64,000 nucleotides of DNA from Thalia democratica (taxonomy: Eukaryota). Position 1 is the stretch's first letter. Every line of letters begins with the position of its first letter. Below the pieces are notes generated by a model. That model saw nothing but the letters and a program-made list of their open reading frames with translations, ran no database searches and was not told the origin of the DNA. Location: NCBI GenBank assembly GCA_965202585.1, contig OZ241826.1:76384001-76448000 (forward strand). Direction: 5' to 3'. This document shows, one piece after another, positions 1 to 64,000 of the stretch. Both the position numbers and the translations under genes were made by a program.

Positions 1-54
1 CTTCTTGATTAAAACAAAAAGTTGAAAACTTAACAAGCATAGTTATAATTTAAC

Positions 55-1104
55 CTGCCGCCATTGAAGTAGTCGTCTTCTCCGTCCCTGCTCCTTCTGA
101 GGAAGATGTTCAAACTGTGGAAGAGTCCGATCCCCGTGGAGACGATCAAAACCACCGCGAACACCGCGTAGTCCTCTGTTGACAGGTCCACTGGCGGTAA
201 GCTGGAAAAATTAGTGGTTTAAAAAACATTTGTATTTTTGTCTTTATTTGTAGAAGTAATGTTGTTTTGTAAGTTTTTTGTAACTTTAAAGTTAGGTGCA
301 CACGAATTTTTGTAAAAGTTAAACGCTTTTGAGATTATGCGTATGAAGTAGTAATTAAGTTTAAGTTGGTGAAATTTTTGTATGCTGTAATTCAAGGTAT
401 GCATATGAAAAACAAACAAGACAATGATTTAGCTTTAACCGTATGTAGTTCTTAAAAATAATATATATAACGCGACGTTTTAATACTACTGTTTGTACTT
501 AATTAAACTTTAATTTCAATGACAATGTTTCTATAAACAGTAAGATGTATGGCGTAACATAAAATAAACTATTTGTATTTAAGTTTATCTAAATACAGTT
601 AAATTACTTTAGAAGGCGGCAAACTGTGGCCCGTAAAGCAAAAATCAGCAAACCAAAATTTACTTTTAACCCTAAAAACATTATTTTTTTAAAATTAAAA
701 AATTGTTGTAAAAACCTATATATGTATATAGGATATTGAATTAACTGTTAGCAATTTTGAATGCTTTATTGTTGCATATTTTATTACATTTTAATTCTAA
801 AACTGTGTTTTTGTTCATCACTGCAAGTATTTTATAACTGCGGCTTTAAACTACTTTTTCACACACAGTGTGGAAACTTTTTCTAGAAAAGTTAACTCGT
901 CACTTTCAAAATGCACAAGACCTTTAAGATAGGTACATATTGGATAAAAAATTAAAATTCTAACCAATTTTACATAATAAACTAAAACTTTTCAGTTAAC
1001 TTTAAGTTACGATTAAATTAAAAAAAAGTTTTATATTTATATGATAAATTACAGTTCATACTAGAACAAACATAAAACTTTACTTACCTTGTATCGTTAA
1101 CCAT
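55..1104 (-). CDS. SLC5A8-like: Sodium:solute symporter (SLC5A8/A12/A5/A6 family) paralogue A, 5' part only; gene runs off the left edge
   Basis: 17-nt first coding exon 1104-1088 (ATG..AG|gtaagt, phase 2) joins in frame to exon 201-55 (ttccag| ... GGC AG|gttaaa). Translation: MVNDTSLPPVDLSTEDYAVFAVVLIVSTGIGLFHSLNIFLRRSRDGEDDYFNGGR. This is the SSS TM1 pattern DY.VF...L..S..IG followed by (D/E)Y..GGR, with the intron at the same phase-2 position as in B and C. Confidence 0.85.
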
Positions 1105-3359
1105 TTTATGAGCAAAATGAGGAGCTAAATTTAGATTTTTTGACTCGTATACTAATGTGATTAAAGAAATACTCACTAAAGTTTGTTTATGATTTTAAGC
1201 AAATTATTTTCATAAACGCGAGTAGTTTTAAGTTCAACAAAAGGACAGACTTAATTGAGTAGTTTCAAAAATACTTTAACTTCATAATACTAACTTAAAA
1301 GATAGTTGTGATTAACAAAGATTAGCTGACAGCAATCACAAAGACTAATACGACAAATCCACAGTGTTTAAGTTGATTTAATTACTTTGTGAGATTTATT
1401 AAAAATTAAGCCTAAAACCTAAGGACCATCTTAGAAACTTTATTTTATTTTGAAAAAGTTGTTGAAATAGAATGAAGTTTAAGTAAATCGAAAAAAAAAA
1501 CTTTTAAGTTTGCTAATTTTGAAAACTAAGTTGAAATTAAAAAATGTTCCTTTGGTTTTAAAAGTTTCATTTTTACATAGTTTATATTGAAGTAGAAAAT
1601 TAAAGTAAATAAAGAAACAAAAGTTTTTTTGGTATAAAGTAAAATATGGTGTCAAATGTATAGATGTTTCCGCATTTTCTAGTCTTTTTTAAATAATTAC
1701 TTTTGTTTGTTGTGAAACACAAAAACTGAATAAAATCTCGTTAAGCCTTAAAGTTGCTTGAACTACCTAGTTTTAAATTAAACTATTAAACAAATATCAA
1801 AAAGTTATAACTAAAAGCTAACACTGAAAAGAAAACTTTGAAAGTTATAAAACAAAAAAATTTAAAATTGTAAGAAATAAGAAAGTTTTATGTCTCTTAG
1901 ATTTTACCAATTTTAATTTCCAATTAAAGCAACGTTTATTAAGCTTCTAAAACTACTGAATGAAATAAACTATTAAATGAACCACAGACTCAGTTAATTA
2001 AAACCTGTATATTATTGTAGAGAACCTTGTAAAAAGCGTACAACTTGTATATACAACAAACACACAACAAAATACGGCCTTGTTAGTTTCACGTACTGTG
2101 TTTGTCATTTAATGATAAACAATCTAGAATACAAACTGTTATTAATTTAACCATTGAAACTAGGGTAAACGTTTTATTGCAGTTTTTATTAATTTGAAAA
2201 TTCTTTTTATATGATTATAATGGCACTGCAAGTATTTTCTAACAAAAGATATTCAATAAATTTTTAATCATAATAAAAATTCTAATAAAGAATACAAGCT
2301 TTACAAGTAAAGTATTGTTTTTATTTTTTTTGTAAAAAAAATATTTAATTTTACGAAAATAAATTTTTTCGTTTACTTAAACTCTCTGACAAAACTAATT
2401 TGGTCATGAACTTGATTTATTGTGTCATCAAGGTACAATTTAAGTTTAGCCCGCAAAACTTATAAATAAGCTAAAACCCTAGGTTTTTAAAATAAAACTG
2501 TTGGTAAATTTATATAAAATAAATACTTTTTTTAACTATTAAAGACCATACAGTACATACCTTTGAGAATTGACCATCAAGTTTTATAAGGCTAAATTAT
2601 TTTGATCTAACTTTAAATTAGTCTTCTAACAAAAAGTTCATTAAAAAATAAACTATCATATTATCATTGTAAATCAAAAGTAGGGTATTTTGTAATACGT
2701 AAATTAACTTTTGTTACGGGAAGTTTGATTGTTTACTTGTCAACAAAAACTTCAATGAGTTAAGTTTGTAATTAGGATTATACGTTAAATCGAACAAGAA
2801 AGACCTTTTTACTTCCCTTCACCTAATGACTTCAGTTTTGTTTTCAATCAGCATGTTCAGCAAAACAACTTTTTATTGTCGTCTGTTTTATGTGAACAAA
2901 CGAACTCTGTTGTTTACTTATCACATATGTTTACGTTATTAGTTTAAAGGTTTTTCAAAATATCGAGCTAAGTTAGAAAAAGGTGTTGAGCTTTGCGTAT
3001 TTTTTATATAAACAAGACGTTTATAAGACTTTCGCAAAAGTTTAAAAACTACTTTTATATAAACACAGTTTGCTACGTCAGACCAAACTACTTTTAAAGT
3101 ATGTATTTTAATGTTCATTTTGTTACTAACAATCATTAACAAAGTATTAATTTTAGAAATTTAGCTTACGTTTCTTTTGAACATTTTAAAACCAAATTAA
3201 AAAATCAAATAAAATCAAAGTTATAATTTTTACGTTTGTTGCTTGGTATTTGAAAAACTAATGTTTTTTGTTCTTTTACTTTAAAGTTTTACAGTTATCG
3301 AATTTAACGTATATTATTTATCAAAGTAAATAACTTTAGAAAGGACTTAATCGGAATAG

Positions 3360-3395
3360 GTGACTCAGCGGCGTTTCAATACGTTTTACGATTGG
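3360..3395 (+). promoter_or_regulatory. Candidate proximal promoter motifs of paralogue B: AP-1/ARE-like GTGACTCAGC and inverted CCAAT (ATTGG)
   Basis: GTGACTCAGC at 3360-3369 matches RTGACnnnGC and contains TGACTCA; ATTGG at 3391-3395. Both lie in a locally GC-richer patch 150-180 bp upstream of the ATG at 3541. Motif match only. Confidence 0.3.
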
Positions 3396-3540
3396 CCAAA
3401 GTTTTTTTTTTGAATTGTTCAAATAAAAAAGTAACTAGCAAGCTCGTTTAAACGTTGTTTTTCTTGAAAATATTTTTTTGTTCTATCATTAACAAAGTTA
3501 AATTTCAAACTAATATACCGAACTATTTTTTTGTAAGCAA

Positions 3541-6500
3541 ATGGACAACTCAACGTTGGTTACCGCGTCCCTGCTTCGCCCTGGCGACTACGCAGTGTGG
3601 GGCTGCCTGCTAGCCGCTTCCGCCCTCATTGGCATCTACTACGCCCTCCAGGAGTACATAAGCCCCGAAATCGAGGACACCGAGGACTTCATGCTCGGCG
3701 GAAGGTTTGGAAATTAAAAAAAAAAAACTTTAGCAACATGATTAGCACGACCTAAATTAATTGCTATTGCTAATTGCATTTTTCGAGGAATGTCTACTAG
3801 TGAAATTTCAGTTTTTGTTAAAAGTTTGGAGTTAGACAAAGTCACATTGATTTAGTTTAAATTTCTTTCAATGCTTAAAAAAAGTATTTAAATAACGAAA
3901 TATTTCAAACTAAAGTCAAGCACAGTCAATTTTAGTTGTGCTATAAAGTCTTTTTTATTCTAAATTTTAATTTCTTCAATAGTTGCATCTGCACTGAAAA
4001 ATTTTTAGCTAGCTTCAAGACAAGTAAATTAAATGAGCATATTTCATTGTTCTCACAGGTCAATGCACATGGTACCGGTTGCAGTTTCGATCACAGTGAG
4101 CTTCATGTCAGCAGTGACAGTGCTGGGCACTCCATCGGAAATTTACCAGAAGGGCACCATGTACTGGTGGTCAGTTTAAACATTTGTTATTTTAGTATGC
4201 ACAAAATTTTAATTTGGGTACTCATTCTTAAGTAGATCAAAAATCAGAATATTTAAATAAGTTTTTTTTAGATTTGAAATAGTTTTTTACAATAATATAT
4301 TTTCAAACATGTATAAACAAGTAAATAGTTTATCAAAAAAAGTTCAAATATACTATTTATATTGTTATATACTATTTATAAATTTTGAAAAGGTTATATT
4401 TAATATCTTATTGTTCAAATTTTTGTCAACAGGATAGTAGTGGCGTTTCTGCTAGTGGCAATCATAACATCTGAAATTTTCATTCCAACTTTTCATCGGG
4501 TCGGGTTATCAAGCACTAATGAGGTGAACATTTCCTGTGCTTAATTTATAGTTTTCAATTAAGTTAAATTGTTTACTAAATAGAAATAATAAAACTTTTG
4601 AATTATGATCATTGACTACAAGAAGCATCGCTGTTTAAGTATACAACGGCAAAATACTTTTAATCTCTTTTTATATTAGTATAAACAGATAAACGTAAAA
4701 CAACAGTATTATATTAAAACAAAATATTGATTATATTATGTAAATAACATTAAAGTAATTATGTAAATACGTAGTGTATTAAAGTGTATTTTGAAAATGC
4801 ATGCGTAATTATTTAAGTCTTTTTGAACAAAAAACTAAACAGCTATAAAAAGTTGTATCAAACCAACTGTCAATTTGTAAATTAGTTTCCATTTTTAGTT
4901 TAAAACATTATATTGATTTATCATAAAATTAGGCTTTTTTTAGGATAAAAGTTTTGATCAATTTAATTTAAAATACCCCTGTTGTATTAGACAATCAAAC
5001 ATTTTTTGTTTTACTTTTTTTTTTTAAATTTTATGTGTCTTCTTAAAATCAAAACATTAAACACGTCTTAAATAAGTCTGAATTAGATTGTATTTTTATA
5101 CATAATTAATAGCAATTGTTTATCACAGTACTTGGAAAAGAGGTTTAATCACAAAGTTCGCATTCTTGCAACCGTTATGTTCATAATGGAAACAATGTTA
5201 TATATGGGTCTTGTCATATACGCTCCATCTCTAGCTTTAAATCAAGGTTTACTTTTTTTAATAATTAACAAAAACTTTCTTTGTTGTAAAATGCTGTTTT
5301 TGATTAAAATGTATAAAAATCAGGCATAAAATGTTTCAATTCTTGTGAAAGTTGTTATATGCTTTGTCTCATGTAATTTTGTTTTGTTATCATTTAAAGT
5401 ATACAAAAAGCGTTTACTCTTTAAATTAATGGTACAAAAGGACTTTTAACTAAAATAAATAAAATTTTGAGTTTGTGTAACCTGTCTAAGTTAAAAAAAA
5501 AACTAAAAAAGTAGTAAAATTATAAAAAATAAAACACTAAACTTCTAAAACATATTTTCAGTAACAGGCTTGGGTTTATGGTCGTCTATTATTCTGACCG
5601 GATGTGTTTGTATATCATACACTTGCTTGGTAAGTAAATAAATATTAATTTTTAAACTTTAATTTGCAATAAAAACTGCTTTATGTAAACTAAGCAAATA
5701 TAGTGTATATATTATTTTTTTTAGTTTATTTTAAGTTTTAGTATTTTGATAGATTTTTAACACTTTGAAGTAAGTTTTAGGTTTAACACTGAATAAATGA
5801 TTAAAGTATTAAAAACAAAACTTTCAAAAATGACAAAACATGAATGTTCAAACTTTTTAAACAATTATGTCTTCAATCTTTTCATCAAATTACTAATAAA
5901 TGGAGATTCAAAAGCTCAAATTGCTATTTTATGAAACAATACAAATAATTAGTAATAATTTTTAAGGTAAAGTTCTAGTATTATTTAAAATATACCAATA
6001 ACAATTTTGCAATCTCATGTAGGGAGAAATAAAAGCTGAAAATATAATTTATACAAAAACTAAATCATAACTAAACAACGTCAAGGGGGGAATAAAAGCG
6101 GTGATATGGACGGACGTGGTGCAGGGGGTGGTCATGGTCGGAGGGTTCCTGGCCCTGGCGATAAAAGGGGCGGCGGACGTGGGCGGGTACAAGAAAGTTT
6201 GGGAGCTGTGCGTTGAAAACGGCAGGATCGATTTTGGCAGGTTTGATTTATTTCTTACTTATATATTTGTAAATAGTTAAAAAAAAACCTTTAGCGAGCT
6301 TTTTGTGTTTAAAAAAATTCATGTATAAAGTTTAACTAAATAATTGCAATTTAAAACCTATATATCATCGGTAAACAAAAAAAAAACTTTTGAACAAAAA
6401 AAAATGTTTTTTGTAACTAACTCAAAACAGTTTATCTTAACTTTAAACAAACCAGGTTCGATTTCGACCCGAGGTACCGGCACTCAGTGTGGAGCGTTGT

Positions 6501-9500
6501 GGTCGGAGGCACCTTCTTCTGGCTGCACTTGTACGCGGTCAACCAATCGCAAGTGCAGAGGTACCTGTGCTGCAAGTCAGTCAACCATGCTAAAGGGTAA
6601 GTAGATCTATGTACTGATATTGTAACAGACATTTACTTGGGTGTGCGCTCGATGACCAGATAATTCTTTTTATGCGCCCAAGCCCCCCGTTAAAAATAGT
6701 TTTTTTAGCATCATTTTGTTTTTGTTTTTTTTAATAAACTTAGATAATTACTAACAGTACTACAGGCAAGTTTTAGTTCGTAAGTAAATTTTGAAAAAAA
6801 ATAGTTTTTTTAGCATCATTTTGTTTTTGTTTTTTTTAATAAACTTAGATAATTACTAACAGTACTACAGGCAAGTTTTAGTTCGTAAGTAAATTTTGAA
6901 AAAAAATAGTTTTATGAGCTAGTGCTTGAAAAGTGAAAACACATGCTTGTATGGTTGTTTAGCACTTATAAAAGCCTGCGTAATTTGTCAAGTTTTTTCT
7001 CTAACATCTTTTCTAACACTTTATACACAGTGCGGTGTTCTTAAATTGGATCGGTCTAACCACGATAATAAGCTTGTGCGTGATAAACGGCACAATAATG
7101 TCAGCCTACTACAAAGACTGCGATCCGATGCTCAACAAGGAAATTAAAGAGTATGATCAGGTTAGTAGCGCTTAAATCATATAAACAATGCAAAGCTAGC
7201 TTGCACTACTTAAAAGTTATGACTCCAGTAGAAAAAAGTATTTGTTTTTTGCGAGGCAGTAGTGCTAATCGTGCAGCTTTCGGAGCAAAACTTCTTTTTT
7301 AAAGATAACAGTAAGCATATTTTTTGTTTACCCGAAGACATTTTATGCCAAGTTTTTGGGACAATCTATTATTGAAAACATAAACATAATAGCACGTCAC
7401 AATTGCTTTATTTTATATTACTTTTCAAACACAATCACTTTACACATGTGCTCTTTTTATAAGCAAATTTAGTTGTACAATATTTGAATCAAGAATTTAA
7501 AACAAAAGTGATGTACATTCAAATTTTGATGAACAATATTTACAATTTAACATAAACTTAAGCTCATTCCGTACTTTGCATTGGAAGTTTTCGATGACTA
7601 CCCGGGTGTGACGGGATTGGTCATTTCAGCCGTGTTTTCAGCTAGTTTAAGGTGAGTAAATAATAGTTTTTTTTTTTTTTTGGAAATAACAGCTAAATAT
7701 AAATTTGAAACGTAAATTATAGCACGGTTTCAACTGGAATAAGCGCACTATCGTGTGTTACCATTCAAGACTTGTTGAAACCGAACTTCAACTGGGAAGA
7801 AAACACTTACACGTGGCTTTCAAGAGGTAACTTATATATACTCAACTGCTTTTATTTTTAAACTGTCTATTTAACGATAAATTAAATGCATTACCTATCT
7901 GTAATTATCCGTTTAAGAATAAAAAGGACTGTTTAAAATCAAACTTTTAAAAGTATGACTAAAAAAGCAACATTAGAATATTTTCAGAGTAATTAAAATA
8001 GTAGATAAATACAACTTTTATAACTAAATTATAACAATAGAAGCATGTTAACAAAACATATTTTCAACAGCTGGAGTTGTGTCGTTCGGAGCTGCGTGCA
8101 TGATGCTGGCGTGGATGGCGTCCAAGCTGGGAGCTCTCCTGGAAGCCGCGCTGAGCATCTTCGGCATCTTCGGAGGAGCTCTGGTGGGAATGTTCACTCT
8201 CGGAATCCTCTTCCCCTTCGCCAATGCGCTCGTTGGTTGCATTTTCTGACTTATTGTTTTGTGAAGGCCTAGCTTTGTTTTTTAAAGCTTTTAACTTGTT
8301 CTTCTAGAATCTAGATAATATTCTACTTGCTGTTTTTGACATATTTTAAAGACGAAAACTGTTAACTGTTTGAAAGAAAGTCTTTGCTTTGCTTCCGTAA
8401 GCTATCTTCTGTTGGTTTTAACCGTAAACAAAAAACTACTTAAAGATTTAAAATAAATCTCACAATGTTAAAAAAACTAACTTATTCCTAATTCTAAAAG
8501 CCTCTTACATGAAAATTGGCAGGGCACACTGCTAGGGGTGATATCAGGGGTGGTCGCTCCCGCCCTGCTGTACATCGGCAAGCGGGTAAACAAGGTGCCG
8601 GACAAGTTTTACAGGCAACTGAACTTCTCCATGGCCGACTGCTCTAACAGGGGAAACATCACGAGTGACTTGGTAATTATGGTTGTGATAGAAGAAATTA
8701 AAAAAAGATAACTTTTTTTAATTTCTAAAGCTTTTAATATTTTGTACCAGTGATTTTAAAACAAACTAGCTACTTAATGTACTTTAAATATATAAAATAA
8801 ATATAACTTGTTTATATTGTTTTCAGATAGCAAATTTAACTGATTCTACTGCTGAAACATTTTACTTAAAGGATTTATCATACAGAGAAAACTTCACAAC
8901 TACTTTGGTAATTTCAATATTTTTAAATAACAAGTTTAAATCAAGAACCTATTCATATTATTTAATATTTTTATAATTTTTACGACATACCAGCTAATGT
9001 AATATATTGAGATATACAATTTATACGTACAATAAATTTGTATTACTTTTAGACATTTTAGACTTATCCTCACCTATATTTTTCTTAAAAGTATAAATGT
9101 TTCAAGTAAAAAAATGTTTTAGACGGCGAGTATAACTAATTCTACGTTGGAAGATGACACGTTTTACTTAAAAGATCTATCTTACACCTACAACAGCCTA
9201 GTTGGATTTTTATTCACCATGACAATCGGCCTCACTGTCAGTTTGTTGACAGGTAAGCGGTATAAGTGCAGCTGTTTTAAATCAATTTGTATAATATAAG
9301 AATCTATAAGTGTTTTTAAATAGTGCTGGTAGAGTTCGTATATCAACAATTTATCCAACAAAGTTATATCAAAGCGACAATTTTGAATGAAATCGTTTGA
9401 ACTTTCAACAGTTTTTAGTATAAAGAACCAACGTAAAACTTCATTATCAATTCTGAATTTATAGAATTTTAAATAGCTTATTTCAAAAAAGTAAATTGGA

Positions 9501-10114
9501 AAAGTTAAATATTAACACTAACAATAATAGTAATAATAAAAATTTTATAAAGTTTTTACAAAATTATCTTGACATAAATTTCCTTTATGATTTAAAATTT
9601 GTAGTTGATTTTTTTTCAACCGTTGTAAATAAAAAATATTATAAACAATATTCTTTTTATAGTTTAAATAAACAGTTTAGAAAAAGTCAAAGGCTCTTTT
9701 TGTTATTAATTTTGTGAAAAATCCTTAAAATTTAGAAGATAAAACTGTAATCAGGTGGTTGGAAGCGCAGGAAAGAGGTGGACCCGAAACTGTTGACGTT
9801 CCTGCTCGATCACTGGTTGTTCTGTTGGGTTCCTGAGAGTGTGAAGAAGTGGAGCAGGTTCGGAGTTGACAGGTATGTGGAACCGCAAGACAAAAGTGAA
9901 GACGATCCGGTTAGTTTATATATATATGATACTAGTTGATAAAGTATTTACTAATTTGTACTAATTGTTCTTTTTATAAATTTAAATGATGTATTAGACA
10001 ATTACTTTATTCATACAAAAATTGAGTTTTACTTGCATGACTTTACTTAGTAATATAACTACATTTGTAAATAACGTTTAGAATGCAAAATTAAAGCAGT
10101 TAAATGAACGATAG
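3541..10114 (+). CDS. SLC5A8-like: Sodium-coupled monocarboxylate/anion symporter (SLC5A8/A12-like) paralogue B, about 626 aa
   Basis: Exons 3541-3704, 4059-4169, 4433-4523, 5129-5246, 5562-5629, 6086-6240, 6456-6596, 7031-7160, 7563-7651, 7723-7826, 8071-8231, 8523-8672, 8827-8907, 9123-9252, 9755-9909; all GT-AG and phase-compatible. Motifs: [72 protein letters not shown]. The last exon is uncertain: either 10082-10114 ([10 protein letters not shown]) or read-through to a stop at 9937-9939. Confidence 0.93.
6692..6913. repeat. Direct tandem duplication, 105-bp unit, about 2.1 copies, in intron 7 of paralogue B
   Basis: The TAGTTTT anchor recurs at 6697, 6802 and 6907, and the intervening sequence (AGCATCATTTTG...ACTACAGGCAAGTTTTAGTTCGTAAGT) looks identical by eye. 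Confidence 0.9.
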
Positions 10115-10548
10115 GAATAAATATGAAAAAAAAAACATTACAAACGATAAAAAATACAACTTCAATAAAAATTAATTAAAACTAAATTGTTCACAAAAAC
10201 AAAAGTTCATTCTTACAAATTTTTTTAAATATTCAAGCATGCTAAAAGTTATTGAAATAGCTTTGGTTTATATTTCATATAAACTTATTAAGCTTGGAGT
10301 TAAATTGAATTGAAAATAAATTTGAACAGAAATTACCACAAGTGTCAAAAGTGTGAAAGTGAAGATTTTTGTGGTTTCAGAGCAAAATAACACTACAAAT
10401 TAGAACAAACATACGTCTTTTTTATTACACAGTAGTCAGGCAGTAAAAACAATAAATAACTTTTGTACACGTTTTTGCTTTAAAAAACAAAAAACCTAAA
10501 AAAAACCTTAAACGCAAGTCAACTTATCCTCACCTATATTTTTCTTAA
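9062..10548 (+). repeat. Two exact copies of the 27-mer ACTTATCCTCACCTATATTTTTCTTAA (9062-9088 and 10522-10548)
   Basis: Direct sequence identity. One copy is intronic in B; the other lies between the 3' ends of B and C. Confidence 0.8.
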
Positions 10549-10687
10549 TTACAACTGCTAATATACAAAAAAAACACAATTCAAGCTTTTTAAAGTTTAA
10601 CTTACCTAATTAAAAAAACAAAAGTAAATATTTTTAAAATAGTTTTGTGTTTTTTTAATCTAATTGTTTGTGATTCGTTTTTTTTTT

Positions 10688-13600
10688 TCACATTGAAGTT
10701 TTTTCGTATTTTTCGCTGTAAAGTTCGTCTTTTTCAAAATTCTCATTATCTTTTCCTTGCGATTCTAAATCACTCTAAAATTTATGATTAATGTATTAAG
10801 TTACGTTAATTTAAATTTACTTAATTTTCTTTAACACACCTACAAAAGAAACTACATTAAAATAACCATATTGTGTTTTACATATAAAATGGTTTTAAAA
10901 GGTGATTTTAAATACTAATATAACTGTCTCATGAAGAAAAAATAAAAATAAAAAAGCAAAAACTATTTTGTCATATACCAATTTATCCATGAGACTTATA
11001 TCTTTATATAAGCCTGTTTATTTATCAAGTATGTAAACCTCTTTAAGGGAGCGGGTCAGAATTTCACGGCGATACTTTAGCACGGCGAGTCACTTTTGCA
11101 CGGTTTGTAACTTTTAGCACGGCGTCATTTTAGCACAGTTTAAAATGAATATGACTTTTAAGAAACAGACTTAAACATTTTTAGGTTTGATATTAAACAG
11201 TATTGAAATACTTAATACTATTATATCTACCAAGTACTATGAAATATTAAATTAAGTTTTCTTAAAAAAAAGTAGACAAAACAAAAAAAATAATTCAAGC
11301 TTAAAAATCCTACTAATTTAGAGTATTAACATTTATTTTTCATCAGTTAAACAAAAAATTTCATAGTTTTTGAAAAAATAAGGCTCCGTGCAAAATTGAG
11401 CAACCGTGCAAAAAACACGCCGTGCAAAAGTGACACACCGTAAAAAAGTAACCCTCTTTGCTAAAGTAACGCTGTGCAAAATTGAACCTCCATGCTAAAG
11501 TGACCTATCGCGCTATAGTGACGCACCGTACAAAAATGACGCCATGCGAAAGTGACCCACCGTGCCACCGTGCTAAACTGACGCCGTGCAAAAGTGACGT
11601 ACCGTCCTGAATTGACGACCCGTGCAAAAGTGTCGCTGTGCCATTTTGGCACCCACCCCTTTTTAAAACTTCATATGCATTCATACAACACCTACAAGTA
11701 GTACAACAAAACTCACTGAATCTTGAGATTTGAACCATCTGTACACCCATAAGTCCAGTGCTGGGTACAAATACTTTGCGTCAACATTTTTACGTGCCTT
11801 CCAACCTCCTATGTGTTATAATGTAGTGTTTGTATTTATTAAAGATTTTAAACAAGATTGTGCATATAAAATTACTTAGTTTTCAAACTGAAAGCTTCAA
11901 TTTTAACACAACTGTTTTACACAACTATTTCAATTTTATTGCATTCAGAAATATATTTTTTGATAAAACTTTGATATAAAGTCATAATCAAAATAAAATA
12001 AGCGAATATCGACTACATAAACAATGTTGGGTAAAAACTGACAATACAAATAAGTATTTTATTTAATTATTTGCTTAATCCAGTACACTATAAAAAGTAT
12101 CGTAAAAAACATGAAAAGTCAAACAATAGTTTTTTTTAATCAAACAAAACAAATTATTTACACATAATACAATATGTACATTAAAATTAAGTTGAACCAA
12201 TGTTCAGACAATTTCGTATTGTTTTTAACAAGTGTATACATTTATAACCTTCTGTTAATTTGCTCTATCTAACAAAAAAAAAAGTAATATAGATTTTAGT
12301 ATAAACAATTATACATCCTAACCCGTCAACAAGCTGACGGTGAGACCGATGACCAGCGATGCCCCGAACCCGATTGCGGCGTAATATGCGTAAGACACGG
12401 CGTACAAATTAGCAATAGGGGGGTATTCCCCTGTAACGTCTGCTACCGTCGTCACTTGCGGCGCTGCTGTTGTGTTTGACTGTTTGTAAATAATAGTCGG
12501 TTAAAAATTAAACTAACATGTTTAATTTTTTAGTAAGGCAGTTTATGATTCAAAAGTTTGGTATAAAAAAAAAGAAAACTTAAAATCACTGGATCATAAT
12601 AAAAAACAGCATAAATACTTAAATTATACCAAATTCAAAAAAATAGTTTTCATATACCGGTAAGTCGCAGCCAAGGTACTTTTTGTTGAGAAACTCCTCC
12701 GGAGGAGGATACGTTTGACTGCCCACGTAAATCCAAATGTTCATCCCCAACCCGGAAATAAGCCCCAGCAAAGCGCCCTGTTGATATACTGATTATTAAA
12801 TTCTATTTATATTCACTTGTTTGTTCGTACAACATCAAACAAGTGTCAAGGTTGTTTAAACAAAAGGCGTTTGAAAAGTTAAGCCCTTCACAAGCATGAG
12901 TTTGCAATAACCGCGTAAACCCGACAACACGTTGTAGTGAATGAAAGTAAATTTTAAAATACATTAAAGTGCTGTTCATAGTACTTTATGTTATTGTTAT
13001 TTTGATGTTTAAAATTTATTTTATAAACTTCTTTAAATTAACTCTTTTGAAGGCTAATCTAAGTACAAAATTCAAAATCGAGATCTTATTTTAAAATTGA
13101 AGACAAAGCAAGTCAAGTTTACAAATCACCAGTTAAAAAAGTATAACCCAACAAAAACAATACAATAAATATGTCTAACCCAAGAGTTGGCGAAGGGAAA
13201 TATGAGTCCCAATGTGAACATGGACAGCACAGGGCCGCCGACCATGCCCAGTATGCTGAGCGCGGCCTGTAGCACCCCTCCCAGCTGGCTGGCCACGTAC
13301 GCCATGGCTATGCACAGTCCCCCGTATATTATCACGCTCACTGTATAGTGTATGTTACAAAAAATTATAGCTGCTACTTTTGTATGAATGTAATTTAGCT
13401 TAGCTTTTGCATTAAACTTTCAGTTAAGAGTTGCACAGGCTGAACATGAAAAAGATTAAAAAGACAGATAAATTGATTTAAAGTTTGTAATTGTTTAGAT
13501 TTTAAAATATTTTGGGTTTGTATGAAAGCAATGCGACTCGGGGCTGCAGAAACCTTATGAAAATTTAACAATCTATTGATCTTTGTTTTGAAAATTATTA

Positions 13601-16600
13601 ATTTTTTTTTGTTAGTTCTAAATAAATTAAACTACATAAAACAGCTTCAAGAAAAAAAATATTAAAAAAACACTGTTTGTTCTATAACTTCTAAACATTA
13701 GCTATCCTAATGTAAACAAACTTAAGTTGATGAACAACTAACCTTTAGAAATCCAACCGATTGCTCTATTGCTGAATTTGAAATAAGGTAGTATAATATC
13801 TTCTGTCGTTACACACGACATCGCGTTGATTCCAGAAGACACAGTACTGATGAAAGTTAAATGTGTGTTTACTTAAAATTCTTAATACTGATATGAACTT
13901 TTTTTACCTGAGGGATCCGGAAAATACGCAGGAAATGACGATGCCGGAAACTCCCGGCTGGTCTTTGAACAACTTCAAGGACAGGTATGGGAGCAGCTTT
14001 TAAAAATTGATGAAATTTTATCATAACTACATACAAAAACTGTGCTTAATGAACGAAAAAATAAAGTAATTAAAAGAAAAAAAATTCGCAAAAATTCCAA
14101 TGAAAATTCAAAATACCTGGTCGCTAGCTTCGACTTCTCCTGTTGTGAGCGGATCGCACTGGTAGAAGTAAGCGTACATAACCAGCCCGTTTATACACGA
14201 CAGACTGATGATCACTGCCAAGCCTAGCCAGTTCAGGTACAATGCTCTGATAATGTTTTATAATTCAAATAAAAGTAAAAAATAACTCTAGATAAGAATA
14301 GTTTTAACACATAAACATGCTGTGTTTTTATTTCAGCAAGCAAAATGTTAAAAGCTTGCATTGTTTGTTAGGCGTGAAGTTTTTAAAGTTTACGGTTTTT
14401 ATGCTTGCTAAGAGGACCGCAAAGTTTGCTGGTTAATTTTAAGAAAATGTTGTTTTTATGTAAAGTTTGAGCTACTGTAAGTTTTTTTGGCAAAGTCATA
14501 TAACAGTTTAATTTTATTTTGAAGGTGTGTTTCTAAACTTAATTTTGAATAGGAAATTACTTTTTGATTGTATATCTGTTTACAAAAATTAAATGTTTAC
14601 AGCTACAAGTAAACAAAAGTTGTTAACCTTGTTGTTATATTGTTCGTAAATATTTACAACGAAACTTAAGCAAACAACGTTTTTTATTACAACAAATAAG
14701 ACGGATAAACTTGAATAAACAAGCTTAGAAAAGTAATATTTGCGACTAAGAATTTGATTTTAAATTCACATTACATACAATTATAAGAATACAGACTAAA
14801 ATACACAGCACATGTGTAGTATATATGGTGAATTTTTTTCTTCAAATTTCATTAAAAAGCAGTGTTAAACGAAACTGTTAAAGAAACTTTTAAGGCAAGT
14901 GTTAAAATATTTTTACATTTAATTCTACATAGCTTAATAAGTAAAGTCTCGCAAAAGCATGCTTATGCTTTCTTCATAAGGGTCTGCGATGAAAAAAATC
15001 AAAGACGTTTTATAACAATACTGCAACTGACTTTTTTGCTTCGCGTTCGGTTTTACAGCAGAGGTACCTCTGGACTTGCGACTGGCTGACCGCGTAGATT
15101 CCCAGCCACAAAAAAGTCCCTCCGACCACCACGCTCCAAAACGAGTGTCTCACGCGGGGATCCACCTCAAAACTGGCGGGAAAAAAAAATTGAATGTAAA
15201 ATGTTGTATCAAGTCGCAAAATTTGTTAATTTTTTTTATACTACGTACTTTTACTAAAAAGTTGACTAAACGTTTTGTACATTTTGTATAAATTAAACAT
15301 TTTATTAGTTTGAAACTTGCTTTATATTTTTTTACCAACAAAATGCTGCTATTTTCTTTAGCATTTGAATTTTGTAAAAACTATCTTAACCCTGAGTTAT
15401 ATATTAGGTGTATTTAACTTTTATACTACATTTTCAATTTAAACCGAGGTATTTGCTAAAAGTTTGACAAGGTTTATAAATTATAAAATGAGTCAGCTGT
15501 TTTTGAATAAACAAACAATTAAACACAGAAAGTAAATGTTTGTAAGCAAACATTAATTATGAATGATTAGGGTTTACCTTGTTTGATTAGTCAATTTTTT
15601 TTGTTTAATGTAGTTCAATTGGTAAATACTCTTTTATTATGGTTATTAGGCCGAATACTGCAAAATACAAAACAGCTTCAGTTATTTAAACTTTAGCGAG
15701 CACAAAAATAAGTTTATTGTTGTCGTCATGATTAGATTGATGCTATTGGAAAATTCTTTAAATTGTTCATTTGAAACAAAAACATATATTTTATAATCAA
15801 CAATTTCTTACATGAACATTATTTCTTATTTAGTTAAAATTAAACCGTTGTACTAAAAAAAAACAATACAGTATAAACTATTTTTATGTTCAGATTAAAG
15901 TGCAAAGTTAAAAAAATAATTTAAGTATAACTTAAAAAGCTTTAAAAGTTTTTTTGCTCATATAAACTACAAATTTATATGCTGAAAAGAAATAGAAAAT
16001 TTCACTTATTAAATACAAACAGTAAAAAGTAAACAAACTGAACAAAATCAATTCTACCGTTGTCCTCGCAAATCTCCCACATTTTACCGATACCCCCAAT
16101 ATCAATGCACCCCTTAATTGTTATGCACAGGAACCCTGCTGTCATGACAACTGCTTGAAATACGTCCGTCCATATGACTGCTTTTAAACCGCCCTAAATA
16201 TATATTAAAGTTTTTATTTTCTTAACTAAGTGCTGTCTAGTTTAAACTTCTTTGTAGAAACTAATACTATTAATAAAACCAGTATTGTAATCTTTAAAAC
16301 AAAACATTGACTTACCAGAGCAGTGTAGAATATGCACACAATACCAGTTGATAGAACTGCAGTCCACAAATCAAGGCCTGTCACTAAATTTCAAAAAAAA
16401 GTTTATAGTTTTTTATAGGTACAAATTTTCATTTTACATAACATAACATGATATTTCCAAAACTACCAATGTTTTTCGTTTTGTTTAAGTGATGCAAAGC
16501 TACAAAATGAGTAATTTTAGATAGTGAAATCAAACATGTTGTATTTTAAACACAACTTTTTGAGTAAACTATCGTTTTAGTTTTAAGTTTTCTAAAATAA

Positions 16601-18229
16601 CAAATGTGCACACCAAAACTTTCTACCTACAGTTTAAAAACATACTAACCGTGAAAATACCTGCGCTCTATAAGATAAAATTAATGCCAATAGAAAAGTT
16701 TTAAGCACAGTTTTCTATTAGACTAAAATACTGAAGTTTATGAATAAACACGTGAAGTTACGAAATTAATTACAAGTAATTACCGGCACTCAACGCTAGT
16801 GAAGGAGCATATATGACAATTCCAACGTAGAATATTGTTTGAATTATGTAGGTAAGTGTGCCTGCTAGCCTTACTTTTCTGTCAAACCTCTTTTCAAGGT
16901 ACTATAGAAATATTTATTAGTTATTCAGGTTGTTACAAAACTTTAAAGTTATAATAATATTATCATATATTATTAAAAAGTAAAATAAAAATAAAAGTTT
17001 TTACGAAATTTATACAAGTTTTTAAGAGCATCCTACAGTTGTTTAACCCATATTTGTATTTAAAGTAAAAATTTTAAAAGTTAAACTTATTAAAAATATT
17101 AGAATACAAGACTTTTAATTTTTTTACATTAAACAATACTTCTGATCAATAGAGGTCTAGCAAGTATCACATTTTTTGTTTACTTTTGACCATCAGTTTT
17201 ACAATATCAATACTATTAAACTTTGAAAGTAGTCAGTACACTATAAAAAGTCAGTAGATGCTACTTGCACAGTAAACAAACAACAAACCTCATAAGTGCT
17301 TGAAATTCCCATTTTGTAGAAAGTTGGTATGTACATTTCAGCTGTGATAAAGCAAACAAATAACATGGCTAGCAAAAACCTGTTTGTTTGTTAACATCAA
17401 TTTTGTAAAAAGCTGCAACTTTAAGCTAAATATCCAGTTCTACATAACTTGTCGAAGCATAAGGTACAACTACAACAATATTTAAGCTAATAAAAATGAT
17501 TATCATTAGACTAATTAAAAGTTTATGAAAAAAAAAATTGAAGTAAAACTTTTATGGTTCGAAGAGGAATTTATTTTCTTTAAAATTTTCAATACAACTA
17601 ATAAACTAACCACCAATACATGGTGCCGTACTGGTACACATCGGCTGGTGTGCCCAGCACTGTTATTGCCGACATAAAACTCACCGATAGTGACAATGCC
17701 ACCGGTACAGCGGTTAAATTCCTGCAAGTTTTAAGTTTACTTTAGGTGACTTCTAAATGTTTTGAAAACTAAATAAAAACTTTATACTTAGCATTATAAA
17801 TTGAGTTAATAAAAGAATTATGTTTTTGGTTTAATTCAATAACATTAAAAGCTTTAAAAAAACATTAGAAATCACTAAGGAATTTCTTATGAATGCGTTT
17901 GTATCGAAAATTCTAGAATATAGTTCATAAAGCTAACAGAACAAGTTTTAAAACTTTATTTATAGCTATCCATTAACTAAAACTAAAACAAAAACATTTC
18001 AAATGTACAAAATATAGTTAACAACAATCTAAAAACATTTTAATACGAGCTTTAAGTTTTGTTAATTTAAATATAAAATTTTATACCTCCCACCAAGCTG
18101 GTAATCATCCAGGTCGTCCTTCTTTTTTCTGTCCTTGATGGCGTAGAATATCCCGATGGCAGCCGATATCCCCAGTGTGCACCCGAACACGACGTAGTCA
18201 GGGGTGGTCAGGGTTTCCTTTTCAGACAT
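10688..18229 (-). CDS. SLC5A8-like: Sodium-coupled monocarboxylate/anion symporter (SLC5A8/A12-like) paralogue C, 588 aa, 15 exons
   Basis: Exons (high to low) 18229-18087, 17721-17611, 17379-17289, 16901-16784, 16383-16316, 16193-16039, 15172-15032, 14246-14117, 13996-13908, 13846-13743, 13340-13180, 12777-12658, 12479-12323, 11808-11717, 10774-10688; total 1767 nt, ATG to TGA. Exons 2-11 have exactly the same lengths as in B (111, 91, 118, 68, 155, 141, 130, 89, 104, 161). Motifs: [56 protein letters not shown]. Confidence 0.95.
11047..11658. mobile_element. Non-autonomous foldback-type DNA transposon (GGG..CCC ends, 8-bp TSD; Merlin-like) in the last intron of paralogue C
   Basis: Imperfect TIRs GGGAGCGGGTCAGAATTTCACGGCGA versus (rc) GGGTGGGTGCCAAAATGGCACAGCGA. 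Flanks CTCTTTAA (11039-11046) and CTTTTTAA (11659-11666), a 7/8 match. Arrays of TTTGCACGG/CCGTGCAAAA motifs lie in opposite orientation at the two ends. Confidence 0.7.
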
Positions 18230-21200
18230 TTTTCAGCGCTCAAATATTAAGTGACTACTTACAATTAAGCTTTTAAACATTAAAAATATTTTATATTGAG
18301 AAAAAATGAAACTTTAACGTCATATGCGAGTGTTTTACTACAAAAGAGTGTTTGCAAAATTCAAACGGTAATTGAGTGCATTGTAGGTTTAAGTGCCACT
18401 TCAAATACGCGCTTGTTTAAAACTTCGTTTTGAAGCTGCACAGGTAACCGCTAAACACTTACTTCTAAAAGTTCTTAGTACAAACAAACACTATGTTTGA
18501 ACTTTTCTTCAAGGTGATTTAGAGAGCTTCATTTCTTTTCAAAAGACATTTTAGCTGCACCTCATTTTGAAAAAAAGCAATAAAAATCTTTGCTTTTGTG
18601 GGTTTGTTTTATTTGAAGTAAAAAATTGAAGTGTTGACTTTGAAAATAAACTGTACTTAAAAACTTTCAATATATATCTTTAATGCTTTTAATTCAACTG
18701 TTTAAAATAAAAAATCTAAAATTATCAGAAAAGGATTTAGCTTTTGTATAAATGCTTATTTAAATTATTTCATCAATTATTACCTACAAGAAGTTTTTTT
18801 TGATAACTAATAATTTCCTACATTTATCTAAATACAAAAAACAATTCTATAACGCGAATTTTATTTTACTTAGCTTATGCTCAAAAACACACAAAGAAAA
18901 ATAATTAATCCCTGCTTCTGAAAATATACTTGTTTTAGATAGCTTATAAACTTTTTAAAATTAAACTTGAAGTAAGCAATGTTCTTCTAAAAGTTATAAC
19001 AATTTTTATAAAAGAAAATCAAAAGTTTAAGCTATGACGTTTTACACTAGCAATAAAACATAAGGTCTAAAAACGTTTAACAATATTGCTGTAAATCGAA
19101 AAAAGTTAGATTGAATATTCTGACTTTTTCACATATATGTACGAGTTTAATAAACAAAAGTACTAAATAGCCTTTGTATACACCTTTATGAAAAGCTTTT
19201 GTTGTACTCAAACAAACTTTATGTTTTCAAAGTAAAAAACAAAAGAGTTTGATGTAAAACCAAAAGTTAATATTTGCATTCGACTACGCAATGCAATATT
19301 GCGAATGTTTACTTGTTATTACCACTTCAATTGTGTAAGTATACAAAACTTTATATAGCTTTTTCACACAACATAATAAATCTAAACATTTGAATAATCT
19401 TGCTGGTCTGAACAATTTTTTAGGATAAAGTAATAGATAACATTAAAACTTCTCATTAACAACTTTACTTGTGACCGGTTTTGGTGAAAAAAAAAACTGA
19501 TTTTGTCAAACAACTAAACAAATAGTTAATAGATTTTTTCTCACCGAAAACGGTTACTCATAAAACAGTCTAGTCAACTAGCACCTTATTTTTAAACAAA
19601 TAAGCTCTTTACAAAGTTATGTTTCTATACGACTATTAGTATAAGACTAAGATAGTTTTTTTTCATCAAACATTAAGCTGTTTTATAAGTAAAAACATAT
19701 TTAAAAAACACAAACTAACAGAACAAATTTTTGCAATGAATGTTGTTCTTTTTATTTTAAACAGTAACTCAGTATCAGTTAAACAATTAGTTTTTGTAAA
19801 AAACTTCTGTATAACGAAAAAAAAAAAGAATAGTTAAGCCGTGCATTAATTTAGTTTTAGATTTTGTGAAACTTAAATAAGTACATGTTTTGTTTTATTG
19901 TAGTAATTGTTCAGAGTTTAGTAGAACCTTAATAAAATGTATAAAAATACAAAAGTTAAAGAAAAAATTACAGCAAGTATTAAATTTTCAGTCATATAAA
20001 GACTCGTACAGATAACCATGTTTAATATATTTAGTACTAAAACTTTTAAATGACTAAAATTGAAATGTAGTTATATCAATTAAGAAGTAAGTTAATTTGT
20101 TGTTTACAAATAAAATACGAACTGCATTGCTATATGCTTGTAACTAGCAAAATCTTAAAAAACGGAATTTTTGTTCATTAAGTTTCTTGCTAATACAACA
20201 CTGATTTTGAACAATGTATTGTATAGTCAATTAGGAAATTTTATATGCTAAATGTTTATAAACACGTGTGAATTTTAAACAAAGAGTTTTTCATTAAAAA
20301 GTAACTTTTTTATCAAATCTGAACAACTACACTGTATTCCATTTGGTAAACACTTTTTCATTTTAAGTTTTTATAACAACTGTGTAGGTTTGGTTGCCTT
20401 ATTCAATATAAAGATAATAAATTTATTAATACAGTAATCGGAGCAAAAACTCTACAGCTAAATCAAAAAATTTAAAAAAATATTTATATATAGTTTGCAG
20501 CTTAGACTTAAAAAGCTATTAATATTCCATCAAAAATACTGAACAGCTTGGAAATATTTCAAAATTTATCCAGCTTAATAGTTAGATATACGCATTTAAA
20601 CCTTAATGATTAAAGTGAGGCAAATATTTAACCCTACAAAGTAACACTTAGAGAAATCATAACTAACGTTCAATAACTTCGTTTTCAACCTCCAGACTTA
20701 CAAATTTGTTTAAGAGTGAAAATTCTAGAAAATTGACGTTCGAAACTTTGGAAAATAGTTAAACATACGAAGATATTGTAAGACTGATAAAGTCTACGCG
20801 ATTCAATCATTAAAGGCACAAAAATAAAACTTATTGTCCACAGCCAGACTAAAAAAATTTGGACAGCGCTTGGTCACTGTAGAAGTTCATAAATGCCATA
20901 CTTTAGTTTGTCTAATTTTTGTGACACTAAATGCTCCGGTTTACTATGCTGTTATCGCCACGCGTTTAGTTTTAAAAGATAAAGTCAAAAAAGTAAAATA
21001 TTTAGAAACGTTTGATTAAGGAAAATTAACTTTCGATTAATATGATTTTAAAAATGTTTAGTTTTTTCTACAAGGTTGCAAGTTGATATTTCTTATTTCC
21101 GTACATTTTCACTAGCTTCAATCTATTATAATTCAATTATGTAAAATAGTTTATAGGAATATCTAGTAAACAGAATCAAGAATTAAAACAACAAAAAAAC

Positions 21201-22230
21201 TTCTTTTTTATATGCATTTAAATATCAAACATTAAAAGAATTATTTTATTCTAAAATTTTATCTACTTATACTCTTAAAGTTATTTATATAAGTTGATAA
21301 AAAAAAGAAATTTTTATAGAAAACTTTATTCACTACTCAAGATAGTTTATTTTATGTACATATTACAGTTTAAGTTATGAAAACCTTTTTTTAGACTATG
21401 TCTCAGAAAACAACTTGAAACTGAAAAAAAAAAGTACCAGAAGATTTTTTTAGAAAAGATTATGCTTATGAAAAAATGATGGAACAAGTCTACCATAGCT
21501 ACTAAGACTAACGATTTTTTAGTAAGTTTAATTTTATTAAATCTCAAAGATCATTTGAATCTTAAAAGTAACAAATGGTTTAAATGATAAACACTGCTAT
21601 ATTAACAAAACAATTCACATTAGTTTCCTAATATACTATAAAGTTGAAATTGTCAGCATCATTCCTGGACAAAACATTAAACTGTATCCGTTGTGTATGA
21701 CTCGATAACCGATTTTTTTTATACACAAGATCCTTGTACAAAAAACTTGGGGCTCTTTATTTTGCCGTTCAATAAAATATTTTTAAATTTTCGTTTATAT
21801 GTATTTAATAAGCTTGATATATTGATATAGAACTTTATATTAAAAACTCTAAGAGCAATGGGTCGGCAGTTTTATAAGGATTTACGAAAAACTTGTTCCC
21901 AGATCACATTAAAATACCTTTGTAAGCAAGAGTACTTTTGAAAAATCTTACCTTTTAATGGTTACACAAAAGAAAACGTGTGTCATGAAGCAAGTCAAAC
22001 AGAGTCAGCAGTATACATATGAGCACAACAAATATTTTTGTAAGTTTTTATACTAGAAAAAGGTTAAACTGCATTAGTTTTGATTTACATAGACAACACA
22101 AATCTTTTCTTGGCAGGCTACAATTAACCAGCAGTTTGACGACTCGCCTTCTGATTTTGCAAGTAGCAACAATCTTTTTTATTTGCTAAAATTGTATATA
22201 AAACAATCAAAAACCGATGATTACATTTAA

Positions 22231-22674
22231 GGGGAAAAGGTATAAATTGCACGAAGATAAAATTGCAGGTTGCTAATTTTGCACCAGGGAACAAAATTGC
22301 ACGAAGACGATTTTGCACCAGAGTAAAATAATACAGAATAAAAAATAAAATTAATAAAAATAATTGCTGACCGAGGGTAAGGCTAAAAGTGACAATTAAA
22401 TAAAAATAATTAACAAAAATTCTTTTTTTTTTTAAAAAGCTACTGACCAAGGGTAAGGGGTAACAGTGATAGTAAAAAAAAAAATAATTAAATAAAAATA
22501 AAACAACTTACCGACCGATGGTAAGGGGTAACAGTGATAGTAAACAAAAAAAAACTAAAATTAACCCGTGCAAAATTGTCTGCTCGTGTATAAGTATTTT
22601 TGTGCAATTTTATCCCCACGTGCAAAATTATCTTCGTGCAATTTTGTACGCATGCGCAATTTAGACAGCTACCC
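22231..22674. mobile_element. Non-autonomous foldback-type DNA transposon (GGG..CCC ends, perfect 8-bp TSD; Merlin-like)
   Basis: Perfect TSD ACATTTAA at 22223-22230 and 22675-22682. Inverted subterminal AAATTGCACGAAGA/TCTTCGTGCAATTT arrays, and three internal copies of GGTAAGG(G/C)TAA(C/A)AGTGA. Confidence 0.8.
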
Positions 22675-24156
22675 ACATTTAACACTTATAAAAGGGCCAT
22701 AAACAACTTAGGCTAAACAGCTTATTGTTGGTTAGAGTATTTTGGTTAAAAAAAATATGTAATGATACCAAAGATGCAGATAAAAATTTTTATTTGCCAA
22801 CTAGTTTTTTTTAAAGATTAATATCCCTTTTGAAACTTATCCATACAAACTAAACTTAAGGATGCCAGAGGTGTTTGGAGAAATTTCTTTCAAGTTTTTA
22901 GGTAAAAAAAGTTTTAGCTAAAAGACTGTCTTGAATATAATAACAACATTGAAAAGATACTGTAAAGCAACTTTAAATGTGATTTTTAATTTAAGAAAAT
23001 TAATGATAACAGTAATATTTTGTCTACATGACACATTTTTAGCGTCAAACCGAAATTTCCTTGGTTTATATGCAAAATTTTTTTAAAAGTTTGTCAAACT
23101 CCAGGGTTTTTAGTATCCCTTTCTTCTATAAAGCACTCAACAAATAAAAACCTAAAACTTGAAAAGTCTCGTAAACTAAAAGCAAACATGATACTTCTGT
23201 GATCATTTTGTTTCGCTTTTAAAAGTATATTGAAAATTTTCTCAAGTATTTGTAAAAACTACTTGTTGCTTAGAACTACAGGCTGCAAATTGCATGAAAA
23301 AAATCATTACAAACATAAGTAGCTTTAAAAAAGTTAGACTTTTTCTTAATGCTTATTTGTTTTGCACTTAAGTTAAAATATATCCATAGTTGAGCTTTAA
23401 CTATATAAAGAGTGGCCTATAAATTACAAGAATTACTTTAGTTTTAGAAAAAAATATCTACAACATATACAACCTTTTAAAAAAAATTTTATTGATTTTT
23501 TTAATACGATGACCACTAAGTTACAAAATCTGGTCTTAAGCCATTTTTTTTTCTGATCTAAAAAACATCAAAAATTACAATTTCTATTAACTTACTTTGT
23601 AACTGTTTAAATAGTACACAATTTTTTATTATAAACAGTTTTTATTCTACAGTTTAGTTACCATTATTTAGAAAATTAATGAGATAAATTAGATTAATAA
23701 GCTAATCAAATGTTTCATAAACTGACTATAAGTCTAATACGCTTATATCTAAGCTATTTCCTAACAAAATTAACTTATAAAAGGCAGAAAGAAGCAAACT
23801 TTTAATAACTCAAAAAAAAAAAAAGAACTTTGTGCAAAACAAGATTAACCAAAAAAACGTATAAATCAAATTTACTTACTTTAGAACATAAAATACGTAA
23901 TTAACAAGTAGCCTAATAAAGTCATGGTGGAGTTTTAGTATTAGTCAGTGAATCATAGTGAACTCATTAATATTTTTTAATAGCATAAATATTAGGTCAT
24001 TTAAATTAAGTCAAACACTTTAAATTTCATGTGACAACTGATCAAAAGTAAAACTCCGCTGTGACTGAATTAGCCATGAAAGCTCATATGAACAATGAAC
24101 AGCAAACAGTATTAACAGCAGTGATATTTTAACACATAAATTTTGTAATTAACTCG

Positions 24157-24978
24157 TCAATTCTGAGGCGGCTTGGGCAGTATTTTCCTGGGCTGCGCAT
24201 TTCTGAACAAAATGATGCTTTTCCCATCTCCAGGCTGGGTTATCCCACTTATTTTGCCACAAGGCTTCGTGGGAAATTTTGCGACGGAGTTGTTGTTATT
24301 CGAGTGTTCACTCTCGACATGTTTACTGTGGCAAGCCTTTTGGTGGTAGTGCAAGTTGTACTTGCTCAGGAAGCTTCGGTCGCACGAACCGCAATCGTGC
24401 CGTTCCAGCTTCAGGTCTTTCGCATCACAAAAGCCTGTTTGTGTAATATGCAGTTATAAAACACGTGTTTGTGTAGAGTTTTGATAGAGTTTATTTAGCG
24501 TTAGAAAGGAAGTTGTGGGTTTTTCGGAATACTGTGCACAACAAAATTTTTGATTTGTTTTTATAACAATTGCTACTATGGTTGGTCAAAAACATACTTT
24601 AAGTAAAAAGATTTAATTGAATAAAAATTACAACTAAAACAACTTTAGTGCACGTTAAGTACCCTAACTTACAAGGGTTATATATTTGTCAAACATTATT
24701 AAATAATATTTTATATATGAACTATTTTTATAATAGTGCTAGTAGTTTTAGCTTCGTATCTTTTTAAAATATGTTAACTTTACCAATGTTATTCACAAAT
24801 AGACATTATGAGTATAAGACAGCTATACCTTAATACTTTTACGTAACTTTAGCTATGCATTTATAACTGTTTTTAAAGATTGTAGAGTCTATAAGGTAGT
24901 GTAATATATTTTTATACAAAAATTAACTGCTTTTTAGTATATATATATATTATATTTTAGTTTAAATAATCACCTTAT

Positions 24979-25010
<32 letters not shown>

Positions 25011-27608
25011 GTATACATAAAGTAACCATTTGTGCTTATTCACAAACATAATAGAGGCATAAAAACATAAAATCTAAACTAATATTTAGGACTTATTAAA
25101 AATAAAGTCACGTCATAACATCTAATAAACAAACTTGAATTTTTCGCAACGGAATTAGCTACTTGAAACAGGTACTTGTTGTGTTCGTCAACATTTACTT
25201 GGGGTTTAATTCCAGGTAAAAGTATTTTTCTTTTCAGTTTGTAACTCTTATTTTTCGTACTGCCTTCAATGTGCTGACGCTTGTCCACAATATTTGGCCT
25301 ACAATCTGAATTTTTTGGAGTTTTTCCACTTTCAACATTGAAGGCAAATTTCAATTCTTGCACATTCTTCTTAATTGTGATGTCATTTGCAGATGCGACC
25401 TTGTTTGCAGTAGTGACGTAGTTTAGAGTTGAGATGTCATTTGCAGATACGACATTATTTGAAGTCGTGACGTAGTTTACAGTTGAGATGTCATTTGCAG
25501 ATGCGACATTGTTTGCAGTCGTGACGTAGTTCACATTTGAGATGTCATTTGCAGATACGACATTGTTTGCAGTCATGACGTAGTTTACATTTGAGATGTC
25601 ATTTGCAGATGCGACATTGTTTGCAGTCGTGACGTAGTTTACAGTTGAGATGTCATTTGCAGATGCGACATTGATTGCAGTTGTGACGTAGTTTACAGTT
25701 GAGATTTTATTTGCTGTTGAGATGTCGTTTGCAATTATGACATCATTTTCAGCTACCCGTTTAGTTGCGGCATCATCCAAAGATAAAATTGAAGACAAAT
25801 TTGGCATTTCTCCTTGTTCAGCTGAAATTTTTATTTTAATTTTAATGTTTACAATAAAAATTGTAAAATTAAGTAATTTAAGTGAAACTTAAGTAGCATG
25901 TAATATTTCTTATAATGTTTAAAGAGAATATTTCTAGTTAAAAGAAAAACATGCAGAAATCAATTGTAGAGTGTTATTATTAAAAATTAGAAAAAGTATG
26001 AGGGTTTGAAATTTTCATGCTTTTTATATCCCGTTATGAAGCAAATATTTATCAAATATATATGATATTACTTTAAATAATAAAGAAATGCGTACAGATT
26101 ACCACTTGTCTTAGAATATTTTTTTAAATGTGCATTTATGCACAGTAATGCTTGATTTTTTATAAATTATACAATACTTTTTAGAAATTTAAGTGTATTA
26201 AGATTTTTAAAGTACTTTATTGATTATGACATACTGAACACAAAGTTTTTTTGATTATCTAGTATAAAAATTTTTAAACTGTTTAAGAACTAATGCTTGA
26301 AACTACGGTTTAAATAGTAATTTTTAATAAAAACTTGATAGGTAAAAACTAATTTTTATTACAAAACATAATTTGTTCTTCATTAATTTAGCCTAAAGGT
26401 CTACTTCATATTAATCAAAAAGTTCGAATTATACTTATGCATTTACTCGCATAACTTATATCTTTAAAGAAGAAGAATAAGTACTGATGTTTTTTCATCA
26501 ATAATATATTTGTGAAACTTATTTAACTTAGCTAGCTGAGCAAAAAGTAACCTAAATTGCAAATTTGCTTGAAATAAGGTTTCTGTGTGAGTTTGGGTTG
26601 AACCTCCAAACTTTCTTTATTTAGTTCTGTACAAGAGGATGGGCTAGAGCTTGCTATCATCTTTGCTGAAAAACACAATCAATGATTATTTACTGATTAC
26701 TAATTTAATTTTCTACAAATTATAAAACTACAAAATAATCGATTTACAATGTTGTTTTTATTCAAACTCGTAAAATTTCTGATGTAGCCTAAAAGCTGTT
26801 AATCAGCTAATTCAGTATTTATCTCTTTATTTCTTTTAAAAACATTGATTAAGTAGTAATACAACTTTAAATTATAAATACCTCGTTTACTCTCAGGTTC
26901 TTGTAAATTTTCTTCTTTTATGACTGGCGTAGTTGCTCGGGAAGACGCACTTGACTTACTTTCATCATTTTCGTTGAGTTTTCTATTAGTTGAGATTTTG
27001 TACTATTAGCAACAAGGTCAAAAAATGTATTGTAAATATCATTATACAAAGTAATCTAGAAAAATTCAACCAGGAGTCAAACCTTAGCTTTAAGACAGAA
27101 CGTTTAATTGAAAACAATTAAAATCAAAAATATCGTTCAATCAAACTAAAAAACAATGACAAATAGATACCTTAAGGTTAAACAACTGAAAAAATTGTAG
27201 AAATTAAAAAAGTTCAAACAAACTTGATCTCCTTCAGAACGGCCCTGTCGCTGCTCTTCATTTTCTTCAACTCAGCGATCAGCTGGTTGTTGACGCTTGC
27301 CAGCTGCTCGTTTTGTTCCAGCAGGCTGCTCACTGTGCGCTCCAGCCACTCATTCCTCTCCTTCTGCTGGTCAAACAAACTCCTCAAGCTCGAAAACAAG
27401 GAGTCGGCCTCCTCCAAGCCCTTCAAAGGCTCAATGTTGAGAGTTTTGAAGGGTTTTGGTGTGTTGAGTTCATTACTGGTTCTTCTGTGCTCCTGTTTTG
27501 GGTCTTGTGGGTGGTGGGACCTCCTATGCTTGGTCAGGTCCGATTTTCTCGAGTAGGTTTTGTAGCAGAGACTGCACGGATACCTGACAATCTGGTTTTT
27601 GTGGGTTG
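24157..27608 (-). CDS. C2H2 zinc finger - leucine zipper - 18-aa tandem repeat - zinc finger protein (5' exon(s) not found; at least 482 aa)
   Basis: Exons 27608-27224, 26982-26882, 25821-25135, 24434-24157; phases 1/2/1/1 are consistent and the stop is at 24157. Finger 1: YPCSLCYKTYSRKSDLTKHRRSH. Zipper: LERTVSSLLEQNEQLASVNNQLIAEL. Possible SUMO motif IKEE. Finger 2: HDCGSCDRSFLSKYNLHYHQKACH. Confidence 0.8.
25375..25735 (-). repeat. Coding minisatellite, 54-bp unit, about 6.5 copies, encoding ANDISTVNYVTTANNVAS
   Basis: The TGTCATTTGCAGA anchor recurs at 25381, 25435, 25489, 25543, 25597 and 25651 (period 54), in frame within the 242-aa ORF of the track. Confidence 0.95.
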
Positions 27609-27929
27609 CTGTGAAGTTGTTTAGTTTTTTACAAATAGTATTAACAAAAAACTATAAAGATTTGTAGCTTAAATGCGTTTGGTAGTACTAATTTATTCTG
27701 ATTTGATAAAAAGACAAATCTAATTAAGTTTCTATAAATGTGCTCAAAAAATTAAAGCATCACTTCAATTTATTGTCAAGTTGTCAGTTTCAAATAAAAA
27801 AAACCTATAAATTATGCAAAAAAAAAAAAAAAGTTTAAACTATACTTGCTAACTAATATTAGAACAATTTATAACTGTATTTTTAAGTCGCTTTTTACAG
27901 ATTTTCAAAACTAAACATAAATTTGATTC

Positions 27930-28461
27930 CAAGTTGGATAGACTACAATAGGTTCTTATGGGAGGTGCAAATTAAAACAGCAAATAACTAGATATCACTA
28001 AAATTCTGTCTTCTCATACATTTTTTGAGATAACTACATCAAACTTTTAGGGTAGGTTCCTTTCAATATTTAAAAAAAATTGTCAGAACAGAGTTAAAAA
28101 TAACTAAAAAATAAAACTTTATAAAAAAAAAATTCTATTTATTATATATATATATATTTATTTAAGTTTTAAAAATTCCTTCGGACAGAAATTTTTAAAT
28201 ATTACAAGAAACATTTCTAGAAGTTAAAGGTATTTATCTTAAAAAACGTAGAAAAAGGTAGATTTTTAGTGAAATATTTATTTATGTTATTTTAGTTGGT
28301 GCCTCGCATAAGGAACCTATTGTTGCTTCCGACTTTAACCTGTCATATCTAAAAAACTATTTTGAATATTTTAAATCAGAAAAAAGGATTTTGTAGCTTA
28401 GTTAAAACTTTATAAAATAAGATTAAATTGTGAAAAAAATGAGTTACCCCCCTCTATGCCC
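27930..28461. mobile_element. Degenerate/truncated copy of the Kolobok-like MITE family
   Basis: One intact end CCCCCTCTATGCCC|TTAA at 28447-28465. Internal inverted pair ATAGGTTCTTATGGGAGG / CCTCGCATAAGGAACCTAT is shared with the copy at 30605. The other terminus was not found, so the left boundary is approximate. Confidence 0.55.
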
Positions 28462-30604
28462 TTAATAGCAGTCATTTTCTTATTTTCCATTCAAAAATTA
28501 TTTCAGATTATTAACAGTTTTATCAAAAATGACTTGAAGAGATTACAAAAAATTCTTAGACTTAGCTTTTTTTTGCTATTTTTATTTCGTAAGATATAGT
28601 ATATAATAAATTTTCTAAAACCTCAAAATATAACTATCATTTATAATGTTTGAAAAATTAACATAAAAAACATTAAGATGTTGCTTGCAAATACCTTAAA
28701 AAACATAGTTTACAAAAAATGTGTTTTTAGCTACTGTATCATATGTTTAAAAATTAGCTATAAACTTTAAACAACTTTTAAAATACTTAAAAAAAAGTTA
28801 AAAAAAACAGCTAAACACAAGCAAATATAACAATTTCTACTTGCCAGCTCACTTTAAGTAAAACTACTAGAAAATTTAAAGGACTTAGAAACATAAAACA
28901 AATTATTTTCAAAAACTTTTCAATTTGTCACTTAGAACTGCATAGTTTTAAATTTTATCAAGGAATTTCTTTAAAATAAAAAAACTTTACAAGAAAAAGA
29001 GATAATAAACTTCAAGTTAGTAGTAGTTATTTTAAAAATGGATTATTAAGGAATGTCTGCTTCTAAAAAATTTCGAATGATTTGTTTAAAGAATGTTTTA
29101 GGTTTTATAATAATTTTAGACAAAAAAAAATCCTACTTCATTAAAAACAGAATCTGGTCCACAGTGTCACATATAATAAAACTTATTATTTCTTTTATGA
29201 AAGACAGAAAACTATTTTTCAAATTATATGTTTTTTTAACAAACCTGGAGTTATTAATACTATTTAAGTCAAGTAAATGAAAACACTACTGTTTGAATAA
29301 AAAATAAATATTTCAGCTAGTACAGCAATTTAACATAAAAGTCTTATTTATTAGGTTAATAAATACAAAGTTTAGTAAACTAAATTTGTAATGAATACAA
29401 AAACTAACCAGTAAATGCTTCCATACTTTCTTTTTAAAACCTTTTTAAATAACAGTAGTATACTTATAAACTGAAATTATAAAAATTCATTTATTTTTTA
29501 ATACAGTGATCAACTTTAACTAATCATAGTTAAAAAAACTAAAACAAAAGTTTATTTTAGCTTTAGAAATTTTTTTTTGTATTTTTTGATAGAGTTGCCA
29601 CTCTTCATTGAGAACATTGTTTGTTGTTTACACAAGATTATCAAGAATAAAAAAATATCAAAATCATTTATTATAAAAAATTTAAAGCATACCAATTACA
29701 AAACACAATTCTATCAATGTGGCTAAATTGATGTTGATTCCTACATTTTCTAAATTTGTATATATAAAAGCTTGAACTGATAAAATTTTTCTGCTTTTGA
29801 TCTAAATTTTCTCAATTTACTATCAACATTATATTCTAATTTACCCTTACTGTTGCTTTCCTTGAATAACTAAACTTGACTATTTTGTACATACAGGTAA
29901 ATTTTTTTAATACACCTATTCAACTTTACTCTAAAAATAATTAAATCAACTGCATGAAGTATTTTATTTGATAGAAAAATCAATAAAAATTATAATATGA
30001 ATTTACTTTTTGATATGAAATCATAAAACCGTATTGGTTATCTTTGAATTTTACTATGTAAAGTTTTTTTTACGGTGTGAGATCCTAATTTGTTTTAGAG
30101 TACAATGTAAATAAAAAACAGTTTAATTATTTTTGAATTTATGAAAGATTTATAGTTACTACATAGATATTATTGACAAAACATTATCTCTTACAGAGGT
30201 TGGTAGAATTTTTATGGTGTTTTAGAATTTATTTTACAAAAAAAAAACTTCTAAAAAATTTACTTTTAGAGATACTTTTTTGTATCCATCTGAGAAAGCT
30301 GTCAATTTTTTTCTTTTAAGCTTAATCAACTTATATACCGAATCAGTCACTTTTCTTTTCATTTAAATTTTATTACCTATAACCTAACAGCTTTTTTTAC
30401 TAAAAATATTGTTTAAAAAAGTTTATTCAATAATTAAGACTACCAGTGACTTTATCACACTTGTAAACCTTAAATTGTATTTTTTAATTGTTAAATCAAT
30501 TCCAATAACTTTTTAATTGACCAAAAATAAAAAGACTAACATTTGCATCTACATTTATTAAATGAATTTATAACGAACTTTGTCTTTTAAGAAGCAAATA
30601 TTAA

Positions 30605-31331
30605 GGCCATAGGGGGGGGGGGTAGGCCATGTTTTTTACAAGTTGATCTTATTTTATAGAGTTTTTACTAAGCTTCAAGTTGGTTTTTACCGTTTTTAAA
30701 AATTTGAATTAGTTTTTGAGATATGACCGGCCAAAGTCGGGCCGCATAACAGGTTCCTTATGGGGAAGGAAAAACTAAAACGGCGAAAAAAGACTAATGC
30801 ATTCAAAATCTATCTCCTCCTTCATTTTTTAAGCAATCTTCTTCAAACTTTCACAGTCTATTCTTTATACAATAACAAAAAAACGTTATTTGTGACTTTA
30901 AAAAATTTCAAGTAAAAATACCTTTTTTTTGAAAAAAAAAAATTTTTTTTGATAAAAAATCACTTTTTTTTTTTAATTTTTGTCATAAAATTTTTATTTT
31001 TTTAAATTATTAAAATTCACAAATAACGTTTTTTTCTCATAATGTAAGGAACATTTCCTGAAAATTTGAAGAAGATTGCTTGAAAAATGAAGGAGAAGAT
31101 AGATTTTAAAGCCCGTTTTTAAAAACTCGAGAAAAACGGCTTTAAAGTTACCCTTTATATACCCTTTTTAAAGACAACCCTTTATATAACCGGTCATAAA
31201 AAAAAAGTTACTTAATATTTTTAAAATCTAAAAAAAGCATCTGAAAGATTATGAAATTTACTATAATATAAGTCTATATGTTATTTTTGGTCAAAAAATG
31301 GCTTCTACCCCCCCCCCCCCCCCCTATGGCC
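30605..31331. mobile_element. 727-bp MITE with TTAA TSD and GG..CC termini (Kolobok-like), largely palindromic
   Basis: TTAA|GGCCATAGGGGGGGGGGGTAG ... CTACCCCCCCCCCCCCCCCCCTATGGCC|TTAA. Internal inverted repeats at about 30808-30855 versus 31059-31108 and about 30874-30900 versus 31014-31036. Confidence 0.85.
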
Positions 31332-31504
31332 TTAACTTATCTAAAAGCTATAAACACAAGAATCCTTACTTTTTTGTAGATGTGTCAACCACTGTGATTT
31401 GATATGTTCTACTCAGAAAGTTATAAAAGCCCCAATTAGGACTCCTAAGCCATCAGGCCACACATTTATATTAAAAGTTGTTAATAAAAAATCAAAGCTA
31501 AGCT

Positions 31505-31824
31505 CAAGGTTGCCACTCTTTAATTTAAAAAACTGTCATGATGACCTTAAACTACCCTTAGTAAAATTAATTTTTTTTTCAAACTCTGAAGAAAAACTTA
31601 TTAAAATCTAAAAAATCACCTTTAAGAAAATTGATTATAAAATAACAAAATATTGAAAATAAATCAAATAAATCTCATTAAAATCTAAAAAAAAAACTGG
31701 TGTGAGATTTTAGAAATCTTAAAACTATCTGAAAATTTTTATACAAAAAAATATCCTGAGTCAACCTGAGCTTAAAATACAAATTCGAAATTTCCTGAGT
31801 TGTCCTGAATGTGCGGCAACCCTG
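31505..31824. mobile_element. Possible hAT-type MITE remnant (CA(A/G)GGTTGCC termini)
   Basis: CAAGGTTGCCAC at 31505 and GGCAACCCTG ending at 31824. No clean 8-bp TSD. Confidence 0.4.
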
Positions 31825-32619
31825 TATGCTTTAACATTTTTTTTACTTAAGTTATATCTAAAAACTTTTACTAGTTATAAAAAATTTAACACTAATAGAA
31901 AATTCAGCTCAACAAGTATTTAGTTGGCATTTCGAAAATTTAGGTTGTGAAAAATTAAATCTCTGATCATTTCTGTACTATTTTCAAAGAATTAACTTAT
32001 AATGACTTTAACAAATAGTTATGACTGATGTCATTTCAATTGCACCAAAAAAAAGACAAAGATTAAAATTATATGGTTTTAAGAGTTGATCAAGTTTTTT
32101 TTTTTATTGGAGGAGATCTTTTGGGAGCATTTATTGTTGAACTATTGCTGCAGAAATGTTATTACTCTTACCAGGCACCTTTACCCAGACAGTAATACTT
32201 GGTGTGGACACCCGATCTACAAGTTAAACAAGCTATAGTGCTCCTACCCTTGTACTGTCCATTATTTCAAGCTTCCTAAGGTAAATTACAGGTGCCTGCA
32301 AAAGCGCTTGGCTATCTTAGTTAATTGCTAAAATAAATATATCAGTAAAAACTTTAAGGTGCCAGTTCCAAGCCTAAGATGCATGAAGCAACAAAAACCT
32401 CCAACAACAATGTGATGTTGAAAATTTGTGGCCTGATAGAAGAGTTTTATATGATTTTTACAGACTTTCTGAGCTGAACATTGCAAGATTGGAAACAAGT
32501 GGTCAAAACATGGGTTTGACACATTAACAAAAAAAAATATAAGTTAAAAAAAAAAAAAATTATTGTAAAAGGTATTGAGTAATAAATAGATAATTAGGAT
32601 CTCAATTATATCAGTATTG

Positions 32620-33215
32620 TTTATTAAACAATAAAAAAAAGCGCTCAAAAAGTTTGGTCTAAGGACCTGGTGTACAAAGAATCCTTTTGGTTTTCAGGTC
32701 ATACACTTGTACAATAAAAGGTTATCTCAACTCAAAACTAACAAACTTCATATTGTACCAATATTAGACAACTATTCAAAACACCTTTAAAATATAAAGA
32801 ACTTTTTCTTTCAAATTTAAAAAATTAACAGATATCCATTTTGTATAGAAATAGAAGGGTTTCGTAAATTCAATTACTTTGAAGTTATTATATTTTTCAA
32901 AAGTTTGCAAAAGTAAGGGAATTTTTTATTCATATTTTGAACAAAACCAGGTCCAAACATCTAACTGAAAAGTGTTATCAATTATCATCACGTCTAATTC
33001 ATTTTATCTACTAGCAAGCGTAATACTTAAATATAACAAAATACTTGAAAGTAAAATATTTCAAAGATACTAAAAATACAATTTTAAATTTTACTAAAAA
33101 AAAATAAGTCCTGAAAATAGTTTAAAATTACGGTTGGTTATTGAACAAACAAAAAAAGCGCTCAAAAGGTTTGGTCTTAGAACCATGTTTACAAAAAACC
33201 TTTTGGTTATCAAGA
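32620..33215 (+). repeat. Diverged direct repeat pair of about 80 bp (32620-32700 and 33137-33215)
   Basis: Shared AAAAAAGCGCTCAAAA(A/G)GTTTGGTCT..G.ACC..GT.TACAAA.AA.CCTTTTGGTT. Confidence 0.65.
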
Positions 33216-36200
33216 TTCAAGTCAGGAATACAGCTTAATTTCTTACCCAGGAGAGTTATTAATAGTTAATTTGTTAGTGATTTTGTTTATATATCTTTTA
33301 CATTTGTAACTTTTGAAAAGCTAATTTCTTAAAAAATTTTACGAAAAACAACTATATTATCAAAAGAAAGATACTAATTTAATTTTTACTATGATGTCTT
33401 TTGTAAAATTTAATGTTGAATATTAGCTTTATATAGAACTATGGAATATCAAATTAATTAACGCTAACTAAAGTAGCTAAGCTGCATAAGTATAAATTAA
33501 AACTGTCAGCTTTTGCTAACTTTCTTAAGTTAAATTCTGAAAGGTATTTCTTATCTTAGGCTGAACAAATTTGTACGGTTATAAGCTACAGTTTGTAACA
33601 ATTTTGCAATCATATTACAAAAATGTTTGTAAAGCCTTGTTGTAAACTACTCAAAACGTAATATTTTCTGAACTTTTTTGATTTTTAATAGTTTTCAAGT
33701 TAATATCTAATTTGATACACACAATACTCATTAATAGAGCTTGGTTATAAATATTCTATAAAACTGCTGAACTATTAACAACGTTTAAAATTTTTCAAAC
33801 TGTTTTAAAAACTAAAAATATTTCTTATAAAGTTTTTTTGGAGTAATCTAAAGCATGTGGTGCTTTTAAAGAAAAAGTTGTACTCACAAAAGTTTAAAAA
33901 AAAGATTAAGCTGTTACTTTCTAAAAAGCAACAAATTACTTAAGTGCTATTTGTATTTTTTTAAGCCATTAATACAACAATTTCAAAATATACGCAAGAG
34001 CAATTTTAGTTTAGTTTGTATAAATAATATAGAAAAAAAGTTTATAAAGCGACTTAAATTATTAATTTTTAAGTAGAAAAAACTAATTGAAAAGGAAATG
34101 TTTACAAACATTAACTTTAAATGTATCGTATCGTTTATAAAGTATCGTTTTCTAATATCCCAACGAGTAACTACAAATGTTTTTAGCTCGTTTTAAGCGT
34201 AAAATGTGCTGTAGCTTTTTTAGTGTTCATTCAATTAGATAAGTAGGAATTTTTAAGTGTTGACTTGAATATTTTTTAAAAAGGATTTTATTACAGTGTT
34301 TCATCATTTTTAAACTATTTAGTTTCGATACACAAAGAAGCAATAATTTTAAGTATAACAAAAGGTTTAAAAGCAAATAGCTTTTGTTAAGATATAGAAC
34401 AGAGTTTGTCAAACTAAATTCGTATATAGCTTCACAAAATAAAACTATTTTGATTTGCAGCGTACTTTAAAGATAAAATACAACCAATGCAGTAGAGAGG
34501 CATTTTAAGGTTTTTTTTTAAATTACAAACCAGATAATTGTAATATGTTTTAGTTTTATGATATTATTTTCTAAAAACTAAGTTTTGTAACTATAATTAA
34601 ACAAAATGAGATATATATCATTTATTTATTGACTTATTTAGGTAGTCTATAACAAAAGTATAAAATACTACCAATAATAACGTAAACAGTTTTTTAACTT
34701 TTCGTTTAAAGAGAGTGAAGAGGAAAAAATAGTATATATATATTTGTTAAAATAGAAAGCATGTTGTAACTTTGTTTAAATTTTGTTAAACAGGTGTTAA
34801 CACTACATCTCCGACCTATTTGATTTATTTGTAACTATATATATATTTTTTATTTATACATGAAAAAATATATATAAAGTTGAAAATCGTACCGAGAGTT
34901 AAAATCCGTCTTCAAGTTAAAAAAAAACAAGTGTTATTTTATTGCTTGTGAATAAACTAAAAACTTGGTTTTATAAGTTTTAAACTAGAAATGTGTTACA
35001 CTTACTTTAAAGAATTATATAAAATATATTTTAAAAAGTCAAAGGAGATTGACAAGTCTTTTTCAAAAGCTTATTCAATTGTTTAACCTAAAAAATAAAC
35101 TTGTTTGAAATTTGTTTGATTCTCTTTGTCTGAGTAGTAGTTGCACGTAGTTTTATTTGACAAAGACAGTTTTATTAGATAAAAACATTTTTATGAACTA
35201 TTTACCACTGTTTCTAACGAGAACGGCATTCATTCGTTCCGAAAAACCTGTTGAACAAGACTGAAATGCTGCTTTTTATGACGTTATATAGGACTATAGA
35301 GTAAAATATCTTGGTCACAGAGAAATACTTGTAGTAATAAATATATTCAGACTTTTATTGGATGATAATACAGTTTTAAGTTGTATTCAACAGACTTTTT
35401 TTTTTTTACATAAAAGTGTTGTTTGGAAGTTATTTAGCGAACAAAATTATTTAAACCAGTCGATTTGATATGGACGTACTGTTTATATACTTTAAAGATC
35501 GGTCGTACTAAAACTTTTTTTATTAAGTAGTCTTAATTAGTATTTAGAAGTGTAATGAATGCTTTTTTATTGAAGAAAACTTAAAATTAGTATAAAATCC
35601 ACAATTTTATTAAACTTTCTCTGCTTATTAAAATTTACATAGATATTTGTTATTTTTTGCTATTTAAGATAAAAGTGGACACTAAATAGTATCAGTTGTT
35701 TAAACTTTATTTTTCTTTTTACAGTGGACATAGTCAAAATAAATAGTAATAGATATTTGAGATTTAAAATTACTAATTAAAATTAATTTTTTATACTTTA
35801 TAGTTGTTTTTAACATTTTTAAAGTATCATATTTGTTAACATATAAAGTTTTCTTCTTCGATTTTTTAATATCATTTAATCCTAAAACCACTGAGTTATT
35901 TTTTAACTAATTATGTTATAATATTTATACTAATTCCCTAATTTTTAAGCACCAAAGTTTTGAAACAATTACACCTTTATAACAAACTTGTTTTATTGTG
36001 TTTTACTTTAGTAACAAAACTAATTAAAAACTAATTGGAAAAGAGTTTTAGTTATTAAAGTTAAAAAAAACATAATTGTATTAGTTTATTTTATTTAACA
36101 AGCTTTGTTTAACACATAATATTTTTTACTTAAATCACTATTGAAGTATAATTTTTCTTAGTATATACGTTTGTAAAAATAGTTTATTTTAAAATTTTTT

Positions 36201-39200
36201 ACTTTAAAAAAGTTTAACTGTTTCAAATTTAATAAAAAAAAAATATACAAAGAAACTAATTTTAATAAAGAAGACTTTGATTAATGTCCCAAAATTGTAA
36301 ATTTTACATTCATAAAAATTTTGTTACTTGTAGTAAATTTCCTTTTATGTTTTTATCTTTATTTGGAATAAAATTATTCAGTTTTGCAAGTTTATTGTTC
36401 TATATGTAAAACATTTGTTTGACGTTTGAAAAAAAAAACTTTTACAATGTAATAAAGTTTATTAAAACTAAAAAAAAAAGTTTTTTTTTTTATAAACTAA
36501 TTATACAGTTTAATTATAAATTTTTTGTAGCAGTAATACTAGCAGTTATGAATATTTTAAAAGTGTACAAAATCGATTTGTTAAAAACCTTTATACAAAA
36601 GAAGTATTATTCAATAGTTTTTATAGCTTATAACATGAAAATAAAGTGAAGCAGTTCAAAATGATTACAAATACAAAGCTTTATTAAGACAACTACAAAT
36701 TATACAAAACTTTACTAGATTTAAAATGATGTAACTTTTGTTTTTCAATAAAAAAGCCATACAGCTTAATGTATTTACTAAACAAGATTTTAAAAAATTA
36801 ATTCAGTTTTACAAAATTGTACATGTGAAAAATTAGCTTCATAAAATATTGTGGAAAAAGCAACGGTTTACTAAAACAAAAAATTAACAAATTTATTAAG
36901 CTAAAGTAGGAAAAAACTTTTACCTTTTTTTTTGTATAAATTACTAAAATGTTGTCACAGAGTATTTAAACGATAATTTCGGGTGTCAAAGCTTTTTAAT
37001 TAAGAGTAAAAGTTAAAAAAGCAGCTAGTTATGCTACTTTAAAAAAGTATGTTTAACTAAATAAACCTTAAAAGACATTTAGTACCAAAGTACTGAAAAT
37101 AACATCCAATTTTAGAGTTAAACTATACAAACTGATGTAAAAAATCGGACGTTGAAAATTTAGTTAAAAAATGTTTTTTTATAATTTTAAAAACAAAACT
37201 TTCTTAAAATCCAAACATTAAGCCTTTTACACAAAATACACTATATGTTAGAACTCGTCAAACGTTGCACACCAGAGGGACAAAGATGACGTCACTGGTA
37301 ATCTCAGCAAACGGTAACTTCATGGTAAAACATTATAAACTATTTCTTAATTGAAGACTGTAGGTTTTTCGAATGTGACTGAAAAGTTTTAATAGATATA
37401 TGTAGGAATGTTGTTATAGTTAAACATGTTTTTTGAGTACGTTAAAGCTTTATTTATTTTTAGATTAAAATTAAAAACTAAGAATTAAGTTTTGGCTGCA
37501 AGAAGATATTGGTAAAAGTTAATAACAATGTAAAGCAGAAGTTTTTGTACAAAATAGAGTTTAGAAATACTGAAACTTTTTTTAGCCGATCTTAAAAACT
37601 AAGTATAGTTTGCCAAGTATCTAACACCCTAAGTTCTGAAATGAATTAAGTAGGTTACAGTTATAAGCGTTGCTTATACTCATAGGCACAAAATTGTTGA
37701 AAACTGTACCCTCATATTTTTCATACAATTGAAAAAAAATGTTTCTATGTAATTGAACACAAATTTAATAACCTTGTACGTGAATTTTGGTGACTTTGAA
37801 TTTACCAACAATAGTTTGAATTTTAAACTTTATTTTGTGACTAATTCATTCAAAATTGAGAAAAAATACTTCTAATTCTTTTCTTACTTAGATTTGTTAA
37901 ATTCTTAAGCGATGCTCAAAACGCTTTAAAATTTATTTTTAATAAAATGTTAGATTTAGATTGACACATAAAAAGTTGTATATAGTTTGAAGATAAGTTA
38001 TTGCATCGAAGTTGAAATAAGTAACTAGAAACTTTTTAAAAGCTAAATATTTATTTGGAAGTTGAAATAGAAATCATGCTAAAATAACAGACTATGAAAT
38101 AAATAACAAAGTTATTTTAAAATTAAAAACAAACAACAAAAATATAAACGTTAAACTGCTAATAGTGATTTACTAATTAGAAATCACGAGTCGTCGCCAG
38201 CATAACTGAATGTAAAAATTGAAATAGTTTATTTTTACTGCACCATAATTAGTTTACATTAGTTTGCTTATAAAAATAAAAATTTTGTTTCTAACTATTA
38301 GTGTTCAGTTTTTTAGTTTTCCTATTTGGTCATAACAATCAGCAGAATATAAGTCAGTTTTTTACTAATGTAATTTTAAAGTCTACATTAGCAGTGTTTA
38401 AAATACTTCCTTTGTTTCGGATATTTTTCAAATATTTTTTATTAAAATTTTTCTTTTGTATTTCATGTAATTGATATTTCGTACGAAAGTTATTGTAAAA
38501 CTAACGTCAGTTTTTACTTCATTAAATTACAGCTTGAGATGAATAATTAAACTCTATCTTACTTATGAAGCTAGTTTGCTTGAAAGTCTTACTCGTGAAA
38601 AAATGTTGTCTTACTTTAAAGCATACAGTGTACGTCTAAACTAGGCTATAAATTTGTATGTACTCAAATTATGTCTAAAATTTTAGCATTTAAATATAGT
38701 TTAGCAATTAAATTTTTTGATCCTTATTAATTTTTCAAACTTTCTACCAAAAGTTTTGTGTAAGTCTCAAGTTTAATTCAAATGCTGGTTGAAATCAAAG
38801 GTAGACGTAACAGTGTGTAAATTTACTTAAACTAACATTCGAAATCGTTGTGAAATAATTTAAAATACGAAAGTAGTTTCTACCGCTGTAGTTTAAATAG
38901 TAAATAAAAAACTGTCATGTCACAGCTCTTAGAAAAAATAAATATATCTAAAATGCTAACAGGTTTTACTTTTCAAATTTTTTAATTTGTGTAAACATAA
39001 TAAACAATTAATATAATTAAAATAAACAATAAATAACATTCATCTTGGTTAAACATAGAAATACATATTTTAATAATCACAGTATAAGTTTAACCTTACG
39101 AAGCAACTTTACAAACAATATAACTAGTTTGTTGTTGCGGTTGTTTTTTAATATAATTAATAAGATGATTTATTTAAATTTAAAAACAAAAAAAAAAAAG

Positions 39201-40531
39201 ACAAAGAATGTTTTTCAAAGTATCCTAAATTGAATATTAAAAGTTATACATTACTTTTTTTTTTAATTTAAAACAGAAGGTTTTAAAATAAATCATACAA
39301 AAAGTACTACACTAAGCATTTAGTTTTAAAGACTTATTGTCACAAAAAAGCATTAAAAAGCTAGAAGTTTCAATTTGACTTTTTAAAATTTACGTAGAAA
39401 AAAAATTTGAATGTTGTTTGTGAAATGATTTTAAGTAGGGCTTAAATGTTATAATTTTTCAGTTAAAAGTTCAAAGTTTAACTTCAGTTAAGTATCAACT
39501 CCATGTGTTTTTTTTCAAGCTGAATTAAACATTGCTATTTTGTTTTAATAAAAAACATAAAGATAATAGACTACTTTTAGTTTTTTAATAGTGCTGTTGT
39601 TAAAAGTAGTAGTTACCTAAAAATACCTTACCTTATTAAATTAACTTCTTCTTAATATATAAAGTAATAAATCTAAATTGTGCTAAAAACTTTAATGCAA
39701 TCAACTTATGCATAAAATCTAAAAATTTAATTTTAGTAAAGCTGTTAAAGTTTCTGAATATTTTTAAGTTGTTTAAACGTTCCTACCAAAAGTTTTGTGT
39801 TAGTTTCAAGTTTAATTAAAGTGTTTGTTGAAATTTACTGAAACTTTAATTTATGAAGCTGCGTATTTTATTCAACTAAGTTGTTTTTATACAAATTTTT
39901 AACAGAAAATTGAATTTATTCGTTTACTATAATAGTTAAAAAGTTAGATTAAAAGTTCTACTCTATAATCGAAATGTCTAAAAACGTTGAAGAAAAGCTT
40001 CCTACTACAAAATTACATAGTTAGTTTTTTACTATTTATCTTTATATATGCTGTATTCACTATATAGCTTTGTAAGTTTCATAAAAACTGTTTTTAGTAC
40101 CTTACTATGTACTCAAGTTTAATTCAAGTCCAGTTAAAATTTAAAGGCGTTAAAACAAATAATGTAACTCTTAAGAAAATGTTGAAGGAAATTTTAAGTA
40201 CAAAAATAATAGTTTACATAATTATAAAGTTGTTTTACAACAGAGTCTGCAAAACCAGCACTTTACGTAATATTTTTGCTATAATTGTTAATGTTCTTAA
40301 AAAAACATACGAAAAATATGCCATAAATTTTAGCTATTTAATTTTTTTTTATACAATTCTTTTCTGTTTATGCAAAAGAACTCACGAACAATTATGTCAT
40401 GAACTTCAACTATCTTAATTTTTATAAACATTTATTTTCTTTAAATACAAATAAACTCACGAAAAATACGCCATAATATAAGCAATATTACTTTTTTGAA
40501 AAACCGATTCTTTTCCACACATACACAATTC

Positions 40532-43500
40532 ATGCGAAAATTTACAAAAGGCAAGAGGAAGTCGTTCATGCCTTCCACCTTGACGCCCGAAGAGTTCTTT
40601 GAAAGGCGTAACCGCAAGCGGAAAAAGAAAAGTCGCAATAACGTTGAGTTTAAGCGGCGCAAGACGTTGACAGGTGACAAAGTTCATGTTGAAGAGGGCG
40701 GGTCGAAATTTAGTGGGTCATCGCTGGACGTGAAGCGGATTTTACAAAGTAATGAAGAAGATGACGTTTTTTCGTTTAAACTGCGAGATTCTTGGGACGA
40801 GAAAAGTTTGTTTTTGTTTAACAAGTTTTATTTATTGTAAGTAAAATATTAAAAAAATACATGAAAACGTTAAACTACTTAAGTTTTGTATGCTTTTATA
40901 TGAGTGCACAAAAATAACTTTGAAAAAAAAAGGTTCAAAACTTTGTTTTTTGCTTGTTAACTAAAAATGTTTATTAAAAACGTTTAAACGTAGATAAGCT
41001 TATACATATCAATTGTAATTTAATTTGTACTCTAATGAACTTAAAATAAAACTATTGCGAGTTAATGCTAAAAACTAATTTAATTTTATATAACAGTTGT
41101 GCTACCAAAATCAGTAAAAGAAGGGAAGAGCAGCGTAAAAGGTGAGAACTAAAATTATTAAATACTAGCTTTATACAAACCAACAAAAGTGTTAATAAAA
41201 TAACTGTAATTTCGAATTCAATTAGAAGGAAGCTACTTTGCTTTGGTAAAACTCAAACAAGTCTTTAAACATTTTTTATACTAAAAACTTTTTGCTGTGT
41301 TATTGTTTTTCAGAAAAAAAAAGTTAAGTTTTAAATATATAAGTCACCTATGTTTAAGCCGTTAATTTTTCAAAACATTTTTTTTTGATTTTCCTTTTAC
41401 TATATAAGTATTACTTTTTAAGTATAGTAACCTAAATAAAAGCACAACAAAACTAGCGTTTATAAATACACAACTAATTTTATTTTAATTACCTTTAATA
41501 AATCAAAATTTTAGTTTGTATTTTCTGTAATAACTTAAAGAAATGGTAGTATAACATTTTTTTTTCTCACATACTGAACTTTAAAACAAGATAAACTATT
41601 AAGCTTAGATATTCTAGAAATGATACTGAGTATTTTTTATTAAACAAACCTTTTAAAATTACAGCTTTATCACAACTGCATGCTCAACTTGTAACATTTA
41701 ATGTTGTTTTATATTTTAACTTAAAAGTTTTTGTTGAAAACATAAATTGAAAGCATAAAAAACCCTATATACTTTTTAGAAATACTTTTAAATAACTAAA
41801 GAATGTAAAGCAGTCCTAAGTTAAAAAACAAAACACTTATTTAGGTTTTTTATTATTGTATAATTAGCATTTGCAGTTAAACTATATTCTTGTAACAACA
41901 AGAAAGTGTAGTAGTAAAAAGTAGTTACACTGTAAATTAGTCCTTTTTATTACATGCTAAATACAAGTCCAATTTTGCAAGCTAATTTCTGTAGTATAAT
42001 TTAAGGGTATTGTTGTTCGTATCGTATACTTATAATTACTGATTTTTTTACCTTATAATAAGATAATTATATGAAAAACTGGAACAATTGGTAGTACAAA
42101 AAATATATTTAGCTTTCTGTTATTCTGTATCTTATTACTCATTCCATATTTATCATTAATTTTTCAATTGTACTTTTTATAACCGTTACATTAAAAAAAG
42201 TAAATGACTTTAACCTAAATTAATACCTTTTAAGCTTCTGGTCGTCACGTAATATTTCTTAAAATTAATGCAGCTTAAAATAATGTTTTAAGTATTATGC
42301 TCAGTTGAATAATCAATTACTAGAAAGTAAACTAGTATACAAATTTATACCCCATTTAAAGCTTATAGCGGGTAATCAGAAAAAAAGTTTTATGGTAGCT
42401 GTGAAGTCCAAACAAGTAGTTTATAATTTTTTGTACTAAACATGTACTGTAGTTTAAAAACACTGTTTGTTTATTAAACTATATTTAATTAACATAAGCT
42501 TTTGTTATTTAGCTTAAACAAAAGCATACAACGAGCAAAGTCTAAAGATTGTAAGTTTAGATTTTATAGACAAAATCAATTTTATGTCAAATTGGAATGA
42601 CGTAAATAAATATTTAAATTGTTTACGTTTGTTTGAAAGCTTTTCAGTGCCTAAACTATTTTCTTCAAAAGAATTTCAACTTGTTTATAGTTGTTGTCTG
42701 TTTTGTATTTTACTTGTGTTTGCTTCTAATGTAAATTTCACATAGATAAAGCTTAAGTCGACTACATGTTTAATAAATTAAATTGTGCGTAAGTTAGAGC
42801 AAATTAGCAGTAAAAACAAACGTTTTACAGACAAAACAAGTTCTGAGCAAAAATATACGAAACGGCTAAACTTCACACCGCAATCTTCGACAAGTACTTT
42901 TACAACAGTAAAACCCGTATGTTCAAAACAGCATGTAAAACAAAAAGAAATCAACTTAAAATGGCCGTTGTTAGAACAGGACAGTTTGCAACCACGTCCA
43001 ACGAAAAAAACTCGCTTTAATACAAACAATTTCTTGAACAAGAAAACAGACAGTTCAAGCAGCATAATTGTTGAACAAGCTCAGAAAATACCCGTATCTG
43101 ATAATAAAGAACAGAAAACTGAAGTGCAGTTCACTGAACAACAGGAAAAAGATTTAGATGACCAAATAATACAAAATCAAGATTTTGAGGAATTTATGAA
43201 TGAATATTTCGGTTATCAAAGTAATCAAATACCAATTACAGAACTACAACAACCAAAAATTCAGCAAAAGCAACCAATTAAACAACTACAACAGCCAAAT
43301 AGTCAGCAGTCACAACCAGCTACTCAATTAAAACAGCCAAACAATCAACTACAACCGATCGTTGAACAACGAAAGCCAAAAGCTAAAGTGAAGCAGCAAA
43401 ATAACCAACAGCAACCAAATTTTCTAATAAAAAGTTCACTAAATTGTCAAACAAATCAACCACAGCCAAGACAAACATTTTTTAAAGGTGATTTTTGTTT

Positions 43501-46500
43501 AAATAAAAACTAAAGTTTTTTTTTTTGTTTAATGTTAAACTTAAGTTTTAGTTTAAAATTTAAATACACTTTAACCATTATGAGGTAAATTAAAAAAAAA
43601 AAAAAAAAACACTGAACTCACAGTTATATATCAAATCCAATTATAATTTATCAACTAAAATTTTGGCGTACAAACACTTTTCATATAAAACAAGTCCTAA
43701 ACCGAATAATCTTTTAACATTAAGCTGTAACTATTTTTTATCTTATTTTATAAAATTTTAAATGTTTTTAACATTAATCAGTTACTCTAATTACAGAAAA
43801 ACCTGCATATTCAAAGCAATTTGTAAGAAGAGAAGAAATCAACTTAAAAAGACCTTTGTTAGAAAACGACAACTTGCAAAAACTTCCAATTAAAAAAACT
43901 CGCCTTGATACAACGAATGCCTTGAACAAAAAATCAGACAGCTCAGGAAACATAAATAACAAACAAGTTCAGAAAAAACCCGTACCTGAATGTAAAGAAG
44001 TGGAAGAAAAAAATGATGTGCAGCTCAATGAGCAGCTGGAAAAAGAGTTAGATGATATAATTAAACAAGATCCAGATCTCATGGAAATTATGAATGATTA
44101 TTTTGGTCATCAAAGTGTTAAACGAACAAACACTCGACAACAGCAAAATATTCAACTACAGCCAACAGCTCAACTGAAGAAGCAGCATACTCAAGTGAAA
44201 AATTCGGAATTGAAACTGCAAAATTTTAGTAATGAATTGAAACAACCAAACATTGAACTACAGCCGAACATTGAACAACGAAAGACAAAAGGCGAAATAA
44301 AGCAGCAATCAAATCATCAAATACAGCAAGCGGATAATCAACAGCATCTTCAAAGTCAACTGAATTGTAATAAGCCTCAACAACAAGAAGACCAAACAAT
44401 CCGACAACAGACTAGACAAACAGCTGTTGAAGGTTTTTGTTTGTTTAAAAAAATTAAGAGTTTTTTGAAGTTTAATGTTAAACTTATACTTAATTTTCCA
44501 ATCTAATTTAAGTTTAAGCATTATAAGGCAAATATGCATATGTTTTTTATCTTTATCTAATCATTAACAAAAAAAAGCACTGAACTTTAAATTTTATGTC
44601 ACAGAAATGTACATGTTATTTATAGACTGTTGTTCTAAGCGTACAAACATTTTGACATAAAACTAGTCCTAAACTGAACTAACTTTAAACAATAAACTGT
44701 AAAGTATCTCTATCTCATTTTATAAAGCATACAAACACTTTAAATAAATACTAATAATAACTTTAATATTAATTTCAGAAAAAGGTACATGTTCAAAGCA
44801 ACTTATAAAACAAGAAGGTGTCAACTTAAAAAGACCTTTGTTAGAAAAGGACAACTTGGAAAAGCGTCCAAATAAAAAAATTCGCCTTGATACAGAAAAT
44901 GTCTTGGAAAACGAAGAAAACAGTGCAAGCAACATAAATGTTAAACCTATCGAGAAAGAAACTGTAGGNNNNNNNNNNNNNNNNNNNNNNNNNNNNNNNN
45001 NNNNNNNNNNNNNNNNNNNNNNNNNNNNNNNNNNNNNNNNNNNNNNNNNNNNNNNNNNNNNNNNNNNNCAGAAATATCCAAATATTAAGCAACAACAACC
45101 AGTTACTCAACTACAACAGCCAAATATTCAGCAAAATCAACCAAGTACTCAACTGAAATATCCAAATATTCAGCAACAACAACCAGTTACTCAACTACAA
45201 CAGCCAAATATCCAGCAAAATCAACCAAGTACTCAACAGAAATATCCAAATATTAAGCAACAACAACCAGTTACTCAACTACAACAGCCAAATATCCAGC
45301 AAAATCAACCAAGTACTCAACTGAAATATCCAAATATTCAGCAACAACAACCAGTTACTCAACTACAACAGCAAAACATCCAGCAAAATCAACCAGTTAC
45401 TCAACTACAACAGCAAAATTTTCAGCAAAATCAACCAAATACTCAAATACAACAGCAAAATTTTCAGCAAAATCAACCAAGTACTCAACTGAAATATCCA
45501 AATATTCAGCAACAACAACCAGTTACTCAACTACAACAGCAAAACATCCAGCAAAATCAACCAGTTACTCAACTACAACAGCAAAATTTTCAGCAAAATC
45601 AACCAAATACTCAAATACAACAGCAAAATTTTAAGCAAAATCAACCAAGTACTCAACTGAAATATCCAAATATTCAGCAACAACAACCAGTTACTCAACT
45701 ACAACAGCAAAACATCCAGCAAAATCAACCAGTTACTCAACTGAAGCAGCCAAACTTTAACCAACAACAACCAAGTACTCAACTAAAACAAACAAATGTT
45801 CAACTGCAGCCGAGTGTTCAACAACAAAAGCAAAGAACCCAAGTAAAACCGCTGAACAGTCAAGTACAGCAACCGAACAAGCAAGCAAGTATTCAACATA
45901 AATCTAATGTTTCACTTCAGAATCCACTATATGTTCAACAACAAACAAGCAGTAAGGAAAAAGAACAATTAAACCAACAGACAGGACAAACAGTTGTTAA
46001 AGGTATTTATTTAACTAAAAAGTACAGTAACTTCTATCTTTTAGTATAAAACTTAAGTTTACTAAATTTTAGTAACACATTTTAAATATCATAAGTCAAT
46101 TTATATGTATATATCATTTTGCAATCAAAAATAAACTCAAATACTTAACTAACATGAAATTCTAAATAACAGGTACAAATAAACATATACTCATCTATAA
46201 ACTATTGAGACCTAAGCACATACATACTAATAATATGAACCTAGTATTAAAATGAACTAACTAACTTAAAAAATTCGTTGACATATCTATATAAATATTG
46301 TTCTAAGCAAATAGATGTTTTTAATAATTAACTTTATATTTGTATATTTTGGTATAAACGAACTTTGATATCCTTTTGTTAACAAACATTATTTTGTTGT
46401 GAGCATAAACTTTTTTTAAGACACATACAAATCTTTTCTACAGAATACTTAAGAAAAGTTTCAAAAGTATTAGATAGCGTTTTATATGTTCGACGATCTG

Positions 46501-48123
46501 ACAAGAAAGACTTTGAAGAACTCAAGTTTTCACTAGACCGGACGTACTACAGCATCGAAATTTTAATTAAGGAGCTTGCAGAGTACAAAAACAAATACAG
46601 AGACTTGTTGTTACAAGTGGAAAAAAGTGAGATTCGTTATTTTTGTGATTCATTTCATTCTTTTCGTTTCATAGTTTTCTAAAGAAATTTGAAGCTATTT
46701 ATATTTGATAAACTTATGATTCTGAAAAAAAAAAATTTGGAAGTGAAGTTAATCACTTTTTTATTAAACATTACTATCAAGTATAAATAAATGTTTTAGA
46801 AAATACAGCAAGCAACGCAAAGAGTTCACGTTTTCCTTCAAACAATTCTGTTCGTGTAAACGATGCTCCATCAACAAGCAAGATCAATGTGCACTCTAGG
46901 GCGACCCAAACCACTGTAGCTCAAATCAGAAGCTCGGAGCCAGTTCAGAAAGTAAAAAAGGCGCAACCTCAAAGCATAAGACAACTCTTGCAAAATTCAC
47001 ACCCCAAACAAACTCCCATGTCTGGTAAACACAACCACCTGATTGGTGCAGGAGCGCCGAAAGCCGGATACAGGACGGCCCCGGTTGACAAAGACCTCGG
47101 GTACGCCGCAACCAAATTCCAAAGCAGCACGCCGAGCATACTTGCGGTCCCAGATCCAATATCTTTACCAAATGGGCAAAGTGCTGAAACAAACCTGACC
47201 ACTGGTGCCAACAACCAACAGTTGAACAGTGCCACCAACAACTTACCAACAACTAGCCAAAACAAGCCTGCGGCAAAAATCCCGACTCCGGCACTTGACC
47301 AGGATATTTGTGATGAAATAGACAAAATCATAAACGTGCCTGGTTATGTTCCGACGCTCAACGGTGGAGTTACGATAATTGGTGGAAGTACCAACGGCAA
47401 CGTTGGTCAACTGATAAATGTGAACAGCAGTTTGCCAGGAAGTAGCGATGCAAGTTAGTTTGGTAACGTTGCAAGTTTAACAATATTTTTCTAAACGGAA
47501 CTTTTAGTCGTATTTTTGCTACTTTATTAAAAATAAAACGTTTATTTTACATGCTTACAGTACTTTACTTTTAAATAATTTAACTGTACGTTTTACAATT
47601 TGAATAATAATAAAGTATAAATCCGTTTTTTTTGCCTTAAAAAGATTTTTTTTTAATATAACGACAACCAAACTAAACAATTAACACCGACTGCGGGTTT
47701 CACCAAACAGCAGTGCCTTCACAACAGAACCAGATCGGCGCGGAAACCACTGAGAAGAAGAGAGTGCGAAGGACAAAAGAGGACATCAATATAGCCAGGG
47801 ACGCCGAAATAGCGAGAATCAAGCCTGAAAAGTTTGTCGAAGTCGACGGCATGGACCTGTACTTTTTCACCAGGCAGGAAGCGGTCGAAAGCAAAATCCC
47901 CTTCCCGGCCTATAGGACCTCGTTCACGGCGAAGACCATGGCCATCAAGTTCAAGTCCGACGTGTGGGACAAGCCGGTGGTGACGGCGCTGACGAAGGAG
48001 CAAGTGAGAAGCTGGAAAAGGTTCAAGGCTTTCGTGGCGGAGATCGGCGGCGTCCGTTACTGGTTCGACAACCCGGCCGTTCGCATGCATGAGTGCGCTT
48101 CGGATTTCATCAACTTGGAATAA
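40532..48123 (+). CDS. Uncharacterised, probably nuclear, Gln-rich modular protein of about 1346 aa (7 exons, all introns phase 1)
   Basis: Exons 40532-40805, 42831-43487, 43797-44432, 44779-46002 (contains the 100-N gap), 46444-46626, 46800-47453, 47711-48123; total 4041 nt. Basic N-terminus (RRNRKRKKKSR), three paralogous NLS/Gln-rich exons, a helical/coiled exon (EYLRKVSKVLD..KELAEYKNKYRDLLLQ), a low-complexity exon and a GC3-rich terminal exon. The start ATG is tentative. Confidence 0.75.
44969..45068. other. Assembly gap (exactly 100 N; true size unknown)
   Basis: Run of 100 N abutting the Gln-rich tandem array. Confidence 0.99.
45069..45800 (+). repeat. Coding minisatellite, 36-bp (12-aa) unit, about 20 copies: QQQQPVTQLQQPNI / QQNQPSTQLKYPNI variants
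   Basis: Recurrent CAACCAGTTACTCAACTACAACAGC and CAACCAAGTACTCAACTGAAATATCCAAATATT. The array begins at an assembly gap. Confidence 0.9.
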
Positions 48124-49025
48124 AGTTTGAAGCTTGCTTTTTCTGGCCAATGTGTACTACTTTGCATGTTTTCTTGTGTTGTGCTGTTGTAAAAAATTGT
48201 TTAAACTACGGTTTAAACAGTAAAATGTTTACATTAGCGATGCATTTGTAAAGCTTTTGAATTATGAGAGCAAATAAAATATTTAGGCTTAAAAAGTATG
48301 TATATAATAATTCGTAATTATGCGTTTAAGCTAAAATTAAGTAGTATTAGATACTAAAACTATAAGATTAAAAGATACTTGACTAAAAGCTTGGACTACA
48401 ACCAAACATATTATTTGAAAAATAAAACTGTATAAAATATTTTTTCTAATTGTAAACAATTTTTGTTAAAAAATACCAATTTTTTTTTTTAAATTTAAGA
48501 TTATAGGTAAAAGATAAACATTCACATTTAAACTATCTTTAGTTTTTTTAAAGTTTATTTGTAACTGAATTAAAAATTTAAGATTTTACCAAAGCATTAC
48601 TTAAAAGATTAATTATATTTAATCTTATTATTTTTGTTGGAAAAAAAAGATTTTTACTTAACTTAGATACACAAACAAAAGTAAAACATAGTAAAAGACT
48701 ATACGACGCTGCGATAGCAAAGTAGAAATTAATATTATTTTCCAAATTTTGAACTTGAACTGTCAAAATTTAAATAGTAGCACACCAATACTGAAAGCAT
48801 GTTCTAAATGAGTATAATCATATACGCTTTTTTTATCTATTGCTGTTTACTGCTTAGTTGTTGCTTTATAAATTATATCATCTGTTATGAAAATATTCTA
48901 ACTTTAAAGTACATATGAGCCAAGTGAAAAACCTACAAATCTTTTAAACTTAGTTGAACAAAATGATAATTTAAAAAAAATTAGTGGTTGTAAAAGTTTT
49001 TAAGACAGTGGAGATCACCCTCGAC

Positions 49026-49782
49026 CAGTGGTCTTCACGGTGTGCACTATTACACAATAGTGTGCAGTGTGCATAGATGTTGTTTTACTGTTTACCAGGG
49101 ACGTAGCTAGCTCAAAAAAGTTACGAATCTGCAAAAATTAAAACATCTGAAATAACACGTCCTAGCGGGAGCACAGCATTTTAAACTACCTCTAATGTTA
49201 TTGAATTTAATTTAAAAATATGCAGTTATGTTAATACATCAAAAATTGAATGTTGAAGTACGAGTGATAACTGTATACAAGGCAATTTATTTTGCTCCAC
49301 ACCCCCTATGACTCTTTATGTCATGCCACTTTTGATTTTTACGACACTAAAAATGCTAAAGAGTACATATATGTCAAAGTTATCTCTCAGGAGTGCATAA
49401 CTAAGTAAAATGAATAGCTAAACAGCATGAGTCTTTTCTAGCTGAAATAAAAGCAACTTTTTTTCGCACATAAATATACGTTTCTGTAGATTTGCAGAAA
49501 CGTACCAAGCTACGGTCCCTGCTGTGTACACAAAATTCTATATCATGATTTTCTTCTTCAATTTATGTTTGTTTTATGTACTAGGGTTTCCAAAACCCAT
49601 TTATATAACTGCCTGTTTCGCAAATAGATTGTTATACAAATTAGCACATCACAACACCACAATTAATAAACACTCTTAAAGACAAACACTCAAAGATTAA
49701 TTTATACATCAATATTTTATTGTGCCCAGAGTTTTTTGCAATATTTAGTGTGCACAGTTTTAAAAAAGATTCAAGACCATTG
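49026..49782. mobile_element. hAT-like MITE (outer), interrupted by a second hAT-like MITE
   Basis: TIRs CAGTGGTCTTCA and (rc) CAATGGTCTTGA. Flanks CCCTCGAC and CCCTAGAT (6/8). Subterminal GTGTGCA motifs at both ends. Confidence 0.6.
49096..49521. mobile_element. hAT-like MITE (inner, nested)
   Basis: TIRs CAGGGACGTAGCT and (rc) CAGGGACCGTAGCT. TSD CTGTTTAC (49088-49095) / CTGTGTAC (49522-49529), a 7/8 match. Confidence 0.75.
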
Positions 49783-50005
49783 CCCTAGATGGTTAAATAA
49801 ATAATTTCATTTTGCAAAACTACTCTTCTTTTGATTTAAAAATGTTTTATTAGAGATAAACTAACTCGTCAAAAATTATGAAAAACTGAATTATTTATTA
49901 ATATTACTAAGATTGTAAAATAGAAAAACTAAATAAAATTTGTTTTCAATAATTATCCATTTCTTTGCAAAGTAAAGTTGTTTCCATGCAAACAACTGTG
50001 CACAG

Positions 50006-50685
50006 CAGGCATGTATACAATTAAAAAAAAACGCGATTTTGTTTCAATTCTTTAGCTTTAAAAGACCCTGCTTTCTTAACTTTTAGTATTTTCATACTTA
50101 GTTTTGCCCTCCTGATAGATAACTTTGAAATTTAAACACTGTTAAGTTTATAATGTCTAACTAATTAAGCAAACTAAATATATTTCGATTATACACATTT
50201 AACTCAGCTCAGATTATCTTTATCAAAAAACAATGCATTTTAAAAGAATTTTAAAAGATACAGATTTTTTATATGTAAATTAAAAACCATGATTTTGCGT
50301 TGCTAAAAATTCACTTCAACTCGAGAACAACAAGACGGGTAGTTACAAGTTGAACTCGAGCAGGGACAACTCAAGCACGAGCAACTCAAGCAAAGACAAC
50401 TCGAGCAGGAGCAATTCGAGCACGAGCAACTCAAGCAAGGACAACTCGAGCAAGGAAAACTGGAGCAGGAACAACTCGAACAAGAACAACTCAAGCAGAG
50501 GAAACTTGAGCAGAAGCAAGTTGAGAACGGATAATTCGAGCAGGACTAGAACAGTTTAAGCTTGAAAAAAATAGTTATAATTATTAATAAAACGTAAATT
50601 ACACTGTACCTCCTATTACGTCATAATGCGTCGTTTTTGTATTTTGCAGATTTGTAACTTTTTTGAGCTAAGAAAGCAACACCTG
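50006..50685. mobile_element. 680-bp hAT-like element with perfect 8-bp TSD, carrying a 15-bp Gln/Glu repeat array
   Basis: TSD GTGCACAG at 49998-50005 and 50686-50693; CAGG..CCTG termini. The right subterminus (rc TAGCTCAAAAAAGTTACAAATCTGCAAAA) is nearly identical to the left subterminus of the 49096 element. Confidence 0.7.
50352..50546 (+). repeat. 15-bp minisatellite, 13 units, reading QLEQE/QLKQG/QLKHE in one frame
   Basis: CAACTC(G/A)AGCA(G/A/C)G.. units. The frame is open from 50343 to 50531 (63 codons) with no ATG. Confidence 0.85.
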
Positions 50686-53309
50686 GTGCACAGGTACTGC
50701 TTACTTCGGTAAACTTTACCAAAGTATACTTTTTTAACTAAGTAAAAAGTTTTACGTTTATTTAAACCTTGTTAACGATTTAATGTTTTTTTTTAATTTT
50801 GCAAGTTGTATAAGTAAAATTAAATCGTTCCACTACATTTGTGGACGAGTTAAGGAGAAAAGGATATAACACAAACCTCTCTTTAAAAAACCATTTAGTA
50901 TATAAACATGGATAAATGTTTATTATGAAAAAAAGACTTTATATACATAGATATATAACTTACTTAGTCTAAATGTAAATACAAACAGCTTGAAATTTTT
51001 ATATAAGCAAGTCTACAAAATTTTCGTTTATTTTATTCTCTTATAGAGTTTTTTTTTCTACGGGTTTATCGTTTCTTATTAGATCTCTTCTATTTATTTT
51101 ATTACAGGGGGCGTCGTCGATAATATTTTGGAAACTTTTATTGATTTATAAAAATATTCTCAAAAAAATAATTGTCAAACAAAGCGATGTCTCTACATTC
51201 CCTACTGGTTAATTCACCTAAATAGGAAGCTATAAATTTAAGTCTGTTTATATTTTAAACACTTTTTAGCACAGTTGTTTGTTAAAATTTGCTTCAGGCA
51301 CCACTAAAAAACTACTTAGAGTTAAGCTATGTTATTTTTTCGGTACACAGTACAAATAATAAAACAAAGCAAGTTTTCTGTTTTTTTTTGTAGTTTTTGA
51401 CTGTGTTTTTACAGTTTTAATGTTTCTTTTAAAGTTAATTTATGACAAACAAAGTTACTATTCATTTGTTTAAAACATTTATTAAAATTATAAATTTTTC
51501 ACCTTTTTAGACATTTTAAACAAAAATTTGAGACACAATTCGTTTAAAAATATTTTATTAAGCAAACACATGCAAGATATATTACAGCTAGCCCTTATCA
51601 ATTACTACTGTTATCAACTAATTTAAAATTTTAATTATGAGAAAGTAAACTGTTTAGATTTTGATTAATATTTATTAAAAGGTTGAGCAAAATTAACTAG
51701 ATATAAATTAATAACTTATAACTATATAACTATAAACTAATTATTGTTTTAACTAAGATAAGCAAACATACAAAAATAAATATAAAATGAAACATAAAAA
51801 CAAATAAAATAAAGTAAGCAATAAAATAGATAAAAAACAAATAAACAACTTATAGAGATTAAATTTACAAACGTTGCTTGCATTACTTAGGTCTAAACGT
51901 TTTTTTAAATAGAGCTTCAAAACGCCTAGATGTTATTCATTACGTGCTTTTCTTAAATCTGTTTAAAATTATACTTTTCGACTAAGACTAAGCCATTTTC
52001 TAGAAAACCTCTGAATAGAATTTATAAGGATGTCACCACCAATCTAGGAAAAAAATCTTTTAAGAATTTAAATACCACCGTGAAAGCGAACTCGTTATCG
52101 GCAGAACTTTCCAAAGATTTAATACAAGAAGAGACAAACATATATCAAAATCCCTTAGAAGTTGGTAAGACACTGGTTAGAATAAACCATTTAATAGGTC
52201 ACCTGCAACTGCTGAACACTTATTAAATAGTTGATAATGTGCGAATTTCCTAGTCATTCTTACTTCAAGCAAAATTTACAATATAAAAACATTTTAATGG
52301 CAAGAACATTTCATACAATACGTCTTTTTAGGTAGATGCTTAACAAAAGAAGTTCGCTTCCGCTACAACTTTTTTCATCTCTGAAAGCTGAATTAAATAT
52401 AAATGAATGAAATATGTAGAGACAAAATAAATTTTATTAATGCGTGGAGATAACTTTTCCATATATTTCAAATCAAGTAGCGCATATCTAAATGGATTTT
52501 TTAACATATTAATTATACAGTAGTTTTTTATTTTTATGATATCCAATTTTATATGAGCAGGGCATAAAAGTTTGTGATTAATCTTAGTAATTTTAAACTT
52601 AAGTAAGGAGGTTTAACTTACGAATATACTTTTTTTTACAGATTTTAACATGAACAAGAGCTTTTTATAAAGCTTATAACCAACAATTGTGTAAAAGAAA
52701 AGTTCTTAGAAACTTTGCTGGTTTTAATCAAGTATGAAGTCATTAAACTAATGAAACTAATTTTTTTTTAGAAAAAAAGTATTTATAACAATTACAAGCG
52801 TTTTACAAACAAAAGCTACAAATATTTGTTACTGATTTATGTGATAGATTAAAAGGTTTTTCCAACTGTAACGGTTTACTTGTTTTCATTGCACAACAAA
52901 ACGTTGAAAAGAAACTCTATTGGTTACAAAAAGTATGGATCTATGTACTGTAAATTTGCAAATACTTAGAAAATGTTTTTCACTAAAACTTTAACATTTT
53001 CTGAGATAGTATTTGATATTACTTTGAAGGTATTTTATTATTACTAACTACAAAGCTCTACTGAACCAATTTTTTTTAATCTAAAATATCAGTTATAAAC
53101 ATTATACAGACTTTGGTTAAATTCTTTTTAATGTCAGTTTCTACTTCGACTAATAAAAACCACAACTTTTTCGTGGAAGAAAGGATAAAATACTTCAATG
53201 TTATTACAACATTCAATTCAAAGCTACTACGCCATCAGGCTACACAAAGTTATTTTTACAAAAAAAAAATGTTCAAATTATTTTCAAAAGGAGAAAATAG
53301 CTTAACTGG

Positions 53310-53830
53310 ATGTCAAGTTCACTGCAACCAAACACATTTAAACCTGAAGTAGTTGGAAAAAGTACACAAAATCGTGTTCAAATACTTTTTTCGACAATTA
53401 GACTGCAACAAGAACTTGAAGAAACCAGACTGAACGCGTCAACATAGATCAGCGACTACTTGCCAGAAGACAGTTTGTTCCAATGGCAGGCCGCACTTGA
53501 GCGGCCTCGAACAACTTCATATGATAGCTGAATGTTAATATTACATTTAAGTGTTCCTTATATTTATCCTTTTGAGTCACCTAGAGTAATTTTCGGCACC
53601 AAAAAATAACTTTGAAGCATCAGTTTGAATGCCCTGGATGCTAACCGGACACCGTCTATAGCTGTTGAAAAAAAATTAGCTGGTCAATCCAGTCGTTTTT
53701 TATCAATCGCCACCCTGATGACTGTCTTGTGCAAGAAATAGCAGCTCAGAATGTCAACAATCGCGAAGAACACAACAAAATTTGCAGGGGATGGATCAAA
53801 AATTACGCAACAGAAAAAACTGAGTTGTAG
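53310..53830 (+). pseudogene. UBE2D-like: Intronless ubiquitin-conjugating enzyme (UBE2D/E-like E2) pseudogene
   Basis: IRLQQELEE..*..DSLFQWQAALERPRTTSYDS*MLILHLSVPYIYPFESPRVIFGTKK*L*SISLNALDANRTPSIAVEK [frameshift in an A8 run] ISWSIQSFFINRHPDDCLVQEIAAQNVNNREEHNKICRGWIKNYATEK. This aligns motif by motif with UBE2D (RINKEL, DMFHWQATIMGP, YPFKPPKV, SICLDIL, NPDDPLVPEIA, REWTQKYA). It has four in-frame stops, has lost the HPN segment and has Ser at the catalytic Cys position. Confidence 0.85.
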
Positions 53831-55568
53831 TTTTATAAAATAGAATAAATTACAATCTTTAATTTTTCTTCTCTTTTTGTTTTTGTTAAAAAACCATACA
53901 GTAGTAGTTTAAGTGTTTTTTATTGACTACAAAATCACCATAAACATACAAATTTGATTTAGTTTTGATACCGCGTTTTAAGTTCAAATATTGCAGGTAT
54001 ATTTTTATATTAGGATTTTACTTGAACTTTTGATTTTATGAACTAGTTGAGTATATTACTTTAGATTATTTTTAAGTTCTATTGATTTCAAACAATGCTT
54101 ATACTTTGACCTTTGTACAAGTAACAAATGTTGTTTATTTACATAATTATTTTTTTTTCCGTTTTATTTTTATTAGTTTAGAAAAGTATAATTAAATAAA
54201 AGGAATAATATTTGTAGTCTGCCATTACAATATAAAAAAAAAACAAAATCAAATACCATTTATGTATCACTAATTTTGCCATAATGAATTGTTGTGTTAC
54301 TTTTTTTGCGAAAACCTTAAAATATTAAACATTATCTAAATAAGTGAAATTTCATACAATGTTTTACAAAAACTAAATTTAAATTAGGTAAACTTAATTT
54401 TAGAACTTGCACTAAGTGTCTTTGATTAGCCAAATTGTGATTTCAATCATTTTGACATAAAAAAAGTTTAAAAAAATTAGATTTAGCAATGAAGTAATTA
54501 ATTTAATGCAATAATAACATGTATGTACTTTTGATAAGTTAAAACCTAAGTTTTTGATCACTTTATTTAGATAATTTAAAAAAAGTTCAAAGTTTTTTAA
54601 GCTTGATAGTGTTTTTAATTGTTTAATATTTTATTAGCCTAAAAGTTAAAAAAATAACAAAAATAACATTAGTACACGCTGTATGAGCTTAGTGAGTTTT
54701 TAAAAGCTTTTATTAATACTATTTCCCTTTTTTTATACTAAAACTTTTAATTTTTTCTCAACATTGCAATAATATCTTTTTTAAAACTCTTTAATTTATT
54801 TTCTTCATTAAAGTTGTGTTTATTTATAGTTACAGCTTATTATTATAAGAGATTATTTCCAGATGGTAAAATTTCAAGCATACAAGAAAACGTATAAAGG
54901 TTAAAGTCACAAAACAATGTAGTGCTATTGTAATCAGTAATATTTTTACAAAAAAAAAAAAAGACAGTAATAAAATTTAACGAAAAAAAATGTAGTATAT
55001 TATGTTGATAAATAATAATCAAACAACCTTTGTATTGCAAAGCATTTTTTTTTACTTGCTATAACACAACAAACTCATTTAACACAACATGCGACATTCA
55101 ATTTTGTAATAAATAGTTGCTCATAACAATTTGTCTACATTATTTTATTAATTTTAAGTCAAGTAGCTGTTTTTATGGTTGTCTATAAAAAATGAATATA
55201 CAAAAATGAATTAACGTATACTGTTTTAATAGTTACAGAATAGTATTGTTTGCGAAAATTTTGTATACATATATTTTAAGCAGTACATAAAGTTTAGGAT
55301 ATTCTTTACAAGTAAGTTAATAAACCTATCATAAAGTTATAAATAAGAAAATAAAAACTATATGGTAGTTGAATTTGATACGAAAAATTAAAGTAGTATG
55401 TACGTTTTTAACAACTCTATACGTATATGGCTCAAAAGCAGTTAATTATTTAGAAAAGCAATACTTATTAATTTATTCCTTGTTGCATGCTTAAGTTTTT
55501 ATATTTGTTTTTTAAACTCAAAATTTTGATAAAAAAACTAGCAAGTTATTCAAAAATATTTTCTTCAT

Positions 55569-57452
55569 TTAAATCTGATTTTGAAGAGGTCCGAAAACAA
55601 TGAGATATTCTGGAGTCATTCCGTTGGTGGATACGTAATTGGGTTCTCTGTAGTTACTATTGTTAGACAACAAATTTCCTGAAAAGTTTTGAAAAGATCG
55701 AAAATTGGGATCTTTGACGTTCCCAGTACTACCCTTAACAAGACTGCCATCTATTTTCCTTTTTTTGTTTTGTTTTTCAACTTCTACCTTTTCATTTATT
55801 TTTCTTATTGAAGAGACAAACACAAAGGAATATTGGTTCACAGAATTGTCATGGCTGCAATAATTCAGTCCTTTAAAAAATTCTTGAGTAATGTTAGTAG
55901 TTGCATGCAAAGAACATTTTGATTTGTTAAAAGAGTTGCAACAAATAGTGGGGCATCCAATTTTTCTACAAAGTTTCAGCGTTAAACACTTTTGTTCTGA
56001 ATATCCAAACTGAAGAACTTTCTTTGCTATTGTGGTATCTACACCGTTGAGATAAGCCAGTTTTTTATGTTTTTTAACACTTTTTACGTTTTCACGACTT
56101 TCTATTTTAAAAATGTAACAGATTTTTGAACCTAGCTCATTCTTGGCACCAACAAACGTGTTGAAAACAAACTGATATTCTTCGTCATTTTTATTTAACC
56201 TCTGTGTTCTGTACATATTCTCTTTTGTCTTTTCTGGTTCGTAAAGCCAGTCTCTTTTTAATTTTAGTTGCCGCATGGTTTTTAAAATTCGAAGCTGATA
56301 TTTTAAAATAATCTGGCTCAATTCAACTCGAAGAACGTTATTTGCTAGTACGTTCAACCTTTCTTTAACCATTTCCAGAGTGCAGCCTTCAAAAATAAAT
56401 GGATTGTTTTGTTTTGATAATTCGGTTAACAATTTTTCGAGTTTGTCTTTTGTTCCATTAAAATTACCAGAATTACAATATATGTATTTAAATCTGGTTA
56501 AATAGTAGTTAATTAACCAGTCTAAACCTATATTTTCTTCAAATTCTATCAAATAAGCAGGAGTTACTAAACCGTGGTGTGCCAAAACAACTTTACCTTC
56601 TTTATCACAAAATATACTGTTTTCAACTTCATTACATTCGCTCTCACTTTTATTTTGTTGACAACCTTTTTTAGTTTTTGAGTTGTGACCTAAACTATCT
56701 TTTAAAGCAGATAAATTTGTAAGGTTTATGGTTACAAATTTTGGAATTTTAAACTCTTGCAAAGTGGGTTCAGCTTTCGTGTACTCTTCGAATGTCATTA
56801 TTTTTTCAAGGTTCGACGTTTCGATCCGCTTCACTCGGTTAACAAACAAATACTTCAGCTTCTTAACCACATCACCATCTCTTCCGCAACAGCCGGCGTA
56901 ATCAAGCGCCACTCTGTAGTTGTCCGTGAGGTACAACCCTGGGCCGTAGCAGCCACTAACTGAAGGTTTGAACCCGTGTTCCAATATTCCCATAACATTT
57001 TTTGCTTTTGTGCCATGCAGCAAAAGCTGTTTGGACATTGTTTCGTTTACTTCTGAAACAGTTGGCACAACTTTGAATAACGTAAAGTTTTTATAATCAT
57101 GACTGCAGTTGTTTACAGAACCTTTGTGATTTAAGTGCAGCGACTTTTGCAACAACTTATAAACTTCATCGTTTTTAGTCAACATTTCAAGTTTGTACTT
57201 GAGGTCGTCGGAAAAAGGGATTTTGAATTTCGATGTGTCGTAGAAGTTGTTTAAGTGATCGACCAAATGCTTTACAAGGTTTTTAAAACTTTCGCTACAC
57301 TCGATCAACTGTTTCGCCGTCTTTTTTACTTGTTGTTCGTTTAAGTTGAGCATAAAGGATTTACATGACACATCAGCATATTTACACTTTTTAATTTTGT
57401 TTTCGAACGTTTTATCACTTTCAAAGTTTTCTACGATGGTCTCCATGCTCAA
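55569..57452 (-). CDS. Single-exon protein with tandem PARP/ART-like catalytic domains (domain 1 with H-Y motifs; domain 2 degenerate); first ATG at 57446
   Basis: 627-codon ORF. Domain 1: LLLHGTKAKNVMGILEHGFKPS..GCYGPGLYLTD...ALDYA...VTPAYLIEF. Domain 2 repeats the scaffold: YRTQRLNKNDEEY, IFKIE, YLNGVDTTIAKKVLQFGY, FVFVSSI, MTPEYLIVF. Confidence 0.85.
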   Translation of the reverse strand: MSMETIVENFESDKTFENKIKKCKYADVSCKSFMLNLNEQQVKKTAKQLIECSESFKNLVKHLVDHLNNFYDTSKFKIPFSDDLKYKLEMLTKNDEVYKLLQKSLHLNHKGSVNNCSHDYKNFTLFKVVPTVSEVNETMSKQLLLHGTKAKNVMGILEHGFKPSVSGCYGPGLYLTDNYRVALDYAGCCGRDGDVVKKLKYLFVNRVKRIETSNLEKIMTFEEYTKAEPTLQEFKIPKFVTINLTNLSALKDSLGHNSKTKKGCQQNKSESECNEVENSIFCDKEGKVVLAHHGLVTPAYLIEFEENIGLDWLINYYLTRFKYIYCNSGNFNGTKDKLEKLLTELSKQNNPFIFEGCTLEMVKERLNVLANNVLRVELSQIILKYQLRILKTMRQLKLKRDWLYEPEKTKENMYRTQRLNKNDEEYQFVFNTFVGAKNELGSKICYIFKIESRENVKSVKKHKKLAYLNGVDTTIAKKVLQFGYSEQKCLTLKLCRKIGCPTICCNSFNKSKCSLHATTNITQEFFKGLNYCSHDNSVNQYSFVFVSSIRKINEKVEVEKQNKKRKIDGSLVKGSTGNVKDPNFRSFQNFSGNLLSNNSNYREPNYVSTNGMTPEYLIVFGPLQNQI

Positions 57453-58912
57453 CTACCAGTAAAGGATAGTAAGTTTATTAATAAAGTATTAGCAATGATT
57501 TTATCTATTTGTTTTTAAACAGCTTCACTAGGAAAAAAGTAAATCGTTAATCAACAAATTTAAAGCTTCAAAAGTTTGATAAAAGTTTGTTTTTTACAAG
57601 TGTTACTAGCTAACAAGAATAACTGTTAAACCTTATGTTATAATTTAATAGTTTAATTACTACTGAAACTTTTTTTTAAACAAAACCAATTTATATAATT
57701 ATTAAATATGTAAAAAAATTATACAGCGTTTAGTTGTACCTCTCTACTTAAATAAGCACTATAATTTATAATCATAGAAACAAACAGTTTAAGCATCTCC
57801 AAAGTAGTTTGCGTTTAACTAATCTATCGTTTCATTAAGGAAGTTATTTATTCAGTTTTTGTAACAATACCTTATGACCACTAATTAGTTGTTGTTTGTA
57901 CTCAGTACAAGTATTTGTTATTAATGTAAATGTTTTCGCTGCTGTACAATCAATAACAAACCAACATTTTTTAATGGAGAAATTTTGACAATAAACATGT
58001 TTTAAGCGTTTTTCTATTATTTCTATTTCATAAGTATGGTAAGTATCAGACATGTTAAAAAGCTCTGCTTTGTTTACTCAAGCGTGAAATTACTAACTTA
58101 AAACAAACCAAAAATAAAACACTTCATTGCTGAATTACCATAGTAACTTTTAGCATTTTAACATCTCTGGTAAGTATGTATATAAAATCTTAAAGTACGG
58201 TATGTAGCTTAAAACAAAAACTAAATTTAAAAATATGGATAAAAAACAGCCAAAAGCCCTTTTAAATCTGTTTTAGAATATAATGAAGTTGCATTCATGA
58301 TTTCGTCTGTTAGATTGTCATAAGTAAATTTAAGAAAAAAAAATATTTCACATGTTTTCATCATTTACATACACAATTTGAAATTTAAAAACATGTTTTT
58401 GTTTTGTTAAGTTTCAGTGTAACCTTTAATTACTATATCATTTTTTCTCATAACTAGTTTTAATATAAAAAAGTATATTGTACTTAACATATTCAAACTT
58501 TAACAATACACAAGCATAAGAAATAGCTTTATTCTTGAAAAATAAATTAAAAAAAAGTTTTGCTTATTTAGCAGTGCCTAGAAGTTTTTATTTAAAATAG
58601 ATACCTTTACACCTATTTTACTTTTTGTGGTTGTAAATTTAATTAACACTTATTTAACAACTTATTAAACCATACATATGTTTTATAAAGTAATTGTTTT
58701 ATTAGTGTTTATCTGTTGTTTTGTTTTTTTTCTATTTATCTCCTTGGACCAAAATTGAAATTTCTTTTGTTACAAAACAAAAGTATAAACTTACTAAATA
58801 TAAATAGTGTATTAGAATAACACAATTTCAGCACTAATCATAAATACAATGTTTTAATAAGTAAACATGTATCAAACAAACTCCAAAACTATAAAAAATG
58901 TAAAAAAAATAA

Positions 58913-59342
58913 TCAGTGACTAAAAACGTTTATCACAACAAGCATTTCTCTCTGGCCAGGACAACTAATTCTGTAATTCTCTATGACGTCACAGAAAGCA
59001 ACATTCATGTCAACGTCAACATGTCTTCCGGAAAGAGCCACAAACGCTTGAACGCTGTCCTTGTGAGGAACAGTGGTGAATACCTTTAAAAAAAATCTTA
59101 ATTCATTTACAAAAACATTCTCTAATATAAAAAATCAAGAAATAATCAAAAAAAAACATTTTTTGCTCTATGACTATTTTAACGACCTGTCTGACGTAAT
59201 AATCGCACAGCTGGGTCAGCGTCCTCCGATCGCCGATGACGTGGTTGTGAACGAATTGGCACCCGGAAGGAGGCTGGTACATCCGGTAGATGGCGTTGTA
59301 CCAGTGGACCACACAGTTGAAAGACACTTGGAAGGGATCCAT
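58913..59342 (-). CDS. Two-exon 108-aa orphan protein, possible beta-grasp (ubiquitin-like) fold
   Basis: Exon 59342-59187 (ATG..AGACAG|gtcgtt) plus exon 59083-58913 (tttaaag|GTA..TGA), phase 0. Exon 1 codons are strongly GC3-rich like other genuine exons here. Protein: MDPFQVSFNCVVHWYNAIYRMYQPPSGCQFVHNHVIGDRRTLTQLCDYYVRQVFTTVPHKDSVQAFVALSGRHVDVDMNVAFCDVIENYRISCPGQREMLVVINVFSH. The fold call is inference. Confidence 0.65.
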
Positions 59343-62300
59343 TTAAAACTAAAGACTGTGAAACAAAAGGTATGTACTATCCTGTTTTCTAATAACGCTT
59401 GTCTATACTAACAAGTAAGAAAACAAAAACAAAATTATGCAAATAGGTTTATTTGGTTTAACACATACAAAAAATAAGGAAAACTGATAATTAAGGAATT
59501 ATACATGAGAAACTGTTAGAACAAGTACTTTATTTACAAAAATAGTTACTACATTACAAGAGCAAATACTAACAATGAAAGTTTGCGAGGTAATAAATGT
59601 AAAATTGTACTTAAATAGTTGTAGAAATTGCTTCTTAAATCTATAAAGCAGTTAAAAACATACTTAAAGTTCATAATAGCTAAATATAATTTTTCTTTAA
59701 CTAAAATTAAAACCAGTTAGAAAGCAAAGAATCTAAGTTTAAAACTAATTAGTAGTTACTTTTTGATTACTTAAACATATTTTTGAAAAACATATTTTTG
59801 AAAAAAACTAAACACTTACTAAAAACTTGAATTTTAAAGAATTTAATAATATATTCAACTTAGAACTAGATCTGTTTGTTTTCAAAGCAGTTTATCTATT
59901 CTAAATTACCGTTCTAATAACTTTAAAGACAAAGTTCTTAAGACTCGTATAAGTTTTAAAAAATATATTTATATTAAAAAGGTAACTTGATTTATACTTA
60001 TAAACTGTCCTATTTAATTTAAAAAAATTTGTTATCAATCTGTTTAAACTTTAACTCATCGTTCACCAAATAAAAATACTTTCTTGTACTATTTAAAAAC
60101 AAAAACCTCAAAAACAATTTTTTTTTGAAATTTTTATTAATAATTTTATTAATTCATTGTTTTTTCGACTATATTTTAGCAAAAATTATATTTTAGATTT
60201 TAAAACCAAAATATTCCAAACTTTTCTTAAATTTGAGTAGCAACTAGTGTTCAGTCTAGTGTTCTATTTTATACTTTTAAACAAATTAGTTTCCTTTATT
60301 CAAGTCATACTGTTTAGCTGCTTTTTTCTAAACTAATATTTTTTCAAAATGATTAAACCATAAAAACTGGTAATAAATGAAGTTAAATTTTTGAAACATA
60401 AATTTAAATGAAGTACTTAAATTTTAATTCAGTTTTTAATTTTTTTATTGAGTTCATAAATTAATTGTTCTTGAATTAATTAATTGTTTTATTGAGTTTA
60501 AGTCTTATTATAAGTTAAAAAAAACAATCTATATGTCTTTGTTTGTTTTTACAACGTTGAAACGATCAGTTATTTTTTTCAAACCTATGTTTGCTTTATT
60601 AATGTAACACCTACTTATTTATACAAAAGTAAAAATATATACTCTTTGATAAATTAAACTAATTAAACACTTACTTGAAAAAAACAAAGTAAATAGGTTA
60701 TAAAACTAAACATACTTAAAAAATCAATTTTAATGATAACGTAATATTACTTTTAACAATTAAGTTTGTGATTGCTTCGTTTACAATATAATTTTTTAAG
60801 TAATCTATTAAGTAGTCTGCACAAAAAACTATGAAAAAAGTGTACAGAACAAATTTGCACAAAAAAAAAAACAACAACTATTAGTTAGAATTAATCTAAA
60901 AACATACTGAGGTTTAGTTTACTGAAAGCACTTAAATTCTGTTTCTAAATACATTTATTTAAAAGTTATATAACTAATTTAACAGAAATATCAACTAAAG
61001 TTTTAATTGCATATGAAAGATAAACTACTGCTAAAAATAATACTTAAATTGATTGCTTAAACCTTAAACTGTAAAGATAAGCCTTTTTATTTTTATAAAA
61101 TATACCTTAAACAACTTAATATGTTTTTGTTTTTACAACCTTGCTGATGAAAGATTGAATAGGATAGTAATTTATTTTAGAAATTATTTTATATAACTAC
61201 GCAAAACAAAAACAATGTAAATATAAAATACAAAAATAAAATCGTAACAAAACAAAAATAAACTAATTAGAGATAGCCGTATGTTATATTTTCCGTAGAA
61301 AAAGTTTAATAACACTTTTTGTTTTTTAATCTTGCAACAACACACAAAATACTGCATTTTTTTATTTAAAGTTTTCTGCTTTCAATTATATTAAAGAAAA
61401 GTGAGTAATAGTTTTTTTACTAAAGCTATTTAAAACAGCTTTGTTGAAAAATTTAAGACTAAAAAATGAGCTCATTAAACAGTTAGCTACAATTAAAAAA
61501 CATTTATTTAAAATTACTATTTATTTTAATAATTGTTTAAATTTAATCTTTTAATCAATGTTAACATGCATTAGTGATTTAATTGTATACAATGTTATTA
61601 CTTTGTTTTTAACCACTTAAAACTACTTTTAAAATATACTAAAACATATGTCGATATTTTATTGTTTATCATTACTTTTTTGCTTCAATGTAAAGTAACA
61701 AAAATTTGTGTTCTTTTTTTCCAAGAGTAGTAAGTAAAACAATATAACAATAATAAGAATGGAGCTTATTTTACAAAGTTTACCTTAATTTAATTAAAAA
61801 CTAAAAACATATATTGTACTATTAAAAACTTTAGGTCAAGATACAAATGTTTTATTGTTATTTTAAAACTTACAGTTTTTTCTTTCTAAAATTAAAACTT
61901 GACATTAATTGAAAAAAGATATATAGTTTACCATTTCTTAAAAGTAAAAAGAGTAGAAAAAGAAACAACATGTGTCTACAGTAAATTTGATTGAGAAAAA
62001 GCTAAAACTGAAATGAAATATCTACTTTAAAGTAAGTTTTACGTTAAAATTAAACAAAGTTAGTTGTCTATAATTTAAACTGGTAAATTCTTATCTGTTT
62101 TGATTATAAGTTTCGAGTTTGTTTCTTAAAACTTTAAAACCTAAAGATAAAGTTTTAATTCTTAGAAGATGGGATATCGTAGTGGTTGTAGTTTTTTAAG
62201 TAAAAAAGGTGTTTAATAAAATTCAAACAATCAAAAATGGACATAACTTTTTAAAGAATAACAAAAAGCGTTAACCATTGATATTTGTATTCATCTTTAG

Positions 62301-63830
62301 TTATTTAGGATACTAACTGGCTTAAAATTTTGAAATAAGCAACAAAAAAGCTCTCATTAAGTTAATAAAAAATGTGAGTTTTAAACATTTATCTGTTTAA
62401 ATTGTCTATATACTTTACTGAAAATGATTGGGTGTACATATGTTTCTGTTGGATAAATTACTTACTTTACTACTACATATCATAAATTAGTGTAAACACG
62501 TATTTTTGATAAGTTTTTTAATCAAAGTTTAGCTAATATAAAATAAAAACCACAATGAGAAAACAGAAAACTTTGTAAAGTAAATCAAGAGGAAATGAGA
62601 TTTAGTTATTCAAACAAGCATATTTCAATTACAAACAGCTCTATAATTATCATTTTACTAACACGGAGTAAGAGTTAGGTTGTAGTACTTTACTATTTTC
62701 AAAAACTAGTGTGTTTTAATAGTCTTTTAACGGATAAGTTTAAAAAAATTTCCACTGATTTTACAGTAAAAGTTTTACAAGACAGAGAGAGCTGAAAGAA
62801 TAAGTATGCAACAAAAAAGAAGTGTCTTGTGATTTAATCTAACGTGCTAAAATCATTTTCTTAAAATATGACGAAAGAGAGTCAAAATATGTATGTTTTA
62901 AGGACACTGAAAAAAGTTTTTGGTTAACTGATGAATATATAGTACACGCTTCTAAGTTTTGTCAAGTTTTTTATTTAGTCATATTTTGTGAAATATTTCA
63001 ATGTAAATTTCAAATGTCTTACACATAAGTTATTGTAAATTAATCAAATTTGTTACAGCAGTTAATTGAGAGTTTTTATTAGAAGTCAGTTGAAGATTCA
63101 AAAGGCAAAATACAAAGTTTGAATAATTTTCTTTACTTAATAAGTTTAGCAGTTGAAAAGAAATCAGATAAACTACAATTTGTTTAAGTACATTAGCGTA
63201 AGGGAACTGCGTCTTTATACTAATAAAATCTTAACTTAATGCTCGTTTATTTAATTTTACTGCTGAACGTACTTAAACATTTAAAAGAATTAGTAGTCAG
63301 AATGATTTATTTTTACTTTAATGAAACTTAACTTTAAAGTTTTTAGTACTTCTTTTAGCATTTAAATACAATTTTACATACATGATAAATAGAAAAACTA
63401 CAACTATTTTTTGAAATCTAAGTTCATGATCGTTTTGTTTTATAGTTTCGTCTAATAATATTACATTAAGTTGAGTATATACTTACAAATACTTTGCATC
63501 ATCACCTTGTTAACACAAATTGACATAACAATTTTTGAAGAAGTTTGTACTATAATGACAACAGAAAATGCTGTTAAAATACAAAAGGGTGAACTTCTTT
63601 GTTTGTCTTAAAAAGAGCTTTATAGTTTCATTTCAAAAGGCTAGCCCTATATCTAGATGTTTTCTAAAGCTTTTATTAAGTAAAAGAAATCAACATTACA
63701 TTGAAAAAATAAAAAGTATTTGAAAAATTTAAGCTTAATCCTAGTTTCAAACTAGTTATTTGCTACCTATGTTTGTATTCTCTGCTTAATTTTAAATTAT
63801 ATTTTTTTGGTATTTTTTGAATGTTGCTAG

Positions 63831-63880
63831 CAGTGGCGTCGCGTGGTATTTTTTTTAGGTGGTGCAGAATTTAAAAAAAT
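63831..63880 (+). mobile_element. Left terminus of a possible hAT-like MITE (CAGTGGCGTCGC...)
   Basis: CAGTGGCGTCGCGTGGTATTTTTTTTAGGTGGTGCAG resembles CAGTGGCG-type MITE ends. The partner end is not visible. Confidence 0.35.
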
Positions 63881-63967
63881 ATGTTTTTTTAATAAAAATA
63901 TGTTTTTACTGTCAAGTTTGAAAACAACTGAACTTTTGCTACACCTGAAGATAAGCTTTGCTTTTAA

Positions 63968-64000
63968 GGGCATAGGGGGGATGAAACAATTTGATCTTAT
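63968..64000 (+). mobile_element. Left end of another Kolobok-like MITE, running off the window
   Basis: TTAA|GGGCATAGGGGGG, the same terminus as the copies at 28461 and 30605. Confidence 0.65.

What the first reader, a model, noticed from the sequence alone, without database searches (positions are those of the whole stretch)
55569..57452. Intronless tandem ART + pseudo-ART protein with a non-canonical catalytic position
Seen: domain 1 (about 57197-56540) keeps the NAD-binding His (HGT, 57017-57015), GxGxY and the second Tyr (ALDYA). Counting back from the PAYL motif, the position of PARP1 E988 is Lys, with a Glu two residues earlier (DKEGKVVLAHH). Domain 2 (about 56213-55590) keeps the scaffold but has Asn for His, lacks GxGxY and has a Cys-rich insert (CLTLKLCRKIGCPTICCNSFNKSKC). 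No WWE, macro, BRCT, WGR, ankyrin or zinc-finger accessory domain is visible. Established: vertebrate PARPs carry one ART domain, and loss of the Glu marks mono-ARTs or inactive members, many of them antiviral. Inference: an enzyme/pseudo-enzyme pair in one chain (like JAK kinase/pseudokinase), where domain 2 is a regulator or decoy sensor. The lack of introns suggests retroposition or horizontal/viral origin.
Basis: partly seen in the sequence, partly recalled or inferred. Interest (0 to 1): 0.75.

Follow-up and report, generated by a model that had tools for sequence, protein, structure and literature searches.

The report
Two-unit PARP-like gene: enzyme plus pseudo-enzyme
This is an intact single-exon gene for a protein made of a probably working PARP-type ADP-ribosyltransferase unit followed by an old, worn-out copy of that unit; it is a solitary, divergent member of a very large, publicly unnamed gene family of a marine animal, and its function is untested.

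Summary
Window 55572-57446 (-) is a 625-codon open frame, with its ATG at 57446 and TAA at 55569-55571.

**Unit 1.** It is a PARP-type ART domain (Pfam PF00644, above its cut-off). H144, Y172 and Y183 are kept. There is no Glu at the catalytic position, which is V286 or K285 depending on register.

**Unit 2.** It is an ancient duplicate of unit 1 (hhalign E 1e-20). Modelled alone, it matches only PARP and pseudo-PARP structures (Z 11.5-7.3; next unrelated chain Z 6). It has Asn for the His, no GxGxY, and a Cys-rich loop where the NAD loop should be. In the family it is under purifying selection (dN/dS 0.3-0.5).

**Family.** The same 800-Mb genome holds at least about 70 two-unit copies and more than 150 single-unit copies, all without introns in the coding part. 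Public relatives are unnamed ocean-metagenome contigs. The only named relative is fish Gig2, matched over a 61-residue core.

**Open points.** The scan has reported this family before on other DNA of this genome. No RNA data could be obtained, so expression and activity are untested.

The parts
55569..57446 (-). Complete single-exon coding sequence, 625 codons plus TAA stop (55569-55571)
   Evidence: Intact frame. Homologous over its full length to paralogues and to metagenome proteins.
57216..57446 (-). N-terminal helical region, residues 1-77, including a long helix at 26-65
   Evidence: AF2 model, pLDDT about 85-95. No Pfam family. No detectable similarity to the second helical region.
56529..57215 (-). 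Unit 1: PARP-type ART domain, residues 78-306
   Evidence: Pfam PF00644 E 3.8e-8. The family profile hits PARP1/3/15 in the PDB at E 2e-7. Foldseek hits PARP1/2/3/4 ART at about E 5e-7.
57009..57017 (-). H144-G145-T146, the NAD-binding His motif
   Evidence: His in 60 of 62 family members. Aligned to the PARP1 HGS motif.
56925..56945 (-). G168-P-G170-L-Y172-L-T, the GxGxY motif carrying the first Tyr
   Evidence: G170 and Y172 in 62 of 62 members. Aligned to the PARP1 GKGIYFA motif.
56898..56900 (-). Y183, the second (nicotinamide-stacking) Tyr, 11 residues after Y172. Ala180 sits at the +8 position.
   Evidence: Tyr in 54 of 62 members. A180 is invariant in A1. Gig2e and the single-unit relatives show the same Y-x7-A-x2-Y spacing (sequences).
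56616..56738 (-). Variable insert in unit 1, predicted disordered, residues 237-277
   Evidence: pLDDT below 50. Length varies across the family.
56574..56594 (-). Catalytic-strand region K285-V286-V-L-A289-H290-H291, which holds no Glu
   Evidence: Column 285 is K in 38 of 62 members. Column 286 is I in 38, V in 8 and E in 3. A289, H290 and H291 are kept in 54, 56 and 50 of 62. Predicted strand 285-289.
56541..56561 (-). P296-A-Y298-L-I-E-F, the last strand of unit 1 (PxYLI motif)
   Evidence: P in 60 of 62 and Y in 59 of 62 members. The same motif occurs in tool-fetched canonical PARPs.
56232..56528 (-). Inter-unit helical region, residues 307-405
   Evidence: AF2 helices 308-324, 332-345 and 357-393.
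55572..56231 (-). Unit 2: degenerate ART (pseudo-ART), residues 406-625
   Evidence: hhalign unit 1 against unit 2, E 2.7e-21 over 181 columns. Modelled alone it gives VIA Z 11.5 (PARP4), 11.4 (PARP10), 11.3 (PARP16), 10.5 (PARP13) and 8.6 (TASOR pseudo-PARP), against Z 6 for the next unrelated chain. Foldseek hits PARP14/12/4 at E 2e-5.
56046..56048 (-). N467, at the His position of unit 2
   Evidence: This column is H in 30, N in 12, K in 6 and Q in 4 of 62 members.
55905..55988 (-). Cys-rich insert, residues 487-514 (6 Cys plus His), replacing the GxGxY/NAD loop of unit 2
   Evidence: About half the family has C-x3-C-x(11-14)-C-x-C at this place. Not modelled, pLDDT below 50.
55644..55796 (-). 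Low-confidence, Lys/Asn/Ser-rich insert before the last strand of unit 2, residues 551-601
   Evidence: pLDDT below 50. Longer here than in paralogues.
55593..55622 (-). G-M-T-P612-E-Y614-L-I-V-F, the last strand of unit 2
   Evidence: P in 61 of 62 and Y in 62 of 62 members. It matches the PAYLIEF strand of unit 1.
57453..57455 (-). In-frame TAG stop directly upstream of the start region. It is also the end of a pyrimidine-rich, acceptor-like site.
   Evidence: Such sites are not significantly enriched upstream of paralogue ATGs: 14 of 24 against 38% of control windows.

Best explanation
An intact single-exon host gene encodes a 625-residue, probably cytosolic protein with two PARP-fold units, each preceded by helices.

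Unit 1 keeps the NAD+-binding set (H144, G145, Y172, Y183) but has Val or Lys in place of the polymer-forming Glu. If active, it should therefore be a mono-ADP-ribosyltransferase of the H-Y-I/L type, not a poly-ADP-ribose polymerase.

Unit 2 is an ancient internal duplicate of unit 1. It has lost the His (Asn here), the GxGxY loop and the catalytic strand. A Cys-rich loop, possibly zinc-binding, sits where NAD+ would bind. Unit 2 is conserved under purifying selection across the family, so it most likely acts as a non-catalytic scaffold, regulator or target-recognition module for unit 1.

The gene is a solitary, long-branch member of a lineage-specific family that grows by tandem duplication with birth and death. 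That pattern, and the Gig2 kinship, point to defence or stress signalling.

Shown here: the frame, the duplication, the folds (predicted), the residue states, the family size, and selection at family level. Inferred: NAD+ binding, mono-ART activity, the role of unit 2, zinc binding, and any defence role.
For: - Frame and motifs.
- PARP family match: (33.5 bits against a 26.7 cut-off); family profile against the PDB, PARP1/3/15 at E about 2e-7.
- Fold of the whole protein: pLDDT 74, pTM 0.68; Foldseek PARP1/2/3/4.
- Duplication: hhalign of the N half against the C half gives probability 99.3% and E 1.2e-20 over 215 columns. With the ART parts only, E is 2.7e-21. Unit 2 is closer to unit 1 than to the single-unit relatives (E 8.4e-16).
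- Unit 2 fold when modelled alone: the 18 best of 48,161 chains are all PARP or pseudo-PARP, Z 11.5 down to 7.3; the next chains score Z 6 and match only the N-terminal helices.
- Residue states in 62 members: H144 60, Y172 62, Y183 54. Column 286 is Ile/Val in 46 and column 285 is Lys in 38. The unit 2 His position is H in 30 and N in 12.
- Selection: pairwise dN/dS is 0.25-0.67 overall, mostly 0.4-0.55, and 0.27-0.59 in unit 2.
- This copy: all 12 indels listed against four DNA runs lie outside the frame; the 12 listed SNPs in the frame are 5 synonymous and 7 non-synonymous.
- Family: 95 matches, about 70 loci and mostly open frames, in arrays on C7, C1, C6, C9 and C10. In the profile search, 105 clusters reach E of 1e-30 or better.
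- Named kin: Astyanax 'GCRV-induced gene 2e', E 4.6e-31, with a shared core HGT..GFKPS..G.GVYL.
Against: - No RNA evidence. The only runs found are DNA contigs, so expression of this copy is unknown.
- The 5:7 synonymous to non-synonymous ratio is only weak constraint, from few sites.
- The closest copy found outside the genome (L038, 80% nucleotide identity) carries in-frame stops, so this lineage can decay.
- The selection estimates come from other family members, not from this long-branch copy.
- Both folds are predictions from a 33-sequence alignment. The Cys loop and two inserts are not modelled.
- Ala180 replaces the Ser that hydrogen-bonds nicotinamide in PARP1 (spacing from my own knowledge of PARP1), so NAD+ binding is not assured.
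- The Gig2 similarity covers only 61 columns.
- A defence role rests on analogy alone.
Confidence: 0.65

Rival explanations
1. Both units are catalytically dead. The protein would be a pure scaffold or a reader of NAD+, ADP-ribose or nucleic acid, like PARP13/ZAP or TASOR, and unit 1 keeps His, Tyr and Tyr only for ligand binding or folding.
For: - There is no Glu at the catalytic position.
- Ala is invariant at the position of the nicotinamide-binding Ser.
- A family-specific A-H-H motif follows the strand, with unknown role.
- Inactive PARP folds are among the structural matches: PARP13 Z 10.5 and TASOR Z 8.6 for unit 2.
Against: - H144, G145, G170 and Y172 are kept in 60-62 of 62 members, while the same positions are free to change in unit 2. 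This contrast is what an NAD+-using site would give.
- By established knowledge, PARP7/10/11/12/14/15 are active mono-ARTs without the Glu.
Confidence: 0.2
2. This copy is a silent or dying family member. Its frame is still open, but it is no longer expressed or needed.
For: - It is solitary, with no other family member in the window.
- It has a long terminal branch of 1.14 changes per site.
- The polymorphisms are 5 synonymous to 7 non-synonymous.
- A related copy in an ocean metagenome has in-frame stops.
- About a quarter of the scored paralogues carry stops.
- No RNA run was found.
Against: - A 625-codon frame in DNA of about 27% GC does not stay open by chance.
- No listed indel falls in the frame, against 12 in the flanks, across three samples.
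- All family-invariant residues of both units are retained.
Confidence: 0.1
3. A recently retroposed or horizontally/virally acquired gene.
For: - The coding part has no intron.
- Some stand-alone PARP-domain clusters in the ESM Atlas are rich in viral members.
Against: - The nearest paralogues are only 40-43% identical, so the copy is old.
- Hundreds of single-exon relatives lie in tandem arrays in the same genome, which is DNA-level duplication.
- I saw no poly(A) tract after the stop (sequence) and found no flank shared with paralogues.
- The composition is that of a host coding region.
- The Atlas scores are below the level that tool calls meaningful.
Confidence: 0.04

Closest known systems
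Fish and amphibian Gig2 (GCRV-induced gene 2) family, interferon/virus-induced PARP-like proteins (PMC3617106)
   Same: - It is the only named relative in a profile search of 1.84 billion representatives: Astyanax Gig2e, E 4.6e-31.
- It shares the core HGT-x9-GFKPS-x2-G-x2-G-x-GVYL-x6-A-x2-Y, at 36% identity over 61 columns.
- Gig2 proteins with 2 or 4 tandem units exist.
- Both families are expanded by lineage-specific tandem duplication.
- The Gig2 paper already listed marine-metagenome relatives.
   Different: - Gig2 units are about 140 residues and closely alike within one protein, so their duplications are recent and every unit keeps HGT. Here the units are about 300 residues, the duplication is ancient and unit 2 is degenerate.
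- No similarity is found beyond the core, and none between unit 2 and Gig2e.
- Induction by virus is unknown here.
Vertebrate mono-ADP-ribosylating PARPs without the catalytic Glu (PARP7, 10, 11, 12, 14, 15; H-Y-I/L)
   Same: - The same Pfam family and fold. PARP15, PARP14, PARP12 and PARP10 are among the best sequence and structure matches.
- His, Tyr and Tyr are kept, with an aliphatic residue at the Glu position.
   Different: - Those proteins have one ART domain plus WWE, macro, zinc-finger, KH or RRM modules. This one has two ART folds and only helices besides.
- The A-H-H motif after the catalytic strand is specific to this family.
Inactive PARP folds: PARP13/ZAP C-terminal domain, PARP9, TASOR pseudo-PARP, plant RCD1/SRO
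   Same: Unit 2 matches them structurally: PARP13 Z 10.5, TASOR Z 8.6, SRO1 Z 7.8, RCD1 Z 7.7. Like them it has lost the NAD+-binding residues while staying conserved.
   Different: Those are single domains in other architectures. Here the dead fold is fused behind a live-looking copy of itself and carries a Cys-rich loop.
A components of C2-like binary toxins (VIP2, iota Ia, C2I): tandem ART folds from gene duplication, one unable to bind NAD+ (PMC6628389)
   Same: The same principle applies: an ART fold was duplicated in one chain, one copy keeps catalysis, and the other lost NAD+ binding and took on a binding role.
   Different: - They belong to another ART clade (R-S-E, not H-Y-E).
- They are bacterial and secreted.
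- Their dead copy is N-terminal, whereas here it is C-terminal.
- No sequence relation was found. This is an analogy, not membership.
Single-unit 205-290-residue PARP-like proteins of the same genome and of ocean metagenomes (unnamed)
   Same: - They are the closest outgroup: hhalign of unit 1 against them gives E 2.6e-42.
- They share the motifs, including [AC]-H after the catalytic strand in one subgroup.
- They are also single-exon and arrayed, with more than 150 matches in this genome.
   Different: - They have one unit only and no long helices.
- Many keep a Glu (DEFVAD type), while others have His or Tyr there.

Membership tests
PARP / ARTD superfamily (Pfam PF00644, H-Y-E clade ART fold) | Match to the PARP catalytic-domain profile above the curated cut-off | tested here: met
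   33.5 bits against a 26.7 cut-off, E 3.8e-8, residues 133-217. The family profile hits PARP1/3/15 in the PDB at E about 2e-7.
PARP / ARTD superfamily (Pfam PF00644, H-Y-E clade ART fold) | ART fold | tested here: met
   Predicted model only: pLDDT 74. Foldseek hits PARP1/2/3/4 ART at about E 5e-7.
PARP / ARTD superfamily (Pfam PF00644, H-Y-E clade ART fold) | NAD+-binding His (HG[ST]) and the two Tyr | tested here: met
   H144, Y172 and Y183, kept in 60, 62 and 54 of 62 family members. They align to the PARP1 HGS and GKGIYFA motifs.
Poly-ADP-ribose polymerases (PARP1/2, tankyrase type) | Catalytic Glu at the start of the penultimate strand (ExxxY ... PxYL) | tested here: not met
   The position is K285 (canonical spacing of 11, checked on the tool-fetched PARPs P0282, P0280 and P0287) or V286 (ungapped with the nearest Glu-bearing relatives). 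E283 is Glu in only 9 of 62 members.
Gig2 family | Significant similarity to named Gig2 proteins over the whole basic unit, including the Gig2-specific C-terminal part | tested here: inconclusive
   The profile hits Astyanax Gig2e at E 4.6e-31 summed over 4 units. hhalign aligns only 61 core columns, probability 95.6%. Unit 2 against Gig2e gives nothing.
Gig2 family | Induction by virus or interferon | not testable with these tools
   No RNA run was obtainable.
Pseudo-PARP (inactive ART fold), applied to unit 2 | ART fold retained | tested here: met
   Unit 2 modelled alone has pLDDT 68.5. The 18 best chains are all PARP or pseudo-PARP, Z 11.5-7.3. Foldseek hits PARP14/12/4 at E 2e-5. AFDB hits are PARP domains.
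Pseudo-PARP (inactive ART fold), applied to unit 2 | Loss of the NAD+-binding and catalytic residues | tested here: met
   N467 sits at the His position. There is no GxGxY; a Cys-rich insert takes its place. No strand is predicted before the last one.
Pseudo-PARP (inactive ART fold), applied to unit 2 | Maintained by selection, not simply decaying | tested here: met
   dN/dS of unit 2 is 0.27-0.59 in 25 paralogue pairs, no higher than unit 1. This is measured on other family members, not on this copy.
C2-like binary-toxin A components (tandem ART) | R-S-E catalytic motifs with a dead N-terminal copy | tested here: not met
   This protein has the H-Y type motif and its dead copy is C-terminal. 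No toxin family appears in Pfam beyond a weak ART-PolyVal hit (E 0.046). The two share a working principle only.

The most novel reading that the evidence does not exclude
This marine animal runs a very large innate-defence or conflict system built from PARP-like mono-ADP-ribosyltransferases, with hundreds of single-unit genes and dozens of two-unit genes. In the two-unit form, the dead second ART fold, with its Cys-rich (zinc) loop in place of the NAD+ pocket, would be the sensor or decoy that recognises a pathogen or mobile-element factor and switches on the live first unit. That would be an enzyme/pseudo-enzyme sensor pair not described for any PARP.
Probability: 0.15. Interest if true: 0.8.

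Novelty: new variant of a known kind. Interest (0 to 1): 0.55.

Why it matters
PARP-type mono-ADP-ribosyltransferases are recurrent players in antiviral defence and stress signalling. How their inactive relatives work is an open question.

A natural family in which a live-looking ART unit is permanently fused to a conserved dead copy of itself offers a ready test of regulation by a pseudo-enzyme in this fold. The family has dozens of diverged versions, and some second units still keep the His. It would also extend the Gig2-like branch of PARPs, so far known only as virus-induced genes of fish and amphibians, to an invertebrate chordate or other marine animal.

For genome annotation, the gene and its hundreds of relatives are unnamed in public protein collections.

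Tried and rejected
- **Expression.** The look-up of sequencing runs failed twice as busy. The third attempt gave only DNA-type contig runs, and read laying showed even cover of genes and spacers. Nothing can be said about transcription.
- **Catalytic-strand register.** Sequence alignment to solved PARPs did not settle it. The phmmer and hmmsearch local alignments all stop before the C-terminal strands. No model coordinates were available to me, so the register rests on motif spacing.
- **Unit 2 by sequence.** The unit 2 profile finds nothing significant in the PDB (PARP3 at E 0.96). Only profile-profile comparison and predicted structure show its origin.
- **ESM Atlas.** The feature search gave scores of 0.86 or less, which are leads only. 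The shape search gave PARP plus PARP_reg clusters at TM about 0.3, so I make no claim that the N-terminal helices are a PARP regulatory domain.
- **Helical regions.** hhalign shows no similarity between the two helical regions. The duplication is shown for the ART parts only.
- **Organism.** A GH6 cellulase-domain search, meant as a tunicate marker, gave no match, and the controls were silent too, so it is uninformative. 'Pelagic tunicate' comes from other agents' notes, not from me.
- **Neighbourhood.** No convincing ORF or Pfam family lies next to the gene. There is no Rfam family and no flank shared with paralogues. I did not pursue the 'E2 relic / Ubl-like' idea of a sister note.
- **Upstream exon or trans-splice site.** An acceptor-like site ends 6 nt before the ATG. 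Such sites occur upstream of 14 of 24 paralogue ATGs against 38% of control windows, which is not convincing.
- **Names for relatives.** The last word-index search, with the single-unit profile, returned only unnamed metagenome proteins.
Full report
**1. What is there**

On the minus strand, a frame runs open from 57452 to the TAA at 55571-55569. The first ATG is at 57446, giving 625 residues, and an in-frame TAG lies directly upstream at 57455-57453. The window is very AT-rich, 20-36% GC in 2-kb bins. It has only six ORFs of 150 aa or more in all six frames, and the next longest is 403 aa. From that composition I estimate a chance probability near 1e-24 for a frame of this length.

**2. Unit 1**

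Pfam finds the PARP catalytic domain in residues 133-217 (E 3.8e-8, 33.5 bits, cut-off 26.7) and no accessory domain.

A profile of the N halves of 33 family members hits PARP1, PARP3 and PARP15 chains at E about 2e-7. These alignments pair LLLHGT with PARP1's LLWHGS and GPGVYLT with GKGIYFA.

The AlphaFold model of the whole protein has pLDDT 74 and pTM 0.68. It matches PARP1/2/3/4 ART domains in Foldseek.

In 62 family members the key positions are kept as follows:

| Position | Members with the residue |
|---|---|
| H144 | 60 |
| G145 | 61 |
| G170 | 62 |
| Y172 | 62 |
| Y183 | 54 |

**3. The catalytic position**

Three canonical PARPs that the tools returned (P0282, P0280, P0287) have the Glu 11 residues before the Pro or Leu of PxYL.

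The nearest relatives that still carry a Glu are single-unit proteins of about 220-260 residues (motif D-E-F-V-A-D-x4-I-P-R-Y-L-I). In them the Glu sits 10 residues before the Pro. They align without a gap to K-V-V-L-A-H-H-G-L-V-T-P, which puts the Glu over V286. The [A/C] at -7 and, in one subgroup, the His at -6 are shared.

Column 286 is Ile in 38, Val in 8 and Glu in 3 of 62 members. Column 285 is Lys in 38. E283 is Glu in only 9.

I could not fix the register by structure, because no coordinates were available to me and the HMM alignments stop earlier. Either way there is no Glu. By established knowledge of PARPs, this marks mono-ADP-ribosyltransferases (H-Y-I/L) or inactive members. A family-specific A289-H290-H291 motif follows the strand, kept in 54, 56 and 50 of 62 members. 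Its role is unknown.

**4. Unit 2**

By sequence alone it is invisible: there is no Pfam hit, and its profile finds nothing significant in the PDB.

Profile-profile comparison shows its origin. The family's N halves against its C halves give probability 99.3% and E 1.2e-20 over 215 columns. With the ART parts only, E is 2.7e-21. That is better than unit 2 against the single-unit relatives (8.4e-16), as expected for an internal duplication. The helical regions before each unit show no similarity to each other.

Modelled alone (pLDDT 68.5), residues 311-625 match PARP14, PARP12 and PARP4 in Foldseek at E 2e-5. In an exhaustive alignment to 48,161 chains, the 18 best are all PARP or pseudo-PARP domains:
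- PARP4, Z 11.5
- PARP10, Z 11.4
- PARP16, Z 11.3
- PARP13, Z 10.5
- TASOR, Z 8.6
- RCD1/SRO, Z about 7.7

The next chains score Z 6 and cover only the leading helices. AlphaFold DB gives the same answer.

The NAD+ site of unit 2 is gone:
- Asn467 stands at the His position. Across the family this column is H in 30, N in 12, K in 6 and Q in 4.
- There is no GxGxY.
- No strand is predicted before the last one.

In place of the NAD loop sits the Cys-rich insert. About half of the family has C-x3-C-x(11-14)-C-x-C there. This copy has six Cys and a His. That pattern suggests a zinc site, which is an inference; the loop is not modelled.

Unit 2 is not decaying. In 25 paralogue pairs its dN/dS is 0.27-0.59, no higher than unit 1.

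**5. The family**

The window's genome has 801.8 Mb in 1,833 contigs. It gave 95 matches from 70 scored candidates out of 1,003, corresponding to about 70 loci with frames of 550-680 aa. About three quarters have no stop. They lie mostly in arrays on C7 (52.3-54.4 Mb), C1 (92.8-93.0 Mb), C6 (34.2-35.0 Mb), C9 (43.8-44.2 Mb) and C10. None other lies in this window.

The gene is sister to a small clade on C2 and C6 (SH-aLRT 98), at 40-43% identity to it by the genome search (39% at best in the tree's alignment), and has a long branch.

The genome also holds more than 150 matches (1,148 candidates) to the single-unit relatives, again single-exon and arrayed.

In 1.84 billion representative proteins the family profile finds 1,100 hits at E of 1e-3 or better and 105 at 1e-30 or better. 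Every source looked up is an unnamed ocean metagenome, largely Tara Oceans. The one exception is a four-unit Astyanax protein whose cluster includes 'GCRV-induced gene 2e'.

That similarity is real but narrow: 61 columns of the NAD-binding core at 36% identity, and nothing for unit 2. The Gig2 paper describes 1-, 2- and 4-unit Gig2 proteins, lineage-specific expansion, virus induction and marine-metagenome relatives (PMC3617106).

**6. This copy**

Four public runs hold the stretch. All are DNA contigs that cover genes and spacers alike. All 12 listed indels lie outside the frame; 10 further indels were not shown. The 12 listed substitutions inside the frame are 5 synonymous and 7 non-synonymous, which is weak constraint at best.

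A Tara contig carries a copy at 80% nucleotide identity with in-frame stops. So this lineage follows the same birth-and-death dynamics as the rest of the family. Expression could not be tested.

**7. Reading**

- **Shown:** an intact frame, a PARP-type unit with its NAD site conserved, an ancient degenerate duplicate with a predicted PARP fold, a very large single-exon family, and moderate purifying selection on both units.
- **Inferred:** mono-ART activity of unit 1, a scaffold, regulator or recognition role for unit 2, a zinc loop, and a defence or stress role. The defence idea rests on the Gig2 kinship, tandem expansion and dN/dS near 0.5.
- **Not supported:** intron lack as a sign of retroposition or viral origin of this gene. 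The state is shared by hundreds of arrayed relatives, and the copy is old.
- **Precedents:** enzyme plus dead-copy tandems of the ART fold are known in C2-like binary toxins (PMC6628389), and multi-unit Gig2 proteins exist. The principle is therefore not new, but this form is not described among the 17 human PARPs (PMC10450202) or in named proteins I could find. The form is an H-Y clade ART with the dead copy C-terminal, a Cys loop in the pocket, in an animal.

**8. Earlier notes of the scan**

Several earlier notes describe this same family on other DNA of this genome, including its Gig2 kinship and arrays of at least 77 copies. I re-derived the Gig2 link, the family size and the single-unit relatives independently. 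The statement that the organism is a pelagic tunicate is theirs and was not verified here (one search was uninformative).

Noticed in passing
window 57977-58175: A very high-copy element lies about 530 bp upstream of the ATG. Summed contig depth is about 2e5, against about 100 for the flanks, in three samples. Many loose ends fall at 58050, 58066, 58112, 58122 and 58171. There is no second copy in the window or in paralogue flanks and no Rfam family. It may belong to the small-RNA mini-gene family that another note reports for this genome. That link was not tested.
   Followed up: partly
window 53599-53797: A second repeated stretch, with depth about 1,600-2,000 against about 100 nearby.
   Followed up: no
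G000:C1:74977103-74977723 and more than 150 other places (L039-L041): A very large family of single-unit, single-exon PARP-like genes (about 220-290 aa) in the same genome, often in arrays such as C7 39.5-39.6 Mb. Some have Glu and others His or Tyr at the catalytic position. They are the closest outgroup of the two-unit family.
   Followed up: partly
L038:12-987 (Tara Oceans metagenome contig): A copy of this very gene lineage at 80% nucleotide identity. It has two in-frame stops at its 5' end and one in the inter-unit helices. It is a decayed orthologue or paralogue in a related organism.
   Followed up: partly
window 57453-57475: A pyrimidine-rich tract ending in TAG, 6 nt before the ATG, looks like a 3' splice or trans-splice acceptor. 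Similar sites are not significantly enriched upstream of paralogues.
   Followed up: partly
window 56574-56582 (A289-H290-H291): A family-specific Ala-His-His motif directly after the catalytic strand of unit 1, kept in 50-56 of 62 members and absent from unit 2. One subgroup of the single-unit relatives shares the first His. Its function is unknown.
   Followed up: no
AlphaFold DB clusters A0A834I2D6, A0A813HQH1, A0A6P8ZTG9, A0A7S1CMD4: Foldseek alignments of the full model span both units in these entries (query 33-625; hits 420-600 aa, some named 'Poly [ADP-ribose] polymerase'). Tandem PARP-like folds may therefore exist in other eukaryotes. Their sequences could not be fetched.
   Followed up: no
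window 44838-46049 (+): A 403-aa ORF with a weak Peptidase_M60 (enhancin-like) hit below the cut-off (E 0.0016, 18.5 bits against 25.8). It is one of four ORFs of 150 aa or more on the + strand in 42785-47458.
   Followed up: no
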